DNA of 64,000 nt, from NCBI RefSeq assembly GCF_963921235.1, contig NC_086097.1, positions 25,546,001 to 25,610,000 on the forward strand, given 5' to 3'. Under the pieces are notes generated by a model, which did not search any database, was not told the DNA's origin, and saw nothing but the letters and a program-made list of their open reading frames with translations. Positions 1-64,000 of this stretch are shown here, one piece after another. This DNA comes from Mobula hypostoma. Its lineage: Eukaryota. Within the stretch, counting starts at the first letter, position 1. Each line of letters starts with the position of its first letter. Position numbers and translations under genes: made by a program.

Positions 1-240
1 AGCTCTAAACTCAAAGTTAAAAATTTATTATTAAAGCACATATACTGTATGTCACCATATAGAACCCTGAGATTCATTTTCTTGTGGGCATACGCAATAA
101 ATCCAATAACCATAATAGAATCAATGAAATACCACACCAATTGGGCATACAACCAGTGTGCAGAAGACAATAAACTGTGCAAATACAAAAATAAATAATA
201 ATAACAATGATAATAAGGAAGTAATATCAAGATGAAGAGT
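1..240 (-). mobile_element. 3' end fragment of a Rex1/Babar-type LINE family
   Basis: The aagttaaaaatttattattaaag...tatgtcaccatat...gagattcattttcttg block recurs at about 7320, 14985, 17835, 46835 and 50055, and at 7320 it is attached to Rex1-type RT sequence. Confidence 0.6.
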
Positions 241-399
241 TGGCACAGCTACCTTCCCTCCTGTTCTGCTCAAGCAGCTGAACCTTTCTACCTGAACAAA
301 AGCTTGCATTCTTGCAGTTGGGGCATTTACACTGAAGCTCATTATGCTTTAGTAGCAACAAATAGCAATGGACAATTATGGAAACTGTGGGTCTGTCAC

Positions 400-1190
400 C
401 TCTTCAGAACTCTGATAAAACATGGTTACTTACTTGCATAGCTCTGTCTGACTTGTTTGAGTTCATCCACCACTTTATGTGTATTGCTCTGGATTTCCAG
501 AATCTGCAAAGTCTCTTGCGTTTATGGTTGCTGCTCCACTGCAAAGTCACTTTGAGGTATGCCTACCCTGAAGAAGTTTAAACCTTCTCTTCAACATGAG
601 TTCAGTGATACTCTCTCGCTGCCCTTCGACCACGTGCTCAGCCAGACTCACTACCACAGCCACGTATCCTTCCTGGGAACTTATCTTCACCTCCACCTAA
701 TTCCACTTTCCTCTCATAGAAACATAGAAAAGCCTACAGTACTATACAGGCCCTTCGGACCACAATGCTGAGCCAAACATGTACTTACTTTAGAAATTAC
801 CTAGGGTTACCCATAGCCCTCTATTTTTCCAGGCTCCATGTACCTATCCAAGATTCTCTTAAAAGACCCTATTGTATCCTCATATCAGATCTTTCTTCTC
901 CAGCCCTTTGCCTTTTCCACCTATCACCTCCCAGCTTCTTACTTCATCCCCCTCTCACCTACCTACCTGGATTCACTAATTTGACTCATTTGTCCTCCTT
1001 CCAACAACCCCCCCCCCCCACCCCAGCTGATTCTGGCATCTTCCCTCATCAATTCCAATCCTGCTGAAGGATGTTGGCCTGAAATGTCAACTGTTTATTC
1101 ATTTCCATAGATGCTGCCTGACCTGTTGAGTTCCTCCAGCATTTTATATGTGTTGCTCTGGATTTCCAGCATCTGCAAAATCTATTGTGC
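400..1190 (+). mobile_element. Decayed Penelope-like element 3' portions with a degenerate hammerhead motif at about 1055-1093
   Basis: Pyrimidine-rich 3' region and terminal gatgctgcctgacc...gagttcctccagcatttt...gatttccagcatctgca shared with the GIY-YIG copies at 26264-27065 and 48870-49600. A small CR1 tail is inserted at about 715-875. Confidence 0.65.
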
Positions 1191-1239
1191 TTTGAATTAA
1201 CTATGAACCTTTTCCTGCTTTTCAATACTTAATGCAATT

Positions 1240-1905
1240 GTTGTTATAACAATTGTAAGGGGAACAATGAAAAAACTAGAGGGAACAAACAAGCTGATTC
1301 CTTTGCTAAGGAAGCAACAGCAGATCTTTATGGCCACGAGGTACCCCAGTGTGATCGAGCTGCCAATACTTTCCAAATTTTTTCATGAACTAGTATAATT
1401 ACAGCATGATGCATCCATAGCTGAAAGGACTTTATGGACTAAAGCACACTATGTGCCAAACTATAAATGATTCCAGGTATAATTGAAAATGAGAGATTCT
1501 CAACCAGAGCAAGAAAAATAGCAGCAACTGTATGATTTATCAGAGACATAATTCCAAAAGACACAGCCAGAATCTGCCACTGCTGGGCCCTCCCCATGGA
1601 GGGATTTGTGTATCTTCAAACTGACTTCATGCAGTTACCTAAACATATGTGTTGTGTTATTTTGTTAGTTACTGCCATGGGTAAAAGCTTATCCAACTCG
1701 GAGAATTGATGTTGCTAATTTTTTATTCTGGGAATTTATTCTGAGCTTTGGGATCCTTGAGAAAATCTCAAGTGATAATGATACTTGCTTTACCGATAAA
1801 GCTATATAGGAGTTGACAAAAGCCTTGCTGTGTGAACATCATTTCACCTGCCTTTACCACTGTGTAAGATGTACCATAGCTGGTCCTATCAAAGGGAAAC
1901 ACTTT
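1240..1905 (+). mobile_element. Endogenous retrovirus pol remnant (RNase H C-terminus and integrase), pseudogenised
   Basis: Manual translation gives GNKQADSFAKEA (1281), CMIYQRHNSK (about 1529), YLQTDFMQLPK (1611), WVKAYPTRR (1678), FGILEKISSDNDTCF (1747) and ELTKALLCEHHFTCLYH (about 1810), with frameshifts and deletions between motifs. Confidence 0.85.
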
Positions 1906-3978
1906 ACACTTCACTGCCATTTTTCAGCCCATTTTTTCCAGCTGGTCCAGATCCTGTTGCAAGTCACGATAGCCTTCCTTGCTGTCCACTACACCCCCAA
2001 TCTTGGTGTCATCCACAAATTTGCTGATCCAGTTAACTACATTATCATCCAGATTGTTGATATAGATGATAAACAACAATGGACCCAGCACTCCACTAGC
2101 CACAGGCCTCCCGTCAGAGAGGCAACCATCTACTACCACTCTCTGGCTTCTCCAACAATGCAAACGGCTAATCCAATTTACTACCTTACCTTGAATGCCA
2201 AGCAACTGAACCTTCCTGACCAACCTCCCCTGCGGAACCTTGTCAAATACCTTGCTAAAGTCCATGTTGACAGCATTCACTGCCCTGCCTTCATCAACTT
2301 TCCTGGTAACTTCCTTGAAAAATTTGAAAAGATTGGTTAGACATGACCTACCACACACAAAGCTATGCTGACTATCCTTAATCATGTCCATGTCTATCCA
2401 AATACATACTGTATATACCTGGTCCCTCAGAATACCTTCCAATAACTTTCCCACTGCTGATGTCAGGCTCACTGGCCTATAATTTCCTGGTTTATTATTA
2501 GAGCCTTTCTTGAACAGCGGAACAACACTGGCTATCCTCCAATCCACTGGTACCTCATTTGTCACTAAGGATGATTTAAACTCTGCTAAGGTTCCAGCAG
2601 GGTCTGAGGGAACATCATATCAGGCTCTGGGGATTTATCCACCCTAATTTGTCTGAAGACAGCAAACACCTCCTCCTCTGTAATCTGTATAAGGTCCATG
2701 AAGTTGATACTTTGCCTCATTTCTATACTATCTGTGACTGTCTCTTGAGTTAATGCAGATGCAAAAATTTTATAATCCCCCCCATCTCTTTTAGGTCCAC
2801 ACAAGGATTACCATCCTGATCTTCCAAAGGACCAATTTTGTCCCTTGCAATCTTTTTGCTCTTAACATATCTGTAGAACCCTCTGCCAGGGCAACTGCAT
2901 GCCTTCTTTTAGCCCTCCTTTCTTAAGTATTGTCTTGTATTTCTTATACTCTATAAGCACCCCATTTGTTCCTGCCTGCTATGCCCCTCCTTTTTTCTCA
3001 ACCGGGGCCTCAATATCTCTTAAAAACCAAGGTTCCTTACACCTGTAATCTTTACCTTTTCTTCTGACAGGCACATACAATCTTTGAACTCTCAAAATTT
3101 TACTTTTGAAGGCCTCCCACTTACCAAGTACAACTTTGCCAGAAAACAGCTTGTACCAATTCACATTTGCCAGATCCTTTCTGATACCATCAAAATTGGC
3201 CTTTCTCTGATTTCGAATCTCAAACACGGACCAGACCTATTTTTTTGCATATTAACTTTGAAACTAATGGCATTGTGATCACTAGATGCAAAGTGTTCCC
3301 CTACAGAAACTTCTGTCACTTTCCCTGACTCATTCCCTAATAGCAGATCCAGTTGGGACTTCTATATACTGATTAAGGAAACATTCCTGAGCACATTTGA
3401 CAAACTCCATCCCAACTAGTTCTTTTACAGTATGGGAGTCCCAGTCAATATGTGGAAAGTTAAAATCATCTACCTTACGTTTCTTGCAACGGTCTACGAT
3501 CTCTCTTTAACTTTGTTCCTCTAAATCCCATGGACTTTTGGGTGGTCTATAATTTTGCCCCAGTAATATGGCCATACCTTTCTTATTTCTCAGTTCCACC
3601 CATACCGCCTTACTGGACGAGTTCTCCAGTCTGTGCCGACTGAACACTGCCATGACATTTTCCCTGATTAGTAACGCCACTCCTCCTCCTTTAATCCATC
3701 CTGTTCTGTTATATCTAAAACAATGGTACCCCAGAATACTGAGCTGCCAGTCCTGCTCATCTGCTTTTCTTTGGATCCCTTTGGCATTGAAATATACACA
3801 GCTCAGGACACTAGTCGCACCAGGCTCAACCTTTTGGTTCCTGACTGTCTAGGGTCTTAACAATATCTGTCTCCACATCTTCTCCACTGACTGTTCTGGC
3901 ATTCTGATTCCCATCACCCTGCAACTCTAGTTTAAACCCCACCATGCAGTACTAGCAAACCTTCCTGTTAGGATACTG
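1906..3978 (-). mobile_element. CR1 LINE ORF2 fragment (endonuclease to RT) inserted in the ERV integrase
   Basis: ORF 1924-2565 contains PLFKKG..PGNYRPVSLTS, DFSKVFDKVP and KFVDDTKIGG. Further CR1 ORF2 pieces lie at 2586-3227. Confidence 0.9.
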
Positions 3979-5340
3979 TATACCACTTTAAAGGTCCAAG
4001 GAAAACCGACATGGATATACATCTCACACATTAGACTAGCGGTGCCGCCAGAACAGGGAACAGGTGACCAGAAGGAGCTTGATAAGAAATAATTAATTAA
4101 ATTTTATTATAATTACTTGTGACCTTAAGTGATCACCATGCGTTATATGTCTGTATATCTGCTTTCTGGTGAAGTACAGAACTACCTGATGACACTAACG
4201 CTCCTACCACTTTACCTTAGTTATGAATATATGTCATGTACTAACTAGACGAGTTGTTAGATGTGCTCTAGAAGGCCCATACATTCAGAAGGCAGCTTGC
4301 CAATGGGCCTCTAACCTTGAATCATTTTGAGTTCGATTCTGTGCTTACTCTGATAATGAGACTAGAATTGTAAAGGAGGCAGGAAACTGCACTACCTATA
4401 AGAATGACTTGGTAATGCAACCGTTTTGAGGAATGATTTCAACGTACCTACAATGATTGCACAAAGCCCCTGCTCTGAAGCTGTTTCGGGGGATAGTGGT
4501 GAATTATGATACTTTAGCACCAAGGGACAGGAATAGATTAGATATCACTACATGCAATGCCAAAACCACTGGTGACCATCCAAATCCTGTCAATGGTACT
4601 TACTATGTGTGTGGCCACCAAGCCTGTCAATATCTGTCAGGAGTACCTTTTACAAAGTGAAATCTTTTTTCTGAACCAGATCCATGAAGGGGTTATAATT
4701 ATCTGGTCTACATAGTACCATCTATGCCTACTCTCTCTCTATATCCAACTGTGTGGGGCTGCCATCGAAGGACTACAGAGTCTGAGCATTTCTGAATTGT
4801 AGGGATCCCTGTTCTAGGGACCCGCCAGACTGGCTTATGAGAGTATCAATTGCCTGAGCACTGGAGAAATTGGCTAAATGGTACCAGCTAGGCCATCAAT
4901 GACATTACTGGCAAATGCTGCAATCCCTACTGTGGCCCTTCAAAATCGACTTTTGCTGTCTAAGAGAGATGGTACATGTGCCATTATCAGCCAAGAGTTG
5001 CATACATGTCACTGATACACCTGAGAACATCACCAAATTGGCTGTCATACTCTGCTAGAAGCAGATAACATTAGAAAGACTGGGCGGGAGTTACATGGGA
5101 TTCCATCGTCAACATAGGGACAATTCAGCTGGTTTCAATCTTTACGAGTAATTGTAACATTCCCTGCTATTTGTCATTTTCACTTTAATCTCGTGGCTGA
5201 GATCACTCTATGGAGCAACACACTACAGAGCAGCTGCCTCCATCATGATCAAACAGCCAACTGTCCTTGATGAAACCATCACAGAGTTTCAGGACTCCGT
5301 GCGACTGAAATTCAGTAAGATTTGTATTGTACTTTACAGG
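3979..5340 (+). mobile_element. ERV integrase C-terminus and env remnant
   Basis: LKVQGKPTWIYISHIRL at 3988. SU-like NGTYYVCGHQACQYL in ORF 4457-4660. TM immunosuppressive-domain-like TVALQNRLLLSKRDGTCAIISQE, then frameshifted CIHVTDTPENIT, at about 4929-5035. Confidence 0.8.
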
Positions 5341-5843
5341 ACAAGGAGGAGGGAGAAGGAAGTTGCAGCAAGACAAGAATATCCAGGCGAGGATAGACCG
5401 TGGATAGCCCAGTCAAGAAAGTTCTTTAAAGAGCATAGCTTCCCTTTGCACAGCAGAGGCCTGAAGATGAGATAAGCAATCCAATGCACACCCAACAACT
5501 AAGGGACAATTGCTTTATGAGCCAAAGTATCATCGGTTGTCAGCTTGTGGCTTCTATTGACTTTTAACACCTCTGTTGTAAATGATGATTGTTTCTGCAA
5601 GTAACAAATTGAAATTTACACAATTTACCAAGAGATCAATATCCATATCTGATAAGCCAATTCCCAAAAAAAGCAGTTTTTTGTTCAGACTTCGGAACAG
5701 TATGGTAGCAGGGTCCAGGCTGTTCTCCTTGTGCACAAGTAAAATAAAGTATGTTTTAGTCATATGTGTGCATGTGTTCAAGGTCCAATTATTTTACTTT
5801 ATTATCGGCAACGGCAGTAGCAATAACCTAGAAGGAGACATCA
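5341..5843 (+). mobile_element. Probable polypurine tract and 3' LTR of the ERV
   Basis: Purine run acaaggaggagggagaagg directly after env and AATAAA at about 5742. The possible CA end at 5843 is uncertain. Confidence 0.45.
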
Positions 5844-5899
5844 AAACCTATAGAGCCTACTCAACCTTTAGCTGCTCTAATGCTTGGAGTCACAAAGTA

Positions 5900-6445
5900 C
5901 ACGCAGTGCTACTTTATTCGGTACCTCCTGATGGACTTCTGGTCTTCTGTTGCCGTAGCCCAACCGCTTCAAAGTCCTACACGTGTGTGTTCAGAGATGC
6001 TCTTCTGCACACCAGCTGTAACACGTGGTTATTTCAGTTACTGTTGCCTTCCTGTCAGCTTGAACCAGTCTAGTCATTCTCCTCTGACCGCTCTCATTAA
6101 CAAGGTGTTTTCACCGACAAAGATGCTGCTCAATGGATATTTTATGTTTGTTTTCAACACCATTCTCCTTAAACTCTAAGGACTGTTGTATGTGAAAATC
6201 TAAGGAAAATCCACAGTTTCTGAGATACTCAAACCAACCTGCCAGGAAACCAATAATCATTCCATGGTCAAAGTTACTTAGATCACATTTCTTCCCCATT
6301 CTGATGATGGTCTGATCAACAACTGAACTTCTTGACCATGCCTGAATGCTCTTATGCATTGAGTTGCTGCAACGTGATTGGTTGATTAGAGATTTTGATC
6401 AACGAGCAAGCGCACCGGTGTACCTAATAAATTGGCCACTGAGTG
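5900..6445 (-). mobile_element. Non-autonomous Tc1/mariner element
   Basis: Terminal inverted repeats (TIRs) ~CACTCAGTGGCCACTTTATTAGGTAC at both ends, TA flanks, and Tc1 transposase N-terminus MGKKCDLSNFDHGMIIG. Confidence 0.8.
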
Positions 6446-7079
6446 TATCTAATTCATTTTGAGCTGTAAATTAGAGGCAGAATCTGATGTTTTATCACAA
6501 AATATACAATTAAATATTTATATTCATAGTTTCCAATACTTTGTCCTTTCAATTTCCATGCTATGCAGTGATGTGAGGAATCAAAGGGCAAGAATCTGTC
6601 GAGAAATACACTAACATAATTGACAAAGAATTGAAATAACCAAGTTAATCAGTCAAGACAGTTGGGGGTAGGTCGCACTCGTGGATTTGTTTGATACGGT
6701 CCATCAGTTTGATCTAATACATCACTGGAACATTTTTTCCTTTGACAAAAAGAGACACAAACAAATCTTGAGCTTCTACTTTTTCTTCAGTCTCTCGGTA
6801 ACTATTAATTAAATGGAACAAATTATAACAATAGCAGGAAAGGATTTGCTATGCTGAAAAATGCTAAGCAGCTGGCAACAATTAATTGTCAAATTTATTC
6901 CTTTAAGCATATGCAAAAGAATGGATGTGATTTCATGCACTTCCTGCCTTGGCTACAAAATACTAATTGTAAAATAAATTTTAACACAACTCTTATTCAT
7001 GATACACTCAAACAAGCTTTTGGGAATATAAAAAGTGTGTGCTGCAATTACAAATAACGTATGCCAGTGGCTATATTTC

Positions 7080-8495
7080 ATTAAGAGTTTGAGGAGATTT
7101 GATATGTCACCAATGACTCCAGCAAATTTCTACAAATATGCGTAGAGAGTATTCTACAAAGTTACATAACCACCTGGTATGGAGGAGCCACTGCGCAGAA
7201 TCAGAAAAAGCTGCAGAGGATTGTAAATTCAGCCAGCTTCATCATGGACACTAGTCTTCCCACCATCAAGGACATCTTCAAAAGGCAATACCTCAAGAAG
7301 GCAGCCTCCATCAAAGTTCAAAGTAAATTTATTATCAAAGTACATTCGTATATGTCACCATATGTGTAATTTTCTTGTGGGCATTCACAGTAAATTCAAA
7401 GAAGCAATAGTATCAATGAGAAACCACAGAGAACAAGACAGACAAGCAGAACTATGAAAATACAAAATGAAAAAAAAACAAACAAAATAATAATTACAAA
7501 TAAATAAAAAATAAATAGCAAGAACATGAGATGAAGAGTCCTTGAAAGTGAGTTCATAGGTTGTGGGAACAGTTCAGTACTGGGATGAGTTAAGTTGAAT
7601 GAAGTTAGCCCCTCTGGTTCCAGAGCCTCATGGTTCAGGGGTATTTACTGTTCCTGAACCTGGTGGTGTGGGTCCTGGGGTTCCTGCATCTTCTTCTTGA
7701 TGGCAGCAGTGAAAAAAGAGCTTGCCTGGATGCTGCGGGTCCTTGCTGATGGATGTTGCTTTCCTGCAACAGTATTCATGCAGATGTGCTCAATGGTTGG
7801 GAAGACTTTCCTGTGATGGACTGGGTTCAAGGTTTTTCTGGCTTTTGTAAGCTTTTCCATTCAAGGGCATTGGTATTTCCACACCAGGGCCCGAGGCAAC
7901 CAATCAGTACACTCTACACTGTACATCTATAGAAGTTTGTCGAAGTCTTAGATGGCATGCAGAATCTTCTAAGAAAGTAGAGGTACTGCTGTGCCTTCTT
8001 TGTAATGGCTCTAATGTGCTGGACCCAGGACAGATCCACTAAAATGATAACACCAAGGGATTTAAAATTGTTGACCCTCTCCACCTCTGATCCCCTGATG
8101 AGGTCCAGCTCATAGACCTCTGGTTTCCTTCTCCTGCAGTCAACCAGCAGCTCTTTGGTTTTGCTGACGTTCAGTGAGAGGGTGTTGTTGTAGCACCATT
8201 CAGCCAAATTTTCAATCACCCTCACCATCCAGCATGTGTCCTCTTCTCATTGCTACCATCAAGGACAATGGTACAGGAGCCTTAAGACACATATTTAACA
8301 TTTGAGAAACTGCTTATTCTCCGCCACAGAATTATGAACAGTTGATAAGCTCAGTATTTTGCTTCCTTTCTGCACTAACTACTTACTTTTATATTTTTCT
8401 TATTATAACGTATATTATTTATGTGTTGCACCATACTGCTGCCGCAAAACAATGAATTTAATGACTTGTGTCAGGGGTAATAAACCTGATTCCTG
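7080..8495. mobile_element. Nested Rex1/Babar fragments: a plus-strand 3' piece (7080-7312 and 8226-8495) interrupted by a minus-strand piece (7313-8225)
   Basis: ORF 7914-8228 contains WCYNNTLSLNVSKTKELLVD...KKAQQYLYFLRR. The host sequence resumes after 8225. Confidence 0.75.
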
Positions 8496-8839
8496 ATATA
8501 ATATGACAGTTAAGTAGGCTCATATGTAAACCTCCAAACATATTTGCTAAAATACATGAAAAGGAAAAGTGTGCTGATGTGGGGTTAGAGTGAGGGCTTC
8601 TTTTTCAAAGATACAGCACAGATATGAAAGAATGTTCAGCTTCATCACGCATTTCCAAGATTCATACATTAGGTTTTCTAACATTGCACATCAAACCTGG
8701 TCTTCTTCCAAATAAAAATAGAATATTTGGTTAAAGGGAAAAACATCTATAGATATAAGAGAAGCTACAAAAAAAGGAGTGATTACTTGGCCTGATCATT
8801 TTGTGCTGGTGTTCATCCCTAAGCCAAAAAAAATACATT

Positions 8840-9160
8840 TTTTTTGGCGTGTGCCTGCGTGCATGCGAGTCTGTGTGCGTGCGTGCGTGCGCGTCTGCAT
8901 GTCCATGCGTGCATCTGTGATGATGTCTTTTTCATGGCTTTTACAAGGCGCAGAGCGAGAGAGAGACTGTGTGGTACGCCACTCCTCACACAGAAATTTT
9001 CACAGTATTTTCCCTTTATTTTTACGAGGTCGAGTTGCGATTTCGACACTCAACCCGGCACGGATGGAAAGCGTACTCGGGGGCGGACCCGACTAGTTTC
9101 GAACCCGGGAACCTCTGCTCCCGGGTCCGGCGCCGATGTTGTTGCGCCACCAGCCGGCCC
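8840..9160 (-). mobile_element. Young tRNA-derived SINE with poly(A) tail and TSD
   Basis: Minus-strand 5' end gggccggctggTGGCGCAAcaac with B box GGTTCGAAAC. CpG-rich, with a (GCAC)n-like tract and a T-run at the low-coordinate end. Near-identical flanks caaaaaaaatacatt (8825-8839) and caaaaaaaaatatatt (9162-9177). Confidence 0.8.
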
Positions 9161-9769
9161 GCAAAAAAAAATATATTCTAATACCTTTTACTCACCCTCC
9201 TTCCTGATTCCTTCAAATGATTTCCTGTCATTGCTTTTGAACTAAGAAAAATAAGTTCCTCAAGCTCTTACTTCTCAAGAATTCCTCTAACTTCTGAAAT
9301 GTTCCATTCCATGTTTAATCTAAGATCAATGTTTCAAATGTAGATTTCATTAGACATGCACCTGCTCTCTGGAACATATCCATACCCAAGACGGCTTGTT
9401 TATGAATTACTTTTTATTGGGAGAAGAATATAGCAGAGCGTATACTATTTTCTGCATCTCAGTAGTTTCCTACTCAATCGTCCTGGGATGTATCCAATTG
9501 GCCCTGACATTTTGTTTTTCATCAGCTTAAGCAATATATCAAATAGTTCCCAACTGCAAATACTTAAAATCAAATAAAACAGAAAATGCTGAAAATACTC
9601 AACAGGTCTGACAGCATTCACGGAAAAATTCAGAATGAGAACCACAACCTCCCCACTACCACCTATTCTGATAAAAGCTCCACACATTCTGTTTTCTCTA
9701 CAGCTACTGCCTGAACTGCTGAGTATTAACATACATAGGGCATGAACCCTCATAGGCCAGATAGCCATT

Positions 9770-10030
9770 TGCATGATGCTTAACAGCGCCTGCAACCTGG
9801 AACAAATTCCTGTTGCTGCCTGCAAGGATTTGCATATTCTCCCCGTGAAACCATGGGTCTCCTCCAAATGCTCCAATTTTCTCCCACATTCCAAAGACAT
9901 TACTAAGGGTTTCTAAGTTATGGGCATAGTAGGTCTGCGCTGGAAGCTTGGTAACCTATGTGGGCTTCCCCCAGCACTTTCTTGGACTGTGTTAGTCATT
10001 GACATAGACGATGCTTTTCACTGTACAGTA
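9770..10030 (+). mobile_element. V-SINE (HE1-like); other copies at about 17220-17480(-), 31560-31755(+), 32325-32560(-), 41365-41495(+), 43165-43290(+), 43375-43510(-) and 48340-48570(+)
   Basis: Central domain tttgcatattctccccgtg...gggtctcctcc...tgctcc..tttctcccacattccaaagac is repeated across these loci. Confidence 0.7.
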
Positions 10031-10634
10031 AGTTTAGATAAACATGCGACAATATTATTTGAAGATTAACTTTATTTAAGAACTGAATCTTATTTTCAGC
10101 ATTTGTGCTTTGTTGAAGGTTTTCCTTTATTCATAGCTATGCTGCTTAGCTTAATCTCAATTGCTTCGGACTCACCTCCTTTCTTATATCGATCCTATTT
10201 GAAAAAAAATCAATGGCCAAATTAATTAACAAGTCAATCGTCCATACTTTCCAGTGGTCCCATCTTCCATATGGAGGAAGCAGTTCTTTTAAGTCTAACG
10301 AACATGTGGAATGTCTTGGATACACAATCAGAATCAAGTTTATTATCACTGAGCATGTTGTGAGATTTGTTATTTTGTGCAGTAGTACAGTGCAATACAT
10401 TAAAAAAATTATTACCATTAGTTGCAGTAAGAAATAAAGTAGTGCAAAAAGAGAGCGAAAAGTGAGGTTGTGTTTATGGGTTCAAGCCTGCTCTGAAGCC
10501 TGATGGCAGAGGGGAAAGCAGCTGTTCCTAAAACACTGAGTATGTGTTTTTAGGTTCCTGTACCTCCTTCCTAATGGTAGTAATGAGAAGAGGGCATGTC
10601 ATGTATAGGGAGAGTCCTTAATGATGGATGCCAC

Positions 10635-13240
10635 CATAAGACCATAAGAACCAAGAAATAAATTAGGGCATTCAGCCCAACAAGTTTCTCCACCATTCCA
10701 TCATAGCTGATTTATTATCCCTCTCAATCCCATTCTCCTGTCTTCTCCCCATAACCTTTGATGCCCTTACTAATCAACAATGTATCAGCTTCTGCTTTAA
10801 ATATACCCAATGACTTGGCCTCCACAGCCGTCTGTAGCATGAATTCCACAGATTCACCATATTCTGGCTAAAAAAATTCCTCTCCTCTGTTCTAAACAAA
10901 CGTCCTTAAATTCTGAGGCTGTGCCCTCTAATCCTGGACTGACACCCTATAGGAAACATCCACTCCACATTCACTTTATCTCGGCCTTTCAAAATTCAAT
11001 AGATTTCAATGAGACAAATCGCCTCACTCTTCTAAATTCCGCTGAGTACAGGCCCAGAGCCATTAAATGCCCCTCAACCTCTTCTGGACCCTCTCCAAGG
11101 CCAGCACATCTTTTCTCAGTCAAGAGGCCTAAAACTGCTCACAGTATGGACTGATCAATGCCTTATAAAGCCTCAGCATTACGTCCACACTTTAATATTC
11201 TAGTGCCCTCAAAATACATGCTAACATTGCATTTGCCTTCCTTACTACCGACTCAACCTTCAACTTAACCTTTAAGGAAACCTACAAGGCGACTCCTAAG
11301 TCCCTTTGCACCTCCAATTTTTGAATTTCCTCTTCATTTAGAAAATAGTCTACAACCTTATTTCTTCTACTAAAGTGCATGAATATATACTTCCCTACAC
11401 TAGTTAATCTGCCACTTCGTTGCCCATTCTTCCATTCTGTCTAAGTACATCTGAAGACTCTCTCAACACTAACTGCCCCTCCACCTACCTTCATATCACC
11501 GCAAACTAGGCCACAAAGCCATCAATTCCTTCGTCCAAACCATTGCCACACAACATGAAAAGAAGCAGTCCTAACACTGACCCCTGCAGAACACCATACA
11601 TTTCCAGCAGCCAACCAGAAGAGGCACCTTTATTCCCACTCTTTACCTCCTGCCAGTCAGCCAATCTTCTATCTATGCTAGTATCTTTTCTGTAAAAGAT
11701 AAAACGGGCATTCATCTTGCTAAGCGGCACCTTGTCAAAAGCCTACTGAAAATACAAGTAAACAACATCCACTGGCAAACCTTTGTGTGTCCTACCTGAT
11801 ATTTCCTAAAAGAAATCAAAAAGCTTTGTCAGGCAGGATTCCTCCTTAAAAAAATGCTGACTTGAGCCTATTGTCTCATATGCCTCCAAATCTCCCAGAA
11901 CCTCAACATTAATAATGGACTTCAACATCTTTCCAACCACTACGGTCAGGCTAACTGCCCTCTAATTTCCTTCCCTCTACTCCTCCCTTCTTAAAGAGTG
12001 GATTGCTATTTTCCAATCCTTAGGAACAATTTCAGAATCTAGTGATACTTGAAAGATTACTACTAATGCCAACATAATCTCTACACCTACCCCTTTCAGA
12101 ACCCTGGGGCATAATCCATCTGGTCTAGGTAACTCAACTGTCTTCAGACCTTTCAGCTTCCAAGCACCTTCTCCTCAGTAATAGCAACTACACTCACTTC
12201 TGCCCCTTGACACTCAAATTTGTGGTATATAGCTAGTGTATTACACAGTGAAGACTGACACCATTTCTTTGCCCCACATTACTAGCTCTTCAGTGGTCCA
12301 ATATCCACTTCTGCCTCTCTTTAATTTTTATATACCCAGAAAAACTTTTTGTATCCTCTTCAATATTATTGGCTAGCTTACTTTCATTTTTTCTCTACTT
12401 ATGTTTTATTTTTAAGCTTTTTGTATTTTAAAAACATCCCAATCCTCTAAATTCCCACTAATTTTTTTACAATATTTTTGCTTTTATTCTGTCTTTGACG
12501 TCCCTTAACATCCTCCTATTAGAATACTTCTTCATCTTTCAGATGTATAGATCCTGCACCTTTGGAATTGCTCCCAGAAACTCCAGCCATTGCCGTTCTG
12601 CAGTCATCCCTGTTGATGTCCTTTTCCAATTGATTTTGGCCAGCTCCTCTCTTTTACCTCTGTAATTCCCTTCACTCAACTTCTATCATATTATAATCAA
12701 TGCATCCTAATGGCTCCCTCACCTTAAGCTCCCGATTCAAATCTGATTCATTACACAACACCCAATCCAGAATTGCCTTTTTCCTAGCAGGTTCAACCAC
12801 AAGCTACTTTAAAAGCCATTTCATAGGCATTCGACAAATTCCCTCTCTTGGGATCCACCACCAACCTGATTTTCCCAATCTACCTGTATATTGATTGAAA
12901 TCCCCCATGTCAATCATAACATTACCCTTTTTACATCCTTTTCTATCCCCCATTGTAATCTGTACACTGTATCCTGGCTACTGTTCAGAAGCCTGTAAAT
13001 AACTCCCATCAGGAACATTTGCCTTGCAGTTTCTTAACCCTACCCACAAGGATTCTACATTTTCTGTTCCAATGTCACCTCTTTCTAAGGATTTGATTTC
13101 ATTTTTTTTCCGACAGTCACCCCACCTCCTCTGCCTACCTGCCTGTCCTTTTGATTCAATGTGCATCCTTCTATGTTAAGCTCCCAACTATGATTTTTTT
13201 TTCCAGCCACGATTCAGTGATGCCCACAACATCAAACCTC
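10635..13240 (-). mobile_element. Old CR1 LINE (EN to RT to 3' tail), heavily decayed
   Basis: GVLQGSVLG in ORF 11506-11730, ESLWVGLRN in ORF 12978-13166, and (ccataaga)n tail at about 10635. Confidence 0.85.
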
Positions 13241-13604
13241 AAAGCGAGCATAAAATGCATTCAGATCATTGGGGAGAGAAGCAACACAGCTATTTATGAT
13301 GTTAGTTTTTGCCTTGTAGGAGGTGATTGCCTGTAAACCCTGCCATGGCTGCCATGCATTCGATTTCAACTCGAACTTCACATGAAATTGCTTTTCCAAT
13401 ACAGCCCTCATTCTGCAATTGTCACTTGTGTTCTATCAACATTGTCTATCTTATGGTCGTGAACAATTTGCAGATATGATATTAGCATCTAAGAAGTTTT
13501 TAGATGGAGTCATAGAGTTATAGACATCTAAAAATGCAAGTGATGAATGGATAATGAGCAGGCAGATGAGATTTAGTTTAATTTGGCACAGACCTTATGG
13601 GCCA

Positions 13605-14077
13605 GTGTTAATGTATGAGGAGTATTATTTTGGTTCTGGGCCTGTACTCGCTGGACTTTAGAAGAAAGAGAGGGGATCTCATTGAAACCTATCAAATATT
13701 AAAAGGCCTAGATATAGTGGACATGGAGAGCATGTTTCCTATAGTGGGGAAGTCCAGGACCAGCACACACAGCCTCAGAATACAAGGTCATCCATTTAGA
13801 ACAGAGATAAGGAGGAATTTCTCCAGCCAGAGGGTGGTGAATCTGTAGAAACCAAGTCACTGGGTGCATTTAAGGTGGAGTCTAATAGGTTCTTGACTAG
13901 GAAGGGTGTCAAAGGTTACAGGGAGAAGACTGGAGAATCGGTTTGAAAGGAGTAATAAATCAGCCATGAAGGAAAAGCTGAGCAGACTAAATGGAGCTGA
14001 AAGGCTTAATTCTGCTTGTATGTCTTATGACCAAAGGGCCTGTTCCTGAACTGAACTGTTCTATGTTCTATGTTCTA
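13605..14077 (+). mobile_element. CR1 3' fragment(s)
   Basis: LGLYSLDFRRKRGDLIETYQILKG...RNFSSQRVVNL, followed by a (ttctatg)n tail. Confidence 0.85.
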
Positions 14078-15288
14078 AATTACCAGAGTGAACAAATACA
14101 TTGTGATTGATACTTATAAACAAAAAAAAATATACTGCGGTCGCTCACCCATAATGAGAAATCACTTTGTTAAATTCATTCTTCCTGAGTGGATAGAATA
14201 AAGATCAACTTTTCACCAAGCTTCTCATGTTTAACACATTCACCCACTGTCAGATAATGAGAGATGGACAAAATTGCACTGTTCCCATGGTGCAGACTAT
14301 TAGGATCCTTCAATTTAAAACACTTCTTCCCCATTAGAGTACTAATTATTAAACAAAACTATCAATAGTGCACACTTCTTCCACAATCCTATTAGAATCA
14401 TGTAAAAATAAATTCCTTTCTTATTCCAATATTCTATTAACCATAAACTTATAGTTAATATACAGTACATTCCAAGTTTAATTTAAAATGCACTTTAAGA
14501 ATCAGTTTTTAATATCAATATACTCTCTTCACTGCTGACTGCATAATGATTCTTGGAAACTAGACGAATGTGGGGGTTCAGAGAAAGGAAGAAAAGCTAT
14601 TTAGGAAGAATTACTGAGCCAAAGGAAACTGAATTATCAACAGATACGGTCATTAAGCAAGGTCATTCCAGCAACTAAGTTACTTTTAATAGTGTATGTA
14701 AATTCAGTTCAGTTACACAATCTGACTTGGTAACTCATTTAAGCCAAGTCCCCTAATGAGCTCATGAGAAATGGGGAAAAACAAACACAATGAAGAAATG
14801 TGTTAAAGCTAGGTAACTGCTTTAAAATATTGTCACTAAATACATTTAAGATATTGGTGCTAATATATTATTAAAAATATAACAGTTAATATATTTGTTA
14901 TGATTAGGTGGTGCTTATATTGCATCATAGAGTTGGGAACCAATGAGACCAGCAGGAATTTACCCCACAGATAACATAAAAGTTCACAGTTCAATATAAA
15001 TTTATTATCAAAGTGTACTAGCTTGATACTCATTTTCTTGTGGGCAATCACAGAAGAACAAAAGAATACAATACAATCAATGAAAAACTACACACAAACA
15101 GAGAAGGACAAACAACCAATGCTCATAAGAAAACAAACTGCAAATTACGAAAAAAAAAGACTTAAAATCAGGCTTAATATCCCCGGCACATGTCGTGAAA
15201 TGTGTTGACTGTGCGGTAGCAGTACAAAGCAATACATAACAGAGAAAAAACTGTGAATTACAGTAAGTAATTCCTTAAAGTATTTATA

Positions 15289-16480
15289 GCCAGGGGTGGT
15301 AATGGGGACAAGCTCCCACTACCTATTAAATGCACCTCAAATAGCCTCTGACAACCAAGTCCAACTTGTGGCCTTCACATGTGGCTTAGCTACCAAGCCC
15401 GGTGGAACTGTTTCTACTGACAAGACAAGGGGCAAAGGCAGGTTACTGGTGCCTTAAAACCAGTCATTTCCGGCAGTTGGGCTCATCAGCCGTGGTTGGC
15501 AGCTCATCTGGGAGAAGGAAAACTCTGATCTCAACCTCCTCTACCTTGCAGCTATGCCCACTTATGGGGAAGGCTTTGGGAGTAAACCCAAGGGAAAAGT
15601 CCAAGTCTTGAGTCCTTAAGGCAGTCCTACATTGAGGTCAATGCTGACTGGCAACTCCTGTGATACTGTCGGTACCAAAGTGTATCAGTCTCTGCCATCC
15701 CTTTGGATTCATCAGATGTGTGAAAAGGGGGAGTTTGCTACATGGGCAATAGCTTGCTCTCCATATCGTACTGCCCTGGCTTGAGAGTCTAGATAGCTAG
15801 TGTAGGGCTCTCAGTAACACTAGATGGACTGTTAACTGTTAATCGCTTATTATCAAAATGGCTTCTCTGAAGTGTTATATTAAAATGGCTTCTTGTACTG
15901 TTAATTGCTGAGCAAGGGGTTCTCTGTTACAGAAATGTTTGGGTTATACAATGTGATAATGGAAATTGTATTCATCTGTTAGTCAATGGAAGTCATGTTC
16001 TATTATCTTGTATATGTGTGCTGAGTTGAGGAGAACGGGCTTTTTTGGGAGGTGAGCAGAGAAGATGGACATGTGGGGAACGGTCAGCGGTTCCAGAGCG
16101 GCAGATACCAGACCTCGGGGGTTCGGATGGTGGCCGGAATCCCAGAAGGACGTTGTGGATGGAATCGGAGGCGTGAGCTCCAACGTATTAAAATATTATG
16201 TGCACAAGACTGATAAGTTACTTATGTGGCGCCTTTTCTTTTAGTTGTTGCTACTAACCCATCACCAAAATTTGCTATAAAGTATAATTCTTTACTCGCA
16301 CTTTGTATATTGTTTCATATTTGTGTCGTGGCTGATCATTGGGCAACTCACACCGTATTGCACTGTTTGGTGGGGACAACGGCTATTCACCCTAGGCAAT
16401 GGGAGTCAGTGGAGGCAAAGTCCGTTACACTAGGACACAATATTCATGGTCAACTCTGACCAACAGAGGCCTCAGGCTGA
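15289..16480 (+). mobile_element. Non-coding interspersed element resembling an RTE-type LINE 5' region, split by a solo LTR
   Basis: GC-richer block starting gccaggggtggtaatggggacaagctccc. The sequence is continuous across the LTR (gctag|gacacaa). The family assignment is tentative. Confidence 0.45.
15801..16429. mobile_element. Solo LTR (629 bp)
   Basis: TGTA...TACA termini with an imperfect short inverted repeat. 4-bp TSD CTAG at 15797-15800 and 16430-16433. No coding sequence. Confidence 0.8.
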
Positions 16481-17829
16481 GACAGGATATATATATATTA
16501 GTTAAATTAGTAGTGCAAAAATAGAAATAAAAAAGTACTGAGGTAGTGTTCATGGGTTCAACATCCATTCACAAATCGGACAACAGAGGGTAAGAAGCTG
16601 TTCCTGAATCATTGAATGTGTGCCTACACACTTCCTCATCTCCATCCTGATGATAGAAATGAGAGCAAGGCATGACCTGGGTGATGGAGTTCCTTAATGA
16701 CAGATGATGCCTTTTTGAGGCATCTCTCCTTGAAAATGTCCTGGATACTGTGGAGGCTAGGGCTCAAGATGAAGCTGACTAAGTTTACAACTCTCTGCAG
16801 CTTACTTCAATTCTGTGCAGTACCCCCCACCCTACCAAACGGAGATGCAGCCAGTTAGAATGCCCTCCATGGTACATTTGTAGAAATTTGAATGTTTTTG
16901 GAGACATACCAAATCTTCTCAAACTCCAAATGAAATATAGCTGTTGTCGTGCCTCCACTCAGCCATCCTCATAGTCAAAACACTATCAATTTTGTTTTCT
17001 TCCAGGATTGCTGGAAATGTTATTCTGGTCGCCTGGATACCCCAAGATAATCATGGAGTTTGAACTCCTCTGCTCCATCGCTAATCAAAAATCACCATAT
17101 TTTCTTACGTAATTGGCAATTGGTTTCTTATTGTCACATATAGCAAGACACCGCGAAAAGCAATTTAAAGATTAAAAAGATTAAAGGTTAGTTTTATTTG
17201 TCACATGCATATCAAAACATCAAAATATACAGACAAACGCGTCAAATCAGATCAGTGAGGGTTGTGGGTCAGCCCGCAAGAGTCTCCATGCTCTAGCACC
17301 TACACAGCACCCACAACTTACCAACCCTAACCTGTATGTCTTTGGAACATTGGAAGAAACCAGGGCATAGGGAGAAAACCCACATGGTTACAGGGAGAAT
17401 GTACAAACTTTTTAGACAGCAGCAGAAATCAAACCTCAATCAGTGATTGCTGGCATTACGTTATCCACTACTCGACCACACCACCCTTGGGACTCAAAGG
17501 GCCAAGGAAGACTGTTTATACATTAACTATTGCCAACATAATTGGCAATATTGCTGTTTTCCTTTCCAGTCCTGATGAACAGCCTGGGCCCAAAAAGTCT
17601 ACTGCTTATTCCTCTCCATAGATGTTGCCTGACCTGCTGAGTTCCTCCAGCATTTTGTGTGTTACTCTGGTAACGTTGCTGCAATTTTCGACAAAGTCTA
17701 CCATTTTGCAAATGATTATGTTTTATTAGAAACAAGGTTAAACATTTCATATGCTTTATTAACTGGCTTGGAAGATGTTCTTAATATATGAGAGAAGTTT
17801 ACAAAGAAAAGTTGTCAGTGGGAACAGTC

Positions 17830-18840
17830 AATTCAAAGTAAATTTATTATCAAAGTACATATAGTCATAGTCATACTTTATTGATCCCGGGGGAAATTGG
17901 TTTTCGTTACAGTTGCACCATAAATAATAGATAGTAATAGAACCATAAATAGTTAAATAGTAATATGTAAATTATGCCAGTAAATTATGAAATAAGTCCA
18001 GGACCAGCCTATTGGCTCAGGGTGTCTGATCCTCCAAGGGAGGAGTTGTAAAGTTTGATGGCCACAGGCAGGAATGACTTCCTATGATGCTCTGTGCTGC
18101 AACTCGGTGGAATGTATATGTCACCATATACAACTGTGAGATTCATTTTCTTGCAGGCATTCTCAATAAATCCATAGAAAGATAACCATAATAGAATCAA
18201 TAAAAGACCGCAGCAACTTGGGTGTTCAACCAGTGTGCAAAATACAAAATGAAAGAAATAATAATAATAAACAAATAAGCAATAAATATTGAGAACATAT
18301 GATGAAGAATCTTTGAAAGTGAGTTAATTGTGGGAACATTTCAAAAGAGGGGCAAGTGAAGTTGAGTGAACAGCTTGATAGTTGAGAGGTAATAACTGCC
18401 CCAGGACCTGGTGGTGTGAGCCTTGAGCCTCCTGTACCTTCTTCCTAATGGCAGCATTGAGAAGAGTACAGGCCCTGGTTGGTGGGGGTCCCTAATGATG
18501 GATGCTGCTTTCCTGCGACAGCGTTTTGAGTAGATGTGCTCAATGGTGGGGAGGGCTTTATCCATGAAGGACTCGGCCATATCCACTATTTTTTGTTGAA
18601 TTTTCCGTTCAAGGGCATTGGTGTTTCCATACCAGGCTGTGATGCTCTCCACTACAAATCTATAGAAGTTTCTCAGTTTTAGACGTCACACCGAATCTTC
18701 ACAAACTCCTAATTAGAGGTGCTGCCACGCTTTCTTCGCAATTGCACTTATGCACTGGACCCAGGACAGGTCTTCCGAAATAAACATACCGAGGAAATTA
18801 AAATTGCTAACCCTTTCCACCTCTGATCCTCCAATGAGTA
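17830..18840 (-). mobile_element. Rex1/Babar 3' fragment with a younger LINE 3' end, (catagt)n tail, inserted at about 17860-18112
   Basis: ORF 18341-18652 contains ESITAWYGN...IIRDPHQPG..LPLGRRYR. The insert encodes TEHHRKSFLPVAIKLYNSS. Confidence 0.75.
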
Positions 18841-19869
18841 GGTCAAATTATCTACTTCAGAATTACTCAGCAGAAATTTAACCTTCCTTCTTTATCTTTT
18901 CAGCAACAGTATTGTAGGCCCTTAGTCATGCTTTGCTCCACAACTGAAAACATCGTCCCTGTACCCACTCTATCACAACTTTTCATCATCTTAAAGACTT
19001 CTTTAGGTCACCCTCAGCCCCTATGCACAAGGGAAAAGAGATCCAGTCAGTTCATCCCTTCCTAATGTGTGTACCGTCATATTTCTGGTATCATTCCAAG
19101 TTCTATTTTCAGCCTCTCAAAGTCAGCTTTTCTCCCCAGTAGGTGAAACTGCTTTTCATCATATTCATGCCATGTTTTATTGCCATCTTAAAGTGCACTA
19201 AATTATGATCATTAAAGCCAAAACATTCCCCTGCTATTATAACTTTTATCTGCTCTGGTTCACATTCCATCATTAGATCCAATAGCAAATCCCCTTATGT
19301 TCAACTTGTTGCATACTTGAATTTGGAAGGAATTTGGTACATATTGATGGAACACTATTTTATCTTCATCTTTCTTTTACCTGAATGTTCCTAATTTGTC
19401 TATATGTTTCTTCCTCTGACTCTCCAGAACAGCTGAAGGTCTCTTCAATCACATCCGTAAGTGAGATTGAATCTTTATCAGTCTGTGCAGTCTATTTTTG
19501 TCTTCCTGATAGCAATCCCTTCAGTCGTTATGCCATCCTTAATAAGTACTGCTAAATCACATCTCCTTTCTTGCTGCTTTCTTTATTAAATATGTTATAC
19601 CCTGCAATGTTTAATTCCCAATCTTAATTTTTCCTGCAGCCAAATCACAGTAATTCTTTCTACATCTGGTTCCTTCCAATGCATGGTTGCCTCCAGTTCC
19701 AGTGTTTTATATTAGGCACGAGGTGGATTGCTTTATAAACAGTTTATAACACATTTCAATATGCTCATTTGCTGTAAACCCCATCTCCACCCCCCCAACA
19801 ATTTTTATCGGAATCAGATTTATTATCACTGACATATGTGGTGAAATCTGTTATTTTGCGACAGAAGTA

Positions 19870-20527
19870 AATAGAATCAGAGTCATAAAGCTATAGAACA
19901 CTACAGCACAGGAACTGGTCCTTCGGCCTATCTAGTTCACGCTGAACTATTATTCTGCCTCGTCCCATCGACCGTAGCCCTCCATAACCCTCCCACCATG
20001 TACTCATCCAAATTTGACATAAATTTTGCAATCGAACCCCTATCCACCACTTCCACTGGGAGCTCATGCCACACTCATGTCACCCCCAGTGAAGAAGTTC
20101 CCCTTCAGCTTCCCCTTACATATTTCTCCTTTCATCCTTAACCCATGACCTCTAGTTCTAGTCTCACGCAACCTCAGTGGAAAAAGCCTACTTGTTTTAC
20201 CATATCTATAACCTTCATAATTTTGTATACCTTTGTCAAATCTCCCTTTATTCTCCTACACTCCATGGAATAAAGTCTTAATATATTTAACCTTTCCTTA
20301 TAACTTAGGTCCTCAAGTACCAGCAACATCTTTGTAAATTTTCTCTGCACACTTTCAAATTCATTAATATCTTTCCTGCATGTAAGAAACCAGAACTGCA
20401 CACAACACTCCAAATTTGGCCTCACCAACATCTTATACAACTTTAACATAACATCCCAACTCCTGTACTCAATACTTCGATTTATGAAGGCCAATGTGCC
20501 AAAAGCCCTTTACAACCCTATCTACCT
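19870..20527 (-). mobile_element. CR1 3' fragment
   Basis: ORF 20174-20494 AFINRSIEYRSWDVMLKLYK.LVRPNLE.CVQFW. Confidence 0.85.
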
Positions 20528-21520
20528 AAAGTACAATACATAAAAATACTGTAAGTTACAATAAGAATATATAAAATAATTCAAAAAGAGAACAAAATGG
20601 TGAAGTAGTGCTCATGGGTTCCTGGACCATTCAGAAATCTGATGGCAGAGGGGAGGAAGTTGGTCCTAGAACTCCAAGTGTAGGTCTCCAGTCGCCTTTA
20701 CCTCCTCCCTGATAGGAGTAATGATGACATGTCCCAAATGATGAGGGTCATTAATGACGGATGCCATCTTCCCGAGGCACCAACCTTTGAAGGTGTTCTT
20801 GGTGATGAGGACAGTTGTGCTTGTGATGGAGCTGGCTGAGTCCATAACCATCTGCAGCCTCTTTTGGTGGGTGTTCTCCCAACTCCCCCTTCCTGAAGCC
20901 AACAAACAATTATTTGGTCTTGTTGACATTGAGTGCAAGATTGTTGTTGCGACACCACTGGACCAGCCAATCTACTGTATCTCACTCCTGTACACCTCCT
21001 CAGATTCTGCCAAAAAGTTGTGTCATCAACGAATTTATAGATAGCATATGAGCTGTGCCTCTCCACATGGTTATGATTGTAGAGAGAGAAGGGCAGTGGG
21101 CTAAATATGCACCTTTGAGGTGCATCCTGTTGATTGTCAATGAGGAGACGTTATTTCCTATCCGTACTGACTGTGGTCTCCTGATAAGGTAGTCAAGGAT
21201 TCAGTTGCAGAGAGACGTATAGCGGCTTTGGTTTTGAAGACTGTGTTTTATTATTGAGGTTATAATGGTATTGAACTCTGTGATGTAATCAATAAACAAC
21301 AGACTGATACATGTATTGCTATTGCCTACATGCTCCAAAGCCAAGTGAAAAGCCAGTAAGATTGCTTCTGCTGTAGTCTTGTTGTGACAGTAGGCTGATT
21401 GCAGTGGGTCCAGGTTCTTGCTCAGGCAGGAATTAATTCTAGTCCTGACCAATCTCTCAAAGCACTTCATCAGAGTAGATGTGAGTGCAACATTTTAAAG
21501 CAGCTCATTTTGCTTCTCTT
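20528..21520 (-). mobile_element. Rex1/Babar RT fragment
   Basis: MKCFERLV...LDPLQSAY...LFIDY and YKFVDDTT motifs. Confidence 0.8.
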
Positions 21521-22350
21521 AAGTCATACCTCCTCCCCCAGCCACCCAATTTTCCCTCACCTGTTCTCACCTATTGTTGCCAGCATGTAGTCCTTCTCCT
21601 GCCACCGTCTTATTATGGCATCTGTTCCTTCCTTTCCAATCCTGATAAAGGGTCTCAGCCTAAAACATCAACTGTTTAATCCCCTCCATGGAAATATTTA
21701 CTTGCTGCTTAACTCCCCAGTCATCAAATTTTCTGTTCTTATTCTAACTTAAACACTTCCATCCATGGATATCTCATATTATCCAACCAGAGCCTAATTT
21801 TTACTCAGCCCTTTAGCCCTTACAACATCACTTTGACACCAGGCACAGATCACAGGCGAGAATGCAGCTACAATGCTTTTCACACCCATTGCTTCTGATA
21901 CCGATTAAGCCCAGTTTGGTTATGAACAAGGCAGTCAAATGAGCAACAAATACAGAACATGCTGGAGGGCACGCAGAAGATCAACCAGCCTCCAAGTGGA
22001 GAGGCAGACAGTCAAAACTCCAGTTCAGGAACCCTTCAAATGGTCGGAAATGTGAGAAGACAGCGATGTTGCAGAAAGGGAGGAGTAGAGAGAACAGAAA
22101 CACCAACAACTACTTTAGGAGGTAGCATTTAGAGGCAGGAAAGAAAATAAATTTGAACAGAAAGGTACAAGCACACCTGTGGAGAGAGAGAAAAAGTGTG
22201 GTTAACTGAAATTATTCAATTCAATATTGAGTCCTTTAGGTTGAAATATGCCTTCTCATCATTTCATCGAGTTTCTGAGCAGTTCATGAACCCATAAACA
22301 CTCTTTATATTATGCTAAAATAACTCATTATTCCTCTTTTGAATTACTTA

Positions 22351-22853
22351 CACTCAGTGTCCACGTTATTGGGTAGACTGGAAAACCTGCTCGTTAATGC
22401 AAATATCTAATCAGCCAATCAATCCATAAAAGCATGCAGACATGGTCAAGAGGTTCAGCTGTTGTTCAGACCAAACATCCGGATAGGGAAGAAATGTTAT
22501 CAAGTGACTTTGACCTTGCTGGTGCCAGAAGGGGTGATTTGAATATCTCAGAAACTGATCTCCTGGGACTTCCATGGACAACAATCTCTAGAGTTTACAG
22601 AAAATGGTATGAAAAAAACATCTAGTGAGCAGCACCTCTGTGGGAGAAAACACCTTGAGAGGTCAGAGGAAAATGGCCAGACTGGTTCAAGCTGACAGAA
22701 GGGAGATACTAACTCAAGTACGCATGTGTTACAACACTGGTGTAAAGAAGGGCATTTCTGTACACACAACACATTGAACCTTAAAGTGGATGAACTACAG
22801 CTGCAAAGACCACAAAACATATAGGAGGTACCTATTAAAGTAGACACAGAGAG
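22351..22853 (+). mobile_element. Non-autonomous Tc1/mariner element (same family as 5900-6445)
   Basis: Degenerate CACTCAGTG...TTATT.GGTA TIRs, TA flanks, and ISETDLLG..TTISRVYRKW transposase remnant. Confidence 0.75.
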
Positions 22854-23269
22854 TATGTTTTGATGTCTCGATATACCTGTGACAAATAAAGCTAATCTCT
22901 CTTTATTCTGGTTTGGAGATGCAGAGAACAGGACAGAGGTGCAGGAAACAGAGGAGATATGATTGATAACAATCAGAACTGTACTGGACAGGCCATCTCA
23001 AGGGAAATCATAAAAATCTGTCCATTGTCTATCCTTCCAAGAATTCATCCACAACACATGTCCAACTAAGTGGAAGTTTGTTCAAAACAGAGTGAAGCTG
23101 TAAATATCACATCATGTCCATCACCATACATGTGTATCTCCAACCCCAGAAAACAACTGTAATATTACTGGCTTCATTAATGAGGTAAAATATAATAAAA
23201 TTTAAAACTGCAATATCTTAACCAGAAACTCCAACTGACCAAGCATCCACCAGCTGCTAAAGTGAGCTT

Positions 23270-23812
23270 GCAGCTCAGGATGCAAACAAGGAACCCTTAG
23301 GAGGCAGTGATCATAATACGACAGAATTCACCCTGTAGTTTGAGAGGGAGAAGATAAAGTCAAATGTATCAGTATTACAGTGAACTAAAGAGAATTACAG
23401 AGGCAGGAGAAAGGAGCTGGCCAAAGTTGTGGCAACAAATTCCACAGATCCAGAACCCTCTGGCAAAAGAAATTCCCTCTCATCTCTGTTCTAAATGGAT
23501 GTCCTTCTATTCAGAGGCTATGCCCTCTGGTCCTCGACTCTCTTACTATTGGAAAATATCCTCTCCACATTCACTCTATCCAGGCCTTTCAATATCCAAA
23601 AGCTTTCAATGAGATACCCACTCATTCTTCTAAACTCTAGTGAGCACAGGCCCAGAGCTATCAAATGCTCCCCATACATTAACCCTTTCATTCTCAGGAA
23701 AATTCTCACAAACTTCCTCAAAATCCTCTCCAATGTCAGCACATCCTTTCTCAGATAAGGGGCCCAAAACTCCACACAATATACCAACTTGGTTCCAACC
23801 AATGCCTTGTAA
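23270..23812. mobile_element. CR1 fragments (plus 23270-23425, minus 23426-23812)
   Basis: YCVEFWAPYLRKDVLTLERI...LGLCSLEFRRM. Confidence 0.75.
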
Positions 23813-24498
23813 AGCCACTAAGAGACTGCGGATACTGGAACCTGGAGCAACAAACAATCTGCTAGAGAAACTTAGTAGGTCAGGCAAGGAATTGTTGAGT
23901 TTAATGGTCAAACCCTGCATCAAACAATTCCTTTCCCCCCACAGATGCTGCCCAAACTGCTCAGTTTCTCTAGCAGATTGTTTGCAGCTGCCACTTATAT
24001 TTTACAAGACAGAATGATTTATAGTTCTGTGGGGTGGGTGTTGTTAACTTCCCTTTGGCAATGTCAGTTCCAACCATTCACAGGGAATCTGTGTGGTTCT
24101 GATGCTGGATTCCAGCAGCAAATGTGAAACAAAAGTTCATGCTCTCCTTCTTAATGCACCTGAGAGTATCTGATTACCACAGGCCTTGCAGCCTGAAGGA
24201 CAAATGAGGGTGCATTATAGCAAATCAGAGAGTACAGATTAGGATACCAGCCTAGAGTAAAAGTGAGGCTGAATAAACAGGCTCAACTTTCTAAATATCC
24301 ATAAGTAAACCTCCCAGAACAAACTTTAAATACTAGCTCTTCACAACAACCTACCAGGAATAAGCACATTTTCTGGCATTATGCATGACAAAAGATATGC
24401 ATTAAAAGGAAAGTGTTACTTTGGTCAATTCGAATTGCAAAACATATTTCCAGAAATGCAGAGACTCCCCTCCCACTCCCCAATCCCGGTGGCGGTAC

Positions 24499-24659
24499 CT
24501 CAACCTGTGCAGACAGTTCCATTTTCTGTTTCTCTTTTCTCTCAAGCGATTGTTTCAGCTCTCCTACTTCAGACCGGATAGCATCTTCATTCAGCTGTGC
24601 CCTGAGCTCCAAAATCTGCTTTTCCAGCACCTGCTTCTCAAGCTCGGATCTTGCAGCCA
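24499..24659 (-). CDS. CEP128: Internal coding exon (161 bp, phase 1 to 0), CEP128-like: (V)AARSELEKQVLEKQILELRAQLNEDAIRSEVGELKQSLERKEKQKMELSAQVE
   Basis: Pyrimidine tract plus ttatag acceptor at 24661-24660 and donor GAG|gtaccg at 24499/24498. G from the upstream exon plus TG gives Val. The peptide resembles recalled CEP128 (EKQDLEKQMSDLRVQLN...SELEEVKRCMERKDKEKAHLASQVE). Confidence 0.85.
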
Positions 24660-25664
24660 CTATAACACAAGACATTGAACGTTTAGCAAGGTGGAAAAAT
24701 GAAGGAAGGGGAAAGAGCAAATCAGAATCTGTATCAAAAAACCTTCTCGATATTGGTGACCAATGATCTAGGATTTATTTCTGAAGCAAATCTCTAATTT
24801 ATTTTAAGATTGAAATCTATTATCTATCCTTCAAGCATTTAACCCTTAAAGCAAATGAGTTTGAAATTTGAAGGATCATAAGAGACTATAGATGTTGGAA
24901 TCCAGAGTAACAAGCAACCTGCACGAGGAACTCAGTGGGTTAAACATCTGTGTGGGGGGGGAGGATATGCCAACATATTGGGTCAAAACTTAGTATCAAT
25001 CTTGCCTTATTTCTTGGATGGTGCTGAAAATCTTGAGAATTGTTGGAGGTGCATTGACTTAGGCAAGCAGAAAGTGGTCCAGCACACTCCTGACGTGTGT
25101 CTCATGGATTCTAGACAAGCACTTCAATTACCAAGGTATAGAAGGGCTACAGGCCAAATGTAGATAAATTATACTGTTATAGTTAAACACAATGGTCAGC
25201 ACAGACACAAAGAACTGAAAGGGCCATTTCTGTGCTGTACAACTCTATGACAACGCACACAAAATTCTGAAGAACTCAGCAGGTTAGGCAGCACCCATGA
25301 TGAAGAATAAACAGTCAGTGTTTCAGGCCAAAACCCTTCATCAAGTCACTTCATCAACAGGTTGAGTTTCTCCAGCATTTTGTGCATGCTGTTCTGAATT
25401 TCCAGCATCTGCATAATCTCTTGTGTTTATAACATAGGACACATCATGGTTGGATCCTCCTAGTGAACCATCTCTGAGCCTCTTCCAGTGAAATAGTATT
25501 TAATTTGGAGGCAATCTTCTTTCATTCTTCTAAAATTCACTGAATACAGGTGTAATCCATTCAGTATCTACAGTCCTACAGACAACAATCCTATCATTAC
25601 AAGCAACACACATAAAAGTTGCTGGTGAACGCAGCAGGCCAGGCAGCATCTCTAGGAAGAGATG

Positions 25665-25702
25665 CAGTCGACGTTTCAGGCCGAGACCCTTCGTCAGGAC
25701 TA
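25665..25702 (-). ncRNA. Minimal type I hammerhead ribozyme motif of the Penelope-like element
   Basis: UAGUC-CUGACGA-A-GGGU(CUCG)GCCU-GAAAC-GUC-GACUG: complete core, stem I UAGUC/GACUG, 4-bp stem II and palindromic ACGU in place of stem III. Confidence 0.8.
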
Positions 25703-26303
25703 ACTGAAGGAAGAGTGAGTAAGGGATTTGAAAGTTGGAGGGGGAGGGGGAGATCCAAAATGATAGGAGAGGACAGGAGGGGGAGGGATAGAGCCAAGAG
25801 CCGGACAGGTGATAGGCAAAAGGGGATACGAGAGGATCATGGGACAGGAGGTCCGGGAAGAAAGACAAGGGGGGGGGACCCAGAGGATGGGCAAGGGGTA
25901 TATTCAGAGGGACAGAGGGAGAAAAAGGAGAGTGAGAGAAAGAATGTGTGTATAAAAATAAGTAACAGATGGGGTACGAGGGGGAGGTGAGGCATTAGCG
26001 GAAGTTAGAGAAGTCGATGTTCATGCCATCAGGTTGGAGGCTAACCAGACGGAATATAAGGTGTTGTTCCTCCAACCTGAGTGTGGCTTCATCTTTACAG
26101 TAGAGGAGGCCGTGGATAGACATGTCAGAATGGGAATGGGATGTGGAATTAAAATGTGTGGCCACTGGGAGATCCTGCTTTCTCTGGCGGACAGAGCGTA
26201 GGTGTTCAGCAAAGTGGTCTCCCAGTCTGCGTCGGGTCTCGCCAATATATAAAAGGCCACATCCTCCCTTACCACCATTCAGGGCCCCAAACAGTCCTTC
26301 CAG

Positions 26304-26630
26304 GTGAGGCAACACTTCACCTGTGAGTCGACTGGGGTGATATACTGCGTCCGGTGCTCCCGATGTGGCCTTTTATATATTGGCGAGACCCGACGCAGAC
26401 TGGGAGACCACTTTGCTGAACACCTACGCTCTGTCCGCCAGAGAAAGCAGGATCTCCCAGTGGCCACACATTTTAATTCCACATCCCATTCCCATTCTGA
26501 CATGTCTATCCACGGCCTCCTCTACTGTAAAGATGAAGCCACACTCAGGTTGGAGGAACAACACCTTATGTTCCGTCTGGTTAGCCTCCAACCTGATGGC
26601 ATGAACATCGACTTCTCTAATTTCTGCTAA
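26304..26630 (+). pseudogene. Penelope-type GIY-YIG endonuclease domain (5'-truncated ORF with no RT)
   Basis: GVIYCVRCSRCGLLYIGETRRRL...EH...HF...EQHL...GMN. A partial mirror copy lies at 25995-26263(-). Confidence 0.9.
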
Positions 26631-26929
26631 TGCCCCACCTCCCCCTCGTACCCCATCTGTTACTCATTTTTATACACACATTCTTTCTCTCACTCTCCTT
26701 TTTCTCCCTCTGTCCCTCTGAATATACCCCTTGCCCATCCTCTGGGTCCCCCCCCCCCGCCTCCTTGTCTTTCTTCCTGGACCTCCTGTCCCATGATCCT
26801 CTCGTATCCCTTTTGTCTATCACCTGTCCAGCTCTTGGCTCCATCCCTTCCCCTCCTGTCTTCTCCTATCATTTTGGATCTCTCCCTCCCCCTCCAACTT
26901 TCAAATCCCTTACTCACTCTTCCTTCAGT

Positions 26930-26967
26930 TAGTCCTGACGAAGGGTCTCGGCCTGAAATGTCGATTG
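26930..26967 (+). ncRNA. Minimal hammerhead motif, second copy with CpG-decay substitutions
   Basis: UAGUC-CUGACGA-A-GGGUCUCGGCCU-GAAAU-GUC-GAUUG. Confidence 0.7.
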
Positions 26968-27484
26968 CACCTCTTCCTACAGATGCTGCCTGGCCTGCTG
27001 CGTTCACCAGCAACTTTTATGTGTGTTGCTTGAATTTCCAGCATCTGCAGAATTCCTGTTGTTTGCCTATCATTACAAGAGTCAGTCTGACATTCCCTCT
27101 ACAAAAGGTGCATTTCAACAGGTAAGGAGACCACAAGTTCACACAATACTGCAGGTGTGATTTGACAAAGGCACTGTAAAATTATAACAAAGTGTCCTAA
27201 CACCAAAATCTCGTTGTCTTAAGGCAATGACTATTCATGAGCAGACTCAATAATTAAATGGCAGAACTGTCCTTGTGGTACATGCCTTCAGGCTTTTGTA
27301 TCTTCTACCCAATGGGAGAGGGGAGAGAATGTCTGGGATGGGGGTAGTTTTGATTATGCTGGCTGATTACCTGACGCAGAAAGAAATATTGACAGAGTCT
27401 ATAGAGGGGAGGCTGGTTTGTGTGATGTGTTGAACTGTGTCCACAACTCTCTACAGTTTCTTGTGGTCACATAGCAGCTGCCAT

Positions 27485-30454
27485 ACCATATAACCATACA
27501 ACAATTACAGCACAGAAACAGGCCATCTCGGCCCTTCTAGTCCGTGCCGAATGCTTACTCTCACCTAGTCCCACCAACCTGCACTCAGCCCATAACCCTC
27601 CATTCCTTTCCTGACCATATACCTATCCAATTTTTCTTTAAATGACAACATCGAACCTGCCTCAACCACTCCTGCTGGAAGCTCTTTCCACACAGCCACC
27701 ACTCTCTGAGTAAAGAAGTTCCCCCTCATGTTACCCCTAAACTTTTGCCCTTTAACTCTCAACTCATGTCCTCTTGTTTGAATCTCCCCTACTCTCAATG
27801 GAAAAAGCCTATCCACATCAACTCTATCTATCCCCCCTCATAATTTTAAATACCTCTATCAAGTCCCCCCTCAACCTTCTACGCTCCAAAGAATAAAGAC
27901 CTAACTTGTTCAACCTTTCTCTAACTTAGGTGCTGAAACCCAGGTAACATTCTAGTAAATCTTCTCTGTACTCTCTCTATTTTGTTGACATCTTTCCTAT
28001 AATTTGGTGACCAGAACTGTACACAATACTCCAAATCTGGCCTTACCAATGCCTTGTACAATTTTAACATTACATCCCAACTCCTATACTCAATGCTCTG
28101 ATTTATAAAGGCCAGCATACCAAAAGCTTTCTTCACCACCCTATCCACATGAGATTCCACCTTCAGGACACGATGCAAAGGTATTCCTAGATCCCTCTGT
28201 TCTACCGCATTCTTCAATGCCCTAACATTTACCATGTATGTCCTATTTTGATTAGTCCTACCAAAATGTAGCACCTCACACTTATTAGCATTAAACTCCA
28301 TCTGCCATCTTTCAGCCCACTTTTCTAACTGGCCTAAATCTCTCTGCAAGCTTTGAAAACCTGCTTCATTATCCACAACGCCACCTATCTTAGTATCATC
28401 TGCATACTTACTCATCCAATTTACCACCCCATCATCCAGATCGTTAATGTATATGACAAACAACATTGGACTCAGTACAGTCCCTGAGGTACACCACTAG
28501 TCACCAGCCTCCAACCTGACAAACAGTTATCCACCACTACTCTCTGGCATCTCCCATGCAACCACTGTTGAATCCATTTTACTACTTCAATATTATTACC
28601 TAACGATTGAAACTTCCTAACTAACCTTCCGTGTGGAACCTTGTCAAAGGTCTTACTGAAGTCCATATAGACAACATCCACTGCTTTGCTCTCATGAACT
28701 TTCCTAGTAACCTCTTCAAAAAATTCAGTAAGATTTGTCAAACATGACCTTCCACGCACAGATCAATGTTGACTGTCCTAATCAGACCCTGTCTATCCAG
28801 ATAATTATATATAACATCACTAAGAATACTTTCCATTAATTCATCCACCACTGACGTCAAACTTACAGGCCGATAATTGCTAGGTTTACTCTTAGAACCC
28901 TTTTTAAACAATGGAACAATATGAGCAATACGCCAATCCTCCGGCACCATCCCCATTCCCAATGACATTTGAAATATTTCTGTCAGAGCCCCTGCTATTT
29001 CTACACTAACTTCCCTCAAGGTCCTAATGAATATCCTGTCAGGACCCGGAGACTTATCCACTTTTATATTCCTTAAAAGCACCAGTATTTTCTCTTCTTA
29101 AATCATCATAGTTTCCATAACTCCCCTACTTGTTTCCTTTACCTTACACAATTCACTATCCTTCTCCTTAGTGAATACCGAAGAAAAGAAATTGTTCAAA
29201 ATCTCCCCCATCTCTTTTGGCTCCGCACATAGCCGGCCACTCTGATTTTCTAAGGGACCAATTTTATCCCTCACTATCCTTTTGCTATTAATATAACTGT
29301 AGAAACCCTTTGGATTTATTTTCACCTTACTTGCCAAAGCAACCTCGTATCTTCTTTTAGCTTTCCTAATTTCTTTCTTGAGATTCTTTTTATTCTTTAT
29401 ATTCCTCAAGCACCTCATTTACTCCATGCTGCCTATATTTATTGTAGATATCTCTCTTTTTCCGAACCAAGTTTCCAATATCCCTTGAAAACTATGGCTT
29501 TCTCAAACTTTTAACCTTTCCTTTCAACCTAACAGGAACATAAAGATTCTGTACCCTCAAAATTTCACCTTTAAATGACCTCCATTTCTCTATTACACCC
29601 TTCCCATAAAACAAATTGTCCCAATCCACTCCTTCTAAATCCTTTCACATCTCCTCAAAGTTAGCCTTTCTCCAATCAAAAACCTCAACCCTGGGTCCAG
29701 ACCTATCATTCTCCATAATTACATTGAAACTAATGGCATTGTGATCGCTGGACCCAAACTGCTCCCCAACACAAACCTCTGTCACCTGACCTATCTCATT
29801 CCCTAACAGGAGATCCAACACTGCCCCTTCTCTAGTTCGTACCTCTATGTATTGCTACAAAAAACTATCCTGCACACATTTTACAAACTCCAAACCATCC
29901 AGCCCTTTTACGGTATGGGCTTCCCAGTCTATGTGTAGAAAATTAAAATCTCCCACAATCACAACCTTGTGCTTACTACAAATATCTGCTATCTCCTTAC
30001 AAATTTGCTCCTCCAATTCTCACTCTCCATTAGGTGGTCTATAATACACCCCTATAAGTGCAACTACACCTTTCCCATTCCTCAATTCCACCCAAATAGC
30101 CTCCCTAGACGAGCCATCTAATCTATCCTGCCAGAGCACCGCTGTAATATTTTCTCTCACAAGCAATGCAACACTTCCCCCTCTTGTCCCTCCGATTCTA
30201 TCGCACCTGAAGCAACGAAATCCAGGAATATTCAGTTGCCAATCACACCCCTCCTGCAACCATGTTTCACTAATAGCTACAACATCATATTTCCAGGTAT
30301 CAATCCATGCTCTAAGCTCATCCACCTTTCTTACAATGCTCCTAGCATTAAAATAAATGCATTTAAGAAATTCTCCACCTCTTACTCTCTGTTTATCACT
30401 AACGGTGCAAACAACTTTACTCTCTTCTTTTTCTTCCTTCTCCCCTATATCCAT
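27485..30454 (-). mobile_element. Relatively young CR1 LINE with near-complete ORF2 (APE endonuclease and RT) broken by stops/frameshifts, inserted in a Rex1-type fragment
   Basis: CIYFNARSI...ISETWL...GVYYRPPN, NYRPVSLTS, MDFSKTFDKVPH, SGVPQG and KYADDTK, with an (accatata)-type 3' tail. Confidence 0.95.
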
Positions 30455-30661
30455 TCCTACACCCTTGTTCCCAAGTAGTTATGCTACGAGACAGAATGGT
30501 TTCTATGGTGCATCAATTAAATTGGTTAGGGTCGACAGGACATGCCAAATGGGATTCCACCTGTCACATCCCAAATATCTAACTGTAAGTTGACCCTTCT
30601 GTGAGAGAGAATACTGTAATAGATGCTGGGCAGACTTGAGAATATAAAATGGGATTGATAA

Positions 30662-31132
30662 AGACTCAGTGGTCATTTTATAAGGTATTAATAAAGCAGC
30701 CACTGAGTGTATGCTTGTGGCCATCTGCTGTTGTAGCCTATTTACTTTGACGTTCAACATGTTGTGCATTAGAGATGTTCTTCTGCACACAACTGCTGTA
30801 GCACATGATTATCTGAGTTACTGTCGCCTTCTTATCAGCTTGAATCAATCTGGCCATTCTCCTCTGACTTCTCTCATTAACAAGGCACTCTTGCTCAAAG
30901 AATTGCCGCTCACTGTTTGTAGTTACCCTTCAACCATCAGAGTCTTGAACCAGAGGGAATAACTGCATTCAACATCACTTGCCCCATCACTAAACTATTC
31001 CCACAACCTATCGGCTCACTTTCAAGGACTCCTCATCTCATGTTCTCAATAGTTAATGCTTATTTGTTTATTTATTTATTTATTATTAATTAGCAGATGT
31101 ACAGGTGTTCCCAATAAAGTGGCCACTGAGTG
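30662..31132 (-). mobile_element. Tc1-family non-autonomous copy with a nested LINE tail
   Basis: aataaagtggccactgagtg-ta end, and body shared with 5900-6445. Confidence 0.65.
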
Positions 31133-33076
31133 TAGGATTAGTGCCCAATAACCAGCACAGATTTGACTGACCATTGGGTCTATCGCCATTCTACACCTTT
31201 CTATGATTTTATTTACTTAAACTCATATAGTAACACAGTACTGAAACAGGTTCTTCAGCCCATCTGCTTCATGCTAACTCCAGCATCCCCTACCAGTCCC
31301 AATTACCCACGCTTGACCTACAAACTGCCAAGCCCTTCCCTTCTATGTACTAATCCAAACACCTCTTAAATGTTGCAATGTAATCACTTTGACCCCTTCC
31401 TCTCTCAGCTCATTCCAGGTAGTCACTATGCTCTGTGTAAAGAAGTTACACGGCTAATCTTGTTAGATCACTTTTAAATCTTACCTTTATTGGTGCCCTC
31501 TAGTTTTGAACTTTCTAACACTGAGGAAAAGACTATGACCATTCATCTAATCCATGCCCCTGGAGTAATAAATTGCTCCAATTTCCTCCCACATTCCAAA
31601 AATATACAGGTTATGGCATGCTTTGTTGGCATCAGAGGCATGGTGACACTTGCAAGTTGCCTCCAGCACATCCTTGGACCATGTTGCTCGTTGATGCAAA
31701 AATTACGCATTTCACTGTTTGTTTCTGTGTACATGTGACAAATAAAGCTAACATTTAACCCTCCATCTCTGCACTCAGTTTATACAGATCAAGTTATTAC
31801 ATAGTACATTGAGGTATAGTAAGGTGCAACGATAACACAGCAGAACAAGATGGAAAAGCTTCCAAAAAAGTGCAGTGCACATAACAATGTGGAGGCTTTA
31901 GAGAGGGAGCATAGGCGGTTTATCAAGATGCTGCCTGAAGAGGCCAGACAAGCTGGGGCTGTTTTCTGCAGCACAATGGAGGCCAAGCAGGGATTTATAG
32001 AAGTTTTCAAAATTGTGTGAGGTGTAAATAGACTAGATGGTCAATATCTTTTTCCTAGGATTGAAATGCCTAATAGTAGAGGGCATGTAGTTAAAGTGAG
32101 TGGGGCAAAGTACAAAGGATGTGTGCGAGGCAGGTTTTTTTTTTAACGCAGAGAGTGGTGACTGGCCGGAATATAGAATAAACTACTTGCGGTGATGGTG
32201 GATACAGACAGCATGGAAGCTCTTAAGAGATGTAGGTACAGGAATATGCAGGAGGTAGGGATATGGTCAATGTGAAGGGAAGAGGGATTAGATTAAAGAT
32301 TTAAAGTTTTAAAGCTTTAAAGATTAGCTTCACTTGTCATATGTACATCAAAACATTGAAACATACAGTGAAATGTGCTGGGGCCAACCCACAAGTGAGG
32401 TCATGCTTCCAGCGGTAATATAGCATGTCCACGTCTTATGAACAGTAACTGACACTTCTTTCAGAATGTGAGAAGAAACCAGAGCATCTGGAGAAAACTC
32501 CCACGGTCACAGGGAGAGTGACAAATCCTTACAGACAGTGGTGGGAATTGAACCCCATACTGTAAAAGACAAGCTTTCCACTGTATCTTGGTACGGTACA
32601 GGTGATGATAATAAACCAATAATCAGTTTTCTTCTAAATCAGACTCCATCCCAGCAGAAAAAGCTTGAAGCACTCAGCATATCAGGTCACATCTGTGGGA
32701 AGAGGAAAAGAGTCAATGTTCTCACAAAGGGTCTCCAACTGAAACATTGACTTGCCTCTCTTCCCACAGATGCAGCCAGACCTGCTGAGTATTTCCAGTA
32801 TTTTTTGCTTTTGTTTTAGATTTCCAGGAACTGCAGATTCTTTTTTTGATTTTCACCATCTTATAAATACAGGGACTCACTATTCAGCAGCATTGTGTCA
32901 GCACCCTTTCCATTTGGGTTACTGAAATCCAATAAAACCAGATCAAATCTCAGCTGATATGGAGGAGGGGGGAGGTAAACGAGAAGACACAATACAGAAT
33001 TTCAATTGAACGTATAGTAACCATTGATGAAGAAAAGAAGATTTTTAAGCTTGGGGAAAAAATCGGCTTTAAAGTC

Positions 33077-36000
33077 CTTCTTTTTCTTTTTCAATCTTTT
33101 TATTAATATCAAAATGTTAAACATAACATTGTATTAATACAAAACTATTGGGATTACACTGTTAATAATTAACATATATAAATATAAACTCAATTGGCAC
33201 ACAGGTATTAAACCTCCCAAAATCGTACAAAATACGAATATAATATACAAAAAACAGAAATAGCATGAAAAAGGAAAAAAAACAAAAGAAACTAATATAA
33301 ACAATGCTAACCAATTAAACTAAGGAAAAGAAAAAGACATGGGCTGTTATGTAACGTCAAAAAGAACCATTAGTGTCATTGACTCCGCTCCTCTCTGCAT
33401 ATATTTAAAAGAAATAGAACAAGTTTGGAAAAGGTCAAATTACATCATATGGAAGTGTTGAATAAATGGCCTCCAAGTCTTTTCAAACTTAATAGAAGGA
33501 TCATAAATGACACTTCTGATTTTCTCTAAATTTAAACATAACATAGTTTGAGAGAACCAATGAAATGGGGTGGGAGGATTGATCTCTTTCCAAATCAGCA
33601 AAATGGATCTTCTAGCCATTAATGTAAGAAATGCAATCATCAACAAGCTGAAGAGGTTAAATGATTTGGTTCTATCATTGGTAAACCAAAAATTGCGGTA
33701 ATAGGGTAAGGTTGTAAATCAATACTCAGAACAGTTGAAATAATATCAAAGATATCTTTCCAGTGTTTTTTCAAAAAAGGACAGGACCAAAACATATGAG
33801 TTAAAGAAGCTATCTCAGAGTGACATCTACCACATACAGGATTTATATGGGAGTAATAACATGTTAATATATCCATAGACATATGAGCCCTGTGCACTAC
33901 TTTAAACTGTATCAACGCATGTTTAGCACATATAGAGGATGAGTTAACTAATTGAAGAATTTTTTCCCATTGTTCAATAGGTAAAGTAAGCTTAAGTTCC
34001 CTTTCTTAATCATTCTTAATTTTATTAGATACATCTGGACGTATTTTCATAATTATATTATAAATAGTTGCTATCATACCTTTCTGAAAAGGATTTAAAT
34101 TAAAAACATTTTCCAAAATACCCGTTGGATATAGATTCAGGAAGGTAGGAAGAACAGTATTTAAAAAGTTTCTAATCTGTAAATATCTAAAGAAATGGGA
34201 TCTAGGCAACTTATATTTATTAGATAATTGTTCAAAGGACATGAAACAATTATCCAAAAATAGATCACGAAATCATAATGTATCTTTGGTTTTCCAAGCC
34301 AAATAGACTTGACTCATAATAGACGGTTGAAAAAAAAATTAGATATAATAGGACTTGCTAGAATAAATTGATTCAACCCAAAAAATTTTCGAAATTAAAA
34401 CCATATTCGTAAAGTATCTTTACTTATTGGATTATCCATTTGTTTATGCAATTTAGAAAGAGCAAAGGGAAGCAAAGTCCCTAAGATAGAACCCAGTGAA
34501 AGCCCTTGTACAGACTTACCTTCAAGATTTAGCCAATGTGGACTTGAAATTATGTCCAAGTCCCATGACCAAAATTTTAAATATTGAGTATTAATTGCCC
34601 AGTAGTAAAATCTAAAATTCGGCAATGCCAAACTACCCTTCTTTTTAGACTTTTGTAAATATCTTTTACCTAACCTAGGATTTTTACTCTGCCATATATA
34701 TGAAGAAATTTTAGAATCAACATTATCAAAAAAGGATCTCCGAATAAAAATTGGCACCACTTGAAATAAATACAAGAATTTAAGTAAAATAATCATCTTG
34801 ATAGCATTGATCCGAACTATCAATGACAGAGACTTTGGTGGCCATTTAGTAAACAGATGTTGAATCTGATCAATTAAAGGTAAAAAAAATTAGCCTTACA
34901 TAAATCCTTGTGCTTTTTTGTAATTTTAACCCCTAAATAAGTAAAATAGTTGGTAACCAGTCTAAATGGTAAACATCCATAAATTGGAACCTGCATATTT
35001 AAGGGAAACAGTTCACTCTTATTAAGGTTCAACTTATAACCAGAAAAATTACTAAACTGATCCAACAAGGATAAAACTGCGGGAATGGATTTCTCATGAT
35101 TAGAAATATATAAAAACAAATCGTCTGCATGTAATGATAACTTATGTATCTTATTCCCATGGGTAATACCAAGGATATTAGGTGAATCTCGAATAGCAAT
35201 TGCTAAAGGTTCTAGAGCGATATCAAATAGTAATGGATTAAGAGGACATCCCTACCTAGTACCCCAAAATAAGCGAAAAAAGGGAGATCTTTGATTATTA
35301 GTAAAAACCGAAGCTACAGGGGTATGATATAACAATTTAATCCAAGATATAAATATCGGACTAAAACTAAATTTCTCAAGCACACTAAATAGATATGGCC
35401 ATTCAACTCTGTCAAAAGCTTTCTCAGCATCTAATGAAATGACACATTCTGGAGTACTAAGTGAAGGAGTACAAACAATATTCATTAATCTCCTAATATT
35501 AAAAGATGAATAACAATTTTTAATAAATCCAGTTTGGTCCACAGAGATAATTTGAGGTAATGCCTTCTCTAACCTAGTTGCTAATATTTTAGAAAAAATC
35601 TTAGAATCTACATTCAGCAGGGATATTGGTCTATATGATGCACAATCAGTAGGATCTTTATTTTTTTTAGGATTAAAGAAATAGAAGCTCCATAAAATGA
35701 TTGTGGTAATTTACTTGATCTAATTGCTTCTTTGTAATGTAAACTCATGAAATCGGAAGAGGAACAAAAATTCAGAAAGGAACCAGAAGTCACGACACTG
35801 CAGACATTTTTGTAGTTCTAAGTCAGCCCAATTGAAAAAATTAATAGTAAAAATCCCCCCACCCTCCACCCACAAAGACTCGAGACTAAGCCAGAAAAAG
35901 GCCAGAGAATAAACTACCACTAAATCTACCCCCCGTTTCACCAGAAGGCGACTCCAAAGATATATGTTTAAAAGAGAACCACCCGAAATCCAAAGAAAAT

Positions 36001-38476
36001 TAAACACTGTACTATAGCAATCTTCATATTGTGGTTTCTAAAATGAGACAAAAGAGTAAGCGCCAATACATATTATTAGTCATTTACAAACATAAAAAAT
36101 TTAAAATGGCACTTCAAAAGAAAGAAAGGAATTATGGGACGAGGAACATGAAAAAATGGCGCAGTAAAAAAACAAAAGATATTATGAATGAAGGAAAACA
36201 AACCGCCGTGTTAATTATACGAAGCAAAAAAAACACAAGATATTCCTCCAGTGTAATAGAAATTCACCATCAAATCATTAATAACATTGTCAAAAATCAA
36301 ATAGTTAGAAATTAGCAAAATAAGAAGAAATGAATTCATCAACAAAAAAAACTTTAATTGAAATGTGAAAAATACCTACACTACTAACCAAAAACGAAAA
36401 TCTTGAACTTATAAAGGTCCATCTTCATAAGATAATTATAGGCTTTAAAAAGAAGCACGTAAAAACAGAGCCAATACTGCGAGAGCCATACATTAACTAG
36501 AGCGAAGTATCCGTGGCAGTTGGATAGTGCTCATCCAAGAAACCTTGAACAGCACTTGTGGAATAAAAGATACGGCGTGGAACTTCCGGAGGAGAAATTC
36601 TTAAACGCGCAGGGTACAATAAAGCTGGTCTGAGACCTTTTTAGTAGCATTCCGACATCAGAGATTTGAAAGCCAACCGCTCCTTCATCACTTCTGGACT
36701 AAAATTCTCCACGAGACGGAATTCATAATCTTGAAATTTAATCATAACTTGTTGATGGGCAATTCAAATGAGATGCTCTTTAACGGAAATGGATAACCAC
36801 TGGTCTCGGTTTAGACCCCGGGTCTGGTTTTCGATGAAATATACAGTGAACGCGATCAAGCAATGGAGGGCCATCCGGAAATTCAGAGCTAAATGCATCC
36901 TTTAAAAGTTGAGAAAAGAATTTTAAAGGGTCCCCTTCCTCGACATCCTCAGGGAGACCAATTATACTTAAGTTCTATCTTCTGGATCGATTTTCAAGAT
37001 CAATAATCTTGGATTTAAAATTCTCCAGCTGTTTAGACCTCGAAGACGATTGTTGTTCCAAACTCTCAATTTTCAGATCTCTCTTCCGAGTTTCGTCGTT
37101 CAATTCTACAATTTTGCTTTGTTGTTGTTTAACTTCGTAACCAAGAGATTCCAAACAATCCTTAATTGACTTTAAGTCTTCTTTAAAACTTTGATGTTGT
37201 TCATCAAATTTTATACTTAGAAGATTCAACAATGTATCATAAGTTAATTCAGTTTGCTTAGGTTCACCTTTTTTCTTCCCGTTACAGTCGAAATCTTTCC
37301 CATTTTTAGGATCTCACCCTTTACCATATAACCATATAACAATTACAGCATGGAAACAGGCCATCTCGGCCCTTCTAGTCCGTGCCAAATGCTTACTCTC
37401 ACCTAGTCCCACCGACCTGCACTCAGCCCATAACCCTCCATTCCTTTCCTGTCCATATTGCTATCCAATTTAACTTTAAATGACAACATCGAACCTGCCT
37501 CAACTACTTCTGCTGGAAGTTCGTTCCACACAGCTACCACTCCCTGAGGAAAGAAGTTCCCCCTCATGTTACTCTTAAACTTTTGCCCTTTAATTCTCAA
37601 CTCATGTCCTCTTGTTTGAATCTCCCCCACTCTCAATGGAAAAAGCCTATCCACGTCAACTCTATCTAACCCCCACATAATTTTAAACAACTCTATCAAG
37701 TCCCCCCTCAGCCTTCTACGCTCCAAAGAATAAAGACCTAACTTGTTCAACCTTTCTCTGTAACTTAGGAGATGAAACCCAGGTAACATTCTAGTAAATC
37801 TTCTCTGTACTCTCTCTATTTTGTTGACATCTTTCCTATAATTCGGTAACCAGAACTGTACACAATACTCCAAATTTGGCCTTACCAATGCCTTGTACAA
37901 TTTCAACATTACATCCCAACTCCTATACTCAATGCTCTGATTTATAAAGGCCAGCATACCAAAAGCTTTCTTCACCACCCTATCCACATGAGATTCCACC
38001 TTCAGGGAACTATGCAACATTATTCCTAGATCACTCTGTTCTACTGCATTATTCAATGCCCTACCATTTACCATGTATGTCCTATTTTGATTAGTCCAAC
38101 CAAAATGTAGCACCTCACACTTATCAGCATTAAACTCCAACTGCCATCTTTCAGACCACTCTTCTAACTGGCCTAAATCTCTCTGCAAGCTTTGAAAACC
38201 TACTTCATTATCCACAACTCCACCTATCTTAATATCATCTGCATACTTACTAATCCAATTTACCACCCCATCATCCAGATAATTTAGACCTTGTACTTAT
38301 TTCTTTGCTCATTTCTTCAAATTTCACAGTCAAAGCTCAAGGATAATTCAATAGTATAAATCTTTTAGTGTAGGTAAAAATAAATTAAATAAGGGTGATC
38401 ATAGGTTAAAAAAAAAAGTCACGGTAATGGAGAGAAGCAAAAATTAACCTCACTCCATGAGCGCCTCCTGAAGAAT
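33077..38476 (-). mobile_element. L1-clade LINE: 5' UTR, ORF1 (38312 to 36497, interrupted), long spacer, ORF2 lacking its N-terminus, A-rich tail
   Basis: ORF1 shows a coiled coil, LENRSRRxNL and LLYPARLRI. ORF2 shows YRPISLLN, DQTGFIK, SLDAEKAFDRVEW, GTR.GCPL and a C-terminal CGRC..ASLTHMFWSCP. 14-bp TSD tcggctttaaagtc at 33063-33076 and 38477-38490. Confidence 0.92.
37324..38282 (-). mobile_element. 5'-truncated young CR1 inserted in L1 ORF1
   Basis: Open ORF 37403-38266 (KYADD...GRWD), very similar to 27485-28445. ttta is duplicated at 37320-37323 and 38283-38286. Confidence 0.93.
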
Positions 38477-38504
38477 TCGGCTTTAAAGTCATAAAACATT
38501 TCAA

Positions 38505-39830
38505 GACACGTGCTCAGAAGCGCAACATGCCTGAACAACTGGTGCCCTGTCGCACTCATCTCAATTATAAGCAAATGCTTTGAGAAGCTGGTCAAGGATT
38601 ACATCTGCAGCATGCTACCACCCAAACTGAACCCCCTACAATTCACCTACCAACACAACAGGTCGACAGATGACACAATAGCTACTGCTCTAAATACTGC
38701 CCTTACACATCTGGAGAAGAAGGATGCTTATGTGAGAATGCTGTTCTTGGACTGCAGTTCAGCATTCAACACCATAATTCCATCCAGGCTTGACAAGAAG
38801 CTCAGAGACCTCAGCCTTGACCCTGCCTTCTGACTTCCTGTCAGATCGCCGGCAGGTGGTAAGAGTGGGCTCCCTCACCTCCACCCCTCTGACTCTCAAT
38901 ACAGGAGCCTCTCAGGGCTGTGTACTAAATCACCTCCTTTACTCCCTATATACTCATGACTGTGTCGCCACCCACAGCCCTAATCTGCTAATTAAATTTG
39001 CCGACAACACTACATTGATTGGCCTAATTTCGAACAATAACAAGGTGGCCTACAGGGAAGAAGTCATCTCTCTGACACAGTGGTGTCATGAAAACAACCT
39101 CTCCCTCAATGTTGCAAAAACAAAGGAGCTGGTTGCGGATTACAGGAGGAATAGAGAAAGGCTAACCCCACGTGACATCAATGGATCTGGAGTTCAGAGG
39201 ATAAACAGCTTTAAGTACCTCAGCATCTACATCACCGAGAACCTCACGTGGTCTGTACACACCAGCTGTGTGGTGAAAAAGGCACAACAGCGCCTCTTTC
39301 ACCTCAGACGGTTGAGGAAGTTTGGTATGGGCCCCCAAATCCTAAGAACTTTCTACAGGGGCACAATTGACAGCATCCTGACTGGCTGCACCACTGCCTG
39401 GTTTGGGAACTGTAACTCCCCTAATCGCAGGACTCTGCAGAGAGTGGTGCAGACAGCTCAGCACATCTGTAGTTCTGAACTTCCCATGATTCAGAACATT
39501 TACAAAGACAGGTGTGTGAAAAGGGCCCATAGGATCACCGGGGAACCGAGTCACCCCAACCACAATCTATTCCAGGTGCTATCATCCAGGAAACAGTACT
39601 GCAGCATAAAAGCCAGGACCAACAGGCTCCAGGACAGCTTCTTCCACCAGGCCATCAGACTGATTAAGTCACGCTGATTTGAATGTATTTCTATGTTACA
39701 TTGACTGTTCTATTTATTATAAGTTACTATAATTGCACATTACACATTTAGACGGAGACGTATCATACAGATTTTTACTCCTCATGTACGCGAAGGATGT
39801 AAGAAATAAAGTCAATTCAATTCAATTCAC
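38505..39830 (+). mobile_element. Rex1/Babar LINE, 5'-truncated RT
   Basis: PVALISIISKCFEKLV, LDCSSAFNTI, GASQGCVL, KFADNTT and KKAQQRLFHLRRL, then AATAAA and a (caatt)n tail. Confidence 0.9.
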
Positions 39831-40164
39831 TTAATACTTAACAAGATACTTGGATAAATGACAGGGCATTTGATAAAATGAAAGGTTTTATGAAAAATTA
39901 AGAAATAGGCAAGTGAGTTTTAAAAAGTTCAAGAGGTTTAGTGAATAAATTATAGAGCTTACAGCCTTTGCAGCTGAAAGCAGGTCTATCAGTTGCGGGT
40001 TTAATATATATTGGAATGATACTGCTAACGTCTCAGAGGATTTTAAGGCTGGAGGAGCTCACAGAGATAATGAGGGTAAACCCAAAAGGGATTTTGAATT
40101 ATAATTGGGACGTTACTGAACTGTGAACGAATGTTGGGTGAACTGACCGGTGTAATTTAGGATA

Positions 40165-40870
40165 ATAAAAACAGGAAATAGCGGAAATACTCTACATATA
40201 CTGCCTGATCTGCTGGAGGAGTAACAGTATCTGAAACTTTCCACCAATGCTGCCTGGTCTGCAGATATTTCTAGTGTTTTCTGTTTTTGTTTTAGATTCC
40301 CAGCATCTGCGGTTTTTGATTTCTCCACATCAGTGAGACCTGACATAGATTGACAGGAATTCCCAGTGGCCAGCCATTCTAATACTACTGCCCATTCCCA
40401 TATGTTGGCACATGGCCTCCTCTCCTACTATAATTAGGCCACGCTGAGGATGGAGGAACTACATCTCATATTCCGTCTAGGTATTCTCCAAGCTGACAAT
40501 ACGAGCATCGATTTTTCTAATGTTCGATAATTTCTCCCTCATCCCCCAGCTCTCTTTTGCCATTCCCCACTCTGGTTCCCCTCTTACTTCTTTCTCTTCT
40601 CCTTGCCTGCTCATCGTCCTCTGGTGTCCCTCCATTTTCCATTTCTTCCATGATCCACTCTCCTCTCTAAACAGATTCCTTCTTCTTCAGCCCTTTTCCG
40701 ATCACCTCACAACTTCATACCTCAACCCCACTCCCCCACACATCCACCTTTCTCTCCAGTCCTAATGAAGGCTCAAATCCTGGAACGTCAAATGTGTAGA
40801 AGCTCCATAAATGATGCCTAATCTGCTCAGTTCCTCCAGCACTTTGTGTATGTTCCTGCAGTTTTTGCAT
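40165..40870 (+). mobile_element. Decayed Penelope-like pieces (small foldback at 40165-40325, GIY-YIG C-terminus and 3' repeat)
   Basis: PVASH...LRMEELHLIFRLG-like coding remnant and a degenerate hammerhead at about 40757-40794. Confidence 0.7.
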
Positions 40871-41496
40871 TTTCATTTGCTACTAAAATTTAGGACATGG
40901 GCATCAGAATTGGTAAATGTGATGAGAGTAAAATTCCACACCTTCATTAACTTGGAAAACAAAACAAACATCATCTCCCCACAATGACTCCCTGGGGATT
41001 AAGTGAGAAGCTGAGAGGTAATGTGTAGCTACAGTTATGGGAATATAATTTTTCTCCCTGAAGTGGTGGAATCAAGCAGAGGTTAAGATCCTGGCTGCAG
41101 TAAGCCTAACAAATAAAGGATGCATAATTCAGCTCACACTCTCAATACTGAGGGAGTACTCTGCTGTCAAAAGTGCCACTATACAATTAAAGATGTTAAG
41201 CAGAGATCTTGCCTGTCTCTCTAATAGGCAAAGAACCAAGGTTTAAGCTGGAATTAAGCACTACAGAACTGCAGGCATTTCTGAATCAAAATCTTTTTTT
41301 AAGCAACTGAGGACCAAGATTGATGAGGATGCTCCAAGAGCTGCTGCAAATTATTATGAGCGGAATGGTGGTGTAGTACAACACTGTTAGAGCGCCAACA
41401 ACTCAGGTTCAATTCCTGCCACTGACTGTAAGGAGTTTGCATCATGACCATGTGGGTTTCCTTTGCGTGCACTGGCTTCCTCCCACATTCCAAAGA

Positions 41497-43160
41497 TCAT
41501 AAGGCATAGGAGCAGAATTAGGCCATTTGGCCCATCAAGTCTGCTCCACCATTCAATCATGGCTGATCCTTTTTTTTTCTCCTCAACCCCATTTCCCAGT
41601 CTTCTCCCCGTAACCTTTGATGCCATGTCCAATCAAGAACCTAAGAATCTTTGCCTTAAGTACATCCAATGACCTGACCTCCACAGCTGCATGTGGCAGC
41701 AAATTCCACAAATTCACCATCCTTTGGCTAAAGAAATTCCTCCACATCTCAGTTTTGAAAGGGCGCCTCTGTATCCTGAGGCTGTACTCTCTTGTCCTAG
41801 ACTCTCCCACTATGAGAAACATCCTTTCCACATCTACTCTGTCACGGCCTTTCAACATTTAAAGGTTTCAATGAGATCCCCTCTCATCCTTCTGAATTCC
41901 AGCAAGTACAGACCCAGAGCCATCAAACATTCCTCATATGATAACCCTTTTATTCCTGGAATCATCCTTGTGAACCTCCTCTGGACCCTCTCCACTGCCA
42001 GCACATCTTTTCTAAGATGAGGGGCCAAAACCGTTCACAATACTCAAAGTGAGGCCTCACCAGTGCCTTATAATGCCTCAGCATCATATCCTTGCTCTTG
42101 TATTCCAGACCTCTTGAAATGAATTCTAACATGGCATTTGCCTTCCTCACCACTGACTCAACCTGCAAGATAATCTTCAGGGTGTTCTGCATAAGAACTC
42201 CCAAGTCCCTCTGCATCCCAAATTCCTGGATTTTCTCCCTGTTTAGAAAATAGTCTGCACATTTATTTCTACTACCAAAGTGCATGACCATGCATTTTCC
42301 AACATTGTATTTCATTTGCCACTTTCTTGCCCATTCTCCTAATCTAAGTCCTTCTGCATCCCACCTGTTTCCTCATCACTACCTGGCCCTCCACCAATCT
42401 TTATATCATCTGCAAACTTGGCAACAAAGCCATCTATTCCATTATCTAGATCACTTATATACAGCATAAAAAGAAGTGGTCCCAACACCGACCCCTGCTG
42501 AACACCAATAGTCACTGACAGTCAACCAGAAAAGGATCCTTTTATTCCCACTTGCTGCCTCCTACCAATCAGCCAATGCTCTAACCATGTTAGTAACTTT
42601 CATGTAAAATCATGGGCTCTTAACCTGGTAAACAGCCTCATATGTGGCACCTTGTCAAATGCCTTCTGAAAGTCCAAATATACAACATCCACTACATCCC
42701 CTTTATCTATCCTACTTGTACTCTCCTCAAAGTATTCCAACTAGTTCATCCAGCAGGATTTTCCCTGAAGGAAACCATGCTGACTTTGTACTATCTTGTC
42801 CTATGTCACCAAGTACTCCATCACCTCACCCTTAACAATTGACTCTAACATTTTCCCAACCACTGACATCAGGCTAACTGGTCTATAATTTCTTTTCTGC
42901 TGCCTTCCTCCTTTCTTAAAGAGTGGAGTGACATTTGCAATGTTCCAGTCCTCCGGCATCATGCCAGAATCCAACGATTTTTTTTTTGAAAGATCATCTC
43001 TAATGCCACCACAATCTCTAATGCCACCACAATCTCTAATGCTACCTCTTTCAGAACCCTAGGGTACAGTTAATCTGGTCTGGGTGACTTATGTACCTTT
43101 AGGTCTTTCAGCTTTTTGAGCACCTTCTCTCTTGCAACAGTAACTGCACCCGCTTCTCTT
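41497..43160 (-). mobile_element. CR1 RT and 3' fragment
   Basis: MKYNVGKCMVMHFG...ALVRPHFEYC and RNFFSQRMVNLWN. Confidence 0.88.
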
Positions 43161-44119
43161 CCGAACAAGGACGTTCGGGTTAGTAGGTTAATTGGTCACA
43201 TGGGTGACACTGGGCGGTGCAGGCTCATTGGGCTGGAAGGGCATGCTACTGTACTGCATCTCAAAATACAAAATAAATAAATAATAAACTCAATTGGCCA
43301 AACGGCCTCTTTCTATATCACCAGGAAATGTGCTTTTTGCTGAGTTTTTAGCAGTGGAAGAAATTAAAACAAAATATTGAGATTCTGATTGTACATCAAC
43401 ATATACAATGAAATGCTTTGTGTTAACAAACAGCATATCTAAGGATGTGCAGGAGGTAGCCCACATGTGTTGCACACATTCCCATGCCAACAAAGCATGC
43501 CCATCATGTTCAACAGAACAACAACAACAAACAAGAGAACTACAGAAAGTAACCCCTTTCTCATCCCCACTACAATCCCATCCACACAGCAGAAAGGCTG
43601 CCAATGCCAGAATTGACTTCAAGTCCTTGTCCGCAGATTCTCAGTCTGACAAACACTGGACCTCTGGACTTTGCCAGGTTTGACCTTCAGACCTCTACTC
43701 CCGGACTCATGCAGACCTCGTTTGACCTTCGGACCTTGACTTCCAGACTCACAGACACCTGCAACCCCGGTGACCTGAAGAGGGTGTGATCACCGGTCCT
43801 CATAACTCCCACCTGTACCCGGGACCTGTCACATGTACTGACTTCCAACCTGGAACACGGGGATCATTGCCTGTGACACGACTTCCAGAATCACTGGTGT
43901 TCAACCACTCAAACTCCTGCCCAGATACTTAATTTATTATCCCTTGACCTCTAACTCACACTCATCCCTGTCCCTAAACCCTAACCCAACCCCTAACTCC
44001 AACATCTGGTTTCCCTCTCCTTAAGTCCACAATCAGTGCCTTGGTCTTATTGACATCAAATGAGAGGTTGTTATTATAACAGCACTCAGCCAAATTGTCA
44101 TTCTCTCTCCTGTATGCTA

Positions 44120-45555
44120 TTAGTGTTCTCTTGCTTTTTTATACTCCATAACTACCTTATTTGTTCCTAGCAGCTATACATTATAGCAACTCCCTTTTTT
44201 TCTTAACCAGGACTTCAATCTCTTGAAAACCAAGATTCCCTTAACCCGTTATCCCAACTTTTTTTTCTGACAGGCATATACAAGCTCTGTACTTTCAAAA
44301 TTTCACTTTTGAATGCCTCCCACTTACGAAATACACCTTTACCAGAAAACCACATGTCCTAATCCACACTTGCCAGATCCTTTTTGATACCATCAAAATT
44401 GGCCTTTCTCCAATTTAGAATCTCAATTTGTGAACCAGGCCTATCTTTTTCCATATTTACTTTGAAAGTAATGGCAGCATGATTACTCGAAGCAAAGTGT
44501 TCCCCTAAACAAACATCTGTCACCTGCCTTGTCTCAGGAAATCAAATATTGCACACTCTCTCAATGGAACTTCTACGTACCAATTAAGGAAACTTTCCTG
44601 AACACATTTGACAATCTATCCCTTTTTATAATCTTACAGTATGGGAATCCCAGTCAAATGAGGAAAATTAAAATCACCTACCTTAACAAACTTATGATTC
44701 TTGCAACAATCTGTGATCTCTCTAAAAAATGTGTTCCTCTGAATCCCGCAGACTGTTGGGTGGTCTATAATATAGCCCCATTAACGTGGTCATACTGTAC
44801 CTTATTCCTCAGTTCCACCCATAAAGCCTCACTAGATGAGTTCTCCAGTCTATCCTGACTGAGTACTGCCATGACATTTTCCCTGACTAGTAACACCACC
44901 CCTTTAATCCATCCCACCCTGTTACATCTAAAACAGTGAATTCCGGAATACTGAGCAGCCAGCCCAGCCCTTCCTGCAACCAAGGCTCACTAATAGCTAC
45001 CATATTGTGATTCCATGCATTGATCCATGCCCTGAGCTCATCTGCCTTCCTAAATACCTCTTGCATTGAAATATACGCAACTCAGGACATTAGTCGCACC
45101 ATGCTCAATCTGTTGATTCCTTACTTTGTCTGAGGTCTTAATAAATCTGTCACCACAAACTCTCCACCATCTACTCTGGCACTCTAGTTCCCATCACCCT
45201 GCAACTCTAGTTTAAACCCGATCGAGCCAATAGCCAGAGACTTACTCCCGGGGCAGAAATGGCTAACACAAGGGGCATCATTTTAAGGTGATTGAACAGA
45301 AGTATAAGGGGAATGACAGAGGTAGTTTTTTTGGCTTTTTTTTTTACACAGAGAATGGTAGGTGCATGGAATGTGCTGCCAGGAATAGTAGTAGGTACAT
45401 TAAGGGTATTTGAGAAACTCTTGGAAAGGCACATGGTTGATAGAAAACATAGGGCCATTTGGGAGTGAAGGGATAGATGGATCTTAGAGTAGGTTATAGG
45501 ACCGACACAACATTGTGGGCCAAAGGACTTGTACTGAGCTGTGCAGTTCTATGTT
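44120..45555. mobile_element. CR1 endonuclease-region fragment (minus, 44120-45215) and CR1 3' fragment (plus, 45240-45555)
   Basis: SSEALWVELRNK, similar to 2900-3960. The plus-strand 3' tail ends about 10 bp from the exon donor. Confidence 0.8.
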
Positions 45556-45566
45556 GCATAACTCAC

Positions 45567-45693
45567 CTGCTTGAGTCAGTCTGTCATCCTCATCTTTTTC
45601 ACGATAACCTTTCTGCTGTGATTGCAAGAGGCTGTGCTGCAAAGTTACTCGTTCCTGTTCAGTCTTCAACAGTTGATCGCGCAAATCATCTAT
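45567..45693 (-). CDS. CEP128: Internal coding exon (127 bp, phase 0 to 1) of a centrosomal coiled-coil protein, CEP128-like: IDDLRDQLLKTEQERVTLQHSLLQSQQKGYREKDEDDRLTQA
   Basis: Minus-strand acceptor tttag|ATA at 45694/45693 and donor GCAG|gtgagt at 45567/45566. The peptide is heptad-like and non-TE, and resembles the vertebrate CEP128 segment as I recall it (LRTQLTKAEGDRKGLQHQVSQ...). Its phase matches the next exon. Confidence 0.8.
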
Positions 45694-46950
45694 CTAAATT
45701 CACAGATAAGACTCAGTGGATCAGTAGAGCATTACCGTTTTTGCATTTCACATCTTTTCAACATGCAAGTCTTTTCCGTGTTAAATAGTAAACGTGCCCA
45801 GAATTAAATAGAAAATTGCCAGAAAACTTTCATATCTTGAATAATAAACAACAGCAAAATAAAAAAAAAATTATCTGGCAGTCTTTCAGAAACAATTACG
45901 AATATACTTGTCAGTACAAGAGAAAATATCAGACACCAAATCAAGATTCAAACAAAGGCACCAAGCACTGAAACAACTTTCTTGCAGCAGGCACAATTAG
46001 AAAATACTGGAAAATTTTAGCAAGCCAGGCAGCACCTGTGGAGAGAGAAACATTAATTTAGATTAATTTCCAGCATCCGCATTTTCTCTTTACAATGGTG
46101 GAGATAACTGTATCCTAAAATAGAAGGAAACATTGCAGTGATTCGATCGCTGAAACATACGGAAACGTAAAGGTGGTTTTAGATTAAAGCATTCATTTAG
46201 ATACCCTCTTCTTATTACGACCATCAGGGAGGAGGTACAGGAGCCTGAAGGCACACACTCAATGATTTGAGAATAGCTTCTTTCCCTCTGCCATCAGATT
46301 TCTGAATGGACACTACATCACTACGTTTTTGTTTCTCTTTTTGCACTATTTATTTCATTTAACTTACTGTAATTACAGTTTATTTATGTATTGCAATGTA
46401 CTTCTGCCGCAGAACAACAAATTTCACAACATATGCCAGTGAAATTAAACCTGATTCTGATTATGATTAGATTAACTGAATAAAACAGCCACATTAAAAA
46501 AAACTGCTGGAGGAACTTAGCGGGTCAGGCAGTAGCCGTGGATGGAAATGGGCAAAGTTTTGACCTGAAGTCTGAGATTCTGACAGTATGATAAATCAAG
46601 GAAGAGGAAAATTACTATGACACTTTTTCAGGAAGTAGTCATAACATTAAAATAAATGCTGCTGGAATCATTAGTCAAAAGGGAGAGGAAGAAACAAGAT
46701 GAATTGTTGGGGAAACTCAGTGGGTCAGACAGCACCTGGAGAGGGGAATAGGCATCTGACATTTGAGTCAAGACTCTTCATTTGGACTGGAAATCTGAAG
46801 TAAACAGAAAATACAGAAACACAAATGAGGTCCAAGTAAGTTTATTTTCAAAGTACAATTTATATATGTTACCATATACAACCTTGAAATTCATTTTCTT
46901 GCAGGCATTTATAGGAAAATAAAGAAATACAATAAAATTTATGAAACAAG

Positions 46951-47776
46951 TGGGAGGAGCTAAAGATGGCACCAGAGGTTTTAGTGGACCTGGGCAACTC
47001 CTTCGAGTTCATCCTCGAAACAGTTTAAATCTTCTGGTCTCATATCTTTTTCTCCCTTTTCAAGGTGGCTGGGGTCCTGTCAGAGTCCATGATCTACAGC
47101 TGCGCTCAAACTACATTCTTCAGAACTCATCAAGTGGCCTGCCTTTCAGGATCTCCAGGAGCGGCTTGGAAGACATGCAACTTTGGGGTGTGGCCCTGTG
47201 TGGTCCTGTGGACAACCCAATTCCCTGCCGATGTCACCAACTGAAGCGTCGCAGGAAATCGAAACATCAAAACGGTGGCTGTGACTGTTGGAGGCCTCTG
47301 CACTTGAGTGATCTCTCTCTCCCGTCTCCCTCTCTGCCTCTTTCACTCTCTCTCTTTCCATGGTGTAGAGCGAGTCTGCTGGTTGTAGAGTCAAAATAAG
47401 CAACGCTGCAGACTGTAACATCAAAACAGTGAGCTGTTAGCCTTCTCTCTCACTGTGGCAGGAGCAATATTTCTCTCTTCCTCATTAATGAGAGAGAGGG
47501 CTTGTTGAGATGTCGAAGTGTTGGGATGGAAGTAGTTTTTAATGGTCTATAGATCATGGTCTCCTGGGGCTTGCTATTGTTTGCTGGGTAGTGCGGGGGA
47601 CTGATGCTTTTTGCTGGAACAAGTGGAGGGAGGGGGTGGGGGTTTTGGGGTTCTAACATTTCTCTGTTATTCATTGTTGGTTTTTCTCTCTCTCTGTTTT
47701 GTGGATTTCTGCCAAAAGTAAGTATTTCAGGTTGTGTACTGTCTACATTTTCCGACATAAAATTGAACCATTGAAC
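46951..47776 (+). mobile_element. Non-coding LINE-tail-bearing element (AAGATGGC 5' motif, ttgaac tail)
   Basis: Interrupts a minus-strand Rex1-type 3' fragment (46830-48075). No ORF with recognisable motifs. Confidence 0.5.
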
Positions 47777-48869
47777 AACATACATTTACAAAGACTTGAC
47801 AAACTACCAATGTGCAAAAGACAAACTGTACAAATAACTAATACTGAGAACATGCATTATAGAATCCTGGAAAGTGAGTGCAGATTGTGGAATCAGTTCA
47901 GAGTTGAGGTGAGTGAATGAAGTTATCCACGCTGGTTCGGGAATCTGATGGTGGAGGGTCATAATTGTTTCTGAGTTTGGTGGTGGGACCCAAGGCTCCT
48001 GTACCTCCTTCCCGATGATAGTATTGAGAAGAGGGCACCGTCTGGATGGTAGGAGCCCCTGATGATGGATACGGTTTTCTTTTACTTTTTCTTCCTTCAT
48101 ATTATTTTGATCAGATAGTGCAAAGTTTCTCAAAGCACTTCACCAGTGTTATTGAACAAAAGCTGCCATCGAGCTAATTGGGCAGAAATTAGTATAGTTT
48201 AGTCAAAGAGTAATGTTTTAAGAAATGTCTTAAAGCAAGTAAAGTTCAGGGAGATAACTTTAGGCCTTAAGAAACATAGGGCTGATATTTGGGAAAATTA
48301 TGGGATGAGAAAATGTAGATCAGGGGAACACATTAGTGTAGAGATTAGTATAACACAATTACAGTACCAGTGACTGGGGCTCAGTTTGAACACTGCCTAT
48401 AAGGAGCTTGTACGTTCTCCCCCACGACTATGTGGGTTCCCTCCAGGTTTTCCATCTTCCTCCCACATTTCAAAGATGTACAGGCTAGTCGATGAATTGA
48501 TCACCTGGGTGTTAATGGGTGGCACAAGCTAGCTGGGCTGAAGGAACCTGTTACCATACCATATCTATTAAAATTAATCATGCATGAGGTAGAGGTCAGA
48601 TTTGCTGATTGCAATTTCCAAGAAGCTGAAGCGCTGTTAGTAACTACAGAGCCACAAAAAAGCTAAGAGATGGAGGGCCATGAAAACAAAGGCGTAAATT
48701 TGGACTTTGAGTTTAGGGTCTGGAGTACATCAGTGAGTACAAGCCAAAAAGTGAATTAAGCATGGTTTGAGTGACTTTTTGAATAACCCCTTGCTGCAAT
48801 GGTAAACTGACTTTTCAGCTTCAGTGAAGGAGGTGGTGTGGTGGCAGCTTCAAGTGGAACAAGTGCTAC

Positions 48870-49600
48870 AACTCCTCCTTTACTACCATTCAGGGACCCA
48901 ACAGTCCTTCCAGGTGAAGCGACACTTCACCTGTGAGTCTCTTGGGGTCATCTACTGTATCTGGTGCTCACGGTGTGGCCTTTTGTCTATTGGTGACACC
49001 CAACATAGATTGGGAGACTGCATCGCCAAGCACCTACACTCCGTCCACCAGAAAAAGCAGGATTTCCCAGTGGCCACTCATTTAAATTCCATTTCCCATT
49101 CTGACATATCAATCCTTGGCCTCCTCTATTGTCACAATGAGGCCACACTCAGGTGGGAGAAGCAGCACCTTATATTCTGTTTGGGTAGCCTCCAACCTGA
49201 TGACATGAACATTGATACTCTAACTTCCAGTACTACCCCCACCCCACCCCCTTCACCATCCCCATCCCCTTTTCCCTCTCTCACCTTGCCTGCCCATCAC
49301 CCCTCTCTCTGGTGCTCTTCCCCCTTTTCTTTCTTCCATGGCCTTCTGTCCTCTCCTGTCAGATGCCCCCTTCTCCAGCTCTGTACTTCTTTCACAAATC
49401 AAAACTTCCCAGTTCTTCATTTCACCCCTCCCGGTTTCACCTTTCACCTTATGTTTTTCCCTCCTCTTCCCCCACATTCTAACTCTGACTCATCTTTTTT
49501 TCACCAGTCCTGATAAAGGGTCTCGGCCCAAAATGTCAACTGTACTTTTTTCCATAGATGCTGCCTGGTCTGCTGAGTTCCTCGAGCATTTTGTGTGACT
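48870..49600 (+). mobile_element. Penelope-like element 3' part with GIY-YIG domain and degenerate hammerhead (49505-49542)
   Basis: GVIYCIWCSRCGLLSIGDT...HLIFCLGSLQPDDMNID, and cagtcctgataaagggtctcggcccaaaatgtcaactg. Confidence 0.85.
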
Positions 49601-50149
49601 CTTGAAACTAACCTGCCTATTTCAGATACTGGGGTACCTGAGAGACTAAATCACACTCTAGGTTCACCAATGCCACAAGGAGCTGACTTTATCACAGACT
49701 ATGCCAAATATGAGCTTTAAATTTAAAAACTGTGGACAATACTGTGCTTGGAAAATCTTATTTGTTTCTTCTTTTCCTCAACTTCAGACCGTGTAACAAA
49801 TTGTAATTATTGGCAGAATGTACCAGAGAACTAGTAGATGAATATGTATAACATGTTCAGTTCTAACTTCTCCTCATTCTGTGTCTAATGGTGCAGAACA
49901 TTCACTCTGTTTCTCCTCTACAGGAGCTGCCTTATGTGGAGTGTATCCAGAATTTTCTGCTGTTATTTCAATTCTCCACATTCTGGAGTTTTTTTCTTTG
50001 CTTTTCAAACAATTTCTCCACAATGATCTAAAAATTGGACTTTCATAGCAAAGTCAAAGTAAATTTATTATCTAAGTATGTATATGTCACCATATATACT
50101 ACCTTATATTCAATTTTTTCCAGGCATTTACAGGAAAACAAAATATAAA

Positions 50150-51045
50150 ATAAGTTCAAAGATTCAAAGTGCATTTATTATCAAAGTATATATGCAGTAT
50201 ACAACCCTGAGATTCGTCTTCCCACAGACAGTCATTAAACAAAGAAACCTTGGAACCTGTTCAAATCATAGTCATAGTCATACTTTATTGATTATTAAAG
50301 AAAAGCATCAACTCCATTCCTCCATGCACAGATAAAACAATCGCACAAACAGCAACAAAAAAAAACGAGCAATAAACACAAAATATAAAACACAAGATTG
50401 AAAGAGCCCAGGCATATTCAGCTCAGCTGAGCGTTTGTTATCCGAAGGCCACACCGATTCAAAATCACCCAAAATAGCAACAAAAAAAGAAGCAGCCAGA
50501 AACCAGGAACACATCAGAAAGTGAACTACAGAGTCCAATCCACAAAGCCCATTAATTAAACCATGCCCAAGACTCAAATTCTCCAACAGCATCGAGGGAG
50601 AGAGAGAGACCATCAGAATTGAAACCTTCCTCCAGAAGCAACAAGTGAGAGGGAGAGAGAGATCGTCACACGCAGACACCTCCTTCCAGCAGTAGCGAGC
50701 AACACACTGGTAGACAGTGATGAGTATGCTGTCTCCTTCTGAATTGATTTCAATCTTCCACAACATTTTAATCAGCAAGAAATGGAGTTGATCTTAAGCT
50801 CGCACCCCATCTCCAGGCTCTTGGCCCTGAGGTTGCACACCTCACAGAACACCCACTGAGACAGCAAAGTGCCAAATCACTTAATCAGCCCAAAAACATA
50901 CCACCAAGATGTAGATCATAGGCTCCACAAGTAGCAGAACGCATTTGAAAGAAAATGATGTAAAAGAAATGAAAGAAATAGTTTCGTGAATCATCTGAAG
51001 GATTTTGCCCTGGTCGTGCTGTTTGCTGACGCCATCTTCTTCCGG
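50150..51045 (-). mobile_element. Non-coding element with an AAGATGGCG 5' end and a Rex1-type 3' tail, nested in a Rex1 3' fragment (50050-51450)
   Basis: cgccatctt at 51030-51038 and tail aagttcaaagattcaaagtgcatttattatcaaag at about 50152. Confidence 0.55.
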
Positions 51046-52024
51046 ATCCAGATTTATGACAAATTATACATAAAGATTGACAAGCAACTAACGTGTAAAC
51101 AAAGACAAATATGCAAATTAAAATTAATAAATAATAATGAGAACATGAGATTCACAGTTCTTGAAAGTGTGTCTCTTGGTTGTGCAATCAGTTCAGTGTT
51201 GAGGTGAGTGAAGTTATCCACGCTGGTTCAGGAGCCTGATCATTGTTGGGTAAATAACTGTTCCTGAATCTAGTGGTGTGTGACCCAAGGCTCCTTTACC
51301 TCCTGCCCAATGGTAGTAGTGAGAAGAGAGCATGGCCTAGATGGTGGGGGTCCTTGATAATGCTTCTGCTCTCCAGTGGCTCCTTATAGATTCACTCAAT
51401 ATCGGGGAGGACTTTTCCTGCAAGGACTGGGCTGTACACACCACTTTCTGGAAAGGGGTGTGGAGGTGAGTGCGAGTTTTGCCAGTAATACCTTGATCAA
51501 GAAAATGAATATCTAAAAATAGTTAACTGGGAGAAAAAATCACCTATCAAAGATCCACTCTCATCTCTTCCCTCTAAAGTGCAAGGCAACTGAGATGTAT
51601 GTCAAAATCAGCTTTGATAGTTGCCATTCCCAATCCCAGTCAGCAGGTGGCCAAACCTTTGCAGCAGTATATTTGTACAGCAAGCTTATACTAAACATCA
51701 TTCAACAGCTAGAATCAGTATGTCTCAGCTCACGGATCTGTAGCACAGCCAGGCATACACAAAATCCAGAAATAAAAAGGAAAATGGTACAAGCCCTCAC
51801 TGATGGATACGGCATTCATCATCGAGGACATGCTCTCTTCTCATTACGACCATCAGGAAGGAGGTACAGGAGGATGAAACACACACACAACATTTTAGGA
51901 ACAGCTTCTTTCCTTCCTCCAGCAGATTTCTGAATAGTCCATAAACCATTGAACACTACCTCACTATTCTGCTCTCTTTTTGCACTACTTTTTTTATTTC
52001 TTATTATAACTTGTAATTTTAGAC

Positions 52025-52870
52025 AAAGAACATGGAACAGTACAGCACAGGAACAGACCCTTTGGCCCACAATGTTGTGCCAAACCAAATAAAATAGTAA
52101 TCAAATGGCCAACTAAACTAATCCCATCTACCAACATAATGTCCATATCCTTCCATTTTCCTCACATTCATGTGCCTATCTAAACATTTCTTAAAAGTCC
52201 CTAATGTATCTGCCTCTAAGACCATCCCCAGCAGCGCATCCCAGGCACCCACCACTCCATGTAAAAATCTTGCCCCCCACATTTCCTTTGAATTTACCCC
52301 CTCTCACCTTAAATGCATGTCCTTTGGTATTAGACATTTCAACCCTGGAGGAAAAAAAAAAGTGTCTCCACTCTACCTATGCCTCTTATAATCTCATATA
52401 CATCTATCAGATCTCCCTCAGCCTCTGCCACTCCAAAGAAAATACACCAAGTTTATCCAACCTCTCATGATAGTACATGCCCTCTAATTCAGACAACATC
52501 CTGGTAAACCTCTTTTGCACCCTCTCCAAAGTCTTAACATCCTTCCTATAAGGGGGTGACCAGAACTGTAACTACTACTCTAGATGTCACCAAATACCTG
52601 GGGGTGCATCTGGATGACAGACTTGAGTGGAGCGCCAAAACAGAGGCTATGTACAAGGGCCTGAGTTGCCTCTACTTCCTGAGGAGACTAAGGTCCTTTG
52701 GAGGGTGCAGGCCTCTCCTTCACAAGTTCTACCAGTCTGTTGTCACCATTACATTCTGGGTGAGCCGCCCATGAGGGTCTGTTTTATGTATTACACTGTA
52801 CTGTTGCCTCAAAACAACAAATTTCATGACATTGTCAATGACGATAAATGTAAATTTTATTCTGATTTTG
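52025..52870. mobile_element. CR1 3' fragment (minus, 52025-52570) and Rex1-type fragment (plus, 52590-52870)
   Basis: CR1 3' UTR, and KYLGVHLDDRLEWS...LYFLRRLRSF. Confidence 0.75.
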
Positions 52871-52973
52871 AAACACTAAGAATGCTACCGCAGAGAACGC
52901 TTTAAGATCCCAGATGACTTCTCCAGCAACGCAGTGGAACCATTGTAATAAGAACAGACAACTCATATGTTGA

Positions 52974-53189
52974 CACATCAAAGTTGTTGGTGAACGCAGC
53001 AGGCCAGGCAGCATCTCTAGGAAGAGGTACAGTCGATGTTTCAGGCCAAGACCCTTCGTCAGAACTCAGCCCGAAACGTCGACTGTACCTCTTCCTAGAG
53101 ATGCTGCCTGGCCTGTTGCGTTCACCAGCAACTTTGATGTGTGTGGCTTGAATTTCCAGTATCTTCAGAATTCCTGTTGGTTGTGTGTG
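52974..53189. mobile_element. Miniature foldback Penelope-like insertion with a hammerhead motif (53030-53066, minus)
   Basis: Inverted arms about 52974-53046 and 53068-53144. TSD aactcatatgttga (52960-52973) and aactcatacgttga (53190-53203). Confidence 0.88.
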
Positions 53190-53606
53190 AACTCATACGT
53201 TGATCCTGATTTTTAATGGGTACACAATATACCTTGAAAAATATTACTAATTCTAGACAAGTAAAACAAGGGTCATGAGTTCAATGTCACCATGACTATG
53301 GGATGAACTTTAACTAATCAAGTAATTTTGAATATGGTAACAAATGTTACTGATTCAATGGAGCAATCATTCTGTCAGCAACATCAGACACCAGAGTTCA
53401 TTTGTGCACGGCTGTTAGCAACTAAACAATGCTGTTTGAAGCTCAATGTTTGTCTGCTCTGAAAACTTTATTTTAAAATTGATGCTAAAAGATCAAATTA
53501 GACTACAGGCAAATGGGACCTCAATTTAGCTTTTCACCTGAAAGGTGTCCTCTCCTACACACTTGTATTATATAGAGTTGTCACCATAGACAGCATGTTA
53601 AGAAAA

Positions 53607-53650
53607 GGGGAGGAGGGGAAGGAGGGGAAGGAGGGGAAGGAGGGGAGGAG
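53607..53650 (+). repeat. (GGAGGGGAA)n purine tandem repeat
   Basis: About four 9-bp units are directly visible. Confidence 0.85.
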
Positions 53651-53989
53651 AGAAAAAAACACCAAGTATTGTGAGCAGTTTTGGACCTCTTATCTAAGAA
53701 AAAGAAGAACTGGCATTGGAGAGGGTCCAGGGGAGGTCCATGACGATGATTCCCAGAATGGAAGCGTTAACAGCTGAGGAGTGTTTGCCAGCTCTGGGCC
53801 TATATTCGCTAATGTTAAAGGCCTAGATAGAGTGGATGTGGAGAGGGTGCTTCATATAGTGGGCCACAGCCTCAGAATAGTGGGATATCCCTTTAGGACA
53901 AAGTTGAGGAGGAATTTCTTCAGCCAGAGGGTGGTGAATCTGTGGAATTCATTGCACAGATGTCAATAAAGGCGAAGTTATTGGTTATA

Positions 53990-55585
53990 CAGGTTTCCCC
54001 CGCCATCCGAAGGTAGAGAATTCCTATGAAACAGTTCGTAAGCCGAAATGTCATAAAGCAAAGTAGCAATTACCATTTATTTGTATGGGAAAATTTTGTG
54101 TGCATTCGCAGACCCAAAAATAACTTACCAAATCATGCCAAATAACACATAAAACCTAAATTAACAGTAACATATAGTAAAAGCAGGAATGATATGATAA
54201 ATACACAGCCTATATAAAGTAGAAATACTTTTCCACAATCATTACTGCACTGTTCTCTGTAGCAAAAATCTCATGCAAGCGCCGTCGGCAGAAAATCTCA
54301 CGCAAGTGCTGTTGGCAAAAACACGACGCAAGCGCTGTCCAGTAACCTTTAAGCTATGAAGCTGCCAAATCATACCAAATATCACATAAAAATACACAGC
54401 CTATATAAAGTAGAAATAATGTATGTACAGTGTAGTATCACTTACCGGAATTGGTTCAGCGACAAGCACACTGATGATGGTGTGTTAGACTGAGTCGTCG
54501 CAGGTTGGGTGGTGCAGTGGCCACCCCCCGCCCCTCCAGGCAGCCGACCGATACCGATTCGCAAAGCATGCAGGGGTGCAGCGGTAGCCAGGAGGCACAC
54601 AGCACATCTTTAAGAGAAAAGCCGAAATAAACATGCTAATTAATTAGGTGCCACCTGGCACGTAATTGTTGGCCCAGATCAGTGCCGATTTCCGATTGCG
54701 TCATCTCTGATCTGGGCCGACAATTACGTGTCGGGTGGCACCTAATTAATTAATATGTTTATTTTGGTTTTTTTCTTAAAGATGTGCTGTGTGCCTCCCG
54801 ACTACCGCTGCATTCTCCGCAAATCGGTATCTGTCCACGGCCTGGGTGTTGGGGTGGTGGGACACTGGGGTGTCATCTCATCGTCTGTTTCCATTACAGC
54901 AGGCAGCTCATCTTCTCCTGTGACTGCCCACCTCGATATCGAAGGTCAAGGTTCGTCGTCTGCTGTGGCTGATGTGGAAGGCTTGCTTGACTGCTGAGCC
55001 TCGCGCATTTTTCTATCATACAGTTCTTTGTAAGGACTCAAACCATCTTGCAAATATCCCCTAAACCATTGCAGCGAAAATCTCACGCAGTTGCTTCACG
55101 TTCAATTCGCTGCTGCATTCGGTTTCGATTGTTATCCTTTCTTCTTCCAATTGCATCAGCTCTTCATCTATCAGTTCTTGGTCATGGGATGCCAAAACCT
55201 CTTCAACATCATGTTCATCAGCTTCCACAAGCCAAACTCACTTTGTCCTTGCTTCGTTCACCATGATCGAAACGCTTAATTATGTCTAGTTTTACGCTAA
55301 GTGTAACACTCTTACGAGCTCTTTTAGGCTTTTCCAATACCATAGAACTCATCTTGCAAACGGCTGCTCACAGGCACGTGTTTAAGCAATGCTGGCTAGA
55401 ACGCAGTTCCTGGGGAGAGCGGTTGCTCGGGGCGCTGATTTTTTCACGCGCTGATTTTTTATCGCGCGCTGCTTTTTTCTCGTAACAGTAAAAACATCTT
55501 CTGAAAGCGAAAACAGGGAACTAATGCAGGTCTTCGTAACAGTGAGGTTTCGTAAAGTGAACATTCAAAAAGCGGGGGACACCTG
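53990..55585 (-). mobile_element. Internally deleted Tigger/pogo DNA transposon inserted in a CR1 3' fragment (53665-55690, plus)
   Basis: TIRs CAGGTTTCCCCCGC and GCGGGGGACACCTG with TA TSD. ATG at 55352 gives MSSMVLEKPKRARKSVTLSVKLDIIKRFDHGER (CENP-B-like N-terminus), followed closely by the acidic C-terminus DVEEVLASHDQELIDEELMQLEEE. No DDE core. Confidence 0.88.
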
Positions 55586-55694
55586 TATTTAAAGCAGAGG
55601 TTGACAACTTCTTGTTTAATAAGGGTGTCAAAGACTACATGGAGAAAGCAGGAGACTGAGGTTGAGAAGGATAATAAATTAGCCATGACAGAAA

Positions 55695-57362
55695 GAATCA
55701 GAATCAGGTTTATTATCACCGGTACACACATCAAAGTTGCTGGTGAACGCAGCAGGCCAGGCAGCATCTCTTTGGGTCTCAGCCCAAAACGTCGACTGTA
55801 CCTCTTCCTAGAGATGCTGCCTGGCCTGCTGCATTCACCAGCAACTTTGATGTGTGTTGCTTGAATTTCCAGCATCTGCAGAATTCCTCGTGTTTACGTT
55901 ATTATCAACTGCATGTAACGTGAAATTTGTTAACTTAGCAGCAGCAGTTCATTGCAATACATAATCTAGCAGAGAAAAAATAATAATAAATAAAATAGAA
56001 AAATTAATAATAAATCAATTATGTATATTGAATAGATCTTTTTTTAAAAACGTCCAAAAACAGAAATACTGTATATTTAAAAAAGTGAGGTAGTGTCCAA
56101 GATTCAACGTCCATTTAGGAATTGGATGGCAGAGGAGAAGAAGCTGTTCCTGAATTGCTGAGTGTGTGCCTTCAGGCTTCTGTATCTCCTACCTGATGGT
56201 AACAGTGAGAAAAGGGCATGGTACAACTATAGAAGTTTTTGAGTGTATTTGTTGACATACTAAATCTCTTCAAACTCCAAATGAAGTATAGTTGCTGTCT
56301 TGCCTTCTTTATAACTACATCAATATGTTCTGAGCAGGTTAGATCCTCAGAGATCTTGACACCCAGGAACTTGAAGCTGCTCACTCTCTCCACTTCTGAT
56401 CCCTCTATGAGGATTGGTATGTGCTCCTTCATCTTACCCTTCCTGAAGTCCACAATCAGCTCTTCCGTCTTACTGACATTGAGTGCCAGGTTGTTGCTGT
56501 GACACCATTCTACTAGTAGGTATATCTCACTCCTGTACGCCCTCTCATCACCACCTGAGATTCTACCAGCAATGGTTGTATCGTCAGCAAATTTATAGAT
56601 GGTATTTGAGCTATGCCTAGCCACACAGTCACATGTATATAGGGAGTAGAGCAGTGGGCTAAGCACACACTCCTGAGGTGCACCAGTGTTGATCGTCAAT
56701 GAGAGGGATATGTTATCACCATTCCACACAGATTGTGGTCTTCCAGTTAGGAAGTCGAGGATCCAGTTGCAGAGGGAGGTACAGAGGTCCAGGTTCTGCA
56801 ACTTTTCAATCAGGATTGTGGGAATGATGGTATTAAATGCTGAGCTATAATCGATGAACAGCATCCTGACGTAGGTGTTTGTGCTGTCCAGGTGGTCTAA
56901 AGCCATGTGGAGAGCTATTGAGATGGCATTTGCCGTTGACCTATTGTGACGACAGGCAAATTGCAATGGGTCCAGGTCCTTGCTGAGCCAGGAGTTCAGT
57001 CTAGTCATGACCAACCCCTCAAGGCATTTCATCACTGTCAATGTGAGTGCTATCAGGCAATAGTCATTAAGGCAGCCCACATTATTCTTCTTAGGCACTG
57101 GTATAATTGTTGCCTTTTTGAAACAAGTGGGAACTTCTGCCTGTAGCAGTGAGAGGTTAAGAATGTCCTTGTATATTCGCGCTAGTTGGTTGGCACAGGT
57201 TTTCAGAGCCTTACCAGGTACTCCATCAGGACCTTTCGCCTTGGGAGGGTTCACTCTCTTTAAAGACAGTTTAACATCGGCCTCTGAGACAGAGATCACA
57301 GGCTCATCAGGTGCAGCAGGGATCTTCACAGCTGTAGTTGTGTTTTCCCTTTCAAAGCGTGC
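55695..57362 (-). mobile_element. Rex1/Babar LINE with an open RT core and an internal 3' deletion
   Basis: ORF 56172-57476 contains KAKGPDGVP, FKKATIIPVPKK, FIDYSSAFNTI, GAPQECVLSP and KFADDTT. The ORF N-terminus runs into adjacent CR1 sequence. Confidence 0.92.
55725..55898. mobile_element. Miniature foldback Penelope-like insertion in the tail of a Rex1 element
   Basis: Inverted arms about 55724-55771 and 55810-55857. Imperfect TSD ttattatcaccggta (55710-55724) and ttattatcaactgca (55899-55913). Confidence 0.8.
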
Positions 57363-59179
57363 AGAATCGATGGGCTGAATGGCCGTTCTGCTTCCATCTC
57401 TTGTAATCCTAGGATGCATGTCCATAACACCATAAGACATAGGGGCAGAGTTATATCCAGCATTAACCCTCAGCATTATATTCTTGTTTTTATATTCTCA
57501 TCATCTCAAAATGAATACTAACATTGCATTTGTCTTCCTTTCCACCAACTCAATATGCAAATTAACTTTTAGGGAATGCTGCACAAGCATTTCCAAGACC
57601 TTTTGCACCTCTGTTTTCTTTTGAATTTTCTTCCCATTTAGAAAATAGCATACACTATTATTCATTCTACCGAAATGCATTACTGTACACTTCCTTACAC
57701 TATATCTGACACTTCTTTGCCCATTCTCCCAATCTGTTTTAGACCTTCTGCAGGCTCCCAGCTTCCTCAGCACTATCTGTCTCTCCATCTATTTTTGTAT
57801 CATCCACAAAGCCATCAATCATGTCATCCAAATCACTGATATATAATATGAAGAGAAGTGGCCTTAACACCAATACCCGTGGAACACCACTAGTTACTGC
57901 CAGCTAACCAGGGAGGGGTCCTTTATTCCCATTCTTTGGCCTCCCACCAGTCAGACAATGTTCCATCTATGCTAGTATCTTTCCTGTAATACCCATGGGC
58001 TCTTATCTTGTTAAGCAGCCTCATGTGTAGCACCTTGTTAAAGGCCTTCTGAAAATTTCAGTAAACAACACTCACTTACTCTCCTTTGTCTACTCTGCCT
58101 GTCACTTCCTCAAATAATTCCAACATATTTGTCAGACAAGATTTCCCCTTAAGGAAACCACACTGACTTTGGCCTATTTTATCATGTGTTTCCCAAGTAT
58201 CCTGATATCTCATCCTTAATAGTGGATTCCAACATCTTTCCAACCGCTGAAGTCAGGCTAACTGGCCTATGATTTCCTTTCTTCTGCCTTCCTCTCTTGT
58301 TTAAGAGTGGAGCAACATTTTCAACTTTCCAGTTTTCTGGAACCATTCCAGAATGTAGCAATTCTTGAAATATCACTACTACTGCCTCCACAATCTCTTC
58401 AGCTATCTCTTTCAGAACCCTGAGATGTACTCCATCTGATCCAGGTGCCTTATCTACATTCAGACCTTTCAGCTTCCAAAGCACCTTCTCCTTAGAAATA
58501 GCAACTATATTCACTTCTGCTCTCTGACACTCTCAAATATCTGGCATATAGCTAGTGTTTTCCCACTGTGAAGACTGACGCAAAATACTTATTAAGTTTG
58601 TCCACCATTTCTTTGTCTTCCATTACTACCTCTCCAGCATCATTTTCCAGTGGTCCGAAATACACTCACGTCTCTCTTTTACTCTTTATATATCTGAAAA
58701 AACTTTTTTGGTATCCTCCGACATTATTAGCTAGATTATCTTCATATTTCATCTTTTCTCTCCTTATGGCTTTTTTAGTTGCCTTCTGTCGGTTTTTAAA
58801 AGCCTCTCAATCATTTATCTTCCCACTAATTTTTAGAATATTATATGCCCTCTCTTTTGCTTCTATTCTGTCTTTGACTTCCCGTGTCAGACAAGATTGC
58901 AACATCCTCCCTTTAGGATACTTCTTCATCTTTGGGATGTATCTATCTTGCATCTTTCGAATTGCTCCCAGAAACTCCCGCCTTTGCTGTTTTGCCGTCA
59001 TCCCTGCTAGTGTACCCTTTCAATCAACTCTGTAATTCCCTTTACTCCAATGTAATACCAATACATTTGACTTTAGCTTTTCTCTCTCAAACTGTAGAGT
59101 GAATTAATAATTATTATTATTATTGTTATTATTAATTCATCCTTCAGTTTATTATTATTGATAATGATAAGAATTATTA

Positions 59180-59995
59180 TGGATATATTAATAATGGAAG
59201 ACATCCACACGATCTGAGCAGTCTAAATGTTGACAAGGAAGCATCAAACACCTAGCTCAGAATTGGAGATCTCTTCCCAGAAACAGAGGGACCAGGTGGC
59301 TAACACAAAAAAAATTATCAAAAATACATAATAAAAGACAAGATGATAAGTGCAGAAAATACATGGAGAAACCAGGAACAATCCAACACATTACAGGATC
59401 TTGCAGCAGTTTAACCCAATCTGAATACTTACACAAGCACAATCAAGTGGCAAACATTAATCATCAAAATCTTGCTTTAAAACACAAACTCATAAAAGGC
59501 ACCATACCTTACTATAAATACAAGCCTGGCAAGCCTGGCTCAGTTTTAGAGTCAGACTTCTACACACTTTATTACAACCAAATCATTATTACAGATAGAA
59601 CAATCCATAATAACTATCTGGATACATTACAGGATAAACAAGAAAGAACAACTTACTTAACAGATATAACCATTCCAAACACACAAAACATGCAGAAATC
59701 AATAAGTGAAAAACATCAGAAATATACTGAATTAGAAGAGGAAATTGAAAGACTGTGTAATGTGAACCGGGTATACATTGTCCCGATCGTAATAAGTACA
59801 ACTGGCATCACCCCAAATTCACTAAACAACAGCTTTGAACAATTAGGCTTTCACAGCAGTATTTATGTAAATCTCCAGAAAGCCACAATACTAAACACCA
59901 CTAGAATAGTCCAAAAGTTCCTTGCAATTGAGAAATGAGTGTGCTTGTCTATGTCTGTACCTCAGATTTTAACAGCTTGAGCTGAGAAAAATAAA
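59180..59995 (+). mobile_element. R4/Dong-clade non-LTR retrotransposon 3' fragment (CCHC knuckle and restriction-like endonuclease)
   Basis: CRK...TIQHITGSCSSL...HNQVA...TDRTIHNN(YLD)...TDITIP...KHQKYTEL...VPIVISTTG, flanked by TAA/TTA-rich tracts. Confidence 0.8.
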
Positions 59996-60000
59996 AATAC

Positions 60001-61676
60001 AATAATAACAGCCTTATTTATATAGCACCTTTTATACGTTAAGTTGTAGACTCAAAGTGCTTTACGAAGATTGTAAAGATACATCAATATAGTCATAAAG
60101 TTAAGAGCCAATATTAAATACCATAAGTAAAGACAAACATTACATTGAATAAAGTGTAATCAAATATACCAAATTTACATAAATGTAATCAACATCAACA
60201 GACATTAAATAATCCTATACATAGGCCAAATTAAAAGAGTAGGATTTAGAAATATGTTGAAACGTTCTTCAGTACTAGCCTGACGTATCTCAGACAGTAA
60301 TATATTCCAGGTTTTTGGTGCATAAGGGCAAAAGGCTGTAAACCAGTTCCTAGGTGCTTGGCTCTAAGAAAACTAAGCAAACCAGTATTCGTGGATCTAA
60401 CATTTTGATTAGTGATGTAAGAGGATAGACACTCCAATATATACGGAGGAGCTAGATTATTCAGAGTCTTATACACAATTAAGAGGATTTTAATATTGAT
60501 CCTAAAGGACAAAATTAATTTCATTAATCAGTTACAGTAAGTATACATGTATATTGAATAGATTAAAAATAGTGCAAAAACAGAAATAATATATTTTTAA
60601 TAAGTAAGGTAGTGTTCTTGGGTTTAATGTCTATTTATGAATCATAAAGCAGAGGGGAAGAAGCTGTCTCTGAATCGCTTAGTGCGTGCTTAGTGGGAGA
60701 GGAGATCCAGATGGTGAAATGTGTGGATGGAGCCAGGAGGAGGAGAGGGAGAGGAGGAGGAAAATTCACACTTTTTTTTTACGGCTACGAATAACCAAAA
60801 TTTTTGCTTTTTTTTTTCTTATTTAGTTTCAGGAAATTCAAACTCTTCAATTCTGTAATGATGGTAAGACATTAGACCAGAGAGTTTAGAGCATCAGGGT
60901 CATCTGACGTAACAGGCAAATACAGTTGTGTCATCTACATAGCTGTGGTAATTCACCACAAGATTTGAAATAATCTAACCTAATGGGAACAGATAGAGTG
61001 AGAACAACAACAGGCCAAGAACTGATCCTTGCAGCACACCACACACAATATCATGGATTTTGGTCTTACAATCACCACACCTAACAAAGAATTTTCCTCC
61101 ACTTGTACAAAATTGAAACCAGCTTAAGGCAGTACAAGAAAGACCTATCCATTGACTAAGGCAGTTTATGAGACCGTTATAATCAATGCTATCAAATGCT
61201 GCACTCAAATACAAGAGAACAGAAACTGATCAGTTACCTACATTGGCATTAAGCAACAAGTCATTAACTACTTAAGCAATGCAGTTTCTATACCATGATT
61301 TGATCTAAAATCTGATTGATACTTGCCAAGAATAGAATGCTTATTCCAGTAATCCTTTATTGTCAAACAATAGTTTTTCTAAAATTTTACCTAGAAAAGA
61401 CAGGTTGGAAATAGTTCTAAAATTGTCCAAAGCAGAGCAGTCTAGATTATTTTTCTTAAGCAGGGGCTTAACTATTGTGTTTTTTAAGGAATCTGGAAAA
61501 ATACCAGAAACTAGCAATTAATTACGTCCAATACACTGTCAAAAAGCATGCCAGAAATGCCTTTAAAAAAGCCAGTAGGAATAGGATCAAAGTCACAAGT
61601 GGTTGGTTTTAGCTGAGTAATTATTTCTCAAAGCTCAGGCAAGCTTATTTTAGTAAATGAGTTTAGTTCATGGTGT
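60001..61676 (-). mobile_element. L2-clade LINE RT fragment with an internal insertion (about 60525-60840)
   Basis: LSAAFDSID, GVLQGSVLG, YHSYVDDTQLYL and FRINIKILLIVYKTLNNLAPPY, with an L2-like 3' end (ttatttatatagcacctt). Confidence 0.85.
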
Positions 61677-63092
61677 TCTATCATATTATGATTACTGCCT
61701 CCTAAGGGTTCCTTTACCTTAAGCTCCCTAATCAAATCTAGCTCATTACCGAGCACCCAGTCCAGAATTGCCTTTTCCCCATAGACTCAGCCACAAGCTG
61801 CTCTGAAAAGCCATCTTGTAGCCATTCTTCAAATTCCCTCTCTTGAGATCCAGCACCTACCTGATTTTCCCAATCTACCTATTAAAATTCTCCATGACTG
61901 TCAAAACATTGCCCTATTTATATGCCTTTTTTATCTCACTTCGTAATTTGTACCCCAGAGGCCTGTATATAACTCTCATCAGGGTCTTTTTACCCTTGTA
62001 GTTTCTGAACTCTACCTACAAGGATTCTACATCTTCCAATTCTATGTCACCTCTTCCTAAGGATCGATTTTATTTTTTACCGATTTTATATTTTTACCAA
62101 CAGAGCCCCCCCACACCCTCTGCCTACCTGCCTGTCCTTTCAATACAAGGTGTATCCTTGGATTTTAAGCTCCCAACTATGATCTTCTTTCAGCCATGAC
62201 TCAGTAATGCTCACAATCTCTAACTGCACTACAAGGTCATCTATCTTATTCCGTATATGTGCATTCAAATATAATACCTTTAGTCCTGTGTTCATCACCC
62301 TTTTCGATTTTGCCCCCATGTTACACTTCAACTCAACCCATTGACTGCAATTTTGCCCTATCATCTGCCAGTCATTCCTATCAGACTCACAACACACTGC
62401 ATCTACTTGTATACCAACTACCCCATCCTCAGCCCTAACACACTGGTTCTCATCCCCCTGCTAAATTAGTTTAAACCCTCCCAAAATTACACCCTAAGTA
62501 TTTAGTCCTTGCTGAATCTAAAAACCATGACCTCTTAATCTCTGGATGTTCAGGGCAAGCAATGGATAGGAATTTGGTGGTGTGTTGGACTTGCTTTAAT
62601 TGGTAATGAGTAATCAGCTTGTCCTCCTTTGATGAATTCTGAAATATAGAAATTTTCTCAGTTTCCAGGTTGCTGATTTTATATTGTGGTAATGTTGTAA
62701 GGCTTTCCCTTTCATCAAGTACAATTTTATTACTTTACAGTTTCAGATAAACCTTACCTCCTCCATATGTGTGTGTCTCCTCTCTCCCTCTCGCTCTCTC
62801 TTTCTATTCTGTCCTCTTTTCCTCCCTCTCTTGCTCTTTCCAATCATTGTGCAGCACATTATTGTTTCCTTACAGACACTCTATATAGCCATCCATTACC
62901 CATTTTTGTCCGTCCCCCAACCCTTCTCCCTCATCTCCCTCCCTTCCTCCTGGCTCCATCCACACATTTCACCATCTGGATCTCCTCTCCCATCTCATTC
63001 CATCCGCCCTCCATCACTCCTCAGTAATTCCCATTATCACCTGCTTTACTAATCAGATTCCAGAACTGGATGCCTCTGTGTATCTATTTATC

Positions 63093-64000
63093 ACCATAGA
63101 ACCATAGAAATTACAGCACAGAAACAGGCCCTTTGGCCCTTCTTGGCTGTGCCGAACCATTTTCTGCCTAGTCCCACTGACCTGCACACGGACTACATCC
63201 CTCCATACACCTCCCATCCATGTATCTGTCCAATTTATTCTTAAATGTTAAAAAAGAACCCGCATTTACCACCTCGTCTGGCAGCTCATTCCATACTCCC
63301 ACCACTCTCTGTGTGAAGAAGCCCCCCCTAATGTTCCCTTTAAACTTTTCCCCCTTCACCCTTAACCCATGTCCTCTGGTTTTTTTCTCCCCTTGCCTCA
63401 GTGGAAAAAGCCTGCTTGCATTCACTCTTTCTATACCCATCATAATTTTATATACCTCTATCAAATCTCCCCTCATTCTTCTACGCTCCAGGGAATAAAG
63501 TCCTAACCTATTCAACCTTTCTCTGTAACTGAGTTTCTCAAGTCCCGGCAACATCCTTGTAAACCTTCTCTGCACTCTTTCAACCTTATTTATATCCTTC
63601 CTGTAATTTGGTGACCAAAACTGAACACAATACTCCAGATTCGGCCTCACCAATGCCTTATACAACCTCATCATAACATTCCAGCTCTTATACTCAAAAC
63701 TACGATTAATAAAGGCCAATGTACCAAAAGCTCTCTTTACGACCCTATCTACCTGTGACAACACTTTTAGGGAATTTTGTATCTGTATTCCCAGATCTCT
63801 CCGTTCCACTACACTCCTCAGTGCCTTACCATTAACCCTGTATGTTCTACGTTGGTTTGTCCTTCCAACGTGCAATACCTCACACTTGTCAGTATTAAAC
63901 TCCATCTGCCATTTTTCAGCCCATTTTTCCAGATGGTCCAAGTCCCTCTGCAGGCTCTGAAAACCTTCCTCACTGTCTACTACACCTCCAACCTTTGTAT
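63093..64000 (-). mobile_element. Young CR1 3' part; the ORF is open and runs off the window
   Basis: ORF 63168-63941 has no stops, followed by an (accataga)n tail. Confidence 0.93.

Follow-up and report, generated by a model that had tools for sequence, protein, structure and literature searches.

Does a hammerhead ribozyme lodged in an intron cut the transcript of its host gene? The question is raised by a minimal type I hammerhead with an intact core at 25665..25702, on the minus strand of the 64-kb stretch of DNA analysed here (the window) and sense to the gene CEP128. Our reading, held at a probability of roughly 85%, is that this is a real minimal hammerhead, but a passive copy within a dead, young head-to-head insertion, and that the host transcript most likely remains uncut. 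The motif is of a known kind, as minimal hammerheads, their weak, dimer-only activity and their opposite-strand pairs have already been published (PMC4209133, PMC11167929, PMC8557442); the points of note are the copy number and the self-masking geometry of the insertion.

Read from 25702 to 25665 on the minus strand, the motif comprises a stem I of 5 bp with an outer U.G pair, a CUGACGA core, one extra A, a stem II of 4 bp with a 4-nt loop, and GAAA. The palindrome ACGU occupies the position of helix III, which is absent, and the predicted cut lies between 25670 and 25669, 3' of the triplet GUC. The CUGANGA/GAAA/NUH core, the bulged A, the 5-bp stem I and the ACGU in place of stem III listed in an earlier note on this DNA can all be read back on the minus strand. 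Pair 10.1-11.1, not flagged there, is G.U here, the canonical pair being G-C; it is found in the window copy and its subfamily, with G-C in the other genomic copies listed, and is by this comparison a subfamily variant. A structure-based descriptor of minimal hammerheads matched the window three times (25697 on the minus strand, 26935 on the plus strand and 53062 on the minus strand), whereas 30 Markov controls averaged 0.03 matches, and a 26-nt hammerhead pattern matched four times, against none in 100 shuffles; the motif is therefore beyond chance. Rfam hammerhead models were unmatched both at the gathering score over the whole window and at E<=10 over 25400-27200, where two weak matches were set aside as unrelated families.

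The earlier suggestion that this is a Penelope-type hammerhead was borne out, since the motif sits in an arm of a Penelope-like insertion, at a position that is pseudo-LTR in a complete genomic copy (L037). Similarly to the minimal hammerheads of Penelope elements, as set out in the available text of Cervera and De la Pena (2014; PMC4209133), it is of type I with a short helix I (4-5 bp), has an extra base between positions 9 and 10.1, displays the CUGANGA and GAAA core together with A15.1-U16.1 and H17, is palindromic at 15.2-16.2, lacks helix III and is located in a pseudo-LTR. A further likeness is that those hammerheads mostly occur as single truncated copies, with some opposite-strand pairs 100-700 bp apart. 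Here, helix II has 4 bp, G10.1.U11.1 replaces a highly conserved G-C (a trait outside the descriptor; PMC4209133), and the ray family is very uniform.

The host gene was identified from the exon downstream of the insertion (24499..24659, minus strand). Two Mobula proteins that bear the name CEP128 match its peptide at 98% identity, a sawfish protein at 87% and a skate protein at 81% (four matches listed of 127 candidates), which places the host, a ray, among the kin of devil rays; exon-only contigs in runs X1 and X3 match the exon as well. Consecutive exon mapping places the preceding exon at 45567..45693 on the same strand, which gives a host intron of about 20.9 kb in a gene spanning about 647 kb of the minus strand. 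Both exons map to the strand of the motif, and the sense orientation to a CEP128-like pre-mRNA put forward in the earlier note holds. So does the distance of about 1 kb to the 24660 acceptor: the acceptor AG is at 24661-24660, and the cut site lies 1,009 nt upstream.

The hammerhead belongs to one arm of an inverted repeat of 1,462 bp (25604-27065), a head-to-head, 5'-truncated Penelope-like insertion whose arms are 96-99% complementary around an unpaired centre of 98 nt (26264-26361). The left arm (25604..26263, minus strand) is the inverted, 5'-truncated 3' end of the element, with the end of the endonuclease (EN) coding region, a pyrimidine-rich 3' UTR and the hammerhead, but no tail. The right arm (26264..27065, plus strand), which includes the unpaired centre, is the 5'-truncated 3' end of the same element. 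It carries a C-terminal GIY-YIG endonuclease fragment with CCHH (26264..26630, plus strand; PF01541, E=8e-4, 20 bits, under the curated cut-off of 22.6), a dead remnant devoid of a start and of reverse transcriptase (RT), whose frame follows RT in the longer copies L012 and L030. Farther along the right arm is the second hammerhead (26930..26967, plus strand), antisense to CEP128, whose complement would mask the first copy in the pre-mRNA; two C>T changes break its palindrome (26959) and weaken its stem I (26965). A 34-nt tail (27032..27065, plus strand) is found at the right end only, and identical 14-bp target-site duplications flank the whole (25590..25603 and 27066..27079, plus strand). 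In the element 3' UTR (25704..25995, minus strand), 79% of the 292 nt are pyrimidines and AG occurs once, two bases ahead of helix I; the stretch looks like a putative 3' splice site. The 3' UTR tract of L037 is similar, and no strong donor was seen in the UTR; in Penelope of Drosophila virilis, an intron is reported to end at helix I (PMC4209133).

The insertion is young, judging from its intact duplication and from an apparent empty site in organism F. One contig of that organism (depth 5.9) matches 25404-25603, the match breaking off exactly where the duplication ends and leaving 210 letters over, which suggests, from this single contig, a site without the insertion. The arms differ by 17 substitutions and two gaps, several of them at positions polymorphic in the family, and the differences are unevenly spread: the arms are identical over the 208 bp adjoining the centre (26056-26263 and 26362-26569) and diverge by about 4% farther out. 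In the identical zone they have in common a rare variant present in one of 36 other copies, and identity near the centre may be explained by two templates followed by local copying or gene conversion. The arms also gave the impression of a C>T strand bias, which was considered as a deaminase signature and rejected, as private changes in 37 copies are alike on this point (per 1,000, C>T 7.1 vs. G>A 8.9 outside CpG, and 24.7 vs. 29.3 in CpG).

Longer genomic copies reveal the nature of the element. In L012 and L030, RT and GIY-YIG lie in one frame of more than 500 aa (RVT_1, E 4e-5 and 7e-6; GIY-YIG, E 4e-4 and 2e-4; all below curated Pfam cut-offs), and the CCHH motif, as defined in PMC8557442 with its two cysteines between GIY and YIG, was read from translations. 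A CX4CxxC linker lies between RT and EN in L012, L030, L037 and L044, 5' of the point at which the window copy is truncated. A CX2-5CxxC linker is assigned to Neptune and Nematis, and not to Penelope and Poseidon, in the available text of PMC8557442; by this linker motif, the family is probably a Neptune-type EN+ Penelope-like element. L037 is a whole pLTR-ORF-pLTR unit, in which the hammerhead is present in both repeats flanking the RT-EN region, 3.5 kb apart. Like the EN+ Neptune-type elements described in that paper, the ray element has RT followed by a C-terminal GIY-YIG with CCHH and a CX4CxxC linker, as well as 5' truncation, an inverted 5' copy, a one-sided tail (30-40 bp in the reference) and a variable target-site duplication (PMC8557442). 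Pseudo-LTR tandem, inverted 5'-truncated copy, one-sided tail and duplication, all traits of EN+ Penelope-like elements, were found; unlike in the reference, there is no microsatellite target at the CEP128 site.

How such an insertion came to be head-to-head may be understood from its layout. Each arm can be read as first-strand cDNA synthesized from one end of the duplication towards the centre, which is consistent with both strands of a staggered cut having served as primers, at two start sites separated by the length of one tail. Reverse transcription would have proceeded inward from the two 3' ends of the cut, and the resulting truncated cDNAs would then have been joined. For the green anole element Poseidon, priming of both target strands, with two start sites one tail-length apart, was reported in vitro (Frangieh 2024; PMC11167929). 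The two elements also have in common a hammerhead shortly upstream of the element 3' end and tail, and insertions that derive from uncleaved RNA (PMC11167929). Poseidon belongs to another clade, lacks the linker finger present in the ray element, and has a reading frame that starts inside stem II (PMC11167929), whereas the long frame of L037 begins 172 nt after the motif's 5' flank.

Head-to-head copies are not peculiar to CEP128. An inverted arm was found in six of the 20 loci extended to 7 kb, which were the best matches to the long arm, and three of these six head-to-head copies have target-site duplications of 13, 15 and 17 bp. In the remaining L032, L035 and L041, the best shared flank words were internal repeats or chance (the left end of L035 having been set too far out). 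L035 and L041, both on C36, have about 2.4 kb in common at 97% and the same right flank, and are probably a segmental duplication rather than independent insertions. The first 100 exact matches listed include at least 13 neighbours within 3 kb, of which 11 are head-to-head, one tail-to-tail and one tandem, where about 0.8 per orientation would be expected by chance. Two short head-to-head elements were noticed in the window itself, one of the same family at 52973-53183, in the next CEP128 intron upstream, with a second sense hammerhead of intact core and broken palindrome (53037-53062, minus strand), and one at 55724-55895, in which the truncation of both arms falls within the hammerhead or downstream of it. 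Between the insertion and the exon there is an old, short inverted copy (25251-25428). Older material includes an EN-plus-UTR fragment at 48806-49597, with about 80% identity to the young family, and decayed hammerhead relics with 7-11 mismatches at 1056, 17567, 21637, 32716, 40757 and 49505 (plus strand) and 25349 (minus strand).

The family is very large. Exact matches to the 38-mer number 29,805 in the 3.48-Gb genome (14,868 and 14,937 by strand) and matches to a relaxed 34-nt pattern 60,104 (30,005 and 30,099), with none for reversed-pattern controls; about 60,000 core-intact hammerheads amount to one per 58 kb. Xenopus and coelacanth were reported to have 9,000 and 4,000, respectively (PMC4209133), although the counting methods differ. 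Used as a genome query, the right arm gave 6,563 first-look candidates, and the 39 other copies scored are 96-97% identical to it. Being one of 29,805 identical copies, the motif needs no special explanation for its location in CEP128, in whose 647 kb the density predicts about 11 relaxed-pattern copies, 5-6 of them sense. We found no literature description naming this family in rays in the sources covered, which excluded Repbase and most subscription journals; the species lists in the supplement of PMC4209133, like preprint supplements, may cover cartilaginous fishes. Animal non-LTR retrozymes likewise have hammerheads derived from Penelope pseudo-LTRs and are reported in one cartilaginous fish in the available text of the preprint (bioRxiv 10.64898/2026.07.22.740005), but they are tandem non-coding arrays whose units each carry a hammerhead on the same strand, whereas the CEP128 insertion consists of inverted fragments of a coding end, and each strand has a single hammerhead.

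These numbers bear on the idea that the host has domesticated the motif as an intronic ribozyme, as with the amniote RECK hammerhead. Similarly to the amniote hammerheads of RECK and other genes, it is an intronic type I motif in a host gene; it is also sense and intact, and such cases do exist (PMC6155905). The amniote motifs, as described in the accessible text, are canonical and conserved across species (PMC6155905), whereas the CEP128 motif is young, multicopy and without helix III. With 29,804 other identical copies, an intact duplication, the apparent empty site in organism F (one contig) and no Rfam match, domestication is hardly plausible. Conservation argues in the same direction: among 36 close copies, the motif scores 0.983, exactly as the dead coding region does, with flanks at 0.970 and 0.962. 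Stem variants are of the wobble-to-Watson-Crick type only, and no compensatory change stands out. In 3,004 copies with a changed closing base of stem I, the partner nearly always stays G among the 100 listed (judged by eye), and the few T-A cases in that set fit CpG decay. The copies are too young for a covariation signal, and selection is therefore invisible either way. A P1/P0 ratio of 0.72 was set aside, as its pattern excludes known subfamily variants. In about 17 of the same 100 listed copies, again by eye, a fold-back-like junction was seen just 5' of the catalytic core; it could have formed by the joining of two arms whose truncation fell on the 5' edge of the hammerhead, in which case a truncation hot spot other than the cleavage site is possible.

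We favour instead a passive origin. The motif would be the hammerhead usual in the pseudo-LTR of a young EN+ Penelope-like element amplified to very high copy number; it would have been carried into the CEP128 intron within the dead head-to-head insertion, and its role, whatever it is, would belong to the full-length tandem RNA of the element and not to this copy. During transcription of CEP128, the complementary arm would emerge first and zip up the hammerhead arm. In the full fold, 36 of the 38 motif nucleotides are paired to 26930-26967; the penalty for imposing stems I and II is 69.4 kcal/mol. Minus-strand transcription makes the complementary arm first, and folds of the growing transcript have 553 of 562 left-arm nucleotides already paired when the first base of the hammerhead emerges. 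Because of the head-to-head geometry, this masking order holds on either strand. When the complementary arm is left out, the pyrimidine tract of the element pairs with the catalytic core, and a hairpin of the upstream tract and core is favoured by 11.3 kcal/mol, with stem probabilities of about 0.001. Nearest-neighbour folding ignores the tertiary energy of hammerheads, and this arm-free result is therefore weaker evidence; the model likewise ignores nuclear helicases, hnRNPs and ADAR, proteins that could open the hairpin.

If unzipped, a lone minimal hammerhead without helix III would still need a partner, and probably the element's own protein too. No intact same-strand partner was found nearby: the one other sense descriptor match in the 64-kb window lies at a distance of 27 kb and has a broken palindrome. 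Dimer energies (-11.5 kcal/mol for the active form, -30.3 for the best dimer and -22.0 for two monomers) leave the catalytic core unscored and deserve little weight. Published monomers are reported not to cleave, and dimers to cleave little (PMC4209133); the Poseidon hammerhead cuts only with the element protein, and RNA-seq ends are absent at its site in the available account (PMC11167929).

Genomic copies offer an independent record of what happens at the scissile bond. Nested counts on one anchor fall from 92,216 to 82,554 and then to 72,789 copies, so that the 7 nt containing the cut site are crossed by 89.5% of anchored copies and the following 7 nt by 88.2%. The 5' ends of genomic copies show no accumulation at the cut site, at a resolution where an excess of 1-2% could hide in a 7-nt interval. 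Reverse transcription passed the scissile bond in each intact copy of the genome, and the counts suggest that insertions seldom or never use cleaved RNA as their template.

It has to be weighed against this that the hammerhead, by itself, with a partner in trans or with the element protein, could cleave CEP128 pre-mRNA to a measurable extent, some 1 kb short of the acceptor, and lower or alter CEP128 output. The core is intact and the orientation sense, protein-assisted cleavage is known for a related element (PMC11167929), and element sequence is heavily covered, as contigs only, in runs guessed to be RNA. Standing against these points are the 69 kcal/mol of sequestration by an arm made beforehand, the G.U at 10.1-11.1, the want of a nearby partner and the fact that 5' ends of genomic copies are not in excess at the cut. 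Moreover, in runs X1 and X3, likewise guessed to be RNA, contigs of 3,055 and 866 nt match the exon only, without differences, as spliced mRNA would, in animals that may or may not carry the insertion. Introns cut by ribozymes may often be spliced all the same while their exons stay tethered to the polymerase. Appreciable cutting of CEP128 pre-mRNA is therefore very unlikely, given the masking, the local hairpin, the missing partner, the published inactivity and the read-through copies, and the cleavage about 1 kb before the acceptor proposed in the earlier note finds no support, with 36 of 38 nucleotides sequestered and no nearby dimer partner. Its own reservation, that the surrounding hairpin might sequester the motif, appears from the folding to be the likelier case, 36 nucleotides being paired to the upstream arm. 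According to these models, this copy most likely leaves the host transcript uncut to any meaningful degree. The counterpoint is that the core is fully intact, silence being our inference from models, and that with about 60,000 copies one could imagine a partner acting in trans through the ACGU palindrome.

The insertion could also affect CEP128 by means other than catalysis, either as a double-stranded hairpin subject to editing, retention or innate sensing, or through a strong cryptic 3' splice site immediately ahead of helix I. The hairpin is substantial, with about 660 bp at about 96% complementarity ending 943 nt from the acceptor, and the AG at 25705-25704 is preceded by a pyrimidine fraction of 0.89 over the last 19 nt, vs. 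0.63 at the true acceptor. This AG is nevertheless located inside the paired arm, and none of the 15 joints listed, of 213, fits its use. As for editing, the differences seen in runs guessed to be RNA are also found in large runs, all from pooled genomic copies, and editing is unreadable there. We consider an effect of this sort highly improbable.

Other repeats were noticed elsewhere in the window. A 106-bp inverted repeat, 91% complementary around a 24-nt spacer, lies at 54577-54812. LINE remnants with reverse-transcriptase-like frames, which we take to be CR1/L2-like and L1-like, were noticed at 1924-2619, 27921-30478, 33640-35710, 37403-39677 and 56172-57497, mostly on the CEP128-sense strand. 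A 234-aa open stretch (59234-59938, plus strand), for which Pfam gave no convincing match, presumably resembles the C-terminal nuclease region of a LINE with a restriction-like endonuclease. The cumulative GC skew falls steadily across the window.

The in vivo role of Penelope hammerheads has been called unclear (PMC8557442). One speculation, which we hold to be unlikely, is that about 60,000 intact hammerheads suffice for activation in trans, through the ACGU palindrome or the element protein, and that sense intronic copies cut host pre-mRNAs; head-to-head insertion would then be a self-silencing form, tolerated while lone sense copies are purged, and pairing between the pyrimidine tract and the core a possible second switch. 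If true, a complement transcribed before the ribozyme on either strand would make head-to-head copies tolerable in introns, and splicing at the AG before helix I would remove the inhibitory pyrimidine hairpin. The single locus matters little, being a dead transposon end in an intron. The family, however, is a useful resource: its near-identical intact copies give statistical power on two points, a possible depletion of sense copies in introns and a possible escape of head-to-head copies from it, which would amount to an indirect in vivo test of hammerhead activity.
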